The notes beneath the pieces are model-generated. The model had not been told where the DNA came from, did not search any database, and worked only from the letters and a program-made list of their open reading frames with translations. Shown here piece after piece: positions 1-50,505 of a DNA stretch of 50,505 nt. The translations under genes and the position numbers were made by a program. Every line of letters starts with the position of its first letter. The first letter of the stretch is position 1. Origin of the DNA: a virus (taxonomy: Duplodnaviria; Caudoviricetes); IMG/VR virus record IMGVR_UViG_3300049165_000088, positions 1 to 50,505 of that record. One strand, 5' to 3'.

Positions 1-122
1 GGGGTGTCCCGTGGGGGGAGGGCGGTGAGCAACCGCAGGGCGGTCGCTTCGAGTTCGGGGAGGGTGGCGCGGCGGGAGTCGAGTTCGATCTCTCGGGTTC
101 CGTCGGTGATGCGCAGCCGCAC
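1..122 (-). CDS. Hypothetical protein, 5' part only (runs off window start)
   Basis: GGAGG RBS then GTG; MRLRITDGTREIELDSRRATLPELEATALRLL...; not in ORF track. Confidence 0.55.
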   Translation of the reverse strand, partial: MRLRITDGTREIELDSRRATLPELEATALRLLTALPPRDT

Positions 123-136
123 GGGTCCTCCCGGGG

Positions 137-508
137 TTACTCGACGGTGGGCGCTTCCCCGTTGACGACGGTGGCGAACACGCGGGCCGCGGCTTCCTTC
201 CTCGCCGGGACGGGGCACATCATCACCTGGTCGCCGTTCTCGATGGTGATGAACAGCTGCGTCATGTCCTTCTTCAGCGCGAGGGCGAAGATCCCGGTGA
301 GGAGTACGCGGGTGGCGGTGACGCGCTTCCCGGCGTCTTCGCCGCGCTCGATGGTGATGCGCGAGCCCTCGACGGGGATCGGGTCCTGATTTGGGGCCCG
401 GAACCTGCCACCCATGACCGTGAGGCCGGCTGATGCGGCGGCGGCGGTGATCTGACGCTGACGGCGGGCTGCTGCCTTCTCGGCGTCGGTCTTCTTCGGT
501 CCGAACAT
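137..508 (-). CDS. Hypothetical phage protein (123 aa)
   Basis: ATG at 508 after GAGGGGG; MFGPKKTD...KRVTATRVLLTGIFALALKK; upstream part of the 137..907 ORF looks non-coding. Confidence 0.75.
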   Translation of the reverse strand: MFGPKKTDAEKAAARRQRQITAAAASAGLTVMGGRFRAPNQDPIPVEGSRITIERGEDAGKRVTATRVLLTGIFALALKKDMTQLFITIENGDQVMMCPVPARKEAAARVFATVVNGEAPTVE

Positions 509-911
509 GCGGGCCCCCTCGGGTTTCGGGTGGGGGGCGGTCGGCCGGCTGTGGGGGCCGGTTCTGCGTTTGGGCATGCGGAACTGCCGCCAAGAATGCG
601 ACACGTGATCGCTCGAAGTCAACTCCCGTGGGGTGGTGGGAGAGAGAGCGCGCTCGGGCGTCGCGCGCGAACCTCCCGCAGGTCTCTCTCTACCTGTACC
701 CACCTGTAGTGGATTGGAGTGGAGTGGAACGCGCGCGCGCGAGAGACCGGGGAGTCCACCGGGGACAGAACGCGTTGACCTGCGGGAACGGTTTTCGTTC
801 GCCGTTTGATGCATGATGCAATCGGCGTCGAAAGCGTTTTGTTTGCGGTTTGTTTGCCTCGCGATTCGCGTGCGAAAGCGCGACGAACGCCGGGCGATCG
901 CGGGCATGAAA

Positions 912-942
912 CGACCCCGCCGGCCGGGTGCGGGCGGGGTCG
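912..942 (-). terminator. Intrinsic terminator-like hairpin
   Basis: 10-bp stem CGACCCCGCC/GGCGGGGTCG followed by TTTC on - strand. Confidence 0.55.
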
Positions 943-1018
943 GAATGCGGCTGCTCGGGTGTCTCGGCGGTCTGGAAGTGGGACCAAACTCACGGCCGGA
1001 CGGGTGCCCGGCAACGGC

Positions 1019-1054
1019 GAATCCCCGCCGACGGGGGACGTGCGGCGGGGATTC
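1019..1054. terminator. 12-bp GC hairpin, likely terminator
   Basis: GAATCCCCGCCG ... CGGCGGGGATTC perfect inverted repeat downstream of 1127..1303. Confidence 0.5.
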
Positions 1055-1126
1055 GGTTCCGGTAGCGCGCTGCAGCCAGTAGCGCGGATGGGATGCGAAC
1101 AGGCTACTGCGGGGGTGTGACAGTGG

Positions 1127-1303
1127 TCAGCGGCACGCTTCGCACACGCCGCATCCGATGACGTGGCCGTCGATCAGCTCGGGGGTGCACTCCTCGTCTT
1201 CGCGCGGGTCCGGTTTCGGCTCAGCGGCGATGCTGGCACAGACGCACATGGTCCCGCCGTCCGGGTCCTCGTCGGCTCCGCAGCCGTCCAGGTGTGCGCT
1301 CAT
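1127..1303 (-). CDS. Small Cys-rich acidic protein (58 aa)
   Basis: AAGGAG RBS; MSAHLDGCGADEDPDGGTMCVC...GCGVCEACR; translated by hand. Confidence 0.6.
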   Translation of the reverse strand: MSAHLDGCGADEDPDGGTMCVCASIAAEPKPDPREDEECTPELIDGHVIGCGVCEACR

Positions 1304-1304
1304 G

Positions 1305-1448
1305 TCACTTCTCCTTCGGGGTGCCGGGGACGGGCTTCGGGCCGGCCTGGGCGTAGCCGCCGCGGGAGGCGGCGTACTCGCGGGAGTGCGGGTTGTCGGG
1401 GGTCGCGGACTGCGGGTCGCGGGCGGGCATGGTCTTCCTGAGTGCCAT
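1305..1448 (-). CDS. Small hypothetical protein (47 aa)
   Basis: AGGA RBS; MALRKTMPARDPQSATPDNPHSREYAASRGGY...; abuts next gene. Confidence 0.55.
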   Translation of the reverse strand: MALRKTMPARDPQSATPDNPHSREYAASRGGYAQAGPKPVPGTPKEK

Positions 1449-1525
1449 GATCGGGGTTCCTGTCTCGTGTTCGGGATGGGTGAACCGGGGCGGCCGGATG
1501 CCTGGCAGCGAGGGCCGCCCCGGGG

Positions 1526-1723
1526 TCAGTTGTCGGTGGGCGTGCAGCCCTTGCGGATTGCGCGGGCTTGCCCCTCGAACGCATCGAGCGCTCGGGGGTC
1601 GAAGCGCCCGAACTCCTTCTGCACGTCCCTACCGAGACGGGCGTACAGGCTGGCCGCCTCGCGGTACTGGCCCTGTTTCTCAGCGTGCGCGGCTTCGGTC
1701 ATGCGGCGTTCAACGTCGCTCAT
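1526..1723 (-). CDS. Small helical, TPR-like protein (65 aa)
   Basis: GGAAGGA RBS; AAHAEKQGQYREAASLYARLG helical pattern. Confidence 0.65.
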   Translation of the reverse strand: MSDVERRMTEAAHAEKQGQYREAASLYARLGRDVQKEFGRFDPRALDAFEGQARAIRKGCTPTDN

Positions 1724-1751
1724 GGGGTCCTTCCGTGGTGAGTAGACCGGC

Positions 1752-1823
1752 GGTAGATACGCCGGTAGGTCAGGTAGTTGGTCCGGTATCTGCGCAGGTA
1801 GAAGGCGGTATTACGCGGCGGTA
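1752..1823 (+). repeat. Array of 7 oriented GGTA(G/T) motifs, 9-13 bp apart
   Basis: GGTA at 1752, 1764, 1773, 1785, 1797, 1807, 1820, all on one strand. Confidence 0.7.
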
Positions 1824-2419
1824 GTCGCGTCGCCGCGATCCAGGGGAGGGACTCCGGCCGGCTGGTCCTGCGGAAGATCATCGCGGTGGATACCGGGCCG
1901 GTTCCGTCCGGCAACTTTGAGCTGCTGACGGACGGGGAATCCCCACCTCTCCAGGGCGGCTCGGAAGCCGGGCACGTCGAGGTCGGTGAAGAGGCCGTGG
2001 GCGTGGGCGTGGGTGAGCAGCTCGGAGAGGTGCACCCCGTTGCGGTCGGCGACCTGGTCGCGGATCCATTCGAGGGTGGCCTCGTAGACGTCATCAGGTG
2101 GTGCGGGCTCGTCCTCTTCCGGGGCGTCCTCGGGCTGCTCGGCGCGGCGGCGGCCGGCCTTCCACGCGGCGCGGAGCCACAGGGCGGTGAGCAGCCACAT
2201 CAGCCATGTCGCGCGGGCGAGGATCGCCCACACGATGTACGCCGCGGCGGCGAGCACGGCCAGGCGCAGCAGCGGCCCGAGCGCGGCGCGCCAGCCGGTG
2301 AGGTCGTCGCGGCGGCCGGCGGCGACCCATGCGGCCAGGGCGTCAGCGCGGCGCCGGTAGACGGTTGTGGAGCCGTCGGCGATCCGCTCGGCGGCACGGG
2401 CGAGGAAGCGGCGCTTCAC
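1811..2419 (-). CDS. Membrane protein with C-terminal putative winged-helix DNA-binding domain (202 aa)
   Basis: GTG overlaps upstream stop; two hydrophobic helices; C-terminal GVHLSELL...FRAALERWGFPVRQQLKVAGRNRPGIHRDDLP. Confidence 0.7.
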   Translation of the reverse strand: MKRRFLARAAERIADGSTTVYRRRADALAAWVAAGRRDDLTGWRAALGPLLRLAVLAAAAYIVWAILARATWLMWLLTALWLRAAWKAGRRRAEQPEDAPEEDEPAPPDDVYEATLEWIRDQVADRNGVHLSELLTHAHAHGLFTDLDVPGFRAALERWGFPVRQQLKVAGRNRPGIHRDDLPQDQPAGVPPLDRGDATTAA

Positions 2420-2922
2420 AGCCACCCCTGCGCCTGGGCCATGACCCGGACCTGCATGCCGAAGGTGTTCACCAGGTCCGGCAGCCACGTCAGCAGGCCG
2501 GCGATTCCGGCAGTGATGCACAGCGTCGCACCGCAGAACAGCCCGCCGCCGAGCCGCTTCTTCTCGTCCTTCTTCGCCGCCTTCCACGACAGGATGACGG
2601 CGACCGTGAACAGCGCGACGATCACGGCCCCTTCCTCCGTCAGTGACCCGATCGACCCGCGGGCGAGGGGCGAACTCGAACTCGAACCCGTGATGCCTGA
2701 TACGCCCTTCTGGCCTGCGGAGTTGGCGACGCCGGGTGCGCAACTGGCGAGCCATCCGAGGACGCCGCCGGCGCAGGCGGTCGCGAGTGCGCCGAGCGTG
2801 AAGCCCTGCCCGAAGTGGGCGAGGTCCTTGATGTCGCGGGTGCCTTTCCACCAGCGGCGGAAGTTGGCGTAGGCGATCACGAGGGCGAGGGCGAGTCCGG
2901 TGAGGGAAAGTCCGGTGGTCAT
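2416..2922 (-). CDS. Multi-pass membrane protein (168 aa)
   Basis: ATGA overlap with upstream gene; about 4 hydrophobic segments. Confidence 0.75.
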   Translation of the reverse strand: MTTGLSLTGLALALVIAYANFRRWWKGTRDIKDLAHFGQGFTLGALATACAGGVLGWLASCAPGVANSAGQKGVSGITGSSSSSPLARGSIGSLTEEGAVIVALFTVAVILSWKAAKKDEKKRLGGGLFCGATLCITAGIAGLLTWLPDLVNTFGMQVRVMAQAQGWL

Positions 2923-3512
2923 CGGGGGTGTACTCCTGTCAGGGCGGTGACGGCGTCGAACCAGTGGATTGCGCCGGTGCACCCGATGAGGGCGACGACG
3001 AGGGCGACCAGCCAGCGCAGGGCCCGGCTGCGGAGGAACGCCCGGCCGGCGAGCAGCAGCGGGACCAGGGCGAGCCCGTAGCCGTACGCGACGCCGAAGT
3101 CGGTCCGGGCCTCGCCCACGCAGTAGGCCCAGATCGAGCCGATGCTGTATCCGACGCCGGGGATCGGGATTACGGCGGCGGCGAGTGCGGCGAGGATCTT
3201 CCAGACGGGTGCGATGTTGCGGATGCGGTCCCACAGGGTGGGTTCGGGTTCGGGTTCGACGGGTTCGGGTTCGAAGGTGACCCGGACTTCAATCACGCCG
3301 GGGTGCGCGGGTTCGGGTGCGGGTTCGGGGTTCGGGTGCGCCGGGGGTGCGGGCGGGCCGGTTCGGGTGCGCGGCGGGTTCGGGTCCGGGTTCGGGTGCG
3401 CACTCGGGTGCGGCCGGTCCCACCACGGCGGGATGTCGTCGGGTCCGGGCGGCCGCGCGGGCAGGGGCGCGCCGGGCGGGATGATCCGGGTCGGGGTCAC
3501 GGGTTCAGGCAT
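2919..3512 (-). CDS. Pro-rich N-terminus, membrane C-terminus protein (197 aa), spread-protein-like
   Basis: ORF track; PEP/HPNP region then 3-4 TM segments. Confidence 0.7.
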   Translation of the reverse strand: MPEPVTPTRIIPPGAPLPARPPGPDDIPPWWDRPHPSAHPNPDPNPPRTRTGPPAPPAHPNPEPAPEPAHPGVIEVRVTFEPEPVEPEPEPTLWDRIRNIAPVWKILAALAAAVIPIPGVGYSIGSIWAYCVGEARTDFGVAYGYGLALVPLLLAGRAFLRSRALRWLVALVVALIGCTGAIHWFDAVTALTGVHPR

Positions 3513-4030
3513 GACGGGGTCCTAGACGAGTGCGAGGGCGAGTGCGCACCCGGCGATGAACCCGAGTGCGACGGCGGGTGCAAGGCGGGCGGGTTCGGGT
3601 GCGAGGCGGGTGAGTCCGGCGTACGAGCCGAGCATCGACAGGCAGGCGAGGACGGTGAACGCGGCGTGCATCACGGCTTCGTCCGTCCGTAGACGATGGC
3701 GATCACGTCTTGTGCCTTCGGCTGACCGATGCGCAGCTCGCGCTTTGCCCGCTTGAGCGTGAGCCGGCCGGTCTTGGCGAGTTCGCGTCCGCGGCGTACG
3801 AGTTCGTCGAACTCGGGTGCGGGTGCGGGTTCGTCAGGTGCGGGGCCCGGGTTCGACTCAGGTTCGGGTCCGGGTTCAGCGCACTCGGGTTCCGGGTCCG
3901 GGATGCGGGCGTGGACCTCGACCCGGGCCCGTGACGCGGCGAGTGCGCCCACGGGTGCGGTGAGTTCAGGGATCGGCGGGTGCATGGGTGCGAGGTCGAG
4001 CACGAACTCGGCGGGTGCGGTAGCGGGTGC
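3236..4030 (+). repeat. Dense oriented GGGTGC/GGGTTC short repeats spanning three genes
   Basis: Many CGGGTGC and CGGGTTC copies at about 3236-3412, 3575-3612 and 3812-4030, nearly all on one strand. Confidence 0.7.
3522..3671 (-). CDS. Small two-helix membrane peptide (49 aa)
   Basis: MHAAFTVLACLSMLGSYAGLTRLAPEPARLAPAVALGFIAGCALALV; start overlaps upstream stop. Confidence 0.6.
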   Translation of the reverse strand: MHAAFTVLACLSMLGSYAGLTRLAPEPARLAPAVALGFIAGCALALALV

Positions 4031-5185
4031 GAGTGCGAGCGCCTTGGCGGCCGCCGCGTCGAAGCTGAGCACCGGCTGCTCGTCGGGTTCGGGTGCGGGC
4101 TCGTCTAGGGCCTGCTCTGCCATCGGAGCGTGCGGCGAGTCCAGGCGCGGCGGGTTCCCGGCCCGGATGGCGATGCGGACCTGTGTCTCTGACACCGGTA
4201 CGCCGTACTCGGTGCAGAGGGCAGCCAGTTCAGCAGGCGTCGCCGCGGGGTGCGCCACACGCACCCGCTCGATTGCGTCGATCGGGTCCATACGCCGAAG
4301 GTGCGCGCCAGCGACCCCGAGTGCCGTACTCGGGTGCGGCTCGGTGGACACTTCTTCGCTCGTCCAGGGAGAACGCAAGGGGACGGTCGTCAGCTCGCCT
4401 GCGGTGCGGCGAGCTGCGAGAGCCTGCAGAAGCTGGTGCCGCTGCTCGCCGTTCGTGCCGACGCATGCCCGAGCGACCGCGGCCGCGAGCCGTCGCCGTC
4501 CCCATCCGTGCAGCCTGGGACGCGCGGCGAGGCGGACGGCGCGAGCCGTCGCTCGGTCGCGGCTGATTTGCTCCGCGGTTCGGTCCCGGGTCGCGAGTCC
4601 GAGGTAGGACAGTAGCCGTTCCCGGATCTCGCGCCCGAGCATGGCGGGGAGTCCCGTCGACAGCGCTTCGGGTCGTACGACGCGGATTTCGAGTCCCATG
4701 GCCAGGTGCCAGAGCAGGCCGGCCATGACGGGGCCGATGATCGCTCGGACGGTGCCGCCGACGAGTCCAGATGTGGCGTAGCACGGGATGACCTGCACAC
4801 CGGTGATGACCCATACGAGTACGCCGGGAACGCCGGGCGAACCGGCTTCGGTCTGCGTGGCGGTGGCAGCCTTGTTGGCGCGGGCCATGACAGCGCAGGC
4901 GAGCAGGGCGAGTTCCCCGGCCGCGAACATCACGGCCCGCTCCGTGGTGTCGTGCATGCCGAGCCGGTCGCCGGCGAAGCGCCACGAGGTGTCGCCGGAG
5001 TAGGCGGTGCACACGACCGCTCCGGCGGCGGCGACGATGACCGGCGTCGGTGGGCGGTCCCACCTGCGGATCGTGCGGATCGCGAGCCAGAGTGCGGCAG
5101 CGGTAGTGATGAGTGCGGCAGCGGTGACGCCGACGGTCGGCCACGGGTGGTCGACCGCCCACCGGGTGAGCTGGTCAGTGGGCAC
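3671..5185 (-). CDS. SpdB/DUF2637-like multi-pass membrane protein with Pro-rich linker and C-terminal wHTH-like domain (504 aa)
   Basis: GGAGGAG RBS before GTG 5185; 4-5 TM segments; C-terminal KRELRIGQPKAQDVI resembles the FtsK-gamma LRIGYNRA helix. Confidence 0.65.
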   Translation of the reverse strand: MPTDQLTRWAVDHPWPTVGVTAAALITTAAALWLAIRTIRRWDRPPTPVIVAAAGAVVCTAYSGDTSWRFAGDRLGMHDTTERAVMFAAGELALLACAVMARANKAATATQTEAGSPGVPGVLVWVITGVQVIPCYATSGLVGGTVRAIIGPVMAGLLWHLAMGLEIRVVRPEALSTGLPAMLGREIRERLLSYLGLATRDRTAEQISRDRATARAVRLAARPRLHGWGRRRLAAAVARACVGTNGEQRHQLLQALAARRTAGELTTVPLRSPWTSEEVSTEPHPSTALGVAGAHLRRMDPIDAIERVRVAHPAATPAELAALCTEYGVPVSETQVRIAIRAGNPPRLDSPHAPMAEQALDEPAPEPDEQPVLSFDAAAAKALALAPATAPAEFVLDLAPMHPPIPELTAPVGALAASRARVEVHARIPDPEPECAEPGPEPESNPGPAPDEPAPAPEFDELVRRGRELAKTGRLTLKRAKRELRIGQPKAQDVIAIVYGRTKP

Positions 5186-5257
5186 GTGCTCCTCCGGAGC
5201 GGAGAAAGGGGCCGGGCCCGCGGTGGGGTTCACGGGCCCGGCCGGTAAGGGGGGTTA

Positions 5258-5530
5258 TCAGGTGGCGGGTGTCCAGCGGGTGGGGGCGACGCCGTCGGTC
5301 GGGCGGATGCTGACCGTCGTGCCGTCGGCCGTGGCGGTCCCGCCGTGGAGGGCGGCCCCGGCGATCTCGATCTGCACGTGACCGCCGCAGATCGTCGTGC
5401 CGTCGAACATCGGCACCCACGTGCCGCCGTCGAGGTACTCGCCGGCGTATCGGGCGTCCGGGTCGATCGTGGCGATCAGAGGGTGCGCGAAGGCGGCGGC
5501 GATGACGTCGGAGTTGTCGAGGTGCTTCAC
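5258..5530 (-). CDS. Hypothetical protein (90 aa)
   Basis: ORF track; GTGA overlap with upstream gene. Confidence 0.65.
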   Translation of the reverse strand: MKHLDNSDVIAAAFAHPLIATIDPDARYAGEYLDGGTWVPMFDGTTICGGHVQIEIAGAALHGGTATADGTTVSIRPTDGVAPTRWTPAT

Positions 5531-5697
5531 CGGCGGCCCCTCGCTTCCTGCTTGGCCATCGTGGCGCGTACGTCCTCGCCGGCGTTGTAGTCGAGGGCGC
5601 AGCCCATCGGGGTTGCGGGTGCGTCGATGAACCGGTGCGGCCGGGGGGTGCGGTCCGGGGCGGGCGCCTGCTCGTACTTCGGTTTGAAGATCTTCAT
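5527..5697 (-). CDS. Hypothetical protein (56 aa)
   Basis: MKIFKPKYEQAP...; TGATG coupling with upstream gene. Confidence 0.6.
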   Translation of the reverse strand: MKIFKPKYEQAPAPDRTPRPHRFIDAPATPMGCALDYNAGEDVRATMAKQEARGRR

Positions 5698-6020
5698 CAG
5701 ATCGACCTCGCCATCGCGCGGATGATCCCGGCCTGCTCGCCGTACGTGTTGCCGGCCGCCCCGTTGGGGAGGGCCTGCCAGGCGATCGCGGCCGCGTTGT
5801 CGGCGACCGGGGTCGGCAGGTTGGAGACGACCGCGGCGACGGCGTGCGCGTAGGTGCCGCGCCACTTCGGATCGGTCAGGATCGCGGCGGGCCGCTCCTG
5901 GTCGAGCAGAGCGGCAGCGGCGATGAGGATCTGCGCGGCGTACGTGGGCTGCGGAGTGGCCGGCCGTAAGGCCTGCGGAGGGGTGGGGGCGAGCACGGCG
6001 CCCCGGATACGATTCAGCAC
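5697..6020 (-). CDS. Hypothetical protein (107 aa)
   Basis: AGGAG RBS before GTG 6020; first gene of the module. Confidence 0.65.
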   Translation of the reverse strand: MLNRIRGAVLAPTPPQALRPATPQPTYAAQILIAAAALLDQERPAAILTDPKWRGTYAHAVAAVVSNLPTPVADNAAAIAWQALPNGAAGNTYGEQAGIIRAMARSI

Positions 6021-6059
6021 TGTCTGACGCTCCTGTTCACAGCAGGGTGTCGGGCGTCC

Positions 6060-6162
6060 CGCGAGGTGTGTCACCGCCTGCGGGGTCTGGCCGGGCCCGG
6101 TGTGTCACCACCGGGCCCGGTCGTGTTGCGGCCCCGTTCGGTGTGTCACCACTGGACGGGGC
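6060..6162. repeat. Three tandem hairpins sharing the loop motif GGTGTGTCACC
   Basis: GGTGTGTCACC at 6065, 6099 and 6140, each centred in a different stem. Confidence 0.8.
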
Positions 6163-6176
6163 TTTCTGCGATTACG

Positions 6177-6221
6177 AACGTACGGAGACCTCTTTACATT
6201 GTCAAGAGGTTCGGAGAGGAT
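6177..6221. promoter_or_regulatory. Overlapping divergent promoters with a 23-bp palindromic operator
   Basis: - strand TTGACA-17-TACGTT; + strand TTTACA-17-GAGGAT; palindrome ACCTCTTTACA-T-TGTCAAGAGGT 6188-6210. Confidence 0.75.
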
Positions 6222-6227
6222 GAGCCC

Positions 6228-6479
6228 GTGCCGGACGAGCCGACCCCACCCGAGAGCGGTGATCACCCCATGACGATCGCCGAGATCTGCGCCGAGCACG
6301 GCGTCAGTCGGCAGACACTGCACGCGCTGCGCGCGAACCCTGAGAGCGGGTTCCCCCAGCCGGTCGGTACGCCGGGCAGTACGCGGCCGCGGTACCGGCG
6401 CCGCGAGGTCGCCGCCTACTTCGAGGCGCACCCGCTGCGGCCCGGCCGGCGTACCGACCTCGAACAGCCCGAGCAGTAG
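6228..6479 (+). CDS. AlpA/excisionase-like HTH regulator
   Basis: MTIAEICAEHGVSRQTLHALR...FPQPV...RPRYRRREVAAYF...RPGRRTDL; alternative start ATG 6270. Confidence 0.8.
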   Translation: MPDEPTPPESGDHPMTIAEICAEHGVSRQTLHALRANPESGFPQPVGTPGSTRPRYRRREVAAYFEAHPLRPGRRTDLEQPEQ

Positions 6480-6490
6480 CAGGCCGGCAT

Positions 6491-6531
6491 GACGACGCCC
6501 CCGCCGAAGGGAGATCGGCGGGGGCGTTGTC
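6491..6531. terminator. Bidirectional terminator hairpin
   Basis: 17-bp stem between convergent genes 6228..6479 and 6545..7507. Confidence 0.75.
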
Positions 6532-6544
6532 GTGTGCCCGGATC

Positions 6545-7507
6545 CTATGCTGCGGCTCGCTCCTTCGCCGCCTTCCGCTGCTGCCGCCGGGCTTCGGCTC
6601 GCTTCGCCCTTTGCTCCGCCTCGGCCCGCTTCCGCTCGGCCGCGTCGAGCGCCTTCTGCAGCGCGGCGAGCTGCTCGGGCGTCGACCACACGCGCCCCCG
6701 CCGGTCCACGTCGAACGGAACCGGGGCGTTGCAGTCGATGAGCCCGGTCGAGCAGGTCACGCTCATGACTGTCCCGGCCTCGGTGTGCAGCACGAGCTCG
6801 CCGCCGCACCACGGGCACGGCCGGCCGGGCATGACCGCCGCCGTGCGGCCGGTGCCGAGGACCCGGTCGAGCCTGGCCGCGGCCTCGCGGGCGTAGGCGG
6901 CGATCCGGGCCTGCTCCCGGTCGTGCGTCGCACAGCACGGCCCGCCGAGCCTGCCGAGCAGGTACCGGACCGCGGTCGGCACGGTGCGCATGGTCCGTTC
7001 CCGGTCGTGCCAATCCTCCGGGTACACGCGGCGCGTCAGATCCTCGGTGTGCCAATCCGACGGGGCGACTGCATCCCGGGCGCTGATCGAGTCGGCGAGC
7101 CCGCAGAGCGCGAGCTCGATCGCGCGGCAGGCGTCGGCGACGTGCAGCCGGATCGGCACGGGCCGTTCGCCGAGCTGCGCCGGGTCGCGGTCCTCACGCA
7201 CCGGGTGCGGGAGCCCTTCGCCAACGTGGTCGCAGAACGCGCACTTGTAGTAGAGCTGCCCGGTGTGGTGCCGGGTGGTGATGAGCCGCTGCGGGTGGGC
7301 GACGGCGTGCGCGATCGCTTCGGCGAGTGACTGTGCGGCGGACACTTCGGCGGCGTCCTGCTCGTCGAGGGCACGCAGGTACTCGGCGCCCGGCTTCTGC
7401 GGCGGCCACGTCTGGCCGGGGCCGGTGGTGTCGAGCAGGGCGCGCAGGTGGTCCCAGTGGTCGAGGATGTGCTGCAGGTTCTCGGCGGGCGTGCGGGTGT
7501 GGTTCAT
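6545..7507 (-). CDS. Zn-finger phage protein, possible late transcription regulator (320 aa)
   Basis: CAFC and PCPWCGG motifs; last gene of the early operon; AGGAG RBS. Confidence 0.65.
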   Translation of the reverse strand: MNHTRTPAENLQHILDHWDHLRALLDTTGPGQTWPPQKPGAEYLRALDEQDAAEVSAAQSLAEAIAHAVAHPQRLITTRHHTGQLYYKCAFCDHVGEGLPHPVREDRDPAQLGERPVPIRLHVADACRAIELALCGLADSISARDAVAPSDWHTEDLTRRVYPEDWHDRERTMRTVPTAVRYLLGRLGGPCCATHDREQARIAAYAREAAARLDRVLGTGRTAAVMPGRPCPWCGGELVLHTEAGTVMSVTCSTGLIDCNAPVPFDVDRRGRVWSTPEQLAALQKALDAAERKRAEAEQRAKRAEARRQQRKAAKERAAA

Positions 7508-7596
7508 GGCGGGTGTACTCCTGTGGCGCGTAGGGTGATCACACCGCGTGGGGCGCCCCGGACATCTGGCCGGATGAGGGGCGCCCCGTCGTCGTG

Positions 7597-7815
7597 CTAC
7601 GGGCGGTTCTGGGGACGTGAGCCGGTCTCGCGGATGGCTGCGGCCACTTCGAGCAGCGCGTGCACGATGCCGATGCCTGCGAGGGCGGCCGCCTTCGCGC
7701 TATGTGCAAGCATCACGTCGGTGCCGACTCGGCCTGTCGGGATTCTGCTCAGCTCGTCGACAGCGTCGCGGGCACGCTTATCAGCGACCTCGCGGTCGAA
7801 CCTTGCGTCGGTCAT
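7597..7815 (-). CDS. Hypothetical protein (72 aa)
   Basis: AAAGGA RBS; ATGA overlap. Confidence 0.65.
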   Translation of the reverse strand: MTDARFDREVADKRARDAVDELSRIPTGRVGTDVMLAHSAKAAALAGIGIVHALLEVAAAIRETGSRPQNRP

Positions 7816-8066
7816 CGGTTCGTTCCTTTCGTAGTGCCGAGAGCGTCGTCGAGCTGGACGACGCCCATCGAGAAACGGGCCCGGCGCATCAGCTCACGCC
7901 GCTCCCGGATGCACCACCGGCGCCTGAACCCCCACGCCCTCGCGTCGACGTCAGTAGCCAGGCGGTCGAAGTGCAGCCACAGGTCGAGCAGCCGGTCACG
8001 CGCGTCGGGATCGGTCGTCTCGGCGAGCTGCACGGCGAGCCGTGCAAGCACCTGCGGATCGGACAT
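7812..8066 (-). CDS. Hypothetical protein (84 aa)
   Basis: MSDPQVLARLAVQL...; GGAGG RBS; coupled to upstream stop. Confidence 0.6.
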   Translation of the reverse strand: MSDPQVLARLAVQLAETTDPDARDRLLDLWLHFDRLATDVDARAWGFRRRWCIRERRELMRRARFSMGVVQLDDALGTTKGTNR

Positions 8067-8644
8067 CACGCAGCCTCCCTTCTGGCAGTCGGCACGTAGG
8101 TGTCGAGCGGCGGCAGGTCGATCAGGTCCCGGGACCGGTCGAGCCGGACCGGGGCCCGGGTGGCGGGCCGGCTGTACTCGCCGTAGATCCGGGGGGCGTC
8201 GTCGTAGAACTCGGCTTCGGCTTCCTCGATGAGCGCGTCGAGGTCTTCCTCGTTGTAGGTGTCGAGGTCGGGGCCGAACGTGAACTCGCCGAGTTCGAGG
8301 GCGAGCTGCCCGGCGGCCTCGATCGCCGCGCGGCGGGTCGCGGCGGCGGTCTGCGCGTGATGCTCGCGGTCGTAGTGCAGGTGGCAGCCCTGGCACATGG
8401 CGCGCAAGTTCTGCTCGTCGCAGTTCTCGGGCGTGTGGTCGAGGTGCGCCACGGTGAGCACCACCTTCGAGCCGGTGCCGTACGCCTCGCCGCCGTTCAC
8501 GTTGGGGCACCGGCCGGTGTGCGTGCCGCGCCCGCACTCGCCCCGGCACTCGCAGCGGCCCGCGGCCCGGACGGTACGGATGCGGGCACTGATGGCTTTC
8601 CAGTTGGCCGGGTAGCGGTGCCGGTTCTCGGGCCGGATCGGCAT
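8066..8644 (-). CDS. HNH-like endonuclease with acidic tail
   Basis: MPIRPENRHRYPANW...CEC...VVLTVAHLDHTPENCDEQNLRAMCQGCHLHYD. Confidence 0.8.
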   Translation of the reverse strand: MPIRPENRHRYPANWKAISARIRTVRAAGRCECRGECGRGTHTGRCPNVNGGEAYGTGSKVVLTVAHLDHTPENCDEQNLRAMCQGCHLHYDREHHAQTAAATRRAAIEAAGQLALELGEFTFGPDLDTYNEEDLDALIEEAEAEFYDDAPRIYGEYSRPATRAPVRLDRSRDLIDLPPLDTYVPTARREAA

Positions 8645-9222
8645 CAGCCGGCCTCCGATCGCTGCGCGGGCAGCCACCGGACGACCGCGGCGAGGACGGC
8701 GTCGACTCGGGCGTCATGCCGCGAGACGCCACACGGGCAGGCGGTCTTGCGGCCGCAGCGTGGGCACGGCGGGTCTGTGAACATGGCTCGGTCGACGGCG
8801 CGACGCAGCGCGATCGGCTGCTCGTCGGCGGGGACGGGGATCGCGGCGCCGGTCTCGTCGTCGAGCCACTCGATCACGGTCGCCCCGCCGTGTCCGTGGA
8901 TGAGTTCGACTGACGCCTGTCCGCGGTCCCATACGACGGTGGACGGGTGCTCGCCGCGCCACCGGACAGCGGCGGTTCCGTCGGGCCACAGGGTGCCGTC
9001 GGCGACGTCGCCGGTCCCGGAGACGCCGGATACGTCGGTGCGGCGGCGCAGGACGAATCGGCGGGGCCGTAGGTCCTGGTCGGGGTGGACGACGGTGCGG
9101 CCGGTGAGTTCGCGGGTGACGTCGTCGAGCAGCTGCTGCGCGCCGGGGCGGCCGGCGAACACGTCGTGCAGGATCATGCGCAGGTTATCGACGGCGCTTT
9201 CGGGGGTGCGCAGTACGGTCAT
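8644..9222 (-). CDS. Hypothetical actinophage protein (192 aa)
   Basis: FVLRRRTDVSGVSGTGDVADG...IHGHGG motif; C-terminal CPRC. Confidence 0.75.
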   Translation of the reverse strand: MTVLRTPESAVDNLRMILHDVFAGRPGAQQLLDDVTRELTGRTVVHPDQDLRPRRFVLRRRTDVSGVSGTGDVADGTLWPDGTAAVRWRGEHPSTVVWDRGQASVELIHGHGGATVIEWLDDETGAAIPVPADEQPIALRRAVDRAMFTDPPCPRCGRKTACPCGVSRHDARVDAVLAAVVRWLPAQRSEAG

Positions 9223-9527
9223 CGCGGCTCTCCTGAAACGGGGTTGATACGGACGGCAGGGCTGCGCGGTGGCGGCGGGTCGTGGCGGTGGCGGAATTCC
9301 TGCACCATCTGCCGGGGGCGGATGACGAGCAGCCCGAGGATTTCGACGGCGAACACGGCCTGCGCGGCGAACCAGCCGGGGCGGCGACGTGCTGGACCGT
9401 GCCGCAGATCGCGGTTCCTGCGGTGCACCTGGTCCCAGGCCCAGTTGTCGATCCGTTGCAGGGGCCGGTAGCAGGCGGCGGCGTAGCCGACCGTGAACGC
9501 GATCACGGCGACGAGGGCGACGGTCAT
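9219..9527 (-). CDS. Small membrane protein (102 aa)
   Basis: MTVALVAVIAFTVGYAAAC; ATGA overlaps. Confidence 0.65.
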   Translation of the reverse strand: MTVALVAVIAFTVGYAAACYRPLQRIDNWAWDQVHRRNRDLRHGPARRRPGWFAAQAVFAVEILGLLVIRPRQMVQEFRHRHDPPPPRSPAVRINPVSGEPR

Positions 9528-9697
9528 CGGCGGTTGCCTTTCCGGAGGGCGCGGGCGGCCGCGCGGCGGGTCGCTCGGTTCGGGGCGGGTGCGGGGTCGG
9601 GGGCGTCGTCGTCGACGACCTGCTCGACGGTGTTGGTCACCTGTACGCGGGGTTCGCGGGCGTGCCACCCGTGCGGCAGCCGGCTCGGGCCGGTCAT
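9524..9697 (-). CDS. Hypothetical protein (57 aa)
   Basis: MTGPSRLPHGW...PNRATRRAAAR; ATGA overlaps. Confidence 0.6.
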   Translation of the reverse strand: MTGPSRLPHGWHAREPRVQVTNTVEQVVDDDAPDPAPAPNRATRRAAARALRKGNRR

Positions 9698-9879
9698 CGG
9701 CGTTCGTCCTTCCTGGGGCGGGGGCGGTACAGCTCGGCGAGCAGCTCGGCGCGGTGCCGTGCCGCCACCGCTTCCGAGGTCCGGACCGGCTTCCTTCGGT
9801 CCCTGCGGCGCGGCCGGGCACCGCCGAACGTGCCGTCGGGGAACTGCTCGGCGGTCAACGGGTCGAGGTAGAGGCGCAT
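9694..9879 (-). CDS. Hypothetical protein (61 aa)
   Basis: ORF track; translational coupling on both sides. Confidence 0.55.
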   Translation of the reverse strand: MRLYLDPLTAEQFPDGTFGGARPRRRDRRKPVRTSEAVAARHRAELLAELYRPRPRKDERR

Positions 9880-10151
9880 CAGGCGTCACCGCCGTCGAAC
9901 GGCAGCGGCTCGCACGCCGCCTCGACCGCCAGCCGGTCCATGACCGCGGCCTGCTCGACGACCACGCACGGCGGGCAGAAATGCCGGGCACCGCCGACCG
10001 CGACCCAGCCGGCCCGGCACATCTCGGCGGCCAGACTGTCGGCGCCCTCGGTGGTGTCGAGCAGCAGCACCTCGGCGTCGTCCTCGTCACCGAACGAGCA
10101 GCCGCACCGGTTGCACTCGACCGCCCACACCGTGCGCGCCGTGAACGTCAT
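9879..10151 (-). CDS. Small Zn-binding protein (90 aa)
   Basis: VECNRCG...GW...HFCPPC. Confidence 0.7.
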   Translation of the reverse strand: MTFTARTVWAVECNRCGCSFGDEDDAEVLLLDTTEGADSLAAEMCRAGWVAVGGARHFCPPCVVVEQAAVMDRLAVEAACEPLPFDGGDA

Positions 10152-10642
10152 GACGCCACCTGCTCGGCATCGGCATCCGAGCGCAGCCGGCGCAGCAACT
10201 CACGCGCCTGCCGGTACTCGTCGGTCGGCTCGCCCGCACTGGACGGCGCCGCGTCCCCGGCAGTCAGGGCCCGCCACTCGACCGGCTGCTCGCCGCCGGT
10301 ACGCACCGCCTGCCGCTGCGCCCGCAACGCTGCCCGGTAGCCCGGGATGTCGTCGGGGTCGAGGCGCGGGTGCCGGGTCGGCTCGAACGTGCCCGTGTGC
10401 CGGGCGAGCCGGTCGCGGGCCACCTTCCGCCAGCGGGCCGCGATGTCCTTCGGCATGAGTGGCCACGCGGACTCGGCGTAGTGCTCGCCGATCGCCTGCC
10501 CGGCGAACGCGAGCGGCACGTCCCGCAGGACGGCAGCCCAGAGCGTGAGCTGCGCAGCCTGCTCGGTCTCGTCGACCTTCACGACCCGGTCGTCGATGAG
10601 CGAGATCTGCCCGAGCAGTTCGAGGGTTTCGTCGACATTCAC
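10148..10642 (-). CDS. Helicase loader/inhibitor (G39P-like) replication protein
   Basis: ETLELLGQISLIDDR...WAAVLRDVP...AIGEHY...MPKDI; directly downstream of the initiator-like gene. Confidence 0.6.
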   Translation of the reverse strand: MNVDETLELLGQISLIDDRVVKVDETEQAAQLTLWAAVLRDVPLAFAGQAIGEHYAESAWPLMPKDIAARWRKVARDRLARHTGTFEPTRHPRLDPDDIPGYRAALRAQRQAVRTGGEQPVEWRALTAGDAAPSSAGEPTDEYRQARELLRRLRSDADAEQVAS

Positions 10643-11391
10643 GCGGTGCCTCCCCGCATCTGTTCGCGCAGCCGGTCGAGGCCGGCGCGCTGCTGCTGTC
10701 CTTTGGTCATGGGCTGCTGTCCGAACGGGGGCCGGACGACCACCCCGCCGCCGGACGGTTCGGGGTCGGTGCGTTCGTTCTCGGCCCACTGCTGCCACCG
10801 GCCGCCCCATGACAGGGCGGTGCGCTGCTCGTCGCGCATGCGTCGCACGAACTTGCGCGTCACCCGGTCGAGTTCCTCGACGGTCAGGGGCGCCCGGCCG
10901 TCGTCGTCGCGGGCGAGCTGCGCGGCCTGTACGTCGTCGTGGCTCGGCTGCCAGTCGGCCGGGATCGGTCCGGGCTGCGGCTGCTGAGCGCGCCGGGGCG
11001 GCTCGGGGGCTGGCTCGTCGAACCGCATCTGCTCGTTCTGCCGGGCCCGGTATTTCGCCTTCTTGTCCGCCTCACGCTTCCTGCGGGCCAGCACCTCGGC
11101 GCGGGACGGGTTGCCGGACTCGGCATAGTCGTGCATGAAGTAGTCGCCCGGCCGCACGGCGGGGCAGCGGCCGCAGGTGTGGGTCGAGTCGTGCCACAGC
11201 CGGACCTCGACCAACTTGCGGATCTGCGGCGCGGTGCCGTACATGCGGGCGATGTCGCCCGGCACGTGCCCGTCGGTCAGGTGCTGCGCAACGTACGAGC
11301 CGATCCGCGTCCACAGTCCGACGGCGGCGTTCTTAGCGGCCAACATCTTCGGGTGGCTGTGCGCCCCGTCGTCGACGACGAAGAACGGCAT
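10639..11391 (-). CDS. Phage replication initiator-like protein (250 aa)
   Basis: MPFFVVDDGAHSHPK...AVGLWTRIGSY...LTDGHVP N-terminus; PIPADWQP C-terminal domain. Confidence 0.7.
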   Translation of the reverse strand: MPFFVVDDGAHSHPKMLAAKNAAVGLWTRIGSYVAQHLTDGHVPGDIARMYGTAPQIRKLVEVRLWHDSTHTCGRCPAVRPGDYFMHDYAESGNPSRAEVLARRKREADKKAKYRARQNEQMRFDEPAPEPPRRAQQPQPGPIPADWQPSHDDVQAAQLARDDDGRAPLTVEELDRVTRKFVRRMRDEQRTALSWGGRWQQWAENERTDPEPSGGGVVVRPPFGQQPMTKGQQQRAGLDRLREQMRGGTA

Positions 11392-11406
11392 GGTGTCTCC
11401 AGAGGT

Positions 11407-11724
11407 TCAGAGAGAGAGCTGTACGGCGGAAGGGGAGGGAGCCGCGGGGCCGGTGCACTGGTGATCGATCACGTGCTCGCGCTCGCACGGGCTGCTGCGC
11501 CGGCGGCAGTCGGCCCACATCAGCTCGAGCCCGGCCTTCGTGACGCGCGTGCACCAGTCGAGCCGGTTCGGCTCACGCAGCGCGCCGGCCGCCGCCGGGG
11601 TGAGCGGCTCGGCGTCGGCGGTGACGTCGAGCGCCGCACGGCGGCCGACGAGCTGCCGCAGCACGGTCCGGCCACAGCGGCACTTCTGCCGCCGTGCGGC
11701 ACCGGCCCGCGGATCCCTGGTCAT
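11407..11724 (-). CDS. Cys/His-rich hypothetical protein (105 aa)
   Basis: KCRCGR...HVIDHQC; coupled start. Confidence 0.6.
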   Translation of the reverse strand: MTRDPRAGAARRQKCRCGRTVLRQLVGRRAALDVTADAEPLTPAAAGALREPNRLDWCTRVTKAGLELMWADCRRRSSPCEREHVIDHQCTGPAAPSPSAVQLSL

Positions 11725-12167
11725 CAGTGCTGCTCGACCCGCACACCGCGCTGCGATGCGCGCTTCCGCTCCTGCCACGCGTCGTAGTCGGTCTCGGTCG
11801 GCATGTTCCCGAGCGCTTCGGACACCGCCGCTTCGACGTCACGCGACCCGCTGCCGAGCTCGTCGAGCGTGCCGTCCATCTTGCGGCGCCGCATCATCGC
11901 CCGCATGACCTCGGCGATCATCCCGGCCTGCTCGTCGTCCTGAGCGACCTCGGCGATCGTGACCCGCAGCTTCACCTGCGGCGGCTTCTCTTCGCCGTCG
12001 GCGTGCCCGGTGTACGCCTTGCTCGTCAGCTCGACGACCGCGAACACGCTCGTGCCCGGGTACTCGAACAGCCCGCGGCGCTGCGGCTGTGTCGCGGAGC
12101 CCTGCAGTGCGCCGGCCGCGCTGTCGAGCTTCAACTCGACGTCGGCATCTTTGTCCAGCTTCGGCAT
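11724..12167 (-). CDS. Hypothetical protein (147 aa)
   Basis: GAGGAAG RBS; MPKLDKDADVELKLDS. Confidence 0.7.
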   Translation of the reverse strand: MPKLDKDADVELKLDSAAGALQGSATQPQRRGLFEYPGTSVFAVVELTSKAYTGHADGEEKPPQVKLRVTIAEVAQDDEQAGMIAEVMRAMMRRRKMDGTLDELGSGSRDVEAAVSEALGNMPTETDYDAWQERKRASQRGVRVEQH

Positions 12168-12172
12168 GCTGA

Positions 12173-12457
12173 TCACTTCCTCTTTCGCTTCTGCTGCTCT
12201 TGGCGGCGGTCGTTGCGCAGTGCGGCCGCTGCTCGTACATCGGGGTTGGGGCAGTCGTCGCGCATGTGCCGCTCGGCTCGGATCACGAGCGACTCGACGT
12301 CCTCGTAGCCGAACGCGTCCTCGGACGGCGCTCCGCACGAGCAGGCGAAGTCGGCGGCCGCGAGGGTCTTCGCCTTCGCGTGGTCGAGGCGGATCCGCAG
12401 CCCGTACCCGGGGTGCGGGAGTGCGATCGTCGGCCCAGCGCCGACTGCCCCGGTCAT
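12173..12457 (-). CDS. Hypothetical Zn-binding protein (94 aa)
   Basis: FACSCG...HMRDDC; ATGA overlap. Confidence 0.6.
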   Translation of the reverse strand: MTGAVGAGPTIALPHPGYGLRIRLDHAKAKTLAAADFACSCGAPSEDAFGYEDVESLVIRAERHMRDDCPNPDVRAAAALRNDRRQEQQKRKRK

Positions 12458-12882
12458 GCGGCAGGCCCGAAGATCGCCGCGTACGTGGCTTCCGTCCGCT
12501 CCCGGATAACCCGGTCTTCGACGTGCCGCACGCACAGCCGCCGGCCGCAGGTCGGCGTCACCCTTCCTTCGGGCTCCCGGCCGTACTGGATCCGGAACGA
12601 GACCCGGTAAGCGGTCGTCCTCCTACCGCCGTGCCGCAGGATCGGGACGCCGCCAGTGGTGCCGCCGGTCCACAGAAGGTGCCCGTCATCCGTGGGGTGG
12701 GTGCGGCTCCAGAACAGTTCCTCGGGGGTCGCGGCGGCCTTGCGGCCCGGCTTGGCTACCGGAACGCCCAGCACGTCACGCGCAGCTCGTACCGACTTGC
12801 CGTCGACGTGCAGTTGGCGGGCGATGGCGCGGGCGGAGTGTCCGGCCCTGAGTAGCTCGGCGACTTCGGCCCGGACCTTCAT
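12454..12882 (-). CDS. HTH plus degenerate HNH-type protein
   Basis: LLRAGHSARAIARQLHV HTH; FWSRT...HLLWTG...AYRVSF...TCGRRLCVRH. Confidence 0.7.
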   Translation of the reverse strand: MKVRAEVAELLRAGHSARAIARQLHVDGKSVRAARDVLGVPVAKPGRKAAATPEELFWSRTHPTDDGHLLWTGGTTGGVPILRHGGRRTTAYRVSFRIQYGREPEGRVTPTCGRRLCVRHVEDRVIRERTEATYAAIFGPAA

Positions 12883-13547
12883 TGGTCGACTCCCATCACG
12901 ACTCGCACGGGGGTGAGGTTGGGCCACTCGACCTTTGACAGCCGGTCCCGCTGCGCCTGCGGCAGCGAGAACAGCGGCATCCCGTACGCGTCATGGCCGG
13001 CCGCGCGCAGCCACCACGCGTCGCACTGGTCGCCGCCGCTGTCACGGGCGAACTCGGCACCCGCCGCGAGGAACGCGGCCGCCGCCATCTGCCGTTTGTC
13101 GGCGCGACCGTTGTCGCAGGCGTACGCCTTGAGCGTTGCCGGGACGACGTATGCGTACGGCACCCCGGCGTCGAGCAGCTCGCCGAGCACGATCCCGTGA
13201 ACCTTCGCGGTGGTACCGGCGCCCATGGCGTGCCGGGGCAGGTCCTCGACGACGGCGACGTCTGGGCGGTGCTCGACCAGGTCGTCGCGGATGCAGTCGC
13301 GGACGTGCAGCAGACGGCGGTCGCCGTCCTTGTCGCGGGTCTTGATCCGGTACGTGGTGCCGTCGGGCAGCGCGACGCCGGTCGACGTCAGCGACAGGTC
13401 GAGCCCGATGACGCGCAGCCCTTCGGCGGCCCTGGCGACCAGGTCGACGACCGGCGACGGGGAGCCGGCCGGGATGAGGCCGGGGACGGTGGACACCGCG
13501 GCGGGGCGGGTGGTCAGCCCGGCCGCGGTGGTCTGTGCCTCGCTCAT
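12879..13547 (-). CDS. RuvC-like Holliday junction resolvase
   Basis: VIGLDLSLTSTG...VVED...PATLKAYA...ADKRQM...DQCDAWWL. Confidence 0.85.
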   Translation of the reverse strand: MSEAQTTAAGLTTRPAAVSTVPGLIPAGSPSPVVDLVARAAEGLRVIGLDLSLTSTGVALPDGTTYRIKTRDKDGDRRLLHVRDCIRDDLVEHRPDVAVVEDLPRHAMGAGTTAKVHGIVLGELLDAGVPYAYVVPATLKAYACDNGRADKRQMAAAAFLAAGAEFARDSGGDQCDAWWLRAAGHDAYGMPLFSLPQAQRDRLSKVEWPNLTPVRVVMGVDQ

Positions 13548-14020
13548 CGCCCGTCACCCACAGCCGGGGCGATCGGGCCCGTGATCGCGCGGATCACGTC
13601 GAGCGGCTGGATCTCTCCGCCCTCGAAGGTGCTCCGCATCAGCGGCGCGCCGTTCGAGTCGACGCTGCCCGTCCACTGCCAGCGGACCCCGGTGACGTCG
13701 TCCCACGACACCGACAGGTCCCACCGGTGCCCCGTGCCGTCCGTCCACACCTTCGCCGCGGCGTCGAGGCTGCCGTCGCGGGCGACGGTCGGCTCGACGG
13801 GCCGGTCGGCCGGCTCTTCCTCGGCGCGGATCCAGTGGCACGGGAACGGCGGGTGCTGCTCGCGCATGACCGCGGCGAGCCGCTCCAGCCACTCGGCCGA
13901 CAGCGTCGGACACATGCCGTGGTGGGCGACGTGAGCCGAGCCGTCGTCGTTGAAGATCACCACAAGCGGGTGCTCGTTCAGGTCGATCATCCGGATCGCC
14001 AGCTCGTCGATGTCAGACAC
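13544..14020 (-). CDS. Hypothetical protein, phiSA1p31-like C-terminus
   Basis: WDLSVSWDDVTGVRWQWTG...PLM...GPI. Confidence 0.6.
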   Translation of the reverse strand: MSDIDELAIRMIDLNEHPLVVIFNDDGSAHVAHHGMCPTLSAEWLERLAAVMREQHPPFPCHWIRAEEEPADRPVEPTVARDGSLDAAAKVWTDGTGHRWDLSVSWDDVTGVRWQWTGSVDSNGAPLMRSTFEGGEIQPLDVIRAITGPIAPAVGDGR

Positions 14021-14807
14021 TCTCTGCCTCCATGGGGCGCATGGGCCATGAGCCGTCGACGACGGCGGCCGGGTCGGTCTTGCGGAAGTGCTCCTGCAGC
14101 CCGGCCGCCTGCTCGGCGGCGAGCTTCACCTGCAGCTCGTGCAGCTGCGCAAGGTCGAGATCTTTCAGCTCGTGGAAGCGGGGCCGCTTGCTGAAGCGGA
14201 TCGACTCGGGCCAGTCGGAGCGCCGCATGTGGGCGAGCACTCCGATCCGGTACGCCACCCGCGCGGCCATCAGCGCGTCATACGAGCAGCCGTGCGCCTC
14301 GGACTCGTTCCACGGCAGTTCGTAGACCTGCGCGAGCGTGATGAGCTGCCGCGCACCCTGGGTCTCCGACGGGCGCTTGCGGTACGGCGAGCAGTGCGTA
14401 TCGAGCACCCGGGTGTCGATGACGAACGCGGCCTGCTCACCGAGCCGGTCGACGAGCGTCGGCAGCTCGTGCCGCCTGCACTCGCGATCGAGCAGCGTCA
14501 GGTCATACGGCACGTTGTGCCCGACGATGACCGCGCCCTGCCGGACGTCGTCGGCGAGCGCCTGCGCGACCTGGTCGACGACCTCGGCGGCCGGCTTGCC
14601 GTTGGCGCGGGCGTGCTCGGTGGTGATCTTGTGGATTTCTGCGGCGCCTTCGGGGATCTCGATGCCGGGGTCGGCGAGCCACTCGCGGGTGCGCTGCCGC
14701 TCGTCGCCGCCGACGCCGATCACCGCGGCGGTGACGATGCGGTCGTTCTCGACGTCGACCCCAGTCGTTTCGAGGTCGAACGCGCACAGCCTGTTGCGGT
14801 GCCACAT
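14013..14807 (-). CDS. DnaQ-like (DEDDh) 3'-5' exonuclease
   Basis: FDLETTG...IVGHNVPYDLTLL...AHGCSYDA. Confidence 0.9.
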   Translation of the reverse strand: MWHRNRLCAFDLETTGVDVENDRIVTAAVIGVGGDERQRTREWLADPGIEIPEGAAEIHKITTEHARANGKPAAEVVDQVAQALADDVRQGAVIVGHNVPYDLTLLDRECRRHELPTLVDRLGEQAAFVIDTRVLDTHCSPYRKRPSETQGARQLITLAQVYELPWNESEAHGCSYDALMAARVAYRIGVLAHMRRSDWPESIRFSKRPRFHELKDLDLAQLHELQVKLAAEQAAGLQEHFRKTDPAAVVDGSWPMRPMEAESV

Positions 14808-15172
14808 CAGCAACCACCGCCCCGGACCTTCGCCTTACGGGCGCTGTAGTAGGCACGCGCTCGGGGGTTCTGCCACGCGTAGTAGGCAACTCGACACCGG
14901 TCACACGGTGACTCCCCGCGATACCAGTGCTGCCGCGCCCCCTTGGGTGTGCCGTGCTCGATTGGGGGCAGCGTCGCCGGGTCCTTCGGCGCCGCGTACC
15001 GCTTGCGCTTGTACTGGCGGTTCGCCTCACGGCATGGCTCGCACGGATCCTCGCCGAAGTACAGGTGCGAGTTGTAGCCCGAGTAGGTACCGCACTGCGC
15101 CTCGTCGTTGTACCGCCGGGTCGACGGCGACATGCCGAGCGAGATCAGCACCTCGTCATAGGTCGCGGTCAC
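14807..15172 (-). CDS. Protein with duplicated (C/H)GT...H...PCxxC Zn motif (121 aa)
   Basis: CGTYSGYNSH...PCEPCREA and HGTPKGARQH...PCDRCRVA. Confidence 0.7.
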   Translation of the reverse strand: MTATYDEVLISLGMSPSTRRYNDEAQCGTYSGYNSHLYFGEDPCEPCREANRQYKRKRYAAPKDPATLPPIEHGTPKGARQHWYRGESPCDRCRVAYYAWQNPRARAYYSARKAKVRGGGC

Positions 15173-16260
15173 CGGCCACCGCCCGGCGTCGCCACGGTCG
15201 GCCACGATGCGGACGGGAACGCGGTCGGCGGCTCGTCGTCGCCCTGGTCGTCGCCGTCCTCGACGAACTCGGCGTCGATGACGCCGTCGTCGTCCGACCC
15301 GGCCTGCTCGTCGTCCTGGTCGCCGAGCTCGCCCGTGCGCGTGTCGACACCCTTCGCGATGTCGTCCGCGATCTGCACGAGCTGCTGCGACAGTTCGTCG
15401 GTCCCCTTCGGGTCGACGTGCCCCGCCCGGTTCGCTCGGTGCCACACCTGCCGGGCGTCGTCGACGGTCTTGCAGAGCCGCGCCTCGGCCACGTAGTCCG
15501 GCACCGCCGCCGGGGCCGCCTCGATCGCCGGGCGGTCCAGCGACGCCGGGTCGAGCGCTGCCGCCGTCGAGATCGGGCCCGACAGGGCGTGCCGCAGCTT
15601 CGGCAGCGAGGGCACCAACATCACGACCTGGAACTGATTGGTCTTCCCGTTCCGGACCGAGGTCCGCTGCTCGATCCACATCCGGACCGGAAGCAGACCC
15701 TTGCCGCCTGTCGCCTGCAGCACGGTGTCGAGACCGCCCGCCATCGCGTCGGCCGCGTAGTAGCTCTTGGTCTCCAGCCGCCACACACCGAGGTCGGGCA
15801 GGTCCGGCAGGAACACACCGACCCGACTGGTCGGCCGGCACACCTCCTCCGGCTTCCGCTCGTGCCAGTCCTCGCCGTACCGGGCCAGGCAGATGCACGG
15901 CTGCCTGCTGATCGACTCGGTCTCGCCGTCGCAGCGCCGCTCGCAGCCGCCGCCGCCCCACTTCTCATTCGACTGGTTCAGCGGGTCGCCCGCCGGGAGG
16001 ATCGCCCGCAGCTCACTCGCCTTGGTGATCACCCGCCACTGCGCGATGCTCGACCGTTGCGGCGTCCACTGCTCAACCGTGCCGCCGTACAGATCGGCGG
16101 CCGCCGCCACGTAGTCCCGCGAGTGGGAAGTGAGTACGAACGTTTTGCTCTTGACGGGGATCGGGCCCCGGTCGGGCTTCGGGTTCGGTCGGCTGTAGCC
16201 GGTGCGGATACGGCCCAACTCGGCCGCCTGCCGCTGCATCGTCTTGATACGGGAGCCCAT
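15169..16260 (-). CDS. Gp3-like (phiC31/phiBT1 RDF family) recombination protein (363 aa)
   Basis: ELGRIRTG...TFVLTS...LYGG...WGGGGCERRCDG...PCIC...CRPTSR...LGVWRLETKS. Confidence 0.7.
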   Translation of the reverse strand: MGSRIKTMQRQAAELGRIRTGYSRPNPKPDRGPIPVKSKTFVLTSHSRDYVAAAADLYGGTVEQWTPQRSSIAQWRVITKASELRAILPAGDPLNQSNEKWGGGGCERRCDGETESISRQPCICLARYGEDWHERKPEEVCRPTSRVGVFLPDLPDLGVWRLETKSYYAADAMAGGLDTVLQATGGKGLLPVRMWIEQRTSVRNGKTNQFQVVMLVPSLPKLRHALSGPISTAAALDPASLDRPAIEAAPAAVPDYVAEARLCKTVDDARQVWHRANRAGHVDPKGTDELSQQLVQIADDIAKGVDTRTGELGDQDDEQAGSDDDGVIDAEFVEDGDDQGDDEPPTAFPSASWPTVATPGGGR

Positions 16261-16262
16261 GA

Positions 16263-17096
16263 TCAGGCTGCCTTTCGTTCGGGAGACCCCGGCGCCCACG
16301 GCGGCAGGATCGAGTCGTAAGAGGCGGGCGCGGTGTGCAGGTACCGGGCCGTGCGCAGCGCCCCCAGGAACGCCCGGAACTGCTCGGGTCCGGACGGCAC
16401 CTCGATCAGCCGGTGGCTGCGGGTCCGCAGGTTCAGCAGCGCCGTGCGCGTCACCTTCGGCGCGGGCTCGTCGGTGTCGTCCGGCAGCAGCAGCACCGGC
16501 GCGTGACGCAGCGCCGCGAGCTGCAGCGGCTGCTCGTCGTAGACCGTCGTCGCCGGCTTCTTCGCCGACGTCTTGTAGTCGATGAGCCACAGCTGCCGCC
16601 GCCCGTGCGGCCCGGTGGGGAGCCACAGCCACAGGTCGCCGGTGCCGGCGTAGCCACGCTGCCGGTTGAGCACGGTCGACTCGACGGCGACGACGTCACG
16701 GTCGAAGTCGACGCGCCACAGCCGGAACCACTTCGCGAGCTGGATCGCGTACGGCTCGACTTCGGGGTCGGCCGGGTACGGCACACCGAGCACGAGCGCC
16801 TGCGCCCGGTTGTGGACGCGGGTGCCGAGGTTCTTCGCGCGGTCGGAGTTGCCCGTCGGCAGGGCGACGAGCTGGCGCCGCAGCGCGGTCGGCTCGGTCC
16901 GGGCCCGGCGGGCGGTGCCGATGGGGTCCGCGATGACGTGGTCGGCGACGAGGCCGGCACCCCACGGCACGAGCGCGAAGGACTTGTTCACGCCTGCGCC
17001 GAGGACGTTCGTCACGCTGATGAGGTCGGGGCCCCCGGCGGGGTCGGCGTAGTACCGACCCCGCTCGGTGTTCCGTGCCCATTTCGGGTCGGTCAC
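16263..17096 (-). CDS. PD-(D/E)XK RecB-like exonuclease
   Basis: SVTNVL...GTRVH...VESTV...YAGTGDL...IDYKTS...LQLAA. Confidence 0.85.
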   Translation of the reverse strand: MTDPKWARNTERGRYYADPAGGPDLISVTNVLGAGVNKSFALVPWGAGLVADHVIADPIGTARRARTEPTALRRQLVALPTGNSDRAKNLGTRVHNRAQALVLGVPYPADPEVEPYAIQLAKWFRLWRVDFDRDVVAVESTVLNRQRGYAGTGDLWLWLPTGPHGRRQLWLIDYKTSAKKPATTVYDEQPLQLAALRHAPVLLLPDDTDEPAPKVTRTALLNLRTRSHRLIEVPSGPEQFRAFLGALRTARYLHTAPASYDSILPPWAPGSPERKAA

Positions 17097-17500
17097 TGGG
17101 TACCGCCCGTCATGGCGAGCGCGCGCTCACGACGGCGGCGAGCGCGGTAGGCGTTGACGTCGGCCGTGTTCGCCTTCGTGCACGCGTCGCAGCGGCAGGC
17201 GTGGTTCCTGTACGTGGACGGCTTGCCGTGCCCTGCGCGGTCGGCCGAGGACGGGTCCTGCTGCCAGACGGCACGCCGCTCGGCACACCACACGCGGTGT
17301 GCTTCGCGACAGTCGTCGCAGCGGCAGCCCTTGACATAGGTGCGGCGGTCGCCGTGCCCGTGGTCGACCGGTGGCCGGCCGCGGCGCTTCTTCGGCGCGG
17401 GATTGGCGAGCCCGAGCATGGCGAGCAACAGACGCAGATCATCCGGCCCGGTGGCACGGTCGGCCACGGCGACGGCGGCCCGGCGGGCTTCGTCGGTCAT
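17093..17500 (-). CDS. Protein with duplicated HG...Y...CRCxxC motif
   Basis: HGDRRTYVKGCRCDDC and HGKPSTYRNHACRCDAC. Confidence 0.7.
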   Translation of the reverse strand: MTDEARRAAVAVADRATGPDDLRLLLAMLGLANPAPKKRRGRPPVDHGHGDRRTYVKGCRCDDCREAHRVWCAERRAVWQQDPSSADRAGHGKPSTYRNHACRCDACTKANTADVNAYRARRRRERALAMTGGTQ

Positions 17501-18042
17501 GCGCCACCGCCCGTCGAGCAGCGGCACTTGCACCCGTCACCGATGGAGCACTGGTGACAGTCGAGGCAGACGTCACACTTCGGGCAATGCCCGCAGCCGG
17601 CCGGGCGTGAGCCGCAGTCGTCGCACTCGGGCTCTGCCACGGCCAGGGCGGCACTGCCGGTCATGGCGCGGCCGTTGTGCGCGCCGCCGATGAACGCAGC
17701 GAGCTTCATCGCCGACAGGCGGGAACGAGTGGACTCGCCGCGAGTCGCGGTGTCCTTCTCGCACGGGCAGCCGTAGTTGTGCGACTCGGGCGTCTCGCAG
17801 CCGTACCGCGCCTTGCGCTCGACGGCGTCGACGACGATCGCGAGCTGCTCGTACACGGCGCCCACTTCGTCGCAGTGCTCGAACAGATGCCCCGTCATGC
17901 TCTGCTGCAGTTTCGGCAGCACACCGCGCAGCGTCTCGGCGACCAGGTCGGCGACAAGCTGCTCGGCCGTCCCCGGCCGGACTTCGGGCGATCCTTCCAG
18001 GGCGGCGAGCACCCGCCCGCGAGCGGTGTCGGTTCCGGTCAT
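17497..18042 (-). CDS. Hypothetical protein with Cys-rich C-terminus (181 aa)
   Basis: GGAGAG RBS; ATGA overlaps; CDDC...CGHCPKCDVCLDCHQC. Confidence 0.6.
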   Translation of the reverse strand: MTGTDTARGRVLAALEGSPEVRPGTAEQLVADLVAETLRGVLPKLQQSMTGHLFEHCDEVGAVYEQLAIVVDAVERKARYGCETPESHNYGCPCEKDTATRGESTRSRLSAMKLAAFIGGAHNGRAMTGSAALAVAEPECDDCGSRPAGCGHCPKCDVCLDCHQCSIGDGCKCRCSTGGGA

Positions 18043-18521
18043 CGGGCGCTCTCCTCGCTGATCTCGGTCCACGCGTGGGGCCAGTCGTCGGCGGGCTCGG
18101 CGTACGGCCGCCACGCAGTCGTCTCGCCCTTCCGGATCCAGCCGAAGGCGAACGGCTCGCCGGTCGCCGGGTAGGTGGTGGTGCACGCCACGCGGAAGAC
18201 GGTGATCAGCTCGGGGAAAGTGAAGCCGCTGGCCTCGTAGGCGTACGTCCGGCCCGGCTGGAAGAAGTCCGCGGTCGTGTCGGCACCAGCGTCCAGTTCG
18301 TCGTCTCTGCCCATGGCGGTGAGCAGCGCCTTGACGGTGATCGTGTGGTAGCCGGGGCGGCCGGAACACAGGGCCTCGACGGCGGCCAGGCGGCGGGCGA
18401 ACCGGCGCGCGGTGTCCTCGGGCGTCTCCGTCATGTCGGTCGGGTATTGGGTGCAGCCGCCGCACATGCCGCCGATACGCGGCGCTTCCGGGTGCTGCGG
18501 GCACGAGATGCTCTCGTTCAC
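18039..18521 (-). CDS. Hypothetical protein (160 aa)
   Basis: ORF track; DFFQPGRTY motif; overlapping start and stop. Confidence 0.7.
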   Translation of the reverse strand: MNESISCPQHPEAPRIGGMCGGCTQYPTDMTETPEDTARRFARRLAAVEALCSGRPGYHTITVKALLTAMGRDDELDAGADTTADFFQPGRTYAYEASGFTFPELITVFRVACTTTYPATGEPFAFGWIRKGETTAWRPYAEPADDWPHAWTEISEESAR

Positions 18522-18997
18522 ACCGCACCCCCGACCAGGGTCGGCCGCACGATCAGCGCGTCGCCCTTGCCGAACCAGTCGCAGCCGTCCCAGCTACACA
18601 GCGGCCCCGTGTGCTTCGGGCAGCCGGCCCGGTACCGGGCGACCGCCGCGAGCAGCGACGGGTGCGCCTTGACCGTGAGCCCGAGACTGCCGTTGATGCC
18701 GGGGTGCCCGTTCCACGTTGTCGACACCTCGACGTCGAGCACCGCGAGCTCGGCTCGGATGTCGTTGAGTTCGTGCAGCCCGATGCCGTTCACGATCTCG
18801 CCGTGCGCGTACACAGGGCGGGCTACCTGCGTCACCACGACCGGCAGAGCGTCGGCGCCGGACGGAGCGAAGGCGTAAAGCCGGTTCGCGGGCACGTCCG
18901 GAAGGCTGATCCCGTGGTGCTGTTGAATCGCGCCGTCGGGCTGCTCGGTGCCGTACAGCCACCGGATCCCGGCGGCGAGGATGTTGATCCGGTTCAT
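18518..18997 (-). CDS. Hypothetical protein (159 aa)
   Basis: ORF track; HPSLLAAVARYRAGCPKH...C. Confidence 0.7.
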   Translation of the reverse strand: MNRINILAAGIRWLYGTEQPDGAIQQHHGISLPDVPANRLYAFAPSGADALPVVVTQVARPVYAHGEIVNGIGLHELNDIRAELAVLDVEVSTTWNGHPGINGSLGLTVKAHPSLLAAVARYRAGCPKHTGPLCSWDGCDWFGKGDALIVRPTLVGGAV

Positions 18998-19095
18998 GAC
19001 TCACCCCGTTCGAGGTAGGTGCGGGAGTCGAGGGCGACCGCGGCGACCACGGACGCGACGCCGACGAGAGAGACCAGAAGGAAGAGGACGATCAC
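18994..19095 (-). CDS. Small membrane peptide (33 aa)
   Basis: GTGA/ATGA coupling; single hydrophobic helix. Confidence 0.5.
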   Translation of the reverse strand: MIVLFLLVSLVGVASVVAAVALDSRTYLERGES

Positions 19096-19832
19096 GCGGC
19101 ACCGCCGTTCCGCTGCTCGGCGGCGGCGCGTCGGGACGGCGTCTCGATGACCGCACCCGACGACGCGTGCAACGCCTCCACGAACTCGCCCCCGGCGCAG
19201 CGGCAGGAGCAGGAGCAGCAGTTGCCGCAGTCCTGGCACATGTAGTGCCGGGAGCAGTGGCCCTTCGGGCAGCGCATCTGCGGACCGCAGGAACACGCGG
19301 CGTCGGTCAGCGAGTACGCGATCGGGTCCTCATCGACCGAGTGCGTGTCGCGTGCCGCCAGGGCGTCCAAGGCGTCGAGTTCAAGCTGCGCTTCCAGCAG
19401 GCCGACGGACATCGGCAGCTTCTCCTGCCGCATGACCTCGATGGCAGCCTCGTAGCCCTGCTGTCGTTGGCCCTCGGCGGCGGCCTCCAGCTCGGCGACC
19501 CGGGCCCGCAGCGCGTCACGCTCCGACTCGGCATCGAGCAGGCGGCGCAGCACCGGACCCATCCGATCGCCCATGTAGCCGGACAGGTTCAGGCAGTACC
19601 AGTCCCAGTCCGCCGCCGTGCTGTGGTCGTGCTCGGCCCGGTCCTTCACCGACTGCGCGAGCGAGACGAGCACCCCGTCACGAGCGGGCTTCGCCTCTCC
19701 GAGCTGCTCGGCGATCGTGGCGCGCAACTCGGGCGACAGGCCGGCGGGCTTGTCCGGGCCGACCGGCACCGGCAGCGCGCCCATCACAGCCACCGCGTCC
19801 GCCAGCGGGTCACGGCCCTTCGGGGCGTTCAT
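19092..19832 (-). CDS. Hypothetical coiled-coil protein with Cys-rich segment (246 aa)
   Basis: AVAVMGALPVPVG; LRARVAELE; SVDEDPIAY. Confidence 0.7.
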   Translation of the reverse strand: MNAPKGRDPLADAVAVMGALPVPVGPDKPAGLSPELRATIAEQLGEAKPARDGVLVSLAQSVKDRAEHDHSTAADWDWYCLNLSGYMGDRMGPVLRRLLDAESERDALRARVAELEAAAEGQRQQGYEAAIEVMRQEKLPMSVGLLEAQLELDALDALAARDTHSVDEDPIAYSLTDAACSCGPQMRCPKGHCSRHYMCQDCGNCCSCSCRCAGGEFVEALHASSGAVIETPSRRAAAEQRNGGAA

Positions 19833-19957
19833 GCCGCACCCCGCTCACGCCGCGCAGGCAGCCACCGGCGGACGCTGGTGAACCCGTCCTCGGCCATCGC
19901 CTGCTCGAACAGGTCCTGCTCGACCTCATCACCGTCGACCTCGAAGTCGTCAGCCAC
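19829..19957 (-). CDS. Small acidic protein (42 aa)
   Basis: MADDFEVDGDEVEQDLFEQAMAEDGF...; fills the gap with overlaps on both sides. Confidence 0.5.
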   Translation of the reverse strand: MADDFEVDGDEVEQDLFEQAMAEDGFTSVRRWLPARRERGAA

Positions 19958-20336
19958 GGCGCGCCCCCGACCGGTGAACGTGCTCGGACAGCAGCGCCGG
20001 AACGCCCTCCCCGATCAGCCGGATCCGGACACCGCCGACCACGCACCGCGCGATCGTCGCCGCACCGGTGTGGGTCGTACGCCGCTGGTCGGTCGCGCCG
20101 AGCTCGGTCGTCCACCGGACCCAGTCCGTGATCGAACGCGGGCGGACGACGAACTGCACCTCGCCGCCGGCGGCCGACACAGTCGGCGCGGGGGCGGGCA
20201 TGTCGGCGAACCGCGCCGAGGCGGTGTCCGCGACCGCCTTCGCCTTGCGGCACTGAGCGAGCAGCGCGAGCGCGGCCGGGGACGGTGTGGCGGGCCGGTT
20301 GCGGCCGGGCGCCGCGAACGGGTCGGTGATCGTCAC
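19950..20336 (-). CDS. Hypothetical protein (128 aa)
   Basis: ORF track; GTGA overlap. Confidence 0.65.
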   Translation of the reverse strand: MTITDPFAAPGRNRPATPSPAALALLAQCRKAKAVADTASARFADMPAPAPTVSAAGGEVQFVVRPRSITDWVRWTTELGATDQRRTTHTGAATIARCVVGGVRIRLIGEGVPALLSEHVHRSGARRG

Positions 20337-20686
20337 CGCGTCACCGCCCCGTACAGGTCCGCGATGACGTCCTCGCCCTCAACGACCGTGCAGTGCACCC
20401 GAACGGGCACGGCGGTCAGGTCGGCCCGCAGCGGCGTGAACGTCGACAACGTCCACGTCGACGCGCCGAGGTTCGCGACACCACGCTCGATGTCGCCACC
20501 GAGGGCGTGCACCCACGTGCCGAAGTCGTCGACGTCGGCGAGGCAGATGTGCACCATGTCCGCGCGGGCGACGAGCGTGGGGGCCGGCAGGTCGAGCCGG
20601 TCGATCACGGTCTGCACGGCGAGGCGGTTGTCACTCTTCGCCGCGTAGGTGGTGGGGGGTGGGCTTTCGATAGGCTGAGCGCTCAT
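20333..20686 (-). CDS. Hypothetical protein (117 aa)
   Basis: ORF track; GAGG RBS. Confidence 0.7.
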   Translation of the reverse strand: MSAQPIESPPPTTYAAKSDNRLAVQTVIDRLDLPAPTLVARADMVHICLADVDDFGTWVHALGGDIERGVANLGASTWTLSTFTPLRADLTAVPVRVHCTVVEGEDVIADLYGAVTR

Positions 20687-20784
20687 GGCTCGCGCCTCGC
20701 TTCCTGTGTGTGTGAGGTGGTGGGCCTCTTGGGGTCGTCCCGTATCGGCGGGGCGGCCCCTTGACGTACGGCCCGGTGGTGCGG

Positions 20785-20964
20785 TCAGGCGGCCGAACGC
20801 TCCTGCTGAACCGCCGACGTGCGGCGGGAGGAAGTGAGGATCGGGCGCAGTCGGTCAAGGACTTCGGCCGTCGGCGGGTGTTCGGCGATCGCGGCGTCCG
20901 CCTCGGCGTTGATCCGGGCGATCACGGCGTCACCGAGCAGGGCGCGACGCTCCGCGGCCGTCAC
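20785..20964 (-). CDS. Hypothetical protein (59 aa) downstream of cro
   Basis: MTAAERRALLGDAVIARINAEA...; GTGA overlap with cro stop. Confidence 0.65.
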   Translation of the reverse strand: MTAAERRALLGDAVIARINAEADAAIAEHPPTAEVLDRLRPILTSSRRTSAVQQERSAA

Positions 20965-21191
20965 GCGGCCGCTCCGGCGTCAGCGTCGATACGCGGCATC
21001 AGCCGTTCGACTGAGATCTCGTACGTCTCCGCGAGCCGCAGCGCCGTAATCAGGTCAGGCTGCGCTTCGCCATTCAGCAGGCGGTAGATCGAGGACTCGG
21101 CGATTCCGGTACTGCGTGCGATCGCGTATCCGGATCCGTCGCCCTTTGCCGCAGCCGCTTCTCGCAGCTTGGCGATGTCGAGTCGGTACAT
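20961..21191 (-). CDS. Cro-like XRE HTH regulator
   Basis: GYAIARSTGIAESSIYRLLNGEAQPDL; divergent from the repressor; heads the early operon. Confidence 0.85.
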   Translation of the reverse strand: MYRLDIAKLREAAAAKGDGSGYAIARSTGIAESSIYRLLNGEAQPDLITALRLAETYEISVERLMPRIDADAGAAA

Positions 21192-21242
21192 GTGCTCACC
21201 CCTCCCTTGCAGGCTGTGCGGGGTTCCTTGCTTACGAGGGAG

Positions 21243-21419
21243 ACTCTAGAGCGATCCTCCCTCCCGCGCAAGGGAACTTGCGCGGGAGGGAGGGATTTCC
21301 CTAGAATCGTGCACACGTTCGAATCTGTGAATATGCCGACGGGAAGGACGGTTGTGGCTGGTCACACACCCTTGCCCGCAAGGGATCATCTAGATACTCC
21401 CTAGCTAGGGAGCTAAAGT
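21243..21419. promoter_or_regulatory. Lysis/lysogeny switch: mirror-image promoters and operators
   Basis: 17-bp inverted repeat 21256-21293; TTGCGC-17-TAGAGT (-) and TTGCGC-18-TAGAAT (+); palindromes 21369-21384 and 21397-21412; TAAAGT 6 nt before repressor ATG. Confidence 0.75.
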
Positions 21420-21425
21420 GCGGGC

Positions 21426-21869
21426 ATGACTGACGCACCCCCCACCCGGGCCCAGCGGTTCGCCGCCGTGGTCGGGCCAGCAGCACGTAGTGCCGGCTAC
21501 ACCGGCCATGGATCCAACGCCCGCCTCGCTCGAGATACGGGCATGACCGAGAGCAGCGTCTCCCGAATGCTCAAGGGGCAGGCGATCCCCGCCCCCCAGT
21601 TCTTTCAACCCATCGCCGACGCCGTCGGTTTGCCCGTCGGTCAGCTACTGGTTGAAGCGGGGATCATTTCGGAACAGACACTGACCGAAACCGGTCAGTC
21701 ACAGGTAGAGTCACCATTCACCGCAGAAGACGCAGCAGACCGCCTAGGGATCACTGACCCCGTCACGCGTGAACTGTTCCTCGCGAGCGTGGAACGGCTG
21801 GTCAGACAGCAGAGCACCGATGCGCCCGGCCGAGAGAAAGGGACGGGAGGCATCGCCGCCGAGCAGTGA
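21426..21869 (+). CDS. CI-like immunity repressor (XRE HTH)
   Basis: NARLARDTGMTESSVSRMLKGQAIP; divergent from cro. Confidence 0.85.
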   Translation: MTDAPPTRAQRFAAVVGPAARSAGYTGHGSNARLARDTGMTESSVSRMLKGQAIPAPQFFQPIADAVGLPVGQLLVEAGIISEQTLTETGQSQVESPFTAEDAADRLGITDPVTRELFLASVERLVRQQSTDAPGREKGTGGIAAEQ

Positions 21870-22417
21870 GGCAAGGGGAGGACAGCGCATTGCGCATCAA
21901 GCGGCACCGCTCGTACATCGTGGCCGGAATCTTCCTGGCCATCGGCATTGCACTCGTCGCAGCCGGCCTGTCGCACGACTCCCTACCCGAGACGATCGCG
22001 GGCGTCTCGCTCGCCTTCGCAGGACAACTCATAGCCTGCATGCACATAGTGCACGGATGGGTCACATCCACAGCCGCTGAGCGCTCCACACTGCACCAGG
22101 CGTCTCAGCGGCTCGAAGCAGAATCAGCGAAGTGCGCCGCTGGAAAGGTCGCGCTCGACGCCGAGCGGGACCGCCTGCGGCGTGATCGGGTCTCCGCTGC
22201 CCGCCGCGCGGACCTCGCACTGCAGGAACACCGAGCGGCCCTCGACGCCCAGTTCGAGGAACGCAAGAGCGCGCTCGTCTCCGAGGCCATGGAAGCCGCA
22301 TTCTTGATCTTCCAGTCGGGCGGGCACCGGGCGCCCGCCCGAGAGCGTGTCGTCGTGCAGTTCCCCGGGCAGCTTGCCGACCACGAGCGGGCCCGCAGCC
22401 GCGACGTCAGGCCCTGA
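21866..22417 (+). CDS. Two-TM coiled-coil protein, probably co-transcribed with the repressor
   Basis: GTGA overlap with repressor; two hydrophobic helices then coiled coil. Confidence 0.7.
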   Translation: MRQGEDSALRIKRHRSYIVAGIFLAIGIALVAAGLSHDSLPETIAGVSLAFAGQLIACMHIVHGWVTSTAAERSTLHQASQRLEAESAKCAAGKVALDAERDRLRRDRVSAARRADLALQEHRAALDAQFEERKSALVSEAMEAAFLIFQSGGHRAPARERVVVQFPGQLADHERARSRDVRP

Positions 22418-23912
22418 AACCCGGCTGCCCGGCATACGTCAACGTGACACGCCCCGGATAGATCTTCCGTACCCCCTTGGCGTGAGCCCGGTTAAGCCGG
22501 ACATTCACCACCGTCCGCAGGACGTCACGCCGCTGACTCAACTCCAGGTCATTCCACCGCTCGTCGACATCGTCGGCACCGATCAGGCCCCGCAGCGCAG
22601 GCGGCACGCCGGCCGACTCGGACTCACGCTGCGCCCGCTCGATCTGCGGCACGAGACGCGCCTCCATATCCGCGAGCGACATGACCGACAACTTAGGCCG
22701 GCCCTGCTCGTCGAACGTTGACGCAGCCTCCCGCGCTTCGCGGAGCTGCGCTAGCAGATTGTCCCGCAGGGTCCGCGCCTCGGCGGCCTTCTCCTCAACG
22801 GCTGTGTCGGACCGGAACGCCGCTGCGGCAGCAGGCGAGCCGAGCCACCGCACCAAGCCCTGCTCGACGTACGCCTCAAACTTCTTGGCCTCCATCGCGA
22901 CGCCGAAGCAGGCCAGGCACGTGTAGGTCGGCAGTCCGCGGTTCGGCTGCACCTTGAGCGTCACCGGCTCGTCCTTCGGGCTCCAGGACTCCATACAGTT
23001 GCCGCACTCACCGATGCCGGTGAGCAGCCACTTAACCCCGGCGTCACGGCTCTTGCGCTTGTCCCGGTCCCGCAGCCGCTTCTGCACCCGGTTGAACACG
23101 GCCTCGTCGACCAGGGCCGGCCACTGTCCCTTCCCGATGTCCTGCCCGTGCCGGATGCGCCTGCCGGTGTAGGTCCGGTTCCGCAGAATGTGCGTGATGT
23201 GGTCCAGCGTGTACGGCTTGCCGAAGTGGCTGACGAGTTCACGCTTTTCGAAATCACGCAGGATCGCGAGCATTCCCTCGCCGCCGTCGAACCGGCGGAA
23301 CATCTCGCGTACGTTCGGGCCCTGCTTGGGATGCTCGACCTGGTCGATCAGATCGCCGGTCTCAGTGTCGTAGCGGCGCAGGTAGCCCTCGGGGCAGCGG
23401 CCCACCGGGGCGCCCGTCTCGGCGAGCTCGTTGTGCGTGCGCATGTTCCGGACTTGGATGCCTTCGGCTTCGTCCTCGGCCTGCAGCGCATCTTGCGCGG
23501 TCGCCCGCCGGTCGTCGCGCTTGCTCAGGTCGTAGACGGTGCCGTTGTAGCAGAACAGCACGCCGTTTCGGGCGCATGCGTTCCTGATCCTGATGTAGAC
23601 CTCGATATCGCGGTAGTACCGCGACGCCTCGAATGCGACGACGATGCGCACCTTCCCTGATTCGATCGTGTCGATCAGGGCCTCGAAATCTTCCCGCTCG
23701 CGCTTCCGGTGACGGCTCGCGCTGCGGTTCACGTCCTTGTCGAAGATGCCGACGACTTCCCACCCGTGCTTTGCGCACATCTCCTGCAGCACCCGAATCT
23801 GTGAGGCGACGCTGCGCCCCTTCTTCTTTGGATCACGGCTCGCCCGACCGTAAAGGGCAGCCGTGAACGGACCCTTGTAGACCATGTGCAGGAACTCAGG
23901 CTGAATCGGCAT
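22407..23912 (-). CDS. int: Large serine recombinase (integrase)
   Basis: YGRAS catalytic motif; SAS...REDFEALI...EASRYYR; recombinase domain; CGNC/CLAC Zn ribbon; coiled coil. Confidence 0.93.
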   Translation of the reverse strand: MPIQPEFLHMVYKGPFTAALYGRASRDPKKKGRSVASQIRVLQEMCAKHGWEVVGIFDKDVNRSASRHRKREREDFEALIDTIESGKVRIVVAFEASRYYRDIEVYIRIRNACARNGVLFCYNGTVYDLSKRDDRRATAQDALQAEDEAEGIQVRNMRTHNELAETGAPVGRCPEGYLRRYDTETGDLIDQVEHPKQGPNVREMFRRFDGGEGMLAILRDFEKRELVSHFGKPYTLDHITHILRNRTYTGRRIRHGQDIGKGQWPALVDEAVFNRVQKRLRDRDKRKSRDAGVKWLLTGIGECGNCMESWSPKDEPVTLKVQPNRGLPTYTCLACFGVAMEAKKFEAYVEQGLVRWLGSPAAAAAFRSDTAVEEKAAEARTLRDNLLAQLREAREAASTFDEQGRPKLSVMSLADMEARLVPQIERAQRESESAGVPPALRGLIGADDVDERWNDLELSQRRDVLRTVVNVRLNRAHAKGVRKIYPGRVTLTYAGQPGFRA

Positions 23913-24021
23913 GGCCGCAGGATGCCACACCACTCTGCCTAGGTGAAGTTGTTCGGCAACACCGCGACTCACACATATGGGTGACATGCGGCGAAGATCG
24001 CAGGTCAAGGCGGCAGGGAGG

Positions 24022-24222
24022 TCAGTCAGAGATCTCGCTTATCACGCGCAGGGTGTCATGGAGCGCGCTGCGCAGGGTCTCGACGGTGCCGACGAGGTCG
24101 GCCGGGCTCATCGCGACCAGGTCGACGGCTCGCGCGTGATTCAGGTCCCGGCGGGCAATGTCGACGCGGATGCGCTGCTCCTCGGTGAGCCGAACGCGGG
24201 GCGCCTGGCCAGGCTCCGTCAC
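24022..24222 (-). CDS. Small helical protein upstream of integrase (66 aa)
   Basis: GAAAGGA RBS before GTG 24222. Confidence 0.65.
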   Translation of the reverse strand: MTEPGQAPRVRLTEEQRIRVDIARRDLNHARAVDLVAMSPADLVGTVETLRSALHDTLRVISEISD

Positions 24223-24431
24223 TGGGTCGTTCCTTTCGTGCATGCCGGCGCCGGAAGGCGCGCAGCCAGGCAGGGGTCGACACCTCAGCGCAACATTTGC
24301 ACTGTGCATCTTTCAAGAAGATTGCCACACCCTCATTCGAACGAGTGAATGATTCGGGCGCCGCTTCCCCTGCCGGGGAATGTACGGTATTCGATACAGA
24401 CTTTCGATCTTGGAGCGGCAACGGTTGTCCA

Positions 24432-24671
24432 GTGCCGCCGCCGCTAGACCGCCCCGCGCTCCTTGCTCGCCGCCGGGAAATCGGCGACAACCTTCGCGAG
24501 GCACGCCTCGCCGCGGGGATGACGCAGGAGCGGGTCGCGCTGCAGGCCGGGATCGAGCGGCCGACGCTCAATCGGATCGAGCAAGGGCATGCGGCCGCGC
24601 GAATTGACACCCTGATTCAGGTCTCCGAAGTGATCGGCGTCGACCTCGGTGAGCTCATGCGACGCAGGTAA
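24432..24671 (+). CDS. XRE-family HTH regulator (79 aa)
   Basis: IGDNLREARLAAGMTQERVALQAGIERPTLNRIEQG. Confidence 0.88.
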   Translation: MPPPLDRPALLARRREIGDNLREARLAAGMTQERVALQAGIERPTLNRIEQGHAAARIDTLIQVSEVIGVDLGELMRRR

Positions 24672-24708
24672 CCCCGGCCTGCCCGAGGGGGACACAGGCA
24701 GGCCGGGG
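24672..24708. terminator. Hairpin between convergent genes
   Basis: 12-bp stem CCCCGGCCTGCC/GGCAGGCCGGGG. Confidence 0.65.
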
Positions 24709-24755
24709 CGGACGTCCCTGCCCGCGGGCGATCGGCGGGGCCGCGGGCAGGGGGC

Positions 24756-24896
24756 TCACGGGTCGACGCGTGTGCGCGGCCGGCACTCGGGATCGCCGTC
24801 GCGGTGCCGGTAGTCGTCGGGCCGCACGGTCACGGCCTGAGCCATGACCGGCCGGTCGCAGCGGACGCAGATCCGTGTCTCGCTCGTCGTCGTCAC
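24756..24896 (-). CDS. Small CxxC protein (46 aa)
   Basis: GGAGG RBS; RICVRCDRPV...H...EC. Confidence 0.55.
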   Translation of the reverse strand: MTTTSETRICVRCDRPVMAQAVTVRPDDYRHRDGDPECRPRTRVDP

Positions 24897-25102
24897 GGTG
24901 TGCCTCCCGTCCACGCGCGGGCCAGCTGCTCGGTGTCCTCGACGGTCCACTCGCCGACAACCCGGATGCCGGACTGGGCGGCGCAGACGAGGTGCGCGAG
25001 GATCGGCCAGCCGGGGCCGGACCCGGCCGGGCGGTAGCCGATGACGGCGTCCGGCGGCGGGGTTGTGTCGGGGCAGAGGGCGCATGCCAGGGTGCTAGCC
25101 AC
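24893..25102 (-). CDS. Small Zn-finger protein, CxxC...SGPG...AHxxC (69 aa)
   Basis: GGAGG RBS; CALC...GSGPGWPILAHLVC. Confidence 0.65.
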   Translation of the reverse strand: MASTLACALCPDTTPPPDAVIGYRPAGSGPGWPILAHLVCAAQSGIRVVGEWTVEDTEQLARAWTGGTP

Positions 25103-25379
25103 GCGACACCTCCCCGTCCTGCTCGGCGTAGGGGTTGCCGGGCGCCGGGGCCACATGCCAGAACGTCAGCTGCACCGCACGGAAGGAGCGGTGCTCCGGA
25201 TACTCGCCGGTGTGCTTCAGCGCCCACACCTCGGCCGGCAGGCGCTCGCCCTCGGTCGCGCCGGACGAGTCGCCGCACGTGGTGCACTGCGCCTCATGCA
25301 TCGGCGCTGTCGGGGCACCCTCGGACGTGTCTACGCCAAGGTGCCACTCAGCGGCCCTGATGATCGTGCGCGGGCTCAT
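25095..25379 (-). CDS. Small Zn-binding protein (94 aa)
   Basis: CTTCG...WALKHTG...HRSFR; ATGA overlap. Confidence 0.7.
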   Translation of the reverse strand: MSPRTIIRAAEWHLGVDTSEGAPTAPMHEAQCTTCGDSSGATEGERLPAEVWALKHTGEYPEHRSFRAVQLTFWHVAPAPGNPYAEQDGEVSRG

Positions 25380-25570
25380 GCGAAGTGCTCCGCCCCGATC
25401 GTGCCGAGCAGCGCGTACAGGACCGGCACGCCGCGCTGCTCGGCGCAGGTGCGGTGGGCGAGCACGGAGCACCCGGGGCCGCTGGAGGACGGGTTCACTC
25501 GTACGCACACGTCGGCGCCCGGTTCCGGGCAGTAGGTGCAGTCCCTGCGTGGTGGTGTCTCGCTCGTCAT
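25376..25570 (-). CDS. Small Zn-finger protein, CxxC...SGPG...AHxxC (64 aa)
   Basis: GGGAGAG RBS; CTYC...SSGPGCSVLAHRTC. Confidence 0.65.
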   Translation of the reverse strand: MTSETPPRRDCTYCPEPGADVCVRVNPSSSGPGCSVLAHRTCAEQRGVPVLYALLGTIGAEHFA

Positions 25571-25670
25571 GGTGTCTCTCCCGACCCGACTCGGTGATGA
25601 GCCACCATCGTGTGTGCGGACAGTCGCCATGCGTATACAGGCCTTGGGCGGGCGAGCGTATATTTCCGCC

Positions 25671-26711
25671 ATGAGTAGTCGGGGACTCTGGACGGACGTC
25701 AGGCTGCGGGCAGCCTGGGCACGCGGGGACTGGTCATCCGTCCTTCGCGAGTACAGGCGCGCCGCGGGGATCACGCAGGTCGCGCTCGAATCGCTGATCG
25801 GCATACCGCAGCCCCATATCTCCGCCATCGAGTCGGGCCGTAGGCAGGTGAAGACTGCTGACGTCCGGGCTCGCATCACTGAGGGGCTGCAGGTGCCAGC
25901 AGAAGTCATCGAGGCCGGACAGAGCGAGACCTACGCCGAGTGGCAGCCGCCCGTCGAACTGCGCGAGCGGATCGCCCACGGCCACACGACGGGCAGGACC
26001 GACCTACGAACCGCCGAATGGATCGGCGAAGTCCTCGCCACGCAGCGGCGAGCCGAAGACGAGATCGGCGGCCGCGAGCTCTGGCCGGTCGTCCGCTCGC
26101 AGCTCGACGCCGTCACCCGACTCATTCCCGGCACGTCCGGGCCGGCCGCCGACGAGCTCATGCTGCTCGCCGCCGAACACGCCCACTGGCTGTCATGGGT
26201 CGCGTTCCAGCACGACCGGGTTGGCCCGGCGCTGGCGTGGCTGGACATCGCGCACGGGTGGGCAGTCGACGGTGCGCACGCTGACATGTCGTCATGGGTG
26301 CGCAGGGTGCGCGCTTTCTACCTGCACCGGTCCGGTGACCCGGTGCGGGCGTTGCGGACCGCGGACGCTGCACGGATGGTGTCAGGCCTGTCGCCCGCAG
26401 CGGCGGCGGTCGCCGCGCATGAAGCGTCGATAGCGGCCGCGGCGGTCGGAGAGCGGGACCGGGCGCGCAGGCTGTCGGACTCGGCGGTGCATCACGCGGC
26501 GCAGGTCCCCGACGAGGGGGACCGGCCGGGCTGGCTGTACTGGCTCACGCCGGCCAGGGCGCAGCTGCAGGCGGCTGATGCTGCGTATGCCTGTCGGCGG
26601 TGGGCGGATGCCGCCGAGGGGATCAGCGAGGCGCTGCCCGCTCTGTCGGGGTACCCGCGGGATCGGGCGCACTATCAGGCCCGGCTTGAGGACGCGCTGC
26701 GCCGGGTCTAG
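25671..26711 (+). CDS. XRE HTH plus TPR-like regulator (346 aa)
   Basis: LREYRRAAGITQVALESLIGIPQPHISAIESGRR; Ala-rich helical C-terminus; TATATT 6 nt before ATG. Confidence 0.85.
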   Translation: MSSRGLWTDVRLRAAWARGDWSSVLREYRRAAGITQVALESLIGIPQPHISAIESGRRQVKTADVRARITEGLQVPAEVIEAGQSETYAEWQPPVELRERIAHGHTTGRTDLRTAEWIGEVLATQRRAEDEIGGRELWPVVRSQLDAVTRLIPGTSGPAADELMLLAAEHAHWLSWVAFQHDRVGPALAWLDIAHGWAVDGAHADMSSWVRRVRAFYLHRSGDPVRALRTADAARMVSGLSPAAAAVAAHEASIAAAAVGERDRARRLSDSAVHHAAQVPDEGDRPGWLYWLTPARAQLQAADAAYACRRWADAAEGISEALPALSGYPRDRAHYQARLEDALRRV

Positions 26712-26962
26712 TGGATCTGCCGCAGCTTCGACAGGTTGATGATCGGCGTATCGCCGGGGGCGAGCGTCTTCATGATCTCGGTCTGCAGCTCGGGCACCGG
26801 CGGCCCGTACGTGTACTGCTGGCCGTCGATCTCGTAGCAATCCTGGGGGCTCGGGTCGGGGAGCTCGAACGTTCCGGTGCGCTGCTCGAGGTCGGCCGGC
26901 TCGTAGTCGTCGGGGCCGACGCCGGCGGGCAGGATCCGGTAGGTGATCTCGTAGGTCCGCAT
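26708..26962 (-). CDS. Small acidic protein (84 aa)
   Basis: MRTYEITYRILPAGVGPDDYEPADLE...; TACGAT 7 nt before ATG. Confidence 0.7.
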   Translation of the reverse strand: MRTYEITYRILPAGVGPDDYEPADLEQRTGTFELPDPSPQDCYEIDGQQYTYGPPVPELQTEIMKTLAPGDTPIINLSKLRQIH

Positions 26963-26996
26963 GCGGTTGATCGTATCGGCGGGGTCGGACACTGTG

Positions 26997-27026
26997 AGAC
27001 GCCCGGGGGTCGGGCCCCGGGCGTCT
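26997..27026. terminator. 12-bp hairpin between divergent promoters
   Basis: AGACGCCCGGGG/CCCCGGGCGTCT. Confidence 0.5.
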
Positions 27027-27055
27027 GTAGACAGGGTAGCTGCCGCACACCCCTC

Positions 27056-27092
27056 TTGCCATAACGACTCACGTGCGTCATTATGGAGTCGT
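27056..27092 (+). promoter_or_regulatory. Promoter overlapped by a 28-bp palindromic operator
   Basis: TTGCCA(27056)-17-CATTAT(27079); CCATAACGACTCAC|GTGCGTCATTATGG 27059-27086. Confidence 0.7.
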
Positions 27093-27117
27093 ATCCGAGG
27101 GGGAAGGACCCGACGAC

Positions 27118-27639
27118 ATGACCGACCAGACGACGTACACCACCTGGTACCGCGCCACACAGGACAGCAACGGCCCCGACGAAACGGTCGAAAAGTTCAT
27201 GACCGACTGGGTCGACGACCACGACATCGACGGCATCAAGGCCGCTTACCGCGCAGCGATCGACCAGGCCCTGCCCGCCGACGTCGCCCTCATCGGCAAC
27301 GAATTCATCGGCCCCGCCCGCCCTGAGCCCGGCGAGTTCGACGGCTACCCGGTCGACGAGCACGGCGACCTCGACATCGCCGCCATCATCGAGGACATCG
27401 ACCTCGACGAGATCGTCCCCCGGTTCGAGCTGCTGACCATCGACGAGGTTGCCTCGCGGTTCGGCTACACAGGGAAGGCCGCGGCCGCCACCGCCCGCAA
27501 GGCTCTGTCCCGGCTAGGTGTCGAGCGTGCCGGCCTAACCGACGAGCCTCGACCCCGCGCCCTCTTCCGTGCCGGTGACGTGGACGATGCGGTGTCCGCC
27601 CGGCCCGGCAAGGGCAATCGGACTCCGCGCGACGCCTAA
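27118..27639 (+). CDS. Acidic N-terminal domain fused to C-terminal AlpA/Xis-like HTH (173 aa); candidate Acr-Aca fusion
   Basis: GGAAGGA RBS; D/E-rich first ~105 aa; LLTIDEVASRFGY...ARKALSR...RALFRAGDV...RPGKGNRT. Confidence 0.75.
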   Translation: MTDQTTYTTWYRATQDSNGPDETVEKFMTDWVDDHDIDGIKAAYRAAIDQALPADVALIGNEFIGPARPEPGEFDGYPVDEHGDLDIAAIIEDIDLDEIVPRFELLTIDEVASRFGYTGKAAAATARKALSRLGVERAGLTDEPRPRALFRAGDVDDAVSARPGKGNRTPRDA

Positions 27640-27649
27640 GGCGTGAAGG

Positions 27650-27683
27650 AGAAGGACCCCCACCCGAAGGTGGGGGTCCTTCT
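27650..27683. terminator. Bidirectional terminator, 15-bp perfect stem
   Basis: AGAAGGACCCCCACC-CGAA-GGTGGGGGTCCTTCT; cUUCGg loop on - strand. Confidence 0.85.
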
Positions 27684-27824
27684 TCATCCCCGCATGTGCG
27701 GGGAGCAGTGGCACGCGCCCCTGAGACTCGGGCCATCCCCGCGGTGGCGGGGAGCATGTTGCTTCGGTCCCCACAGGGACCATCCCCGCATCTGCGGGGA
27801 AACCCCCGCTCTCGCGGGGACGAA
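27680..27824 (-). CRISPR. Orphan mini-array of four type I-E-like repeats with 18- and 20-nt spacers
   Basis: - strand repeats TTCGTCCCCGCGAGAGCGGGGG (truncated), GGTTTCCCCGCAGATGCGGGGATGGTCCC (27776-27804), ATGCTCCCCGCCACCGCGGGGATGGCCCG (27729-27757), CTGCTCCCCGCACATGCGGGGATGAAGAA (27680-27708); no cas genes in window. Confidence 0.85.
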
Positions 27825-27828
27825 CACG

Positions 27829-27837
27829 ACTATGGCA
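27829..27837 (-). promoter_or_regulatory. Extended -10 element for the mini-array transcript
   Basis: TGcCATAGT a few nt upstream of the first repeat; no clear -35. Confidence 0.5.
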
Positions 27838-27874
27838 CAACCCGCCGACAGTCGGGGGCCGGAACGCAGAAATC

Positions 27875-27904
27875 GCCCCCTCCCGCCCGTAGGCGAGAGG
27901 GGGC
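27875..27904 (-). terminator. Terminator of the late/lysis operon
   Basis: 13-bp stem with cUACGg loop and one G-U pair on - strand, followed by GATTTC. Confidence 0.75.
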
Positions 27905-27912
27905 ATCTGTGT

Positions 27913-28629
27913 TCACGGGTACTGGCGCCGCTGCGGGTCCAGCGCGAGAGGCAGCGGGTTGCCGGGCTTGTCGTCGTCGGGAGGCTGCGGGGCACCGTCG
28001 CGGCGGCAGATCTTCGCGTCTGGGTCATAGCTCGGGGTCTGCCACGAGTAGCCCTCGGGGCAGGACTGACCGGCCGGACCGGGCGGGCCCTGCTCGCCCT
28101 GCTCACCGCGGGGCCCTTGCTCTCCGCGCTCGCCCTGCGGCCCAGGCGGTCCCTGTGTGCCAGCGGGACCGGGCGGGCCTTGCTGCCCGTCGGCGCCCGG
28201 CTCACCATCCGCGCCGTCCGTACCGTCCGTGCCGGGCTCACCCGGTGCGCCACTCGCCCCCGGCCTGCCCGGCTTGCCTTGCTCACCGGCCGGGCCAGGC
28301 GGACCGGGTATCGGCACCGGCACCTCGGCACGCTGCGGCAGATCATCCACCGCCCGCTCCGGATCCGGCACCGCCGGCGTATCCCCCCGCGCCTCGATCT
28401 GCGCCCGCAACACCCGCACGTCCCCGGCGAGCGTCGACACGGCGTCGCCGCGGCGGTTCGCCTCGGTGATCGCCTCCTCCGCCTCGCTGATCGCCTGCTC
28501 GCGTGCCTGCCTCTCGGCGTCGACCTTCTGCCAGACGAGCACAACCGCGCTCGACAGGATGAACAGCGCCGCGACCACTGCGAGGCGTTGCCACTGCCGG
28601 GCGATGATCCCGGGGCGTCGGTGCGTCAC
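27913..28629 (-). CDS. Membrane-anchored collagen-like protein
   Basis: N-terminal TM, coiled coil, long Gly-X-Y run, C-terminal Cys pair. Confidence 0.85.
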
Positions 28630-28958
28630 TGGGTGTCCCCTCCCAGGGCGGCCAACTGCTCGCGCAGCTGCTGATTCTCGTTGGTCAGGGTGGCGATCTG
28701 CGCCTGCAGTCCGGCCTTGTCGGCGCGCTCGCGGGCGAGTTCGGCGTACGCGGCGGCGAGCAGCGTTTCGTTCTCCCGCAGCTTGTCCTCGACGCGCCCG
28801 ACCTCTTTGCGCAGGTTGTCGACGAGCCCGCCGTACCCGGTCATCACGACGCCCGTGTGATTGGCGCGGGCGCTACTGCGCTGCCCGTGCCAGGAAGCAA
28901 GGCCGGTGATGACACCGACGACCAGGGTGACGAGCGCGCCGCTGACCACAGCGTCCAC
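28626..28958 (-). CDS. TM plus coiled-coil lysis-cassette protein (110 aa)
   Basis: GGAAAGG RBS; hydrophobic N-terminus; heptad C-terminus. Confidence 0.75.
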
Positions 28959-29026
28959 GGGCCGGGCCTTTCCGTAGTGCGGCCGTGTGCGCGGGTGGCG
29001 CGGCCCCTTCCGGGGCCGCGCTCCTT

Positions 29027-29335
29027 TCACACGCCGTCGTGCTGCCCGCGGTACGAAGCGACCGGAGAGATCGCCTCCTGCTTCGGGTACTCGGGCGGAC
29101 GCGCCCACCCGAGCAGCAGACCGGCGAGCTTCTGCATCACGTCACCGCGGGCACGCTGCCCGAGCAGTTCGAGGACCCGGAACACCAGGTAGTAGGCGAG
29201 GGCGAGAACCACGGTCACGGCCCCGATGACGGCGGTCGAGTCGAACTCGATGCCGGCGCGGGCGGCGAGCATGAGCAGCCATCCGGCGACCACTGGGACG
29301 GCGGTGCGCATGAACGATACGAACAGAGCAGGCAT
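29027..29335 (-). CDS. Putative holin
   Basis: AAAGGAG RBS; MRTAVPVVAGWLL, two TM helices, LLLG...PPEY; follows the endolysin. Confidence 0.75.
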   Translation of the reverse strand: MPALFVSFMRTAVPVVAGWLLMLAARAGIEFDSTAVIGAVTVVLALAYYLVFRVLELLGQRARGDVMQKLAGLLLGWARPPEYPKQEAISPVASYRGQHDGV

Positions 29336-29361
29336 AGCGGCCGGCTCCTTTCTGTGAGGTG

Positions 29362-30285
29362 TCAGGCGACGACGGTGAACCCGTGCCGCGCTCCGAGCTT
29401 CTTCAGCGACGTTGCGCCGGGGATGCCGTCGGCGTCGGAGCCGCGGTAGCCGAGGCGCTGCTGCCACAGCGAGTAGGCGCTGCGGGTCGCGGTGCCCATG
29501 TGTCCGTCGGCGTACTGCCGGGCGAGCAGGCCCTCGGCGACGAGCGCGTCCTCGACGTACTCGGCGGCCGGGTAGCTGACGGGCGTGCCGCGCTTCGGCG
29601 GGTCGCTCTTCGCTGCGGCGACGAGCTTCGACAGGTCGACGACCCGCTTCGGTGTCGTCTTGCCGGGCAGCTTGAGGGTCTGCCCCGCCCGGATCTTGTT
29701 CGGGTCCTTGATCGAGTTGAGTGACACGAGCGCGCTGACGCTCGTGCGGTGCGCGGCGGCGATCGCCGACAGAGTGTCGTCCGCCTTGACCTTGTACGAG
29801 CCGGACGCGCTACCGGACACCGGCGCGGTCGGGGTCTCGTACTTGGGCCGGCCGTACCCGGCGATCTCCGCCTCGCGGCGTACCCGGCGGGCGCACACGT
29901 TCGCCGTGTTGCCCTCGATCGTGAACACGTCACCGCCGTCGACGCCGGTGACGATGCCGACGTGATCGATACGGGCGATGTCGTTCGTGCCTGCCCAGTC
30001 GACGAACACGATGTCACCGCGCCGGATCCCGCGGGCGCCGGCGTGCCACTGGCCGGCGGTCTTGAAGCGCTGCGCGTGCCACACGGTGTACGCGTAGTCC
30101 GTGCCGAACAGCACGGCGTCGCGCTCCCCGGCCTGCGTCGCCCAGTACGTGATCGCGGCGTTGCACCACGGGAAGTTGTACCGGAACGCGGCTCCGTTGC
30201 GCTCGGCGTACCAGGTCTGGATGTGGTTCGGCTCGCGCATGCCGAGCGACTTCTCAGCCTGCTTGATCATCCCTTCGAGGCTCAT
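29362..30285 (-). CDS. Endolysin: CHAP + LysM + peptidoglycan-binding domain
   Basis: PWCNA...DHVGIV...TIEGNT; YKVKADDTLSAIA...LNSIKDPNKIRAGQTLKLP; ADGHMG...WQQRLGY...ADGIPG. Confidence 0.92.
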   Translation of the reverse strand: MSLEGMIKQAEKSLGMREPNHIQTWYAERNGAAFRYNFPWCNAAITYWATQAGERDAVLFGTDYAYTVWHAQRFKTAGQWHAGARGIRRGDIVFVDWAGTNDIARIDHVGIVTGVDGGDVFTIEGNTANVCARRVRREAEIAGYGRPKYETPTAPVSGSASGSYKVKADDTLSAIAAAHRTSVSALVSLNSIKDPNKIRAGQTLKLPGKTTPKRVVDLSKLVAAAKSDPPKRGTPVSYPAAEYVEDALVAEGLLARQYADGHMGTATRSAYSLWQQRLGYRGSDADGIPGATSLKKLGARHGFTVVA

Positions 30286-30545
30286 GCCTTCCCGCCCCCG
30301 CTCGGCTTCTCGTCGGCCGGCGCCGGGTCCGGCTGCTCGTCGGCGGGCTGCTGCTCGTCGACCTGGTCGTCGTCTTCGGGGGTGTCCGTGTTGCTGTAGA
30401 CCCCGGCCATGTCCGGTGTGCCGAACCGCTCGGCGAGCAGCTGCTGCTCCTCGTCGACGGTCGGCCCGTTGTCGGTACGGCGGATGAGCCGCGCCTGCTC
30501 GATCTGATCCGGCCGGCCCTCGACCGGCCGCTCCGTGTCACCCAT
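30282..30545 (-). CDS. Small acidic protein coupled to the endolysin (87 aa)
   Basis: ORF track; ATGA overlap with endolysin start. Confidence 0.7.
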   Translation of the reverse strand: MGDTERPVEGRPDQIEQARLIRRTDNGPTVDEEQQLLAERFGTPDMAGVYSNTDTPEDDDQVDEQQPADEQPDPAPADEKPSGGGKA

Positions 30546-30574
30546 TTGTGAGCCCCCTTCGTGGGCATGAAAAT

Positions 30575-30598
30575 CGCCCCGGCCGTGGGCTCGGGGCG
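30575..30598 (-). terminator. Terminator-like hairpin after tail genes
   Basis: CGCCCCG/CGGGGCG stem followed by ATTTTC on - strand. Confidence 0.55.
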
Positions 30599-30614
30599 TG
30601 TGGTGGTGGCTGGG

Positions 30615-32183
30615 TCAGGCAGGCATGAGGACCTTGAGCGCCTCGACGACCCGGCGCGCGATGTACGCGTGCCCGGCGTCGGTGGGGTGGACCCCGTCGC
30701 CGCCGATGTACGTCGCCGCGTTGGCGGTGGTGATCCACGCGCCCTGGGTGTCGAGCAGCGCGCCTGCCGCGTCGCGGATCTGCCCGCTGATGGGGGAGAT
30801 GAACGGCAACCCCTCGGCGACCGCGGCCGCTTGCAGGGTGGCGTCGGTGCTGCGCAGCGTTCCCGGGTCTGGCGGATCGCCGATCGGCGACCAGCAGCCC
30901 AGCACGTAGATCTCACCGCCCGGAACGACCTCGCTCTTGAGCGTGGCGTACAGCGCCTCGGCTGCTGTACCGATCGCGCCTTGGTCGCCGCCGCTGTCGT
31001 TGTAGCCGCCCCACACGATCAGCCGGTCGAAGGCGTACGGGCTGATGTCCCCGGCGACGCGGTCGGCGAACGTCGCGTAGCCGCCAGCGGTGATGTAGGC
31101 GGTGCCGCCCCGGGATTGATTCCACGCGTCCGTGCAACCCAGCTGCCGAGCCGCCCGGTAGAACCAGGACCCGATCCCGCTACCCGTGTTCTCGTCGGAG
31201 CCGCCCGAGATGGAGTCGCCGAGGACGCCGAGCCGGCCACCCCGGGAGGTGGGCTTCCACGCGGTCGCGCCGGGCCCGAGGAACAGGCCGCCGAACGGCG
31301 CCGTCGTGAAGTCGACCCGAATCCGCCTGGGCTTGGCCGTCGCGAACGTCACCTGCAGCTCGTGGCGACTCCCTTCAGACGAGGCGCCGGTGAGCTGCGG
31401 CAGGTCGGTCACCGGGCGCCCGTCGATGGTGAGCCGGTACTTCGTCGCGGACGAGATGTACTTGAACTGCAGGCCGAACACTGCGGCGTCCGTCATGAAC
31501 TCCAGCGACCAGTTCGACTGTCCCGAGCTGTATGTGTTGGGGTAGCGGGACGTCGGCAGGTACAGCTGCGTGTCCGGGAACACTGCCCCGAACTGGAAGC
31601 TGCCCGCCCCGAGGTACAGGAACGGGCCGGTATCCGGGGGGAGCTTGGCCTGCGCGCTGGGGATGGACGACGTGGACTGCGGGCCGTTCACCTGGATCGT
31701 GGGCGTGTCCGCGGTGAGTGTCTCGGCGAGCACCGGATCGGGCAGATCGCGGCGCCGCCAGGCCGAACTCCACCGCATCTTGGCTGGCTGGAGCGAGTCG
31801 GTGACCAGCATCATCCCGTCGCTGGCCACACCGACCCGGGTCACGGTCCCGGCCCCGGTCCCGGCGATGAGGTCTCCAGCCGTGGTGGCCGCGGTGGCGT
31901 CGCCCGCGTCACGGGCCTCGACCCAGGCCCGTGACGAGCCGCCCGCGTCCGCCCACATCCCGGTCACACCGTCCGGTCCGAAGAACGCGGGCACGGCCCC
32001 GTACTCGTCGCTGGTCACCTCTGTGATGGGGGTGCTGCCGGCGTCGAGCAGGTCGGTGTACTGAGTGCCCCCGGTGGACGCGTCCCAGAAGGTGACAGTC
32101 ACGCCCGCGCCGACGCTCCACAGACCGTCGGACGGCTGGACCACGAAGTCGGCGATACCGGCGCCGAAGCTGTAGCGTGCCAC
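30615..32183 (-). CDS. Tail-associated SGNH/GDSL hydrolase protein
   Basis: LGDSIS, GGTAY, GGYND, DGVHP blocks; virion-anchor-like N-terminus. Confidence 0.85.
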   Translation of the reverse strand: MARYSFGAGIADFVVQPSDGLWSVGAGVTVTFWDASTGGTQYTDLLDAGSTPITEVTSDEYGAVPAFFGPDGVTGMWADAGGSSRAWVEARDAGDATAATTAGDLIAGTGAGTVTRVGVASDGMMLVTDSLQPAKMRWSSAWRRRDLPDPVLAETLTADTPTIQVNGPQSTSSIPSAQAKLPPDTGPFLYLGAGSFQFGAVFPDTQLYLPTSRYPNTYSSGQSNWSLEFMTDAAVFGLQFKYISSATKYRLTIDGRPVTDLPQLTGASSEGSRHELQVTFATAKPRRIRVDFTTAPFGGLFLGPGATAWKPTSRGGRLGVLGDSISGGSDENTGSGIGSWFYRAARQLGCTDAWNQSRGGTAYITAGGYATFADRVAGDISPYAFDRLIVWGGYNDSGGDQGAIGTAAEALYATLKSEVVPGGEIYVLGCWSPIGDPPDPGTLRSTDATLQAAAVAEGLPFISPISGQIRDAAGALLDTQGAWITTANAATYIGGDGVHPTDAGHAYIARRVVEALKVLMPA

Positions 32184-32184
32184 G

Positions 32185-33123
32185 TCAGTTCACCACCCAA
32201 CTAGCGCTGCTCGTGAGGATGGCGTCGCCCTTGGCGATGGCCGGGTGCTGCGTGAGCCACACCTGTCCCGGGCGTGCGCCGGTCTTCGCGTAGATCGTGA
32301 GTCGGCAGATCTGCAGCCCGCTGACGTAGCCGATCACGAAGCGGTCCCGGTTGGCGTGCCGGTAGGCGTCCGGGATCAGCACGGGCAGCCGGCTGTCGGT
32401 CGTGCCGCTGAAACCGCTCGCGGTGCGTTGGAACGTGCCGAGCCGCAGGTGCACGTTGCCGTTCCGCTCCTCGATGACCGAGTCGGTCTCGATGCTCCAT
32501 GACGTCAGCGACTGGTTGACCACGATCACGCCGCTGTTCGAGTAGACGACGTTCCACACGGTGCCGTTCCACAGGATCAGGCGGCCGGTGTCGAGCTCGT
32601 ACGCGGCCTCGCCGCGCCGTGGGGCCATCGGCCGCTGGTCGGACGTGCACGGCCGGACCCGGGTGCCGACGTACTGCTCGGCGCGGGTGACGGTGACCGT
32701 CGTGGCGCCGGACGGCGTAGTGGCCTTCGCGAGCGGGATCTCGTACATGCCCGTGTCGCCGTCGTCCTGCACGAGGGCGGGCGCTCCGGATCCGGGGGTT
32801 CCCTCGCGGACCGCGGCCCGCACGGTCCAGTCCGAGCGATCGAGGCGCAGCACCACCCAGTCGACTCGGGTCGACCCGGAGGAGTTTGACGAGATGGCCA
32901 GGGTGTCGCCGGTCGTACCGGAGTGCCAGGCGTGGCCGCGGACGGACCCGTACACGTCGGCGAGGATGTCGACGGACAGGCCGACGCCGGGCGAGACGAC
33001 TGCGCTGTCGTCCGGGTCGCCGTATACGCCGTCGTCGGAGAACCTCGCCGCGATCCGCTCGTACTCGGCGTCGGTCACATTGCGGCTGTTGTGGGTCGGT
33101 GACGGCCAGGAAGCCTGTGCCAT
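32185..33123 (-). CDS. Minor tail protein
   Basis: RVDWVVLRLD...YEIPLA; position in the tail cluster. Confidence 0.8.
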   Translation of the reverse strand: MAQASWPSPTHNSRNVTDAEYERIAARFSDDGVYGDPDDSAVVSPGVGLSVDILADVYGSVRGHAWHSGTTGDTLAISSNSSGSTRVDWVVLRLDRSDWTVRAAVREGTPGSGAPALVQDDGDTGMYEIPLAKATTPSGATTVTVTRAEQYVGTRVRPCTSDQRPMAPRRGEAAYELDTGRLILWNGTVWNVVYSNSGVIVVNQSLTSWSIETDSVIEERNGNVHLRLGTFQRTASGFSGTTDSRLPVLIPDAYRHANRDRFVIGYVSGLQICRLTIYAKTGARPGQVWLTQHPAIAKGDAILTSSASWVVN

Positions 33124-33126
33124 CGG

Positions 33127-34290
33127 TTACCTCGCTTCCAGTCGGCCGAGCCTGCGGCCCAGCTCTCGTACGAGACGTACGATCTGCGGATCGGATGTCG
33201 CCGAGGGGGATCCGACCAGCGACGTGACGTGCTCCCCGCTTCCGGGGGTGGCCTGTAGATGGATGGACCGCACCACGTCCGCCACTTCCAGACCCGTGGG
33301 CAGGGCGACCGTCACGCGGTCTCCGAGCCCGAAGTCGCGGCCGGCTTTCAGGTCTTCGGTGTCGACGGTGACTGTGGCGAGCTCGACCGGGGCGGCGCCG
33401 TCGGAGAGTGCTGCCGTGCCTTCCTGCGTCAGTTCGCCGGCGGTGTCGTCGTCGGCGCTGCCGCTGACGAGCTGCTCGACGCGCCACCAGGCGGCCGCCG
33501 CCGCAGCGTCGGCGATCTCGGTGAACTTGCGGTCGGCCGGTGCTTCGACCTCGGAGCCCTGCACCAGGGCGTGCGTGACGGTCGGTGCGGACTGCTTGTA
33601 GGTGATGGAGCGCAGGTTGCCCAGGCCCTCGCTGAAGCGGGCCGTGGCGGTGAGGTCGCGCGGCTGGTAGCAGCCGAACTTGATCTGCTGGCCGTCTTGG
33701 CGGGTACGGAACCCGATCGCGCCGCCGTCGACGGCGACTCGCCGGCAGGTGGCGAGCAGGCCCTCGAAGCGGGTGTTCACCGTCGTCGTGGTGCCGACGC
33801 CGGCGACGTCGTCGAGGACGAGGTGCGGGATCTGTCGAGCCGCCAAAGCGCCGGGCCCGCAGTTCAGGTTGACCAGCGTCCGGATGATCACCTCGGCGTT
33901 CGTGGCCGTGAGCGAGTACGAGGCGGTGTCGGGCTGCGCTGCCCACGTCGCGGCGGGGTTGGCCCATGTGAGGTAGCCGGCAGGCACGGCCAGATCGTCG
34001 CTGAACGCGACGGTGACCTGCCCCGGCGGCGCTTGGCCGTCGCTGCCGATGCCCCATGAATAGTCCTGCGTGATCTCCATCGGTCCGGCCGACCAGATCG
34101 CGCCGTCACGGATGACGACGAGCCGATGGCCGGGCTGCAGTTGGGCCATCACCTGCGGATGCGCGACCAGCTGGACAGAGCCGCCGCCCGGCTCGTTGAA
34201 GCGGCTCGTCACGTCGAGGGACAGCCAGTCGTTGATCGGGTCGCCTTGCACGATCAGGTCCCGGTCAGTGACGAGTAGCTGAATGGCCAC
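33127..34290 (-). CDS. Minor tail protein (ReqiPepy6 Gp37-like)
   Basis: RFNEPG...GRDFGLGDRVTV; follows the distal tail gene. Confidence 0.8.
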   Translation of the reverse strand: MAIQLLVTDRDLIVQGDPINDWLSLDVTSRFNEPGGGSVQLVAHPQVMAQLQPGHRLVVIRDGAIWSAGPMEITQDYSWGIGSDGQAPPGQVTVAFSDDLAVPAGYLTWANPAATWAAQPDTASYSLTATNAEVIIRTLVNLNCGPGALAARQIPHLVLDDVAGVGTTTTVNTRFEGLLATCRRVAVDGGAIGFRTRQDGQQIKFGCYQPRDLTATARFSEGLGNLRSITYKQSAPTVTHALVQGSEVEAPADRKFTEIADAAAAAAWWRVEQLVSGSADDDTAGELTQEGTAALSDGAAPVELATVTVDTEDLKAGRDFGLGDRVTVALPTGLEVADVVRSIHLQATPGSGEHVTSLVGSPSATSDPQIVRLVRELGRRLGRLEAR

Positions 34291-34305
34291 CGGGGGTGCA
34301 CCTCC

Positions 34306-35289
34306 TCACGCAGTCTCGTATCGGGGGCGGAAGGTGAGATCGACGGCCGACCCGATTCCGGAGCCGTCGAGCTGGAACGACACATCGTTGTCGCCCGGGT
34401 CCAGCCCCCACAGAACGGCGGCCGGCCAGTTCAGGGCCCCGACCCAGTTGGAGCCGTCCTCGTACCGGACCTGCGGAGGGTCGGTGCGCACCGTCACCTG
34501 CTCACCGGCGAGCAGGTTTCCGTGCCCCACAGCGGTCGGGTCCAGCTCGAACGACTCGCCTGTCCCCTCATGGGTGAAGGTCACCAAAGACGCCGGGCCG
34601 GTGATCGTCCACTCGGGCCACACCATCGTGTCGCCGGGATTGTGGACGGTCGTTGCGCCGAGGACCTGCGACGAACTCACGGACGGGAACGGCTGCAGGA
34701 AGTCCTCGCCGACGCCCTGCTCGCGGTGGACGACGATCGGCTGCGGGTCCACCCAGTAGGGATCCTCACACCACAGGGTGAGCACAGCGGCATCCGAGAT
34801 GACGCCGCTGCCCTTCTGCCCGCGGCCTTCGAAACCCTCCTGATAGAAGACGCGGACCTGACGTCGAGTGCCGTCCGGGCGGGCGACCTCCAGCACGCCC
34901 GGGGTACGCCGCCCGTCCGGCCCGAGGCGCAGCGTCCGCGTGAACGCGGTCGCCAGCTGCCGCCAGCGGTCCACGAACTGCAGGTGCGTGTCGCCGTACA
35001 CGTACAGCGGCCACACGACGGTGCGCGGCTGCGGCTGGACATGCCGCAGTCGTGCACCGCCCCGCGGCTGCGCGTCAGTCGTGAGTGCGTACCGGGTGGC
35101 GCCGAGCCCGGACACTCCGTCTGCGAGGGTGAACCATCCGGCACCCTCGTCGGTGAGCGGCCATCTCTTGCCTGTGGGGTCGGTGTAGACGACGGTGGCG
35201 ACACCGACCCCGGGGAGCGGAACCGGTGTGCCTCCGCCCGGCTGCCCGGGAGCGGGCGGGGCGATGACCGGCGCGGTAAACAGCGGCAT
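34306..35289 (-). CDS. Distal tail protein (Dit)
   Basis: CEDPYW...NPGDTMVWPEWTITGP...LWGLDPGDN; follows the tape measure gene. Confidence 0.8.
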   Translation of the reverse strand: MPLFTAPVIAPPAPGQPGGGTPVPLPGVGVATVVYTDPTGKRWPLTDEGAGWFTLADGVSGLGATRYALTTDAQPRGGARLRHVQPQPRTVVWPLYVYGDTHLQFVDRWRQLATAFTRTLRLGPDGRRTPGVLEVARPDGTRRQVRVFYQEGFEGRGQKGSGVISDAAVLTLWCEDPYWVDPQPIVVHREQGVGEDFLQPFPSVSSSQVLGATTVHNPGDTMVWPEWTITGPASLVTFTHEGTGESFELDPTAVGHGNLLAGEQVTVRTDPPQVRYEDGSNWVGALNWPAAVLWGLDPGDNDVSFQLDGSGIGSAVDLTFRPRYETA

Positions 35290-38200
35290 CTAGTGAGGCC
35301 TCCCCACCCGAGTAAGGGCGTCCTGCCGACGCTGCAGCAACTCCAGGTCCTCGACGGTCATGTCGAGCGTGCGCGGATAGAAGTTGTACGTGTCGCCGGA
35401 CCGAGGTTCGGCGAGCTGCCCGCGTACTGCGGGCACAACTGCCCGCGCCGCCGCAGGAATCTGCGGCGGCCGGGACCGGGCCATGCTCTGCGTCATCGAC
35501 GCGACGAGCTGCGCGCCGACCCGGCCGATCGACGTCCGGCTGTCGACGACCGCCGCGCCCGCGCCGGTCCGCATCAGCTCGGGCCCCTGCTCGCCGACCC
35601 AGAACGTCTCACCGGGTCGGGGCCGGCCGCCGCCCGAGTAGCCGAGCAGCGGCTCGGGGTTGATCGTGCGGCCACCCTTGCGTGCCTCGAAGTGCAGGTG
35701 CGGTCCGGTCGTGTTGCCGGTGTTCCCGACCGCGCCGATCCGCATGCCCTTCGTGACCCGCTGTCCGGAGCGCACAGCCATCGACGACAGGTGCGCGTAC
35801 ATGGACGACAGGCCACCGTGCCGAATGCTGATGTGGTTGCCGTACGGTCCGCCGCTGAGCACGGATTGCACGATGCCGTTCGCCGCCGCGCGGACCGCGG
35901 CGCCGGTCGGCGCGGGGAAGTCGGTGCCGGTGTGGTAGCCGGACGACCACATGTTGCCGCGGACGCCGTACCGGGTGCCGAGCCCTGCGGACACCGGGCG
36001 TGCCCACGAGCCGCCGCCCCCGCCGTCGCCGAAGAACGACGTCGCCGCATTGACGATCTTGTCTTTCAGACCGCCGAGCATCTTCCCCGGCACCCGCGCG
36101 AGGGTCTGCGCCCACGTCGAGGCGCCGATCTCCTTGACCTTGTCCCGGATGAACCCGGTCGCCTTCTCCCACATCTTCCCCGGGTCCGACAGGAAGTCGG
36201 CCGCGTCCATGACGAACCCGCCGACCTTCTTCGCCGCCCCTGACAGCCAGTCGCCGACGCCGCCGAGAATGCCGCCGTCCTCCATGAGGCGGGTGCCGGC
36301 CGCCGCGTGCAGGGCGAGCGCACGGCTGCGGTACTTCGGATCGGTCGGGATGACGAACTCGGGGTGCCGCGGGTTGCCTTCGCCGACGATCGCTGTCGGC
36401 CGGTTCGTCATCATCGGCCGGGCCGGGCCCCACCCGTTGCCGACGGTGCCGCCGGCCTCGAGCATCTTCGGCGCCGCGGGCAGCTTGCCGAGTCCGACGA
36501 ACCCGGCGACCTTGTCCCACACCGCCTTGATTCCCTTGGTGTAGACCCACTCGATGATGAAGTTCACGGGCTTCTTCGCGATCCCGCTGACCTTGTCCCA
36601 GGCTTTGCCGATCGCCGTCTTCGCGACCTCGAAAGCGTCGCCGACCAGGGCGACCGCCCTCTTCACGTTGTCGAACGCGGGTCGGATCGCCTTGTCGTAC
36701 AGCCACGACGCCTTGTCGCCGATCCAGCCGAACACGGGCTGTACGGCGTTCTTCCACAGCCATGACGCCTTGTCGCCGACAGCCTGAACGCCGAGCTTGA
36801 TCAGGTCGAACGCAGGCTTGATCCAACTCAACCACAGAGTCTTGGCCTTGTCGCCGATCCACCCGAACACGGGCGAGAACACGCTCGACCACAGCCACGA
36901 CGCGACCGCGCCCACACCTCGGATGATCAGCATGACACTGTCGAAGGCGGGCTTGATCGCTTTGCCGTACAGCCATCCCGCGCCCGCTCCGATCGCTGTG
37001 AACACCGGCGAGAGGACGGTGCCCCACAGCCAGGTAGCGATCGCGCCGATCGCCTTGAACGCGATCACGAACGGGACGATCAGCACGGTCGCGACGATCG
37101 CGAACAGAATTTTCGCTCCGAACCCGATCGCGGAGAACACAGGTGAGAGGACGTTGCCCCAGAGCCACGACGCTGCGGTGCCGATCGCCGTCAGCCCGAC
37201 CATGAGTCCGTCGAACCCGGGCTTCAGGGCGTTGGTCCACAGGACGTCCCAGCCCGCTTTGATGCCCGCCCACGCGGTCTGCACGATCGCCCGGAATGTG
37301 TCGGACTTGTTGTAGGCGACGACGAGCAGGGCGACGAACGCCGCGATACCCACAGCGATCAGCGCGATCGGGTTCGCGGCCATCACCGCGTTGAACACGC
37401 CCTGTACGACCGTGTACGCGCGGGTCGCCGCAGACGCCGCGAGGATCGCCCCCCGGTAGATCGAGAACACGGCGGCCGTCGCCGCCGTGGCGATCGCGTT
37501 CGCGGACAGCACGAGCGTCAGACCGCCGACCAGGACACCGAGCGGGATGAGCCACGCCCCGTACTCCTTCAGCCACCCGACCGTGCCGGAGAACGCGGAA
37601 CCGACACTCTTCACCGCGGGCACCAGCACGCCCACGGCTGCGCCGCCGACCCGCTGTAGCGGCGGCAGCACGTCGGTCAGCAGCGACGAGCCGAACCGTC
37701 CGAACGCCGGCAGCACGTACGTGTCGGCGAAGTTCGCGAGGCCCTGCAGCGCCTGCCGCTTGAACACCTCGAAGTCGTTCGTCGCCGTGTCGTGCAGCTT
37801 CTTGCCCATCTTGTCCGCCGCGCCGCCAACCTTGCCGAGACCGGCCGCCGCCGTCGATGGGTCCATCGCATACAAGGCGGCGCCCAGATCCTCGGACTGC
37901 GTGCCGAACAAAGCGACCGCCGCGGCGTTCTGCTTCACCGGGTCCTTGATGCCGCGCAGCTTGTCGAGGGTCAGGTCGAGCACGCCGTTCGCCGCGCTGC
38001 CGCCCTTCGCGAACTTCGTCGCCATGTCGTCGGCCGACAGCCCCAGCATCTTGAAGCCCTCGGCGCTGGTCTCCGAACCGTCGATCGCCCGGATCGAAAA
38101 TTCCTTGATCGCGTCGGCGGCGATGTCACCGTCACGAGCACCCGCGGCCAGTGCCTGAGTGATCAGCCCGACCGCCGTCGCCCCGTCGAGCCCGGCCTTG

Positions 38201-38832
38201 CGGAACTGCGTGCCGTACTCGTTCAGGGTGTCGAGGAAATCCTCGCTCTTGTCAGCACCCTTCTGGAACCCGAGCGTGATCAGATCGAACGCTTCCGTGC
38301 CGTTCTTCGCGAGCCCGGTCTTCATCATCTGCCCGGCAGCCCGCGCGGCCTCGGTGACGCCGACGTCGAACGTCTCCGCAAGGTTCAGGGCCGACTTGGA
38401 CAGCGTGACGAGATCCTTCTTCGGCGCGTTGACCGCCGCGACCCCGTTCTGCGCCAGCCCCCGCAGCGCCTCGTTGACCTGGTCGATGCTCTCGCCGTAG
38501 CCCTTGCCGAACACGCTGCCGGCGACCTTGCCGAGCCGGGCCGACTCCTTCGCCGTCAGCCCGAGCTGCGCGCCCAACTTCGCGTTGGACTTGTCCTGCG
38601 CGGCCGCCTCGGCGAACCCGACCGCGAACGCGACGCCGGCCGCCGCGGCGACACCCGCGACGCCCGCCTTCAGTACGCCGCCGATACCGCCGAGGAAACC
38701 GCGGCCGGACTCCTGCCCGGCCGCGGTCCCTGCCTGCTCAGCCTCGCCGGACAGTTGCTGATCGAGCAGCCGGCCGAACCCCCGGGTTTCGGGCACGATG
38801 CTGACGTATCCGACACCGACCTCGACCGGCAT
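35290..38832 (-). CDS. Tape measure protein with C-terminal M23 peptidase
   Basis: 1180 aa Ala/Gly-rich, periodic Trp/Phe; HTGTDF...YAHLS...TGPHLHFE. Confidence 0.93.
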   Translation of the reverse strand: MPVEVGVGYVSIVPETRGFGRLLDQQLSGEAEQAGTAAGQESGRGFLGGIGGVLKAGVAGVAAAAGVAFAVGFAEAAAQDKSNAKLGAQLGLTAKESARLGKVAGSVFGKGYGESIDQVNEALRGLAQNGVAAVNAPKKDLVTLSKSALNLAETFDVGVTEAARAAGQMMKTGLAKNGTEAFDLITLGFQKGADKSEDFLDTLNEYGTQFRKAGLDGATAVGLITQALAAGARDGDIAADAIKEFSIRAIDGSETSAEGFKMLGLSADDMATKFAKGGSAANGVLDLTLDKLRGIKDPVKQNAAAVALFGTQSEDLGAALYAMDPSTAAAGLGKVGGAADKMGKKLHDTATNDFEVFKRQALQGLANFADTYVLPAFGRFGSSLLTDVLPPLQRVGGAAVGVLVPAVKSVGSAFSGTVGWLKEYGAWLIPLGVLVGGLTLVLSANAIATAATAAVFSIYRGAILAASAATRAYTVVQGVFNAVMAANPIALIAVGIAAFVALLVVAYNKSDTFRAIVQTAWAGIKAGWDVLWTNALKPGFDGLMVGLTAIGTAASWLWGNVLSPVFSAIGFGAKILFAIVATVLIVPFVIAFKAIGAIATWLWGTVLSPVFTAIGAGAGWLYGKAIKPAFDSVMLIIRGVGAVASWLWSSVFSPVFGWIGDKAKTLWLSWIKPAFDLIKLGVQAVGDKASWLWKNAVQPVFGWIGDKASWLYDKAIRPAFDNVKRAVALVGDAFEVAKTAIGKAWDKVSGIAKKPVNFIIEWVYTKGIKAVWDKVAGFVGLGKLPAAPKMLEAGGTVGNGWGPARPMMTNRPTAIVGEGNPRHPEFVIPTDPKYRSRALALHAAAGTRLMEDGGILGGVGDWLSGAAKKVGGFVMDAADFLSDPGKMWEKATGFIRDKVKEIGASTWAQTLARVPGKMLGGLKDKIVNAATSFFGDGGGGGSWARPVSAGLGTRYGVRGNMWSSGYHTGTDFPAPTGAAVRAAANGIVQSVLSGGPYGNHISIRHGGLSSMYAHLSSMAVRSGQRVTKGMRIGAVGNTGNTTGPHLHFEARKGGRTINPEPLLGYSGGGRPRPGETFWVGEQGPELMRTGAGAAVVDSRTSIGRVGAQLVASMTQSMARSRPPQIPAAARAVVPAVRGQLAEPRSGDTYNFYPRTLDMTVEDLELLQRRQDALTRVGRPH

Positions 38833-38838
38833 GCGGGA

Positions 38839-39330
38839 TCACCTCTCCCCGGGCAGTACCTGCCTCTTGATGTGCTCGAACGCGGTGCGCGCCCGTGCCC
38901 GCTTCACCTCGGGGTCCGCGGGCGGGTCGGGCAGCGGATCACCGGGCCGCCACGACGCCTTGGGCCATGGCTGCTCAGGAGTTTTCGGATCCCGGTTGGC
39001 GTTGCAGAACGCGACGAGCAGCAGCTCGAGCAGATCCCGCGTGTCCGCACGGTGGTAGTCGCCTGTCTGCCAGTGGTGTCCGGCCGCCGCACGGGCGGAC
39101 GCCCCATCAGGCGGCAGGCCCTCGACCAGGACCCGCAGCATCCGCAGCGTGATCTCGCCCCGCCAGTACGCCGCCAGCGGCCCACCGGGGCCATGCCCGG
39201 GATAGTGGTGGGCGAGGTCGGCCTCGACCGCCTCGGGATGGTCGCCTAGGACGTCGAGAACGCTGTACGTGACGAGCTGTTGCTCGTCGCCCTGGTCGTC
39301 GTCTACCGCCTCGGCGGACGGTGCTTTCCC
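38839..39330 (-). CDS. Tail assembly chaperone, -1 frameshift extension (gpT-like)
   Basis: -1 frame open from GGGAAAG (39324-39330) through AVEADLAHHY...LRVLVEGLP to the stop at 38839. Confidence 0.8.
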   Translation of the reverse strand, partial: GKAPSAEAVDDDQGDEQQLVTYSVLDVLGDHPEAVEADLAHHYPGHGPGGPLAAYWRGEITLRMLRVLVEGLPPDGASARAAAGHHWQTGDYHRADTRDLLELLLVAFCNANRDPKTPEQPWPKASWRPGDPLPDPPADPEVKRARARTAFEHIKRQVLPGER

Positions 39331-39626
39331 ACCGTGTCCTGCGCCTCGCTACGCGCCGCCATGTAGACGAGCATCAGCCCGTTCGCGTCGCCGCCGGACT
39401 TCACGTAGTCGTCCCACTGGTCGCCAAGCAGCACGCGCGCCTTGCCGAGGTCGCCGGCCGCTGCTTCGAGCCGCTCGTTCGTGTCGTCGTCGGCGAACAG
39501 CGGGTGCGGGAACGTCCACACCTTCCCGTCGTCGGTCTCGACTTCGACCTGCTCGCCGCCGACCGCTTCGGCGTACGACGCCTTGACCTGAGACAGCTTG
39601 AACCGAGACTTGTTGGGCTTGCTCAT
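39303..39626 (-). CDS. Tail assembly chaperone (gpG-like)
   Basis: Between major tail and tape measure genes; ends ...VGKHRPPRR across the slippery site. Confidence 0.82.
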   Translation of the reverse strand: MSKPNKSRFKLSQVKASYAEAVGGEQVEVETDDGKVWTFPHPLFADDDTNERLEAAAGDLGKARVLLGDQWDDYVKSGGDANGLMLVYMAARSEAQDTVGKHRPPRR

Positions 39627-39728
39627 GATCGTGTCTTCTTCCTTGGGTGAGCTGCGGGTGAGCATTCGAGGACGGGAGACGGTGGGGCTCACCCAGAACC
39701 GCCGTCCCCCGCCCGATCAGGGGGTCGG

Positions 39729-40361
39729 TCAGGTGAGGGCACGCCAGCCGACGCCGTCGACCCAGTTGCGGCACGACGTGCCGTATGCGCTGTCGCGGTA
39801 GGCGGTGACCGTGAGCGGCTTCTGCGTCTCGGTCGACCTCGCCCACTGCTCGTTATCCTTCGACGTGACCAGCGCCCGCGGGAAGTACTTGACGACGTAG
39901 ATCTCCCCGCCGTCGTCGGTGTAGTCCAGACCGATGAACAGCAGACGCCGGTACCGCTTCGCCGGGGTCGAGTCCCGGTCCCACGTCCACGCGGTGCCGA
40001 CCGCGGGCAGAGCGCCCGTGCCGGCGAGCGGCAGTCCGTCGTACAGGGCTGTGGTGACCGCGTTCGTCTCCTGCGGGGAGAACTGAGCAGTGACCACATC
40101 CGACTCGACGTCGGACCGGGTCGGCTCGACCGACTGCGACGACGTCACGTCCGTCATGGACAGGTCCGACGCGAACGTCAGCCCGTCGTCGGTCGTGTAT
40201 CCGACCGGTAGGTACTCGGCAGGGATCGCGGCGAGCGTCCCGTCGAGCTCGGTGAACGGGGCCGTGATCGCGGCCGCGGAGTAGTCGGCCGCGAACACGG
40301 CCTGGACCAATTGCTTGCGGATCAGTTCCGTCCGCAGCCCGGTCTCGATGGGTGTCGACAT
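39729..40361 (-). CDS. Major tail (tube) protein
   Basis: VGYTTDDGLTF...SQSVEPTRSD; size and position. Confidence 0.82.
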   Translation of the reverse strand: MSTPIETGLRTELIRKQLVQAVFAADYSAAAITAPFTELDGTLAAIPAEYLPVGYTTDDGLTFASDLSMTDVTSSQSVEPTRSDVESDVVTAQFSPQETNAVTTALYDGLPLAGTGALPAVGTAWTWDRDSTPAKRYRRLLFIGLDYTDDGGEIYVVKYFPRALVTSKDNEQWARSTETQKPLTVTAYRDSAYGTSCRNWVDGVGWRALT

Positions 40362-40427
40362 GCTGGGTCCTTCCAAAGCGAGAGCCCCCGGCCACGGGCG
40401 CGGGGGCGGGCTGTCAGATGAGCCGTG

Positions 40428-40829
40428 TCAGGTCAGGCGCTTGCCACGGATCGACACCTCGACGGCGAACGCGTACCGCGGCGCGGCGGTTTCGGCGTCG
40501 GGCAGGTAGTTCGGCCCGCCGACCTCGGCGACGTCGTACGCGACCGCGCCACGCCAGCCGGGCACCGCGAGCGCGAGCGCCCGGATCACCTTGACCAGGT
40601 CGGCCGCCTGCTCTTCCGTGCCGCCCCAGCAGTGCACATCCAGCCGGGGCCGGTCGGTGATCCGGTCGAGCCGGGCACCGCCGATCCGCTCGACGCGCAC
40701 GAACCGGGCCGGTCGCGGCGACGGGACGCGGGTGCCGACCGGCACCGGGTCACCCCGGGCCGTCATCGTCTCCCGCAGGTACCGGGCGAAGATCTCGACG
40801 CTGTCGGGGAATTCGACCGCCTCAGCCAT
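40428..40829 (-). CDS. Tail terminator protein
   Basis: VGTRVPSPRPARFVRVERIGG...LDVHCW; position. Confidence 0.75.
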   Translation of the reverse strand: MAEAVEFPDSVEIFARYLRETMTARGDPVPVGTRVPSPRPARFVRVERIGGARLDRITDRPRLDVHCWGGTEEQAADLVKVIRALALAVPGWRGAVAYDVAEVGGPNYLPDAETAAPRYAFAVEVSIRGKRLT

Positions 40830-41106
40830 CGCCGCCGTCCTCGCGGGCCGCGTCCAGACTGGCGAGCAGCGCCCGCCGCGACACTTCGAGATCGCCGGTC
40901 GAGTAGTCGCCGATCACCGCGCCGCGTACCCGCTTGTCGCCGGTCTCGACGTCCGTACGGAACTGCCCGTCCGCCTCGCTCGCGGCCGCTGCGGATCGTG
41001 CGGCGGCGCGGGTCTTCCGCTCGATCAGATCGCGGGTGCCATCGCTCTTGAGGAACGAGACGATGCCGGCCCGGTTCGGCCGCACTCGGAAACCCCCACG
41101 GGCCAT
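40822..41106 (-). CDS. Head-tail joining (neck) protein
   Basis: Position; NRAGIVSFLKS. Confidence 0.65.
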   Translation of the reverse strand: MARGGFRVRPNRAGIVSFLKSDGTRDLIERKTRAAARSAAAASEADGQFRTDVETGDKRVRGAVIGDYSTGDLEVSRRALLASLDAAREDGGDG

Positions 41107-41110
41107 ACGA

Positions 41111-41476
41111 TCATCCCTCCACAGACTTGAGCCGGATCTCGTAGTGGTGCAGCTCGGTCGGCGTGTATGCCGGACCGGCCGGACCGATCACCTCGAAGTC
41201 GGCGCCGTTCCAGTGCACTCGGGCGTTCCCGAACACGGTGAGCGGAGCCCCCTCGACCGTGTGCGGGTTGCAGAGCATCAGCCACTCGCCGATCTGCGCG
41301 TCGCGCTGGTCGGTGTCCTCGGCGCCGGTGTTCTGCTGCAGCCACGCCGCGACGTCGTGGTGCGTCGACGCCGTCCAGTCGACGACTTCGTTTCCGTACC
41401 GGTCTGTCGACGTGCCCGGGTTCTCGACGTCGACCAGGTGCGGCAGCAGCTCGTCGGCGATCACGGCCACCCCCAC
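41111..41476 (-). CDS. Head-to-tail stopper
   Basis: DRYGNEVVDW...FEVIG...HHYEIRLKSVEG. Confidence 0.78.
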   Translation of the reverse strand: MGVAVIADELLPHLVDVENPGTSTDRYGNEVVDWTASTHHDVAAWLQQNTGAEDTDQRDAQIGEWLMLCNPHTVEGAPLTVFGNARVHWNGADFEVIGPAGPAYTPTELHHYEIRLKSVEG

Positions 41477-41871
41477 GAGCCAGCCGGGTCCTCAACCCAC
41501 CCGCGCGTCCCCGGATTGAGGTCGAGCGAATAGGCGGCGTCCGCATCCGGGTCGAGGACCTCGGGCGGCGACAGCTGCTCGATCTCCGCGTCGGTCAGGT
41601 ACAGGCCGCCAGCCTCGCCGAGCGTCTCGGCGTACTGCCCGATGGTGCGCTGACGGTACCCGCCGGGGTTGGCCATCACCCGGCGGGTCACCGCGACCGC
41701 GATCGCCGTGAGCGTGTCCTCGTCCGGCGTGTAGCCGTCCGGGATGTGCCGGCGCATCAGGGCCGACGCGTCCGCGAGGTACGCCTCGACCTGCGCCCGC
41801 CGCGCGCTGTCGACGGCGAGCGTGACGGCGGCGCGTGCTTCGTAGTCCTCGACCGTCGCGTACGCCGCCAT
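41461..41871 (-). CDS. Head-to-tail adaptor
   Basis: YATVED...LADAS...RVMANPGG...GLYLTDAE. Confidence 0.8.
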   Translation of the reverse strand: MAAYATVEDYEARAAVTLAVDSARRAQVEAYLADASALMRRHIPDGYTPDEDTLTAIAVAVTRRVMANPGGYRQRTIGQYAETLGEAGGLYLTDAEIEQLSPPEVLDPDADAAYSLDLNPGTRGWVEDPAGSWGWP

Positions 41872-41875
41872 CCCG

Positions 41876-42202
41876 CTACTCCTCCCGCTCGATCACGCCG
41901 CGCTCTTCGAGCAGGGCGACGATGTCGTCGCGGCTCGCGTCCTCGTCGACCTCGACGTCGTGCTGCTCGGCGAACGCCTTCCACGCCTCGACCCCGGAGC
42001 CACGACCGGACCGCGGCGGCGCCTCGACGTCGTCCTGCCCGCCGCCGCCCGGGTCCTGCTCGGACTCGACGACCTGGTCGCTGTCGTCGTCCGCCCACGC
42101 GTGTTCGCCGATTCGCTTGGCGACATCCGCGGGCACCTCGTCGCCGGGCCCGTACGCGACCCCGCCGACATGCACATACGCGATCAGCCTGCGCTCGCTC
42201 AT
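41876..42202 (-). CDS. Capsid-adjacent hypothetical protein
   Basis: YGPGDEVP...; C-terminal PPRSGRGS...W..FA...RDDIV. Confidence 0.7.
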   Translation of the reverse strand: MSERRLIAYVHVGGVAYGPGDEVPADVAKRIGEHAWADDDSDQVVESEQDPGGGGQDDVEAPPRSGRGSGVEAWKAFAEQHDVEVDEDASRDDIVALLEERGVIEREE

Positions 42203-43245
42203 GCCAGCACCTGCGCCTTCAGCGTCAGGTTCGGCTCACGCAGAACCGGCAGACCAACCGCGGCCCCGTGAGTCCAGACCCTGACCGGGTCCTTCGTCTT
42301 CCACTGCGCGGCCACGATGCCCGGCTGCTCGCCCGCCTGCAGCCCGTACTCCTCTTCGAGGGACTCGGCGGTCGTGCCGAGCAAGGTCGCCCCGAGGTCG
42401 GTCGGTGCGCCCGCCGTCGTCGCGCCCGGCTCGGGCAGCATCACGATCGAGTTCCCCGGAGTGATACGGGTGGCGACGCCGTCGACCTTCACCCGTGCGT
42501 CGTACGTCTCGATCGCCGGCAGGTTCAGCGACCGCAGGATCGAGTTGACCTGCTCGCCGTTGAGCATCGGCGCCGTGCCAGCCGGAGCCAGCGGGTACGC
42601 CTGCCTGATCATCTGCTCGCACATCGCGAGGTTCTCGACGACCGCCGTCGGGGCGAGGATCACAGCCGGGGTCTCCCCGTTGGTGTCCTCATAGGTGTTC
42701 TTCCACGCCCGGAGGTCGTTGATCGGGGTGGCGTTCGCGTGATCCGTCCACAGGGTCGCGGCGACGACGGAGTGCGTGCCGAGCCGACCGAAATCGACGG
42801 TGGTCTGCAGCTCGGGCACCTCGGCCGTGGCGTTCACCAGCGCACTGCCGCGGGCGACCTCGAACCGCGCGCTGATGTTCCGGGCGATGCGCTGCGCGTC
42901 CCGGGCGATGAACGGCAGCGCGTCCTCGCGCTTGTTGGTCCGCATACGCAGCCGGTCGTACTCGTTCAGCGGGATCTTCTCGGAGATGGGCGGCAGTTCA
43001 CCCATGACCTTGCCGATCCCCTCACGGCGGCCGATCTTCGACTCGGCGTCCCACGCCCGGTACGACGCGGTCTCGGCGAGCCCGCCGCCGCCCTTGACGA
43101 ACTCGTACACGATGTCGTCGACCTCGACGTTCGGCAGCCACCGCGACAGCGTGAAGCGGTTCACCTGCAGATCGGCGAGCGCTGCACGGATCAGTCCCGT
43201 GAGCTGCGTCGGCTCGATGAATTCGGTGTTCAGTACCCAGCTCAT
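42199..43245 (-). CDS. Major capsid protein (capsid E-like)
   Basis: 348 aa after the decoration gene; ELPPIS, VDFG, W...ATPINDL. Confidence 0.88.
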   Translation of the reverse strand: MSWVLNTEFIEPTQLTGLIRAALADLQVNRFTLSRWLPNVEVDDIVYEFVKGGGGLAETASYRAWDAESKIGRREGIGKVMGELPPISEKIPLNEYDRLRMRTNKREDALPFIARDAQRIARNISARFEVARGSALVNATAEVPELQTTVDFGRLGTHSVVAATLWTDHANATPINDLRAWKNTYEDTNGETPAVILAPTAVVENLAMCEQMIRQAYPLAPAGTAPMLNGEQVNSILRSLNLPAIETYDARVKVDGVATRITPGNSIVMLPEPGATTAGAPTDLGATLLGTTAESLEEEYGLQAGEQPGIVAAQWKTKDPVRVWTHGAAVGLPVLREPNLTLKAQVLA

Positions 43246-43260
43246 CTAGGTCACTCCCTC

Positions 43261-43656
43261 TCAAACGAACCGGATCGAGCCGGCGACGTCGGTCTTACCG
43301 GCGGCGTCGACGGCACCGAGCGGCAGCCGGGACTCGCGCACCTTGCCGTGCGTGAGCATCGCCCCCGCCGGGTCCACCGTGTTCACGTCCGGAGCACCGA
43401 CCGCGGCGTACAGGAACCCGACGAGCGTTTCGCGCCCGTCGACCGCCGCCCCGTCGTACGGGCCGAACTTGCCCGGCGTCGCGGTGATCTCGCCGAGCGG
43501 GATCCCGGACTTGAAGAACCCGTCCGGGTAGTGCGTCGCCGGCGTGAACGTCGAGGTGTCGAGCACGACCGTCTCGGTCGCCTGTGTGCCGTGCTCGCTC
43601 CCGAGCCACGACTGATCGTCGGATCCGAACGTCTCGGTCCGCTGGTTGAGGTTCAT
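43261..43656 (-). CDS. Head decoration protein
   Basis: SGIPLG...GPY...DGRETLVGFL...HGKV...LP. Confidence 0.8.
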   Translation of the reverse strand: MNLNQRTETFGSDDQSWLGSEHGTQATETVVLDTSTFTPATHYPDGFFKSGIPLGEITATPGKFGPYDGAAVDGRETLVGFLYAAVGAPDVNTVDPAGAMLTHGKVRESRLPLGAVDAAGKTDVAGSIRFV

Positions 43657-43673
43657 CGTTGTCCCTCCCGGGA

Positions 43674-44387
43674 TCAGGTCTTGTTGTCGCCGCCGCCGAG
43701 CAGCGACTTGTAAAGGTCGGCGCCCTCGGCGAGCGTGCCGCCCTTGCCGCTGCCGCCGCGCCGCCGCGTGCCCTGGTAGCCCCCGCCGGGCCGGCGGCGC
43801 GTGTCGCCCCCGCCGCCCTGGTCGCCGTCCCCGTCGCCGTCGTCGTCCTTGCCGGACTGCTTCGGGGCGAGTCGGTCGATCAGCTTCGCGAGCCCGTCCT
43901 CGTCGACGTCACCGTTCGCGTCGATGTACTTGGACAGGTTCACGTCCTCGACCACGTCGGCCGGGTTCTCCAGCCGACCGGACGCGCCGGCGAGGAATAC
44001 CTGCCGGGCGAGCGCGGCCGCGCCGCGCGAGCGCTCTTCGGCTACCGCCTTCTTGACCGCCTCGGCGATCGCCTTCTCGCTCTCAGTGGCGTTCGCGGCC
44101 CTGAGCTCGTCGCGCTCCTTCGCGGCTGCGGCGTTCTCCTTGGCGCGTTCCTCGTGCTTACGCGCGAGCGCCTTCCACTTCTCGACCTCCGAATCGCCCT
44201 TGCCCTTGTCGGACTTGTCGTCGGTGCCGTCGCCCTTGCCGTCTTTGTCGGAGTCGTCCTTGCCGCCCTCGGTGCCGCCGCCGTCGCCCCCGCCGTCCGC
44301 GTAGAACGGCGAGAACGGGGCCAGCGGGTACGGGTGCGACCAGCCGGACGACTGGATACCGGGCAGGGTGCGAAGTGCTGCGCGCAT
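43674..44387 (-). CDS. Capsid scaffolding protein
   Basis: Acidic G/D/K tract; KWKALARKHEERAKEN coiled coil; DGDVDE-type motif. Confidence 0.82.
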   Translation of the reverse strand: MRAALRTLPGIQSSGWSHPYPLAPFSPFYADGGGDGGGTEGGKDDSDKDGKGDGTDDKSDKGKGDSEVEKWKALARKHEERAKENAAAAKERDELRAANATESEKAIAEAVKKAVAEERSRGAAALARQVFLAGASGRLENPADVVEDVNLSKYIDANGDVDEDGLAKLIDRLAPKQSGKDDDGDGDGDQGGGGDTRRRPGGGYQGTRRRGGSGKGGTLAEGADLYKSLLGGGDNKT

Positions 44388-44442
44388 GGTGGTGTCTCCC
44401 GTGTCGGGTGGGTACGTGGGTGCGCCGTGTCGGCGCCGTTCG

Positions 44443-45249
44443 TCACGCGGCCGGGATGTCGTCCGGGCCCGTGAAGTCGTGTTTCCGCGCAGCGAGCAGC
44501 GGCCCGTACTCGCCGTGTTCGCGCGTGATGATGACCTTGCGGTAGTCCGGCGCCCGGCCGCCGCGGTCGGACTCGCCGACGTCGCGGGCAATGGCGGCGT
44601 GCGCCTCTTTGAGCAGCTGCTCGTCGATGACGTGCCCCGGGTCGCGGTCGCCCGGCAGCGGCTCGGGCTTGCAGTTGCAGCCCGGATGGATCGGCATCAG
44701 GTTCTCGACCCGGTACCGCTGCGTCGACGCGATCGTGCACAGCGCGCAGTTCTTCGACCCCGACAGACGCCGGCGGAAGAACCGCGCCCGGCCGCCGCGG
44801 GTCATCGACTCCCGCGCGGCGTGCGTCCGGGCCAGCTGCAGATCGGTCTCGGTGATGGACAGCAGCCGGGTCCGGCCCTGCCCGACCGCGTCGGCGAACG
44901 TGTGGCCCGCCGCGAGCGCCGAGTACATCGTGACGAACGGCCGGTGATACACCTCGGCCGGGTCGACGCCGCGCAGCGCCTCGTCGAGCTGCACACCGAC
45001 CGGCGCCGCCGCGCCGCCAATCATGTCGGCGATCATCGCGGCGAGATAGGCGTCGGTGATCTGCCCCATCTGCTGCTGCGTCGCGAGGACGATCGGCAGC
45101 ACCCGCTCCATGAACCGGGCGGCGTCCGCGTCGCGGTACTCGCCGAGCCCATCGAAAGCGGACAGGACGAACCCGATCAGCCGATCCCGCAGGCTGCCCG
45201 ACAGGGCGTCGTACCGTTCGGCGAGAGCCTGCTGCAGCGCCTCACCCAC
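44443..45249 (-). CDS. Minor capsid / head morphogenesis protein
   Basis: CALC...PIHPGCNC; follows the portal gene. Confidence 0.75.
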   Translation of the reverse strand: MGEALQQALAERYDALSGSLRDRLIGFVLSAFDGLGEYRDADAARFMERVLPIVLATQQQMGQITDAYLAAMIADMIGGAAAPVGVQLDEALRGVDPAEVYHRPFVTMYSALAAGHTFADAVGQGRTRLLSITETDLQLARTHAARESMTRGGRARFFRRRLSGSKNCALCTIASTQRYRVENLMPIHPGCNCKPEPLPGDRDPGHVIDEQLLKEAHAAIARDVGESDRGGRAPDYRKVIITREHGEYGPLLAARKHDFTGPDDIPAA

Positions 45250-46693
45250 CGATCACACCGCCCGCCGGCTCCTCGTCGTCGGGCAGGTTGCCCGCCGTCG
45301 GCGCCGTACCCGGAGCGGGCAGCAGCGAAGCGGCGAGCAGCGCCTGCGCCGCCGCGCCGCTGGTGATCCGCCGCACTCGCGCGGGAGTCTCGCCCATTTC
45401 CTCGGCGATGACGTCGAGCGGGTAGCCGATGGACTTCAGTTTCGTCGCGGCGTCGGCCTTGACGGCGAGGCTGATGTGCGCCGGGTTCTCCCATCGCACC
45501 TCCGCCTCGGTGTAGTCCTCAGGCACCCCGGCCTGCGCCGCGGCGAGCGCGAACACCATTTCAAGACCTTCGCCGAACGCGGCGATGTGTTCCTTCACCT
45601 TGGCCACGTGCAGGATGTCGAGCGCGCCGATCGTGTCGACGCTGATGTTCACCAGGTCGCCGGCGTAGTAGTACGCGGGTGTCTGGCTGGTGATCAGCAT
45701 GTCGCGCACGTCACTCGCGTGTTCCTTCAAGAAGCCCGTGAGGTCGGTCGCGTCGAGCTGCCCGAACCGGGTCTCCTTGCCTTCGGATGCCCACACCGCC
45801 GACGGCGACGGGACGAACGGCTGCTCAAGCAGCGTGATCTTTCCGGTCACGGGGTCGGTCTTCGTCTGGAACTTGTGCCCCGTCACGTACTTCTGCCGGA
45901 ACCCGCTGTACCGGCTCGCGGCCATCCGGTTCAGTACGCCGAGGTTCACCCGGTCCTGAGTGTCCATGGCGACGGCGAACTCAGGCTCGGGGTCCTCGCC
46001 CAAGTCAGGCATGCGCGCGAACTCGACGAGCTGCAGCCTGCCGAGGTCGTGCACGTCACCGCGGTCGCTGCGCCCGATGTACTCCCAGGAATCCGGCCCC
46101 CACGGCAGCCGGGCCGTGCTGCGGTTCTTCGTCCTGTACGGGAACGCGGTGTCGTCGAAGAACACCCACGCATAGCCGTAGCCGTCGATGTCATTGTGGA
46201 TCGCCTTCAGCCCGACCATCGGTTCCCCGGTCTCCGGGTCGTACTCGACGATGCACTCGCTCGGATGCTCCGGAGTGATCAGCGGCGACGGGCGCTTGTT
46301 GTCCTCGACCCGCGTCGGGTGCGGGCCGACGAGCATGTACCCCGTCGCCTGCGACGTCGCCGCCCGCCACACGAGCTTCTGCCGGGAGTCCAGCCGGTTG
46401 TACTGCCACCAGCGCGACGCCCGGTCGTCCGGCTCGCCGTCCGGGCCGGTGACGCCGAGGGCGTTCAACCGGTGCACCGTGGCGTTCGCGATCAGCCCGC
46501 AGAAGTTCGTGCGCGCCTTCCGCTGGAAGTCGATGAACGCCTGCTCGGCGTTCTTCGGCAGCATCGGCAGCGGCGGCCGGCCCCGGTAGTACGCCCACCA
46601 CTCGTCGAGCTGTCCCTGCCGCTTGCGCAGCTTCCGCCCGAGACGCAGCAGCCAGAAGTCGGGGTTGTCGAGCTCCGGGGTTTCGTCGAGCAT
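45242..46693 (-). CDS. Portal protein (SPP1 gp6-like)
   Basis: YYRG...NFCGLIA...FGQLDATDL...W; follows TerL. Confidence 0.9.
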   Translation of the reverse strand: MLDETPELDNPDFWLLRLGRKLRKRQGQLDEWWAYYRGRPPLPMLPKNAEQAFIDFQRKARTNFCGLIANATVHRLNALGVTGPDGEPDDRASRWWQYNRLDSRQKLVWRAATSQATGYMLVGPHPTRVEDNKRPSPLITPEHPSECIVEYDPETGEPMVGLKAIHNDIDGYGYAWVFFDDTAFPYRTKNRSTARLPWGPDSWEYIGRSDRGDVHDLGRLQLVEFARMPDLGEDPEPEFAVAMDTQDRVNLGVLNRMAASRYSGFRQKYVTGHKFQTKTDPVTGKITLLEQPFVPSPSAVWASEGKETRFGQLDATDLTGFLKEHASDVRDMLITSQTPAYYYAGDLVNISVDTIGALDILHVAKVKEHIAAFGEGLEMVFALAAAQAGVPEDYTEAEVRWENPAHISLAVKADAATKLKSIGYPLDVIAEEMGETPARVRRITSGAAAQALLAASLLPAPGTAPTAGNLPDDEEPAGGVIGG

Positions 46694-46713
46694 GTCGCCC
46701 CCTCTCGGGCTCG

Positions 46714-48396
46714 TCAGAACGTGAACCCGCCCATGGCCTCTTCCTCGACGGCGAGCCCCTGCGCGATCGCGTCGAGCCGGCACTGCCAGGCGAGAACCGC
46801 GGCGATCGCGGCATCGATCTTGTTCGGGGAGTCCGGGTTTTCCTTCATGATCTGGATCCCGGTGCGGGTCTTACGGCGCCGCGCGTTGAGTAGGTGCCGA
46901 ACCAGCGCCGACGATCCGTCGTGCGTCAGCTCGCCCTCGACGAGCGCGGTGTGGAACTTCTCCAGGGCGCGGACGATCAGCGTCGACCGGCCGCCGGTCA
47001 TCCACCACTCGATGGGGTGCTGCCGGGTCGACTTCACTTTCAGCCGCGGCCCGTACGCCGCTTCCCAGTCGGCCACGTGGCTTTCCCACTTGGCCGGGTC
47101 GGCGTACCAGCCGACCACGTCATAGGTGTCGAACACCTCGTGCACCCGCGCGAGGACCTCGACGACCGGCACCTGCCAGCCCTCTTTCGGATCCTCCGTC
47201 GACGGCTTCCACCCCTTCGGCTGCTCCCATACACCGAGCTCGAACAGGTGCCCGTCGGACAGCCGGCAGCCGATCAGCGCGGTCGCGTCCGTCACGCCGC
47301 GAGACCTCTTGCGGCTGCCGTCGAACCCGAGCAGGATCCGCTCGCCCGGCTCGACCCGCTTGCCGACGTCGGACGTGGCGCGCACCTCGGGCCCGGTCAC
47401 CCACGCATCCGACGCGTGCGTGATCTGGTTCAGGAAGTCGGCCCGCAGATCCTGCGGCTCGTTCGACGTGTCCCAGAAAGCGCCGGTGATCCCCTCGATC
47501 GGCGACCAGCCCGGCGCACACGGCGGGTCGTGCAGCACACACCCGTCGGGATGATCCGAACTGTCGCCGTACGCGTACCGCAGCCCGGCGACGAGCGACC
47601 GCTCGTCGGTCATGTCCGTCTCGGGCGGCGCCTCCCGGTGGTCGACCAGGATCCCGCGCGCCCGCGACCGGCCCTCGAGGATCGCCTGATAGTCCGCCGC
47701 CGAGTTCTCCGCGACGGACCCCTCGCCCGGCGTGAACGCGTTCGGCGTCTCGATGATGCTGCCGCCGAGCTTCGTCGCGTTGAACCGCAGCACCTTCGCA
47801 AGCCGGACCCCGCCGTTCGAGACCTTCCACTCCTCGGTCTGGTCGAGCGACGCGAAGCACGCCGGGTCACCCTTCACCGACGTGGCCGACGACGTGATCG
47901 GAGTGATCTCCCCGCGCGGCAGATAGATCACCGTGTCGAGGACGTCGAGACCGTAGTCAGTCGACAGCGACCGGCCGCGCGCCATCTCCAGCAACGGCGT
48001 CCACGTGTTGTCGGTCTGCTGCTCCGTCACCGCGGCGATACGCACGAGCGGCGTACGGATCGAGTGCCACGGCCGGCCGACCGGCTCGCCGTACGCATCC
48101 CACCCGGCGGGTACCACGTCGGCGCACGCCTCCGCGAGCGCGATCGCCCCGACGAACGGGGACTTGCCCCACCCGCGCGGCCTACTGAGCAGCGCCCGGT
48201 GAACGGCCCGCTTCCCGGTGACCGGGTGCAGCTCGTAGTACGCGACCAGGAAGTCGGCCTGTTCCTGCGTCGGCACGAACGGCTGCGGATCGTCCTCATC
48301 GCGGCCGGGCTGCGCGAGATTCTGCATCATCCAGTCGAGGACGTACCAACCCAACGTCGGGCGCTCGCCCTCGAACTCAGGGCCGCGCCACGGCAT
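46714..48396 (-). CDS. terL: Terminase large subunit
   Basis: RPRGWGKS Walker A; LDQTE; GFDGS...DATAL; KIDAAIA. Confidence 0.95.
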   Translation of the reverse strand: MPWRGPEFEGERPTLGWYVLDWMMQNLAQPGRDEDDPQPFVPTQEQADFLVAYYELHPVTGKRAVHRALLSRPRGWGKSPFVGAIALAEACADVVPAGWDAYGEPVGRPWHSIRTPLVRIAAVTEQQTDNTWTPLLEMARGRSLSTDYGLDVLDTVIYLPRGEITPITSSATSVKGDPACFASLDQTEEWKVSNGGVRLAKVLRFNATKLGGSIIETPNAFTPGEGSVAENSAADYQAILEGRSRARGILVDHREAPPETDMTDERSLVAGLRYAYGDSSDHPDGCVLHDPPCAPGWSPIEGITGAFWDTSNEPQDLRADFLNQITHASDAWVTGPEVRATSDVGKRVEPGERILLGFDGSRKRSRGVTDATALIGCRLSDGHLFELGVWEQPKGWKPSTEDPKEGWQVPVVEVLARVHEVFDTYDVVGWYADPAKWESHVADWEAAYGPRLKVKSTRQHPIEWWMTGGRSTLIVRALEKFHTALVEGELTHDGSSALVRHLLNARRRKTRTGIQIMKENPDSPNKIDAAIAAVLAWQCRLDAIAQGLAVEEEAMGGFTF

Positions 48397-48405
48397 GACC
48401 GCCCC

Positions 48406-48894
48406 CTACGTGTCGTTGGCGGCTTTCCCGCCCGGCAGTGACCGCAGCTTCGCCGCCCCGTACCGCTCGCGCGCCGACGGGCCGCTGCCCCCCGACCGGC
48501 CGTTGCCGCCGTCCGCGTCGTCCGCCTCGGCGAACACCATCCGCAGCCGGGCCCGGTCCGCCGGCGTCGCACCGAACGCCGCCACCCGCAGGCGCAGCTC
48601 GGGCGCGGCCGACAGATTCCCGCTCCACATCTGCGCGTGGATCAGGGCCGTGTCGAGCAGGAACTGCCAGTCGGACGAACCGAAGTGCTCGGACTGCGGG
48701 GAGTCGACCCACATCTGCCACCACTCGCGGGTGCGCTCGGGCCACACGAACTCGACCAGGTCGCCGTCGCGCTCGATGCGGAACTTGGGCAGCTCGGGTG
48801 CTTCGGCGGCCTCCCACCTGAGCACGGTCTGCGGGATCGCGTCCTTGTTGCGCCGCGCCTTCCGGTCCTTCGGCGCCGGCCCCATGCCTCCCAT
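48406..48894 (-). CDS. terS: Terminase small subunit
   Basis: MGPAPK...RRNK...WW..W...ELRLRVAAFGATPADRARLR; precedes TerL. Confidence 0.85.
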   Translation of the reverse strand: MGGMGPAPKDRKARRNKDAIPQTVLRWEAAEAPELPKFRIERDGDLVEFVWPERTREWWQMWVDSPQSEHFGSSDWQFLLDTALIHAQMWSGNLSAAPELRLRVAAFGATPADRARLRMVFAEADDADGGNGRSGGSGPSARERYGAAKLRSLPGGKAANDT

Positions 48895-49664
48895 TACCCG
48901 GCCTCCTTCGCCTGCACCTCGTTGCACGTCCGCCGGTCGCTGCCGAACATCCATGCATGACGGTCGAGCCCGCACTCCGCGCAGCGCTGAGGGTCGAGGT
49001 ACCCCGGCACACGGAATCGGTGTCCGCCCTCCCGCTCCGTCTTGATCGCCTTGACGATCTCGCCCCAGTCGCGCAGCCGGTCGATCCCGAGCGCGTCGGT
49101 GATCGCGTCCATGCGCTCAACGTCCCGGCGCCGCGACCGCTCGGTGAAAGCCGTCAACTTCTCCTCGGCCTGAGCCGCGCGGCCCAGCACCTCGCGCGCC
49201 TTCACCACCGGATCCTGATGGGGGCCGCCGAACACCTCGCAGACCGCCCGCAGCACGTTGTCGGCGGCGACTCGTCCGGCCTCGGCCTGCTCGGCGCGGT
49301 GGGCGGCGCGGTCCCGCTGTACCTCCATGGCTCGGGAGCGCCCCTCGGCGTTCTCGGCGCGCTGCAGCAGTTTGTGCCCGAGCGTTTCCGACTCCGACAG
49401 CGACTGACGAGCCGACTCGTACATCTCACCGACGGTCTCCTGCAGCCCCGCCCGGAACTCGGCTGACATGTCGTTCGCCGGAATCTCGACAGTCTCGGCT
49501 GTGACGAGGAACGCGCGAGCGCCCGACTCGACGACGAGCTGCGCAATGCGTGCCGTCTCGCCACGCAATGGCGAGAGGTCGGGAACCTGGTCGAGCACCA
49601 GCGCGAACGGCGGCCGCTCGTCGCCGGACCCTTCGGGTAGTTCGAGAATCTGCAGGCGTGCCAT
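48894..49664 (-). CDS. Hypothetical coiled-coil protein (256 aa)
   Basis: GGAGG RBS; MARLQILELPEG...PFALVLDQ. Confidence 0.75.
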   Translation of the reverse strand: MARLQILELPEGSGDERPPFALVLDQVPDLSPLRGETARIAQLVVESGARAFLVTAETVEIPANDMSAEFRAGLQETVGEMYESARQSLSESETLGHKLLQRAENAEGRSRAMEVQRDRAAHRAEQAEAGRVAADNVLRAVCEVFGGPHQDPVVKAREVLGRAAQAEEKLTAFTERSRRRDVERMDAITDALGIDRLRDWGEIVKAIKTEREGGHRFRVPGYLDPQRCAECGLDRHAWMFGSDRRTCNEVQAKEAG

Positions 49665-49714
49665 GTGCTGTACCTCCCGTGTCGGGTGCGCCGCAGCACA
49701 CCCGTGTCGGGCCG

Positions 49715-50299
49715 CTACAGCAGAGAATCGATCACGTGCTGCAGGTCCCCGAGACGCGACGGCGTGTCGCCGAACGTCCGCCCCGTGACCGCGATGTACC
49801 GGCCCGCGCCGTACAGCTCAACCGAGCCGCCGCCACCGACCGTGATCCGCCGACCCTGCGGCAGAGAACCTGTGCCCCACACGTGCAGCCCGTCGCCGGA
49901 CCGCGACACCTCGACCCACGTCGCGCCGGCCGCGTCGAGAATCATCCGCGCCCACGGCGCCGGCTCACCCTGCTCGTCAAGGCAGTGGTCGAGGTCGAGG
50001 CACACGATCCCGTCGCCGTCGAGGACGAACCCGAGCCCCACACCGGAGCTGCTCGCCGCCGCGTCGCGGTAGCGCGACCAGGTCGACGAGTCCGTGCTGC
50101 TCGCCACCGAGCCGCCGACCGTGAGCGGGACCTTGCGGCCGGTGTGCCGGATCCACCGGGGCCGGCTCGTCAGCTCGGCCGGGACCGCGCGGCGCGCCCG
50201 GTGCGCAGCGACGCGGCACCGGCCCGAGCAGTACCGCGCATCGGACCGCGCGGTGATCGGCATCGGGCCGGCGCAGTGCTGGCAGGTGGGCGTCGTCAT
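49715..50299 (-). CDS. Zn-ribbon plus AEP primase-polymerase domain protein (194 aa)
   Basis: CQHC...YCSGRCR; GLGFVL...CLDLDHC, EVSRSGDGLHVW, VELY...RYIAVTG. Confidence 0.85.
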   Translation of the reverse strand: MTTPTCQHCAGPMPITARSDARYCSGRCRVAAHRARRAVPAELTSRPRWIRHTGRKVPLTVGGSVASSTDSSTWSRYRDAAASSSGVGLGFVLDGDGIVCLDLDHCLDEQGEPAPWARMILDAAGATWVEVSRSGDGLHVWGTGSLPQGRRITVGGGGSVELYGAGRYIAVTGRTFGDTPSRLGDLQHVIDSLL

Positions 50300-50505
50300 G
50301 CTCCCAGTGTAGCGCGTGTAACGGCTATGCGCGCCTGACCTGCGCATACGTCCTACGTGGTGTGGGGTCGGGAGGCTGAGAGGCGATCTGCGGGCCCACT
50401 CCCGCACGCCATCGGATCAGCCCACCCGACCCCGGCTCGCCCGCCAGCGAGCAGCCCAGACAGCCCCACGGGGCCGTTTCCCCCAGACCCGTACAGAACC
50501 AGGCC

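Follow-up and report, generated by a model that had tools for sequence, protein, structure and literature searches.

What use could a phage that encodes no CRISPR-associated proteins have for a row of CRISPR repeats? The question is raised by a locus on the minus strand, spanning positions 27680-27824 of the window, by which we mean the whole stretch of DNA analysed: a 50.5-kb (50505 bases) VWB-like Streptomyces phage genome. An earlier note on this DNA had described the locus as four type I-E-like repeat hairpins with unusually short spacers and had treated it as essentially unprecedented. The hairpins are indeed there, but a class of such loci has already been described as viral crlRNA or 'Cracr' arrays. 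The reading we consider quite probable, and for which we argue here from sequence comparisons, is that the locus is a viral Cracr array, that is, a self-contained small-RNA gene that would produce two crRNA-like regulatory guides.

Organization of the locus

The array carrier is a temperate-type Streptomyces siphovirus with VWB/SF1-like structural genes. The array lies directly downstream of the gene for a collagen-like tail fibre and faces a convergent 188-aa ORF, for which Pfam gives no family and which we treat as context, its membership in the array system being unsupported (Table 1). The genome, 97% complete according to CheckV, encodes neither Cas6e (PF08798) nor Cas7e (PF09344), in agreement with the array without cas genes of the earlier note, and among the genes near the array no member of a known anti-CRISPR or Aca family turned up. 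An HTH regulator lies in the vicinity (25536-26711), the tRNA scan of the genome returned a single tRNA-Arg (3767-3859) unrelated to the array, and the stretch is wholly or partly present in three soil-metagenome DNA runs, one of which may be its source, with no RNA data set listed beside them.

The stem-loops, with the form CCCCGC-N4-GCGGGG on the minus strand, occupy 27819-27804, 27799-27784, 27752-27737 and 27703-27688. With at most one mismatch, the pattern TCCCCGCNNNNGCGGGG matches eight times in the 50505 bases, at the four array sites on both strands and nowhere else; 1.01 matches are expected by chance, and eight were reached in none of 100 shuffles. The two spacers have exactly the lengths given in the earlier note, 18 and 20 nt, and neither recurs in the genome at up to three mismatches, as its inspection by eye had suggested. 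Its four-repeat layout stands as far as the hairpins are concerned, but the first two are just 20 nt apart and the spacer between them is absent. A back-to-back hairpin pair of this kind is also found in another viral locus (L011), and the first unit, U1, finds no explanation in our preferred reading.

Table 1. Features of the array locus and its surroundings (window coordinates)
Feature	Position	Strand	Observations
ORF (188 aa), convergent to the array	27073..27639	+	ends just before the common terminator; weak match to a PHROG of unknown function
Strong hairpin, TTCG loop on the minus strand, then T-rich tail	27645..27688	.	inverted repeat I2
Terminal repeat U4	27680..27708	-	stem-loop intact; 3' handle degenerate (ATGAAGAA); overlaps terminator stem
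20-nt spacer, 'type A'	27709..27728	-	mimic of host unit after small hydrophobic ORF by cas3 (alignment A3)
Repeat U3, 29 nt	27729..27757	-	handle ATGGCCCG; from sequence and alignments with host units
18-nt spacer, 'type B'	27758..27775	-	mimic of host crRNA-like unit upstream of cas8e (alignment A2)
Repeat U2, 29 nt	27776..27804	-	3' handle ATGGTCCC, that of Streptomyces I-E repeats adjoining cas3
Repeat-like unit U1, spacerless	27796..27824	-	stem-loop 27819-27804; period 20; 3' side merges into U2
Promoter-like element CTGTCGG-N8-GTGCCATAGT	27829..27851	-	TG-extended -10-like CATAGT, 27834-27829
Hairpin after the tail-fibre gene	27875..27904	-	inverted repeat I16: 13-nt arms, 92% complementary, 4-nt loop
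Collagen-like tail fibre gene, final gene of the late operon	27913..28629	-	PHROG phrog_1806 'collagen like minor tail', E 4.7e-32

The units share with canonical type I-E arrays the architecture of the 29-nt repeat (5 nt, 6-bp stem, 4-nt loop, 6-bp stem and 8-nt handle). The resemblance ends there: the hairpins follow each other with start-to-start periods of 20, 47 and 49 nt, the spacers are far from the usual 32 nt and are common to several phages, a leader and cas genes are lacking, and the repeats are unlike each other, with loops that all differ (GAGA, AGAT, CACC and ACAT). The array thus falls outside the canonical class. In the Streptomyces type I-E host arrays that were read the repeats are identical or nearly so, unlike the four loops of the phage.

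Relation to Streptomyces type I-E repeats

Type I-E systems are widespread in the genus, with a Cas3 HD domain present in 161 of the 401 Streptomyces genomes sampled, and the arrays adjoining their Cas3_HD, Cse1 and Cse2 genes carry the repeat CTGCTCCCCGC-N4-GCGGGGATGGTCCC. The phage units share with it the stem, the 5' TGCT and the ATGG-CC handle and, judging by this correspondence, the repeats of the phage array are Streptomyces I-E repeats. Flanks that resemble the repeats of the host subtype are also one of the features by which Cracrs are recognized.

Could the hairpins have nothing to do with CRISPR, and represent a cluster of GC-rich terminators or REP-like elements in an intergenic gap? 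The gap does separate convergent genes and contains two further terminator-like hairpins, and Rfam offers no above-threshold CRISPR match: at gathering thresholds the whole genome yields no matches, and a permissive search of 27600-27950 yields 26 sub-threshold ones, mostly to the terminator hairpin, with CRISPR-DR10 appearing only at E 2.7-6.4. Yet the likeness to Streptomyces repeats reaches the strand-specific 5' TGCT and the 8-nt 3' handle, and whole units are collinear with units found inside cas loci, so that the chances of this explanation appear next to negligible.

Transcription signals

The array locus looks like a transcription unit of its own, because a conserved element lies upstream of it, because a terminator-like hairpin ends most of the 19 arrays compared, and because the RNA fold of the region shows hairpins with a z of -6.24. 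The upstream element, CTGTCGG-N8-GTGCCATAGT, precedes the first repeat in seven of those 19 arrays (this phage's and those of L010, L012, L014, L017, L023 and L026). The extended -10 picked out in the earlier note (GTGCCATAGT, 27838-27829) is part of this conserved element, but a generic sigma-70 scan found no sites at all and did not call it. Similarly, the upstream terminator of the note corresponds to an inverted repeat that was found (I16), but not called by the terminator scan; L023 and L026 retain this hairpin together with its T-rich tail, and it is probably a terminator by which the array is insulated from the late operon. The downstream TTCG-loop terminator was recovered by both the repeat tool and the terminator scan, with 20-nt arms (27645-27664 / 27669-27688) that are 90% complementary and a scan match at 27671-27656, inside the hairpin. 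It is predicted to terminate the array transcript and, on the other strand, the convergent gene.

The 18-nt spacer and host units upstream of cas8e

Four Streptomyces type I-E loci (G004, G372, G088 and G118; alignment A2) contain a solitary crRNA-like unit whose spacer shows homology to the 18-nt spacer of the phage; in it, degenerate repeats enclose an 18-nt spacer of the same family. These host units share the strand of cas8e and precede it by 1.0-1.1 kb. In three of the four loci the host spacer has a single second good match, located upstream of cas8e, with 13 of 15 pairing positions. These sites lie behind AAG or AAC, on the upstream side of the Cse1 match and at a distance from it of 102-115 nt in G088 and G372 and of about 100 nt in G004. 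On the three sites the phage spacer pairs at 11, 13 and 12 of 15 positions, and none of 2000 shuffles of the spacer reached 13. At its best site (G372, AAC) the mismatches fall at positions 10 and 15, and the seed run is just 8. Compared with the G088 unit, the first nine nt of the phage spacer are identical, which is borderline for the definition of Liu et al. (bioRxiv 10.1101/2024.10.29.618823), in which a Cracr spacer matches host CreA or CreR over at least 9 PAM-proximal positions.

A whole-genus search with a pattern made of the handle plus an 18-nt spacer matched 71 of 401 genomes; the reversed-pattern control was equally frequent, and the raw counts are therefore meaningless. Filtering 38 loci for flanking hairpins left three real units and one further locus (L168) that passed by chance.

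The 20-nt spacer and a small hydrophobic ORF

The counterpart of the 20-nt spacer lies in a different kind of type I-E locus, in a unit that follows a hydrophobic ORF of about 70 aa by cas3 in five genomes (G001, G227, G130, G034 and G387; alignment A3). The order is the same in all five: an AAC PAM, a protospacer over the Shine-Dalgarno sequence and start of the ORF, the ORF, about 100 nt, and the unit, whose spacer is 20 nt long in four of the five, the G387 unit being longer. The host units match their respective targets over 11-13 contiguous seed positions. The phage spacer matches the G130 target over 11 contiguous seed positions behind an AAC PAM, its pairing going no further than position 13; none of 2000 shuffles reached 11, and their maximum was 9. 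Twelve of its first 13 nt are identical to those of the G130 unit, the exception being the flipped position 6, a match that qualifies it as a Cracr spacer in the terms given above. The ORF itself has no Pfam family, and its best Atlas score, 0.85, is under the meaningful level.

These matches are partial. No perfect target for either phage spacer exists in the searched genomes, and the 30 best cas3-upstream loci plus four others contain no convincing target for either. These loci belong to one cas3 subfamily, mostly without crRNA-like units. Cracrs are also marked by partial pairing, next to a PAM, with the promoter region of cas or creT, and such pairing is found here in genomes that are representatives and not the phage's known host. 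The host sites mostly carry an AAC PAM; for S. avermitilis the experimentally established PAM is AAG (PMC4762764).

It could be argued that the spacers guide nothing and that the array is a pure decoy, whose repeat hairpins soak up Cas6e and Cas7 in dead-end complexes. RNA anti-CRISPRs made of solitary repeats, the Racrs, are established (Camara-Wilpert et al., Nature 2023, PMC10651486): they are phage-encoded mimics of CRISPR repeats which, as small RNAs, divert Cas proteins, as an RNA expressed from the present array might also do. Cracrs too compete for Cas proteins, according to Liu et al. (bioRxiv 2024.10.29.618823). The repeat hairpins are several in number and intact, U1 and U2 stand back to back with no spacer between them, and the short spacers would yield undersized complexes. 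Nevertheless, Racrs as described in that paper are solitary repeats with no functional guide, while the array has four repeats and two conserved spacers with matches in host loci, which places it outside that class; only the spacerless U1, taken alone, is Racr-like. A decoy would need no particular spacers, but both spacer families are conserved over independent viral loci, both are homologous to units of host cas loci and equal them in length, and their PAM-flanked matches to the same sites are far above those of shuffles. We therefore consider a pure decoy unlikely. Guided repression of the host cas locus is supported by precisely this combination, in which both spacers have homologues among the units of host cas loci and match the same sites as these do.

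The earlier note had proposed sequestration of Cas proteins or else non-cutting repression, for example of cas promoters or rival phages, and of these two examples only the first is backed by the sequences. Viral mini-arrays directed against other viruses are known (Shmakov et al., bioRxiv 10.1101/2023.03.03.530964), and guides that turned host Cascade and Cas3 on competing phages could provide superinfection exclusion. But 18-20 nt is far below the 32 nt of host spacers, and the spacers recur across phages instead of being unique to each. Moreover, exact spacer patterns in IMG/VR match just the array copies of L023 and L026 and a set of unrelated loci (10 and 7, with GC of 0.29-0.66 and no array context), among which AAC precedes the match solely in the near-identical contigs L215 and L217, about the level expected by chance. 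A role in interviral conflict appears extremely improbable.

Recurrence in other phages and prophages

The repeat pattern identified 25 loci in IMG/VR. In 14 of these the repeats lie 43-53 nt from one another, and several of the viral loci have spacer families in common. Among named phages, BLAST of the array alone found six repeats in unannotated DNA of Streptomyces phages of the Eklok group; with the wider region it returned only collagen-repeat matches. The gene order endolysin, hol-like gene, collagen-like fibre and array is repeated in the syntenic contigs L012, L023 and L026 and in a prophage, L049, whose spacers copy the unit in the cas3-cas8e gap of its own host. Of the first 19 spacer positions 18 agree, and the one exception, position 12, is among those flipped out in type I-E. 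A contig scan for the handle followed by a CAGGGGCG core gave 82 stretches, with real short units in L039, L049, L053 and L074; most of the stretches were discarded as chance occurrences in GC-rich genomes or as spacers of ordinary 61-nt arrays (L061, L077, L108), and L100 and L093 are doubtful as short units.

This distribution bears on the possibility that the array is a non-functional remnant, host CRISPR DNA picked up by a phage and now decaying, as the non-identical repeats, the degenerate last handle and the lack of cas genes or leader could suggest. Decay would not be expected to leave the array in place in three contigs and a prophage with stems intact and with its own promoter-like element and terminator, nor to keep stems invariant and loops variable. 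The array also joins units whose host counterparts occupy two different kinds of type I-E locus, and such arrays are carried by the unrelated Eklok-group phages. The earlier note had itself named random decay from a full-length array as evidence against its idea; no relative with 32-nt spacers shrinking at random was found. A remnant is thus very unlikely.

Proposed mechanism

The spacers of the array most likely copy the guides with which Streptomyces CRISPR systems regulate themselves, so that the host machinery would shut itself down. A transcript of about 175-180 nt would start near the first hairpin and end at the TTCG-loop terminator, and host Cas6e would cleave it at the base of each repeat hairpin, releasing one RNA of 47 nt (8-nt handle, 18-nt spacer and 21-nt hairpin) and another of 49 nt with the 20-nt spacer. 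Both could be loaded into a shortened Cascade which, because each guide pairs with only part of its target, is proposed to bind without cleavage by Cas3. The 18-nt guide, a copy of that of a host unit in the cas3-cas8e region, would bring Cascade to the site some 100 nt upstream of cas8e and reduce the expression of cas genes, as CreR does, and the 20-nt guide, a copy of the host guide that pairs with the Shine-Dalgarno sequence and start of the small hydrophobic ORF, would keep that ORF, a candidate CreT-like toxin guarding CRISPR, silent. The two RNAs may additionally compete with genuine crRNAs for Cas proteins.

Host CreR, a Cas-regulating crRNA-like RNA, is known from loci of types I-E and V-A, and regulatory mini-arrays have been described by Shmakov et al. 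(bioRxiv 10.1101/2023.03.03.530964). They resemble the present case in that a degenerate repeat, a short spacer and a repeat lie between cas3 and cas8e, in the PAM-flanked match of the spacer a short distance upstream of cas8e, and in the tolerance of mismatches at every sixth position. The Streptomyces host units upstream of cas8e are themselves predicted elements. CreR and the mini-arrays are chromosomal and auto-regulatory, whereas the phage array is viral and has no cas neighbours.

The likeness to CreTA (CRISPR-regulated toxin-antitoxin) modules concerns the second guide. In both cases the guide is crRNA-like, lies by effector genes and pairs with the 5' part of a small gene next to it, and a viral copy of the guide would keep that gene silent. 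CreT toxins are mostly small RNAs; in Streptomyces the toxicity of the hydrophobic ORF, which is without family match, is putative. Neither type I-E nor Streptomyces appears in the main text of the CreTA preprint.

The closest relatives are the Cracrs, crRNA-like RNAs of viruses by which Cascade is redirected so that it represses cas or toxin promoters; one of them, of type I-F, suppresses CreTA (Liu et al., bioRxiv 10.1101/2024.10.29.618823). Maturation that depends on Cas proteins, repression at the targeted promoter and an anti-CRISPR effect also belong to the description of Cracrs and would be predicted for the present array. The type I-E Cracr array of a Salmonella prophage in that study is, like the present one, phage-borne, outside a cas locus and composed of I-E repeat-like units with several short spacers, which copy host CreR or CreA guides and partially match PAM-flanked sites in the cas promoter region. 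The two arrays differ in host genus and in spacer length (21-24 nt compared with 18-20 nt). The guides of the Streptomyces phage array copy cas8e-directed and small-ORF-directed units from two type I-E locus layouts, and the array adds a spacerless leading hairpin and a conserved, dedicated promoter-like element. The main text of the crlRNA literature searched, Liu et al. included, does not name Streptomyces.

A broader proposal can be advanced only tentatively. One transcript might silence both the cas genes and their safeguard; the ORF of about 70 aa could be a two-helix membrane toxin representing an undescribed CreTA-like family in the cas3-cas8e gap; and the arrays, with up to six units and a dedicated conserved promoter, might constitute a widespread modular anti-defence cassette, exchanged by actinophages at the end of the tail/lysis module.

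Implications

If our reading is correct, RNA-guided viral hijacking of CRISPR self-regulation, a trick recently described in other bacteria, extends to Streptomyces and its phages, in a genus where type I-E systems are common and where phage contamination and genome engineering are of practical concern. The comparison offers two concrete host circuits. One consists of a cas8e-directed crRNA-like unit; the other couples such a unit to a small hydrophobic ORF and may be a protein-toxin safeguard. Natural guides of 18-20 nt could serve as compact designs for Cascade-based repression in actinomycetes, and the seeds of the spacers may help to predict the type I-E variant, and hence the host, to which a Streptomyces phage is adapted.

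Results

Genomic setting and anatomy of the array

The phage genome is complete at 50,505 bases on a single contig (CheckV completeness 97%), has a G+C content of ~70%, and shares 77-80% DNA identity in its head, tail and lysis genes with the Streptomyces phages VWB, SF1 and SF3. Its late genes lie on the - strand and end with genes for an endolysin, a hol-like protein and, last, a collagen-like tail fibre; the array occupies a 273-bp gap between the fibre gene and a convergent ORF on the other strand. Among the neighbouring genes, the XRE-type HTH protein encoded two genes from the array could be the phage's repressor or regulate the genes around it. VWB integrates at a tRNA-Arg gene, so that the tRNA-Arg of the window may overlap an attachment site.

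Coordinates of the features discussed; L-numbers are extracted viral, prophage or host loci
Feature	Sequence	Coordinates	Strand	Remark
tRNA-Arg (anticodon ACG)	window	3767-3859		ARAGORN call; 93 nt, unusually long
XRE-type HTH protein	window	25536-26711	+	391 aa
Convergent ORF	window	27073-27639	+	function unknown
Array	window	27680-27824	-	
20-nt spacer	window	27709-27728	-	
18-nt spacer	window	27758-27775	-	
Spacerless hairpin pair	window	27796-27824	-	
Upstream element	window	27851-27829	-	
Collagen-like tail fibre	window	27913-28629	-	last of late genes
hol-like protein	window	28626-29108	-	end of late genes
Endolysin	window	29362-30285	-	end of late genes
Eklok gap array	L027	2882-3180		NC_073484.1 34398-34692
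Prophage array, NBC_01511	L049	7466-7760		
Small-ORF module, S. olivochromogenes A53	L053	6490-6900		also L185, L186, L187, L188
Solitary unit upstream of cas8e, Streptomyces sp. NBC_01590	L143	10231-11262		also L167, L176, L177

The array consists of four CCCCGC-N4-GCGGGG stem-loops with periods of 20, 47 and 49 nt, each with a different loop. The pattern is absent from the rest of the genome: its eight matches are these four sites on both strands, against 1.01 expected by chance, and none of 100 shuffles reached eight; the RNA fold of the region has z = -6.24 against shuffles. With spacer bounds set by the 29-nt I-E repeat frame (5 nt, 6-bp stem, 4-nt loop, 6-bp stem, 8-nt handle), the two spacers measure exactly the 18 and 20 nt given in the earlier note, which had also correctly described four hairpin repeats on this strand and an absence of cas genes: neither Cas6e nor Cas7e is encoded in the 97%-complete genome. 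No spacer separates hairpins 1 and 2, and the handle of the final repeat is degenerate and merges into a strong hairpin that has a TTCG loop and is followed by a T-rich tail. Such back-to-back pairs, 19-20 nt from start to start, stand at the array end in the window and in L011, and could be Racr-like decoys (Racrs being solitary-repeat RNA anti-CRISPRs) or elements of processing or stability.

The comparison covered 19 arrays: in 7, the window's among them, an element, CTGTCRG-N8-GTGCCATAGT, lies directly upstream of the first repeat, and most of the 19 close with a GC-rich hairpin and T-rich tail. A generic sigma-70 scan, not decisive for Streptomyces, called no promoter at the window array. 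Starting a few bases past the -10-like hexamer and ending at the terminator, the predicted RNA would be ~175-180 nt long, matching the earlier estimate.

Kinship with Streptomyces type I-E repeats and distribution in phages

The Cas3 HD domain is present in 161 of 401 sampled Streptomyces genomes, and most of the 30 best loci carry a CTGCTCCCCGC-N4-GCGGGGATGGTCCC repeat array with 32-nt spacers upstream of cas3; in S. olivochromogenes A53 the genes beside it are Cas3, Cse1 (Cas8e) and Cse2 by Pfam. Stem, 5' TGCT and ATGG-CC handle are common to these repeats and the window units, and the handle of the second window unit is identical to that of the host. Judged by sequence, the window repeats are Streptomyces type I-E repeats, and that they are hairpins unrelated to CRISPR deserves almost no credence; Rfam gave no informative match to the array in the window. 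Two other cas3-upstream loci (L139 and L141) each hold two solitary repeat-like hairpins ~155 nt apart, opposite in orientation to the nearby array and upstream of very long (~1570-aa) cas3 open frames; these hairpins are perhaps a further class of regulatory unit in the host.

The repeat pattern was found at 25 loci in IMG/VR, 14 with at least one repeat pair 43-53 nt apart instead of 61, six with ordinary 61-nt arrays and the remainder with single or widely spaced repeats. In the Eklok group of isolated Streptomyces phages (Eklok, AxeJC, Ignacio, Vondra and others), unannotated DNA contains six such repeats; VWB has none. The Eklok-group phages have no kinship to the window phage, and the spacers of their gap array measure 32, 31, 29, 20 and 22 nt, one holding the CAGGGGCG core. 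Viral mini-arrays with 20-21-nt spacers of other families occur in L004 (- strand, five repeats), L008, L014, L017 and L022.

The 18-nt window spacer recurs with two changes in L023 and L026, and the 20-nt spacer belongs to a family of about 12 loci with a conserved CAGGGGCG core and variable first five positions. Spacers common to several loci are not what is expected of spacers acquired by adaptation. Three relatives syntenic with the window (L012, L023 and L026) each have an array at the same position, 3' of the tail-fibre gene, with differing sets of units. Random decay from a full-length array, which the earlier note had held would count against its reading, is not the pattern in these relatives, and we regard it as very unlikely that the array is a decaying remnant.

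Both spacers resemble guides of host cas loci

A unit ~1.1 kb upstream of cas8e in Streptomyces sp. NBC_01590 comprises a degenerate repeat with a ATGGCCCT handle, an 18-nt spacer of the window family and a second degenerate repeat. Matches to the handle and 18-nt spacer pattern were overall no richer across the genus than those of a reversed-pattern control; requiring a hairpin just upstream left, of 38 loci examined, three further units (G372, G088 and G118) and one chance pass. Including the one in NBC_01590, the four units share their strand with the Cse1 match, stand 1.0-1.1 kb upstream of it and align collinearly with the window unit. Pairing in type I-E systems disregards every sixth position, and sites were scored on 15 positions accordingly. 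In three of the four loci the host spacer has just one other good match, which follows AAG or AAC, pairs at 13 of 15 positions and lies ~100 nt (NBC_01590) or 102-115 nt (G088, G372) upstream of the Cse1 match; the G118 counterpart of this site has a different seed. On the sites of the other three loci the window spacer reaches 11, 13 and 12 of 15, and none of 2000 shuffles got to 13. Between unit and cas8e in NBC_01590 lies a divergent 305-aa gene whose product has the Cas3 HD domain only; as the target site falls between the start of this gene and cas8e, the solitary unit could control both.

The 20-nt spacer leads to a second locus layout. In S. olivochromogenes A53 a unit with a CAGGGGCG-type 20-nt spacer heads the array upstream of cas3, and between unit and cas3 a 72-aa ORF encodes a product whose sequence, judged by eye, is strongly hydrophobic at the N-terminus and has a further hydrophobic segment. 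AAC and a protospacer lie over its Shine-Dalgarno and start, the unit's spacer matching at positions 1-14 except the flipped 6 and 12. Matches to the ORF at E <=0.01 occur in 34 of 401 genomes and are strong in only five: this one, and G227, G130, G034 (one in-frame TGA) and G387, with 60-66% identity. These four share the order PAM and target, ORF, then short-spacer unit ~100 nt on, antisense in the cas3-cas8e gap. We found no family assignment for the ~70-aa hydrophobic ORF. In a matrix of scores the matches are specific: every host unit fits its own target across 11-13 contiguous seed positions, and the window spacer, its unit collinear with the host units, fits the G130 target across 11 (none of 2000 shuffles exceeded 9); two other viral loci reach 12, L007 on the G227 and G034 targets and L010 on that of A53. 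This accounts for the conservation pattern of the spacer family: the part that pairs with the ribosome-binding region is the conserved core, and the first five positions vary along with the host variant. By analogy, the arrangement looks like a CreTA-type safeguard, with the small membrane protein as candidate toxin.

In Streptomyces sp. NBC_01511, a prophage 1.7 Mb from the cas locus has the gene order of the window (endolysin, hol-like protein, collagen-like fibre, array). Its array combines three variants of a single 31-32-nt spacer with one CAGGGGCG-type 20-nt spacer. One of the three agrees at 18 of the first 19 positions, all but position 12, with the spacer of a unit that lies antisense to the cas genes in the cas3-cas8e gap of this same genome. 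The resident phage thus copies a guide from its own host's cas locus.

Discussion

According to Liu et al. (bioRxiv 10.1101/2024.10.29.618823, version of July 2026), Cracr RNAs are viral copies of host regulatory crRNA-like RNAs, of which CreR represses cas promoters and CreA a CRISPR-guarding toxin, and they turn Cas effectors to repressing their own promoters or the toxin's. Their 219 candidates include 30 arrays (16 two-spacer and four three-spacer I-E), and an I-E array from a Salmonella prophage, its spacers 24 and 21 nt long, lowered casA transcription and restored T7 plating. Such mini-arrays in hosts and prophages had been predicted earlier by Shmakov et al. (bioRxiv 10.1101/2023.03.03.530964), who noted that long cas3-cas8 gaps are over-represented in I-E loci.

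The window array is probably of this Cracr type. Cas6e processing of its RNA would yield 47- and 49-nt guides, one directed to the region upstream of cas8e in one layout of I-E locus and the other to the 5' region of the small ORF in a second, and both would additionally compete for Cas proteins. This agrees with the guided-repression form of the earlier proposal, which is supported by the match of both spacers to predicted host units and to PAM-flanked host sites. That the RNA is purely a decoy is unlikely, and an array directed at rival viruses is more improbable still; these two readings, like those of unrelated hairpins and a decaying remnant, fit the data less well than a Cracr-type array. 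Most host sites carry AAC, whereas the PAM demonstrated in S. avermitilis is AAG (PMC4762764). Neither window spacer has a perfect target in the genomes searched.

The class to which the array belongs is already known, having been described recently. The main texts of Liu et al., Shmakov et al. and the CreTA preprint do not mention Streptomyces, and a literature search combining Streptomyces with Cracr-type terms found nothing relevant. On the sequence comparisons made here, two features might be new: that one predicted phage transcript joins a guide directed at cas with one directed at a small ORF, and that Streptomyces I-E loci hold a host module of a crRNA-like unit and a small hydrophobic ORF.
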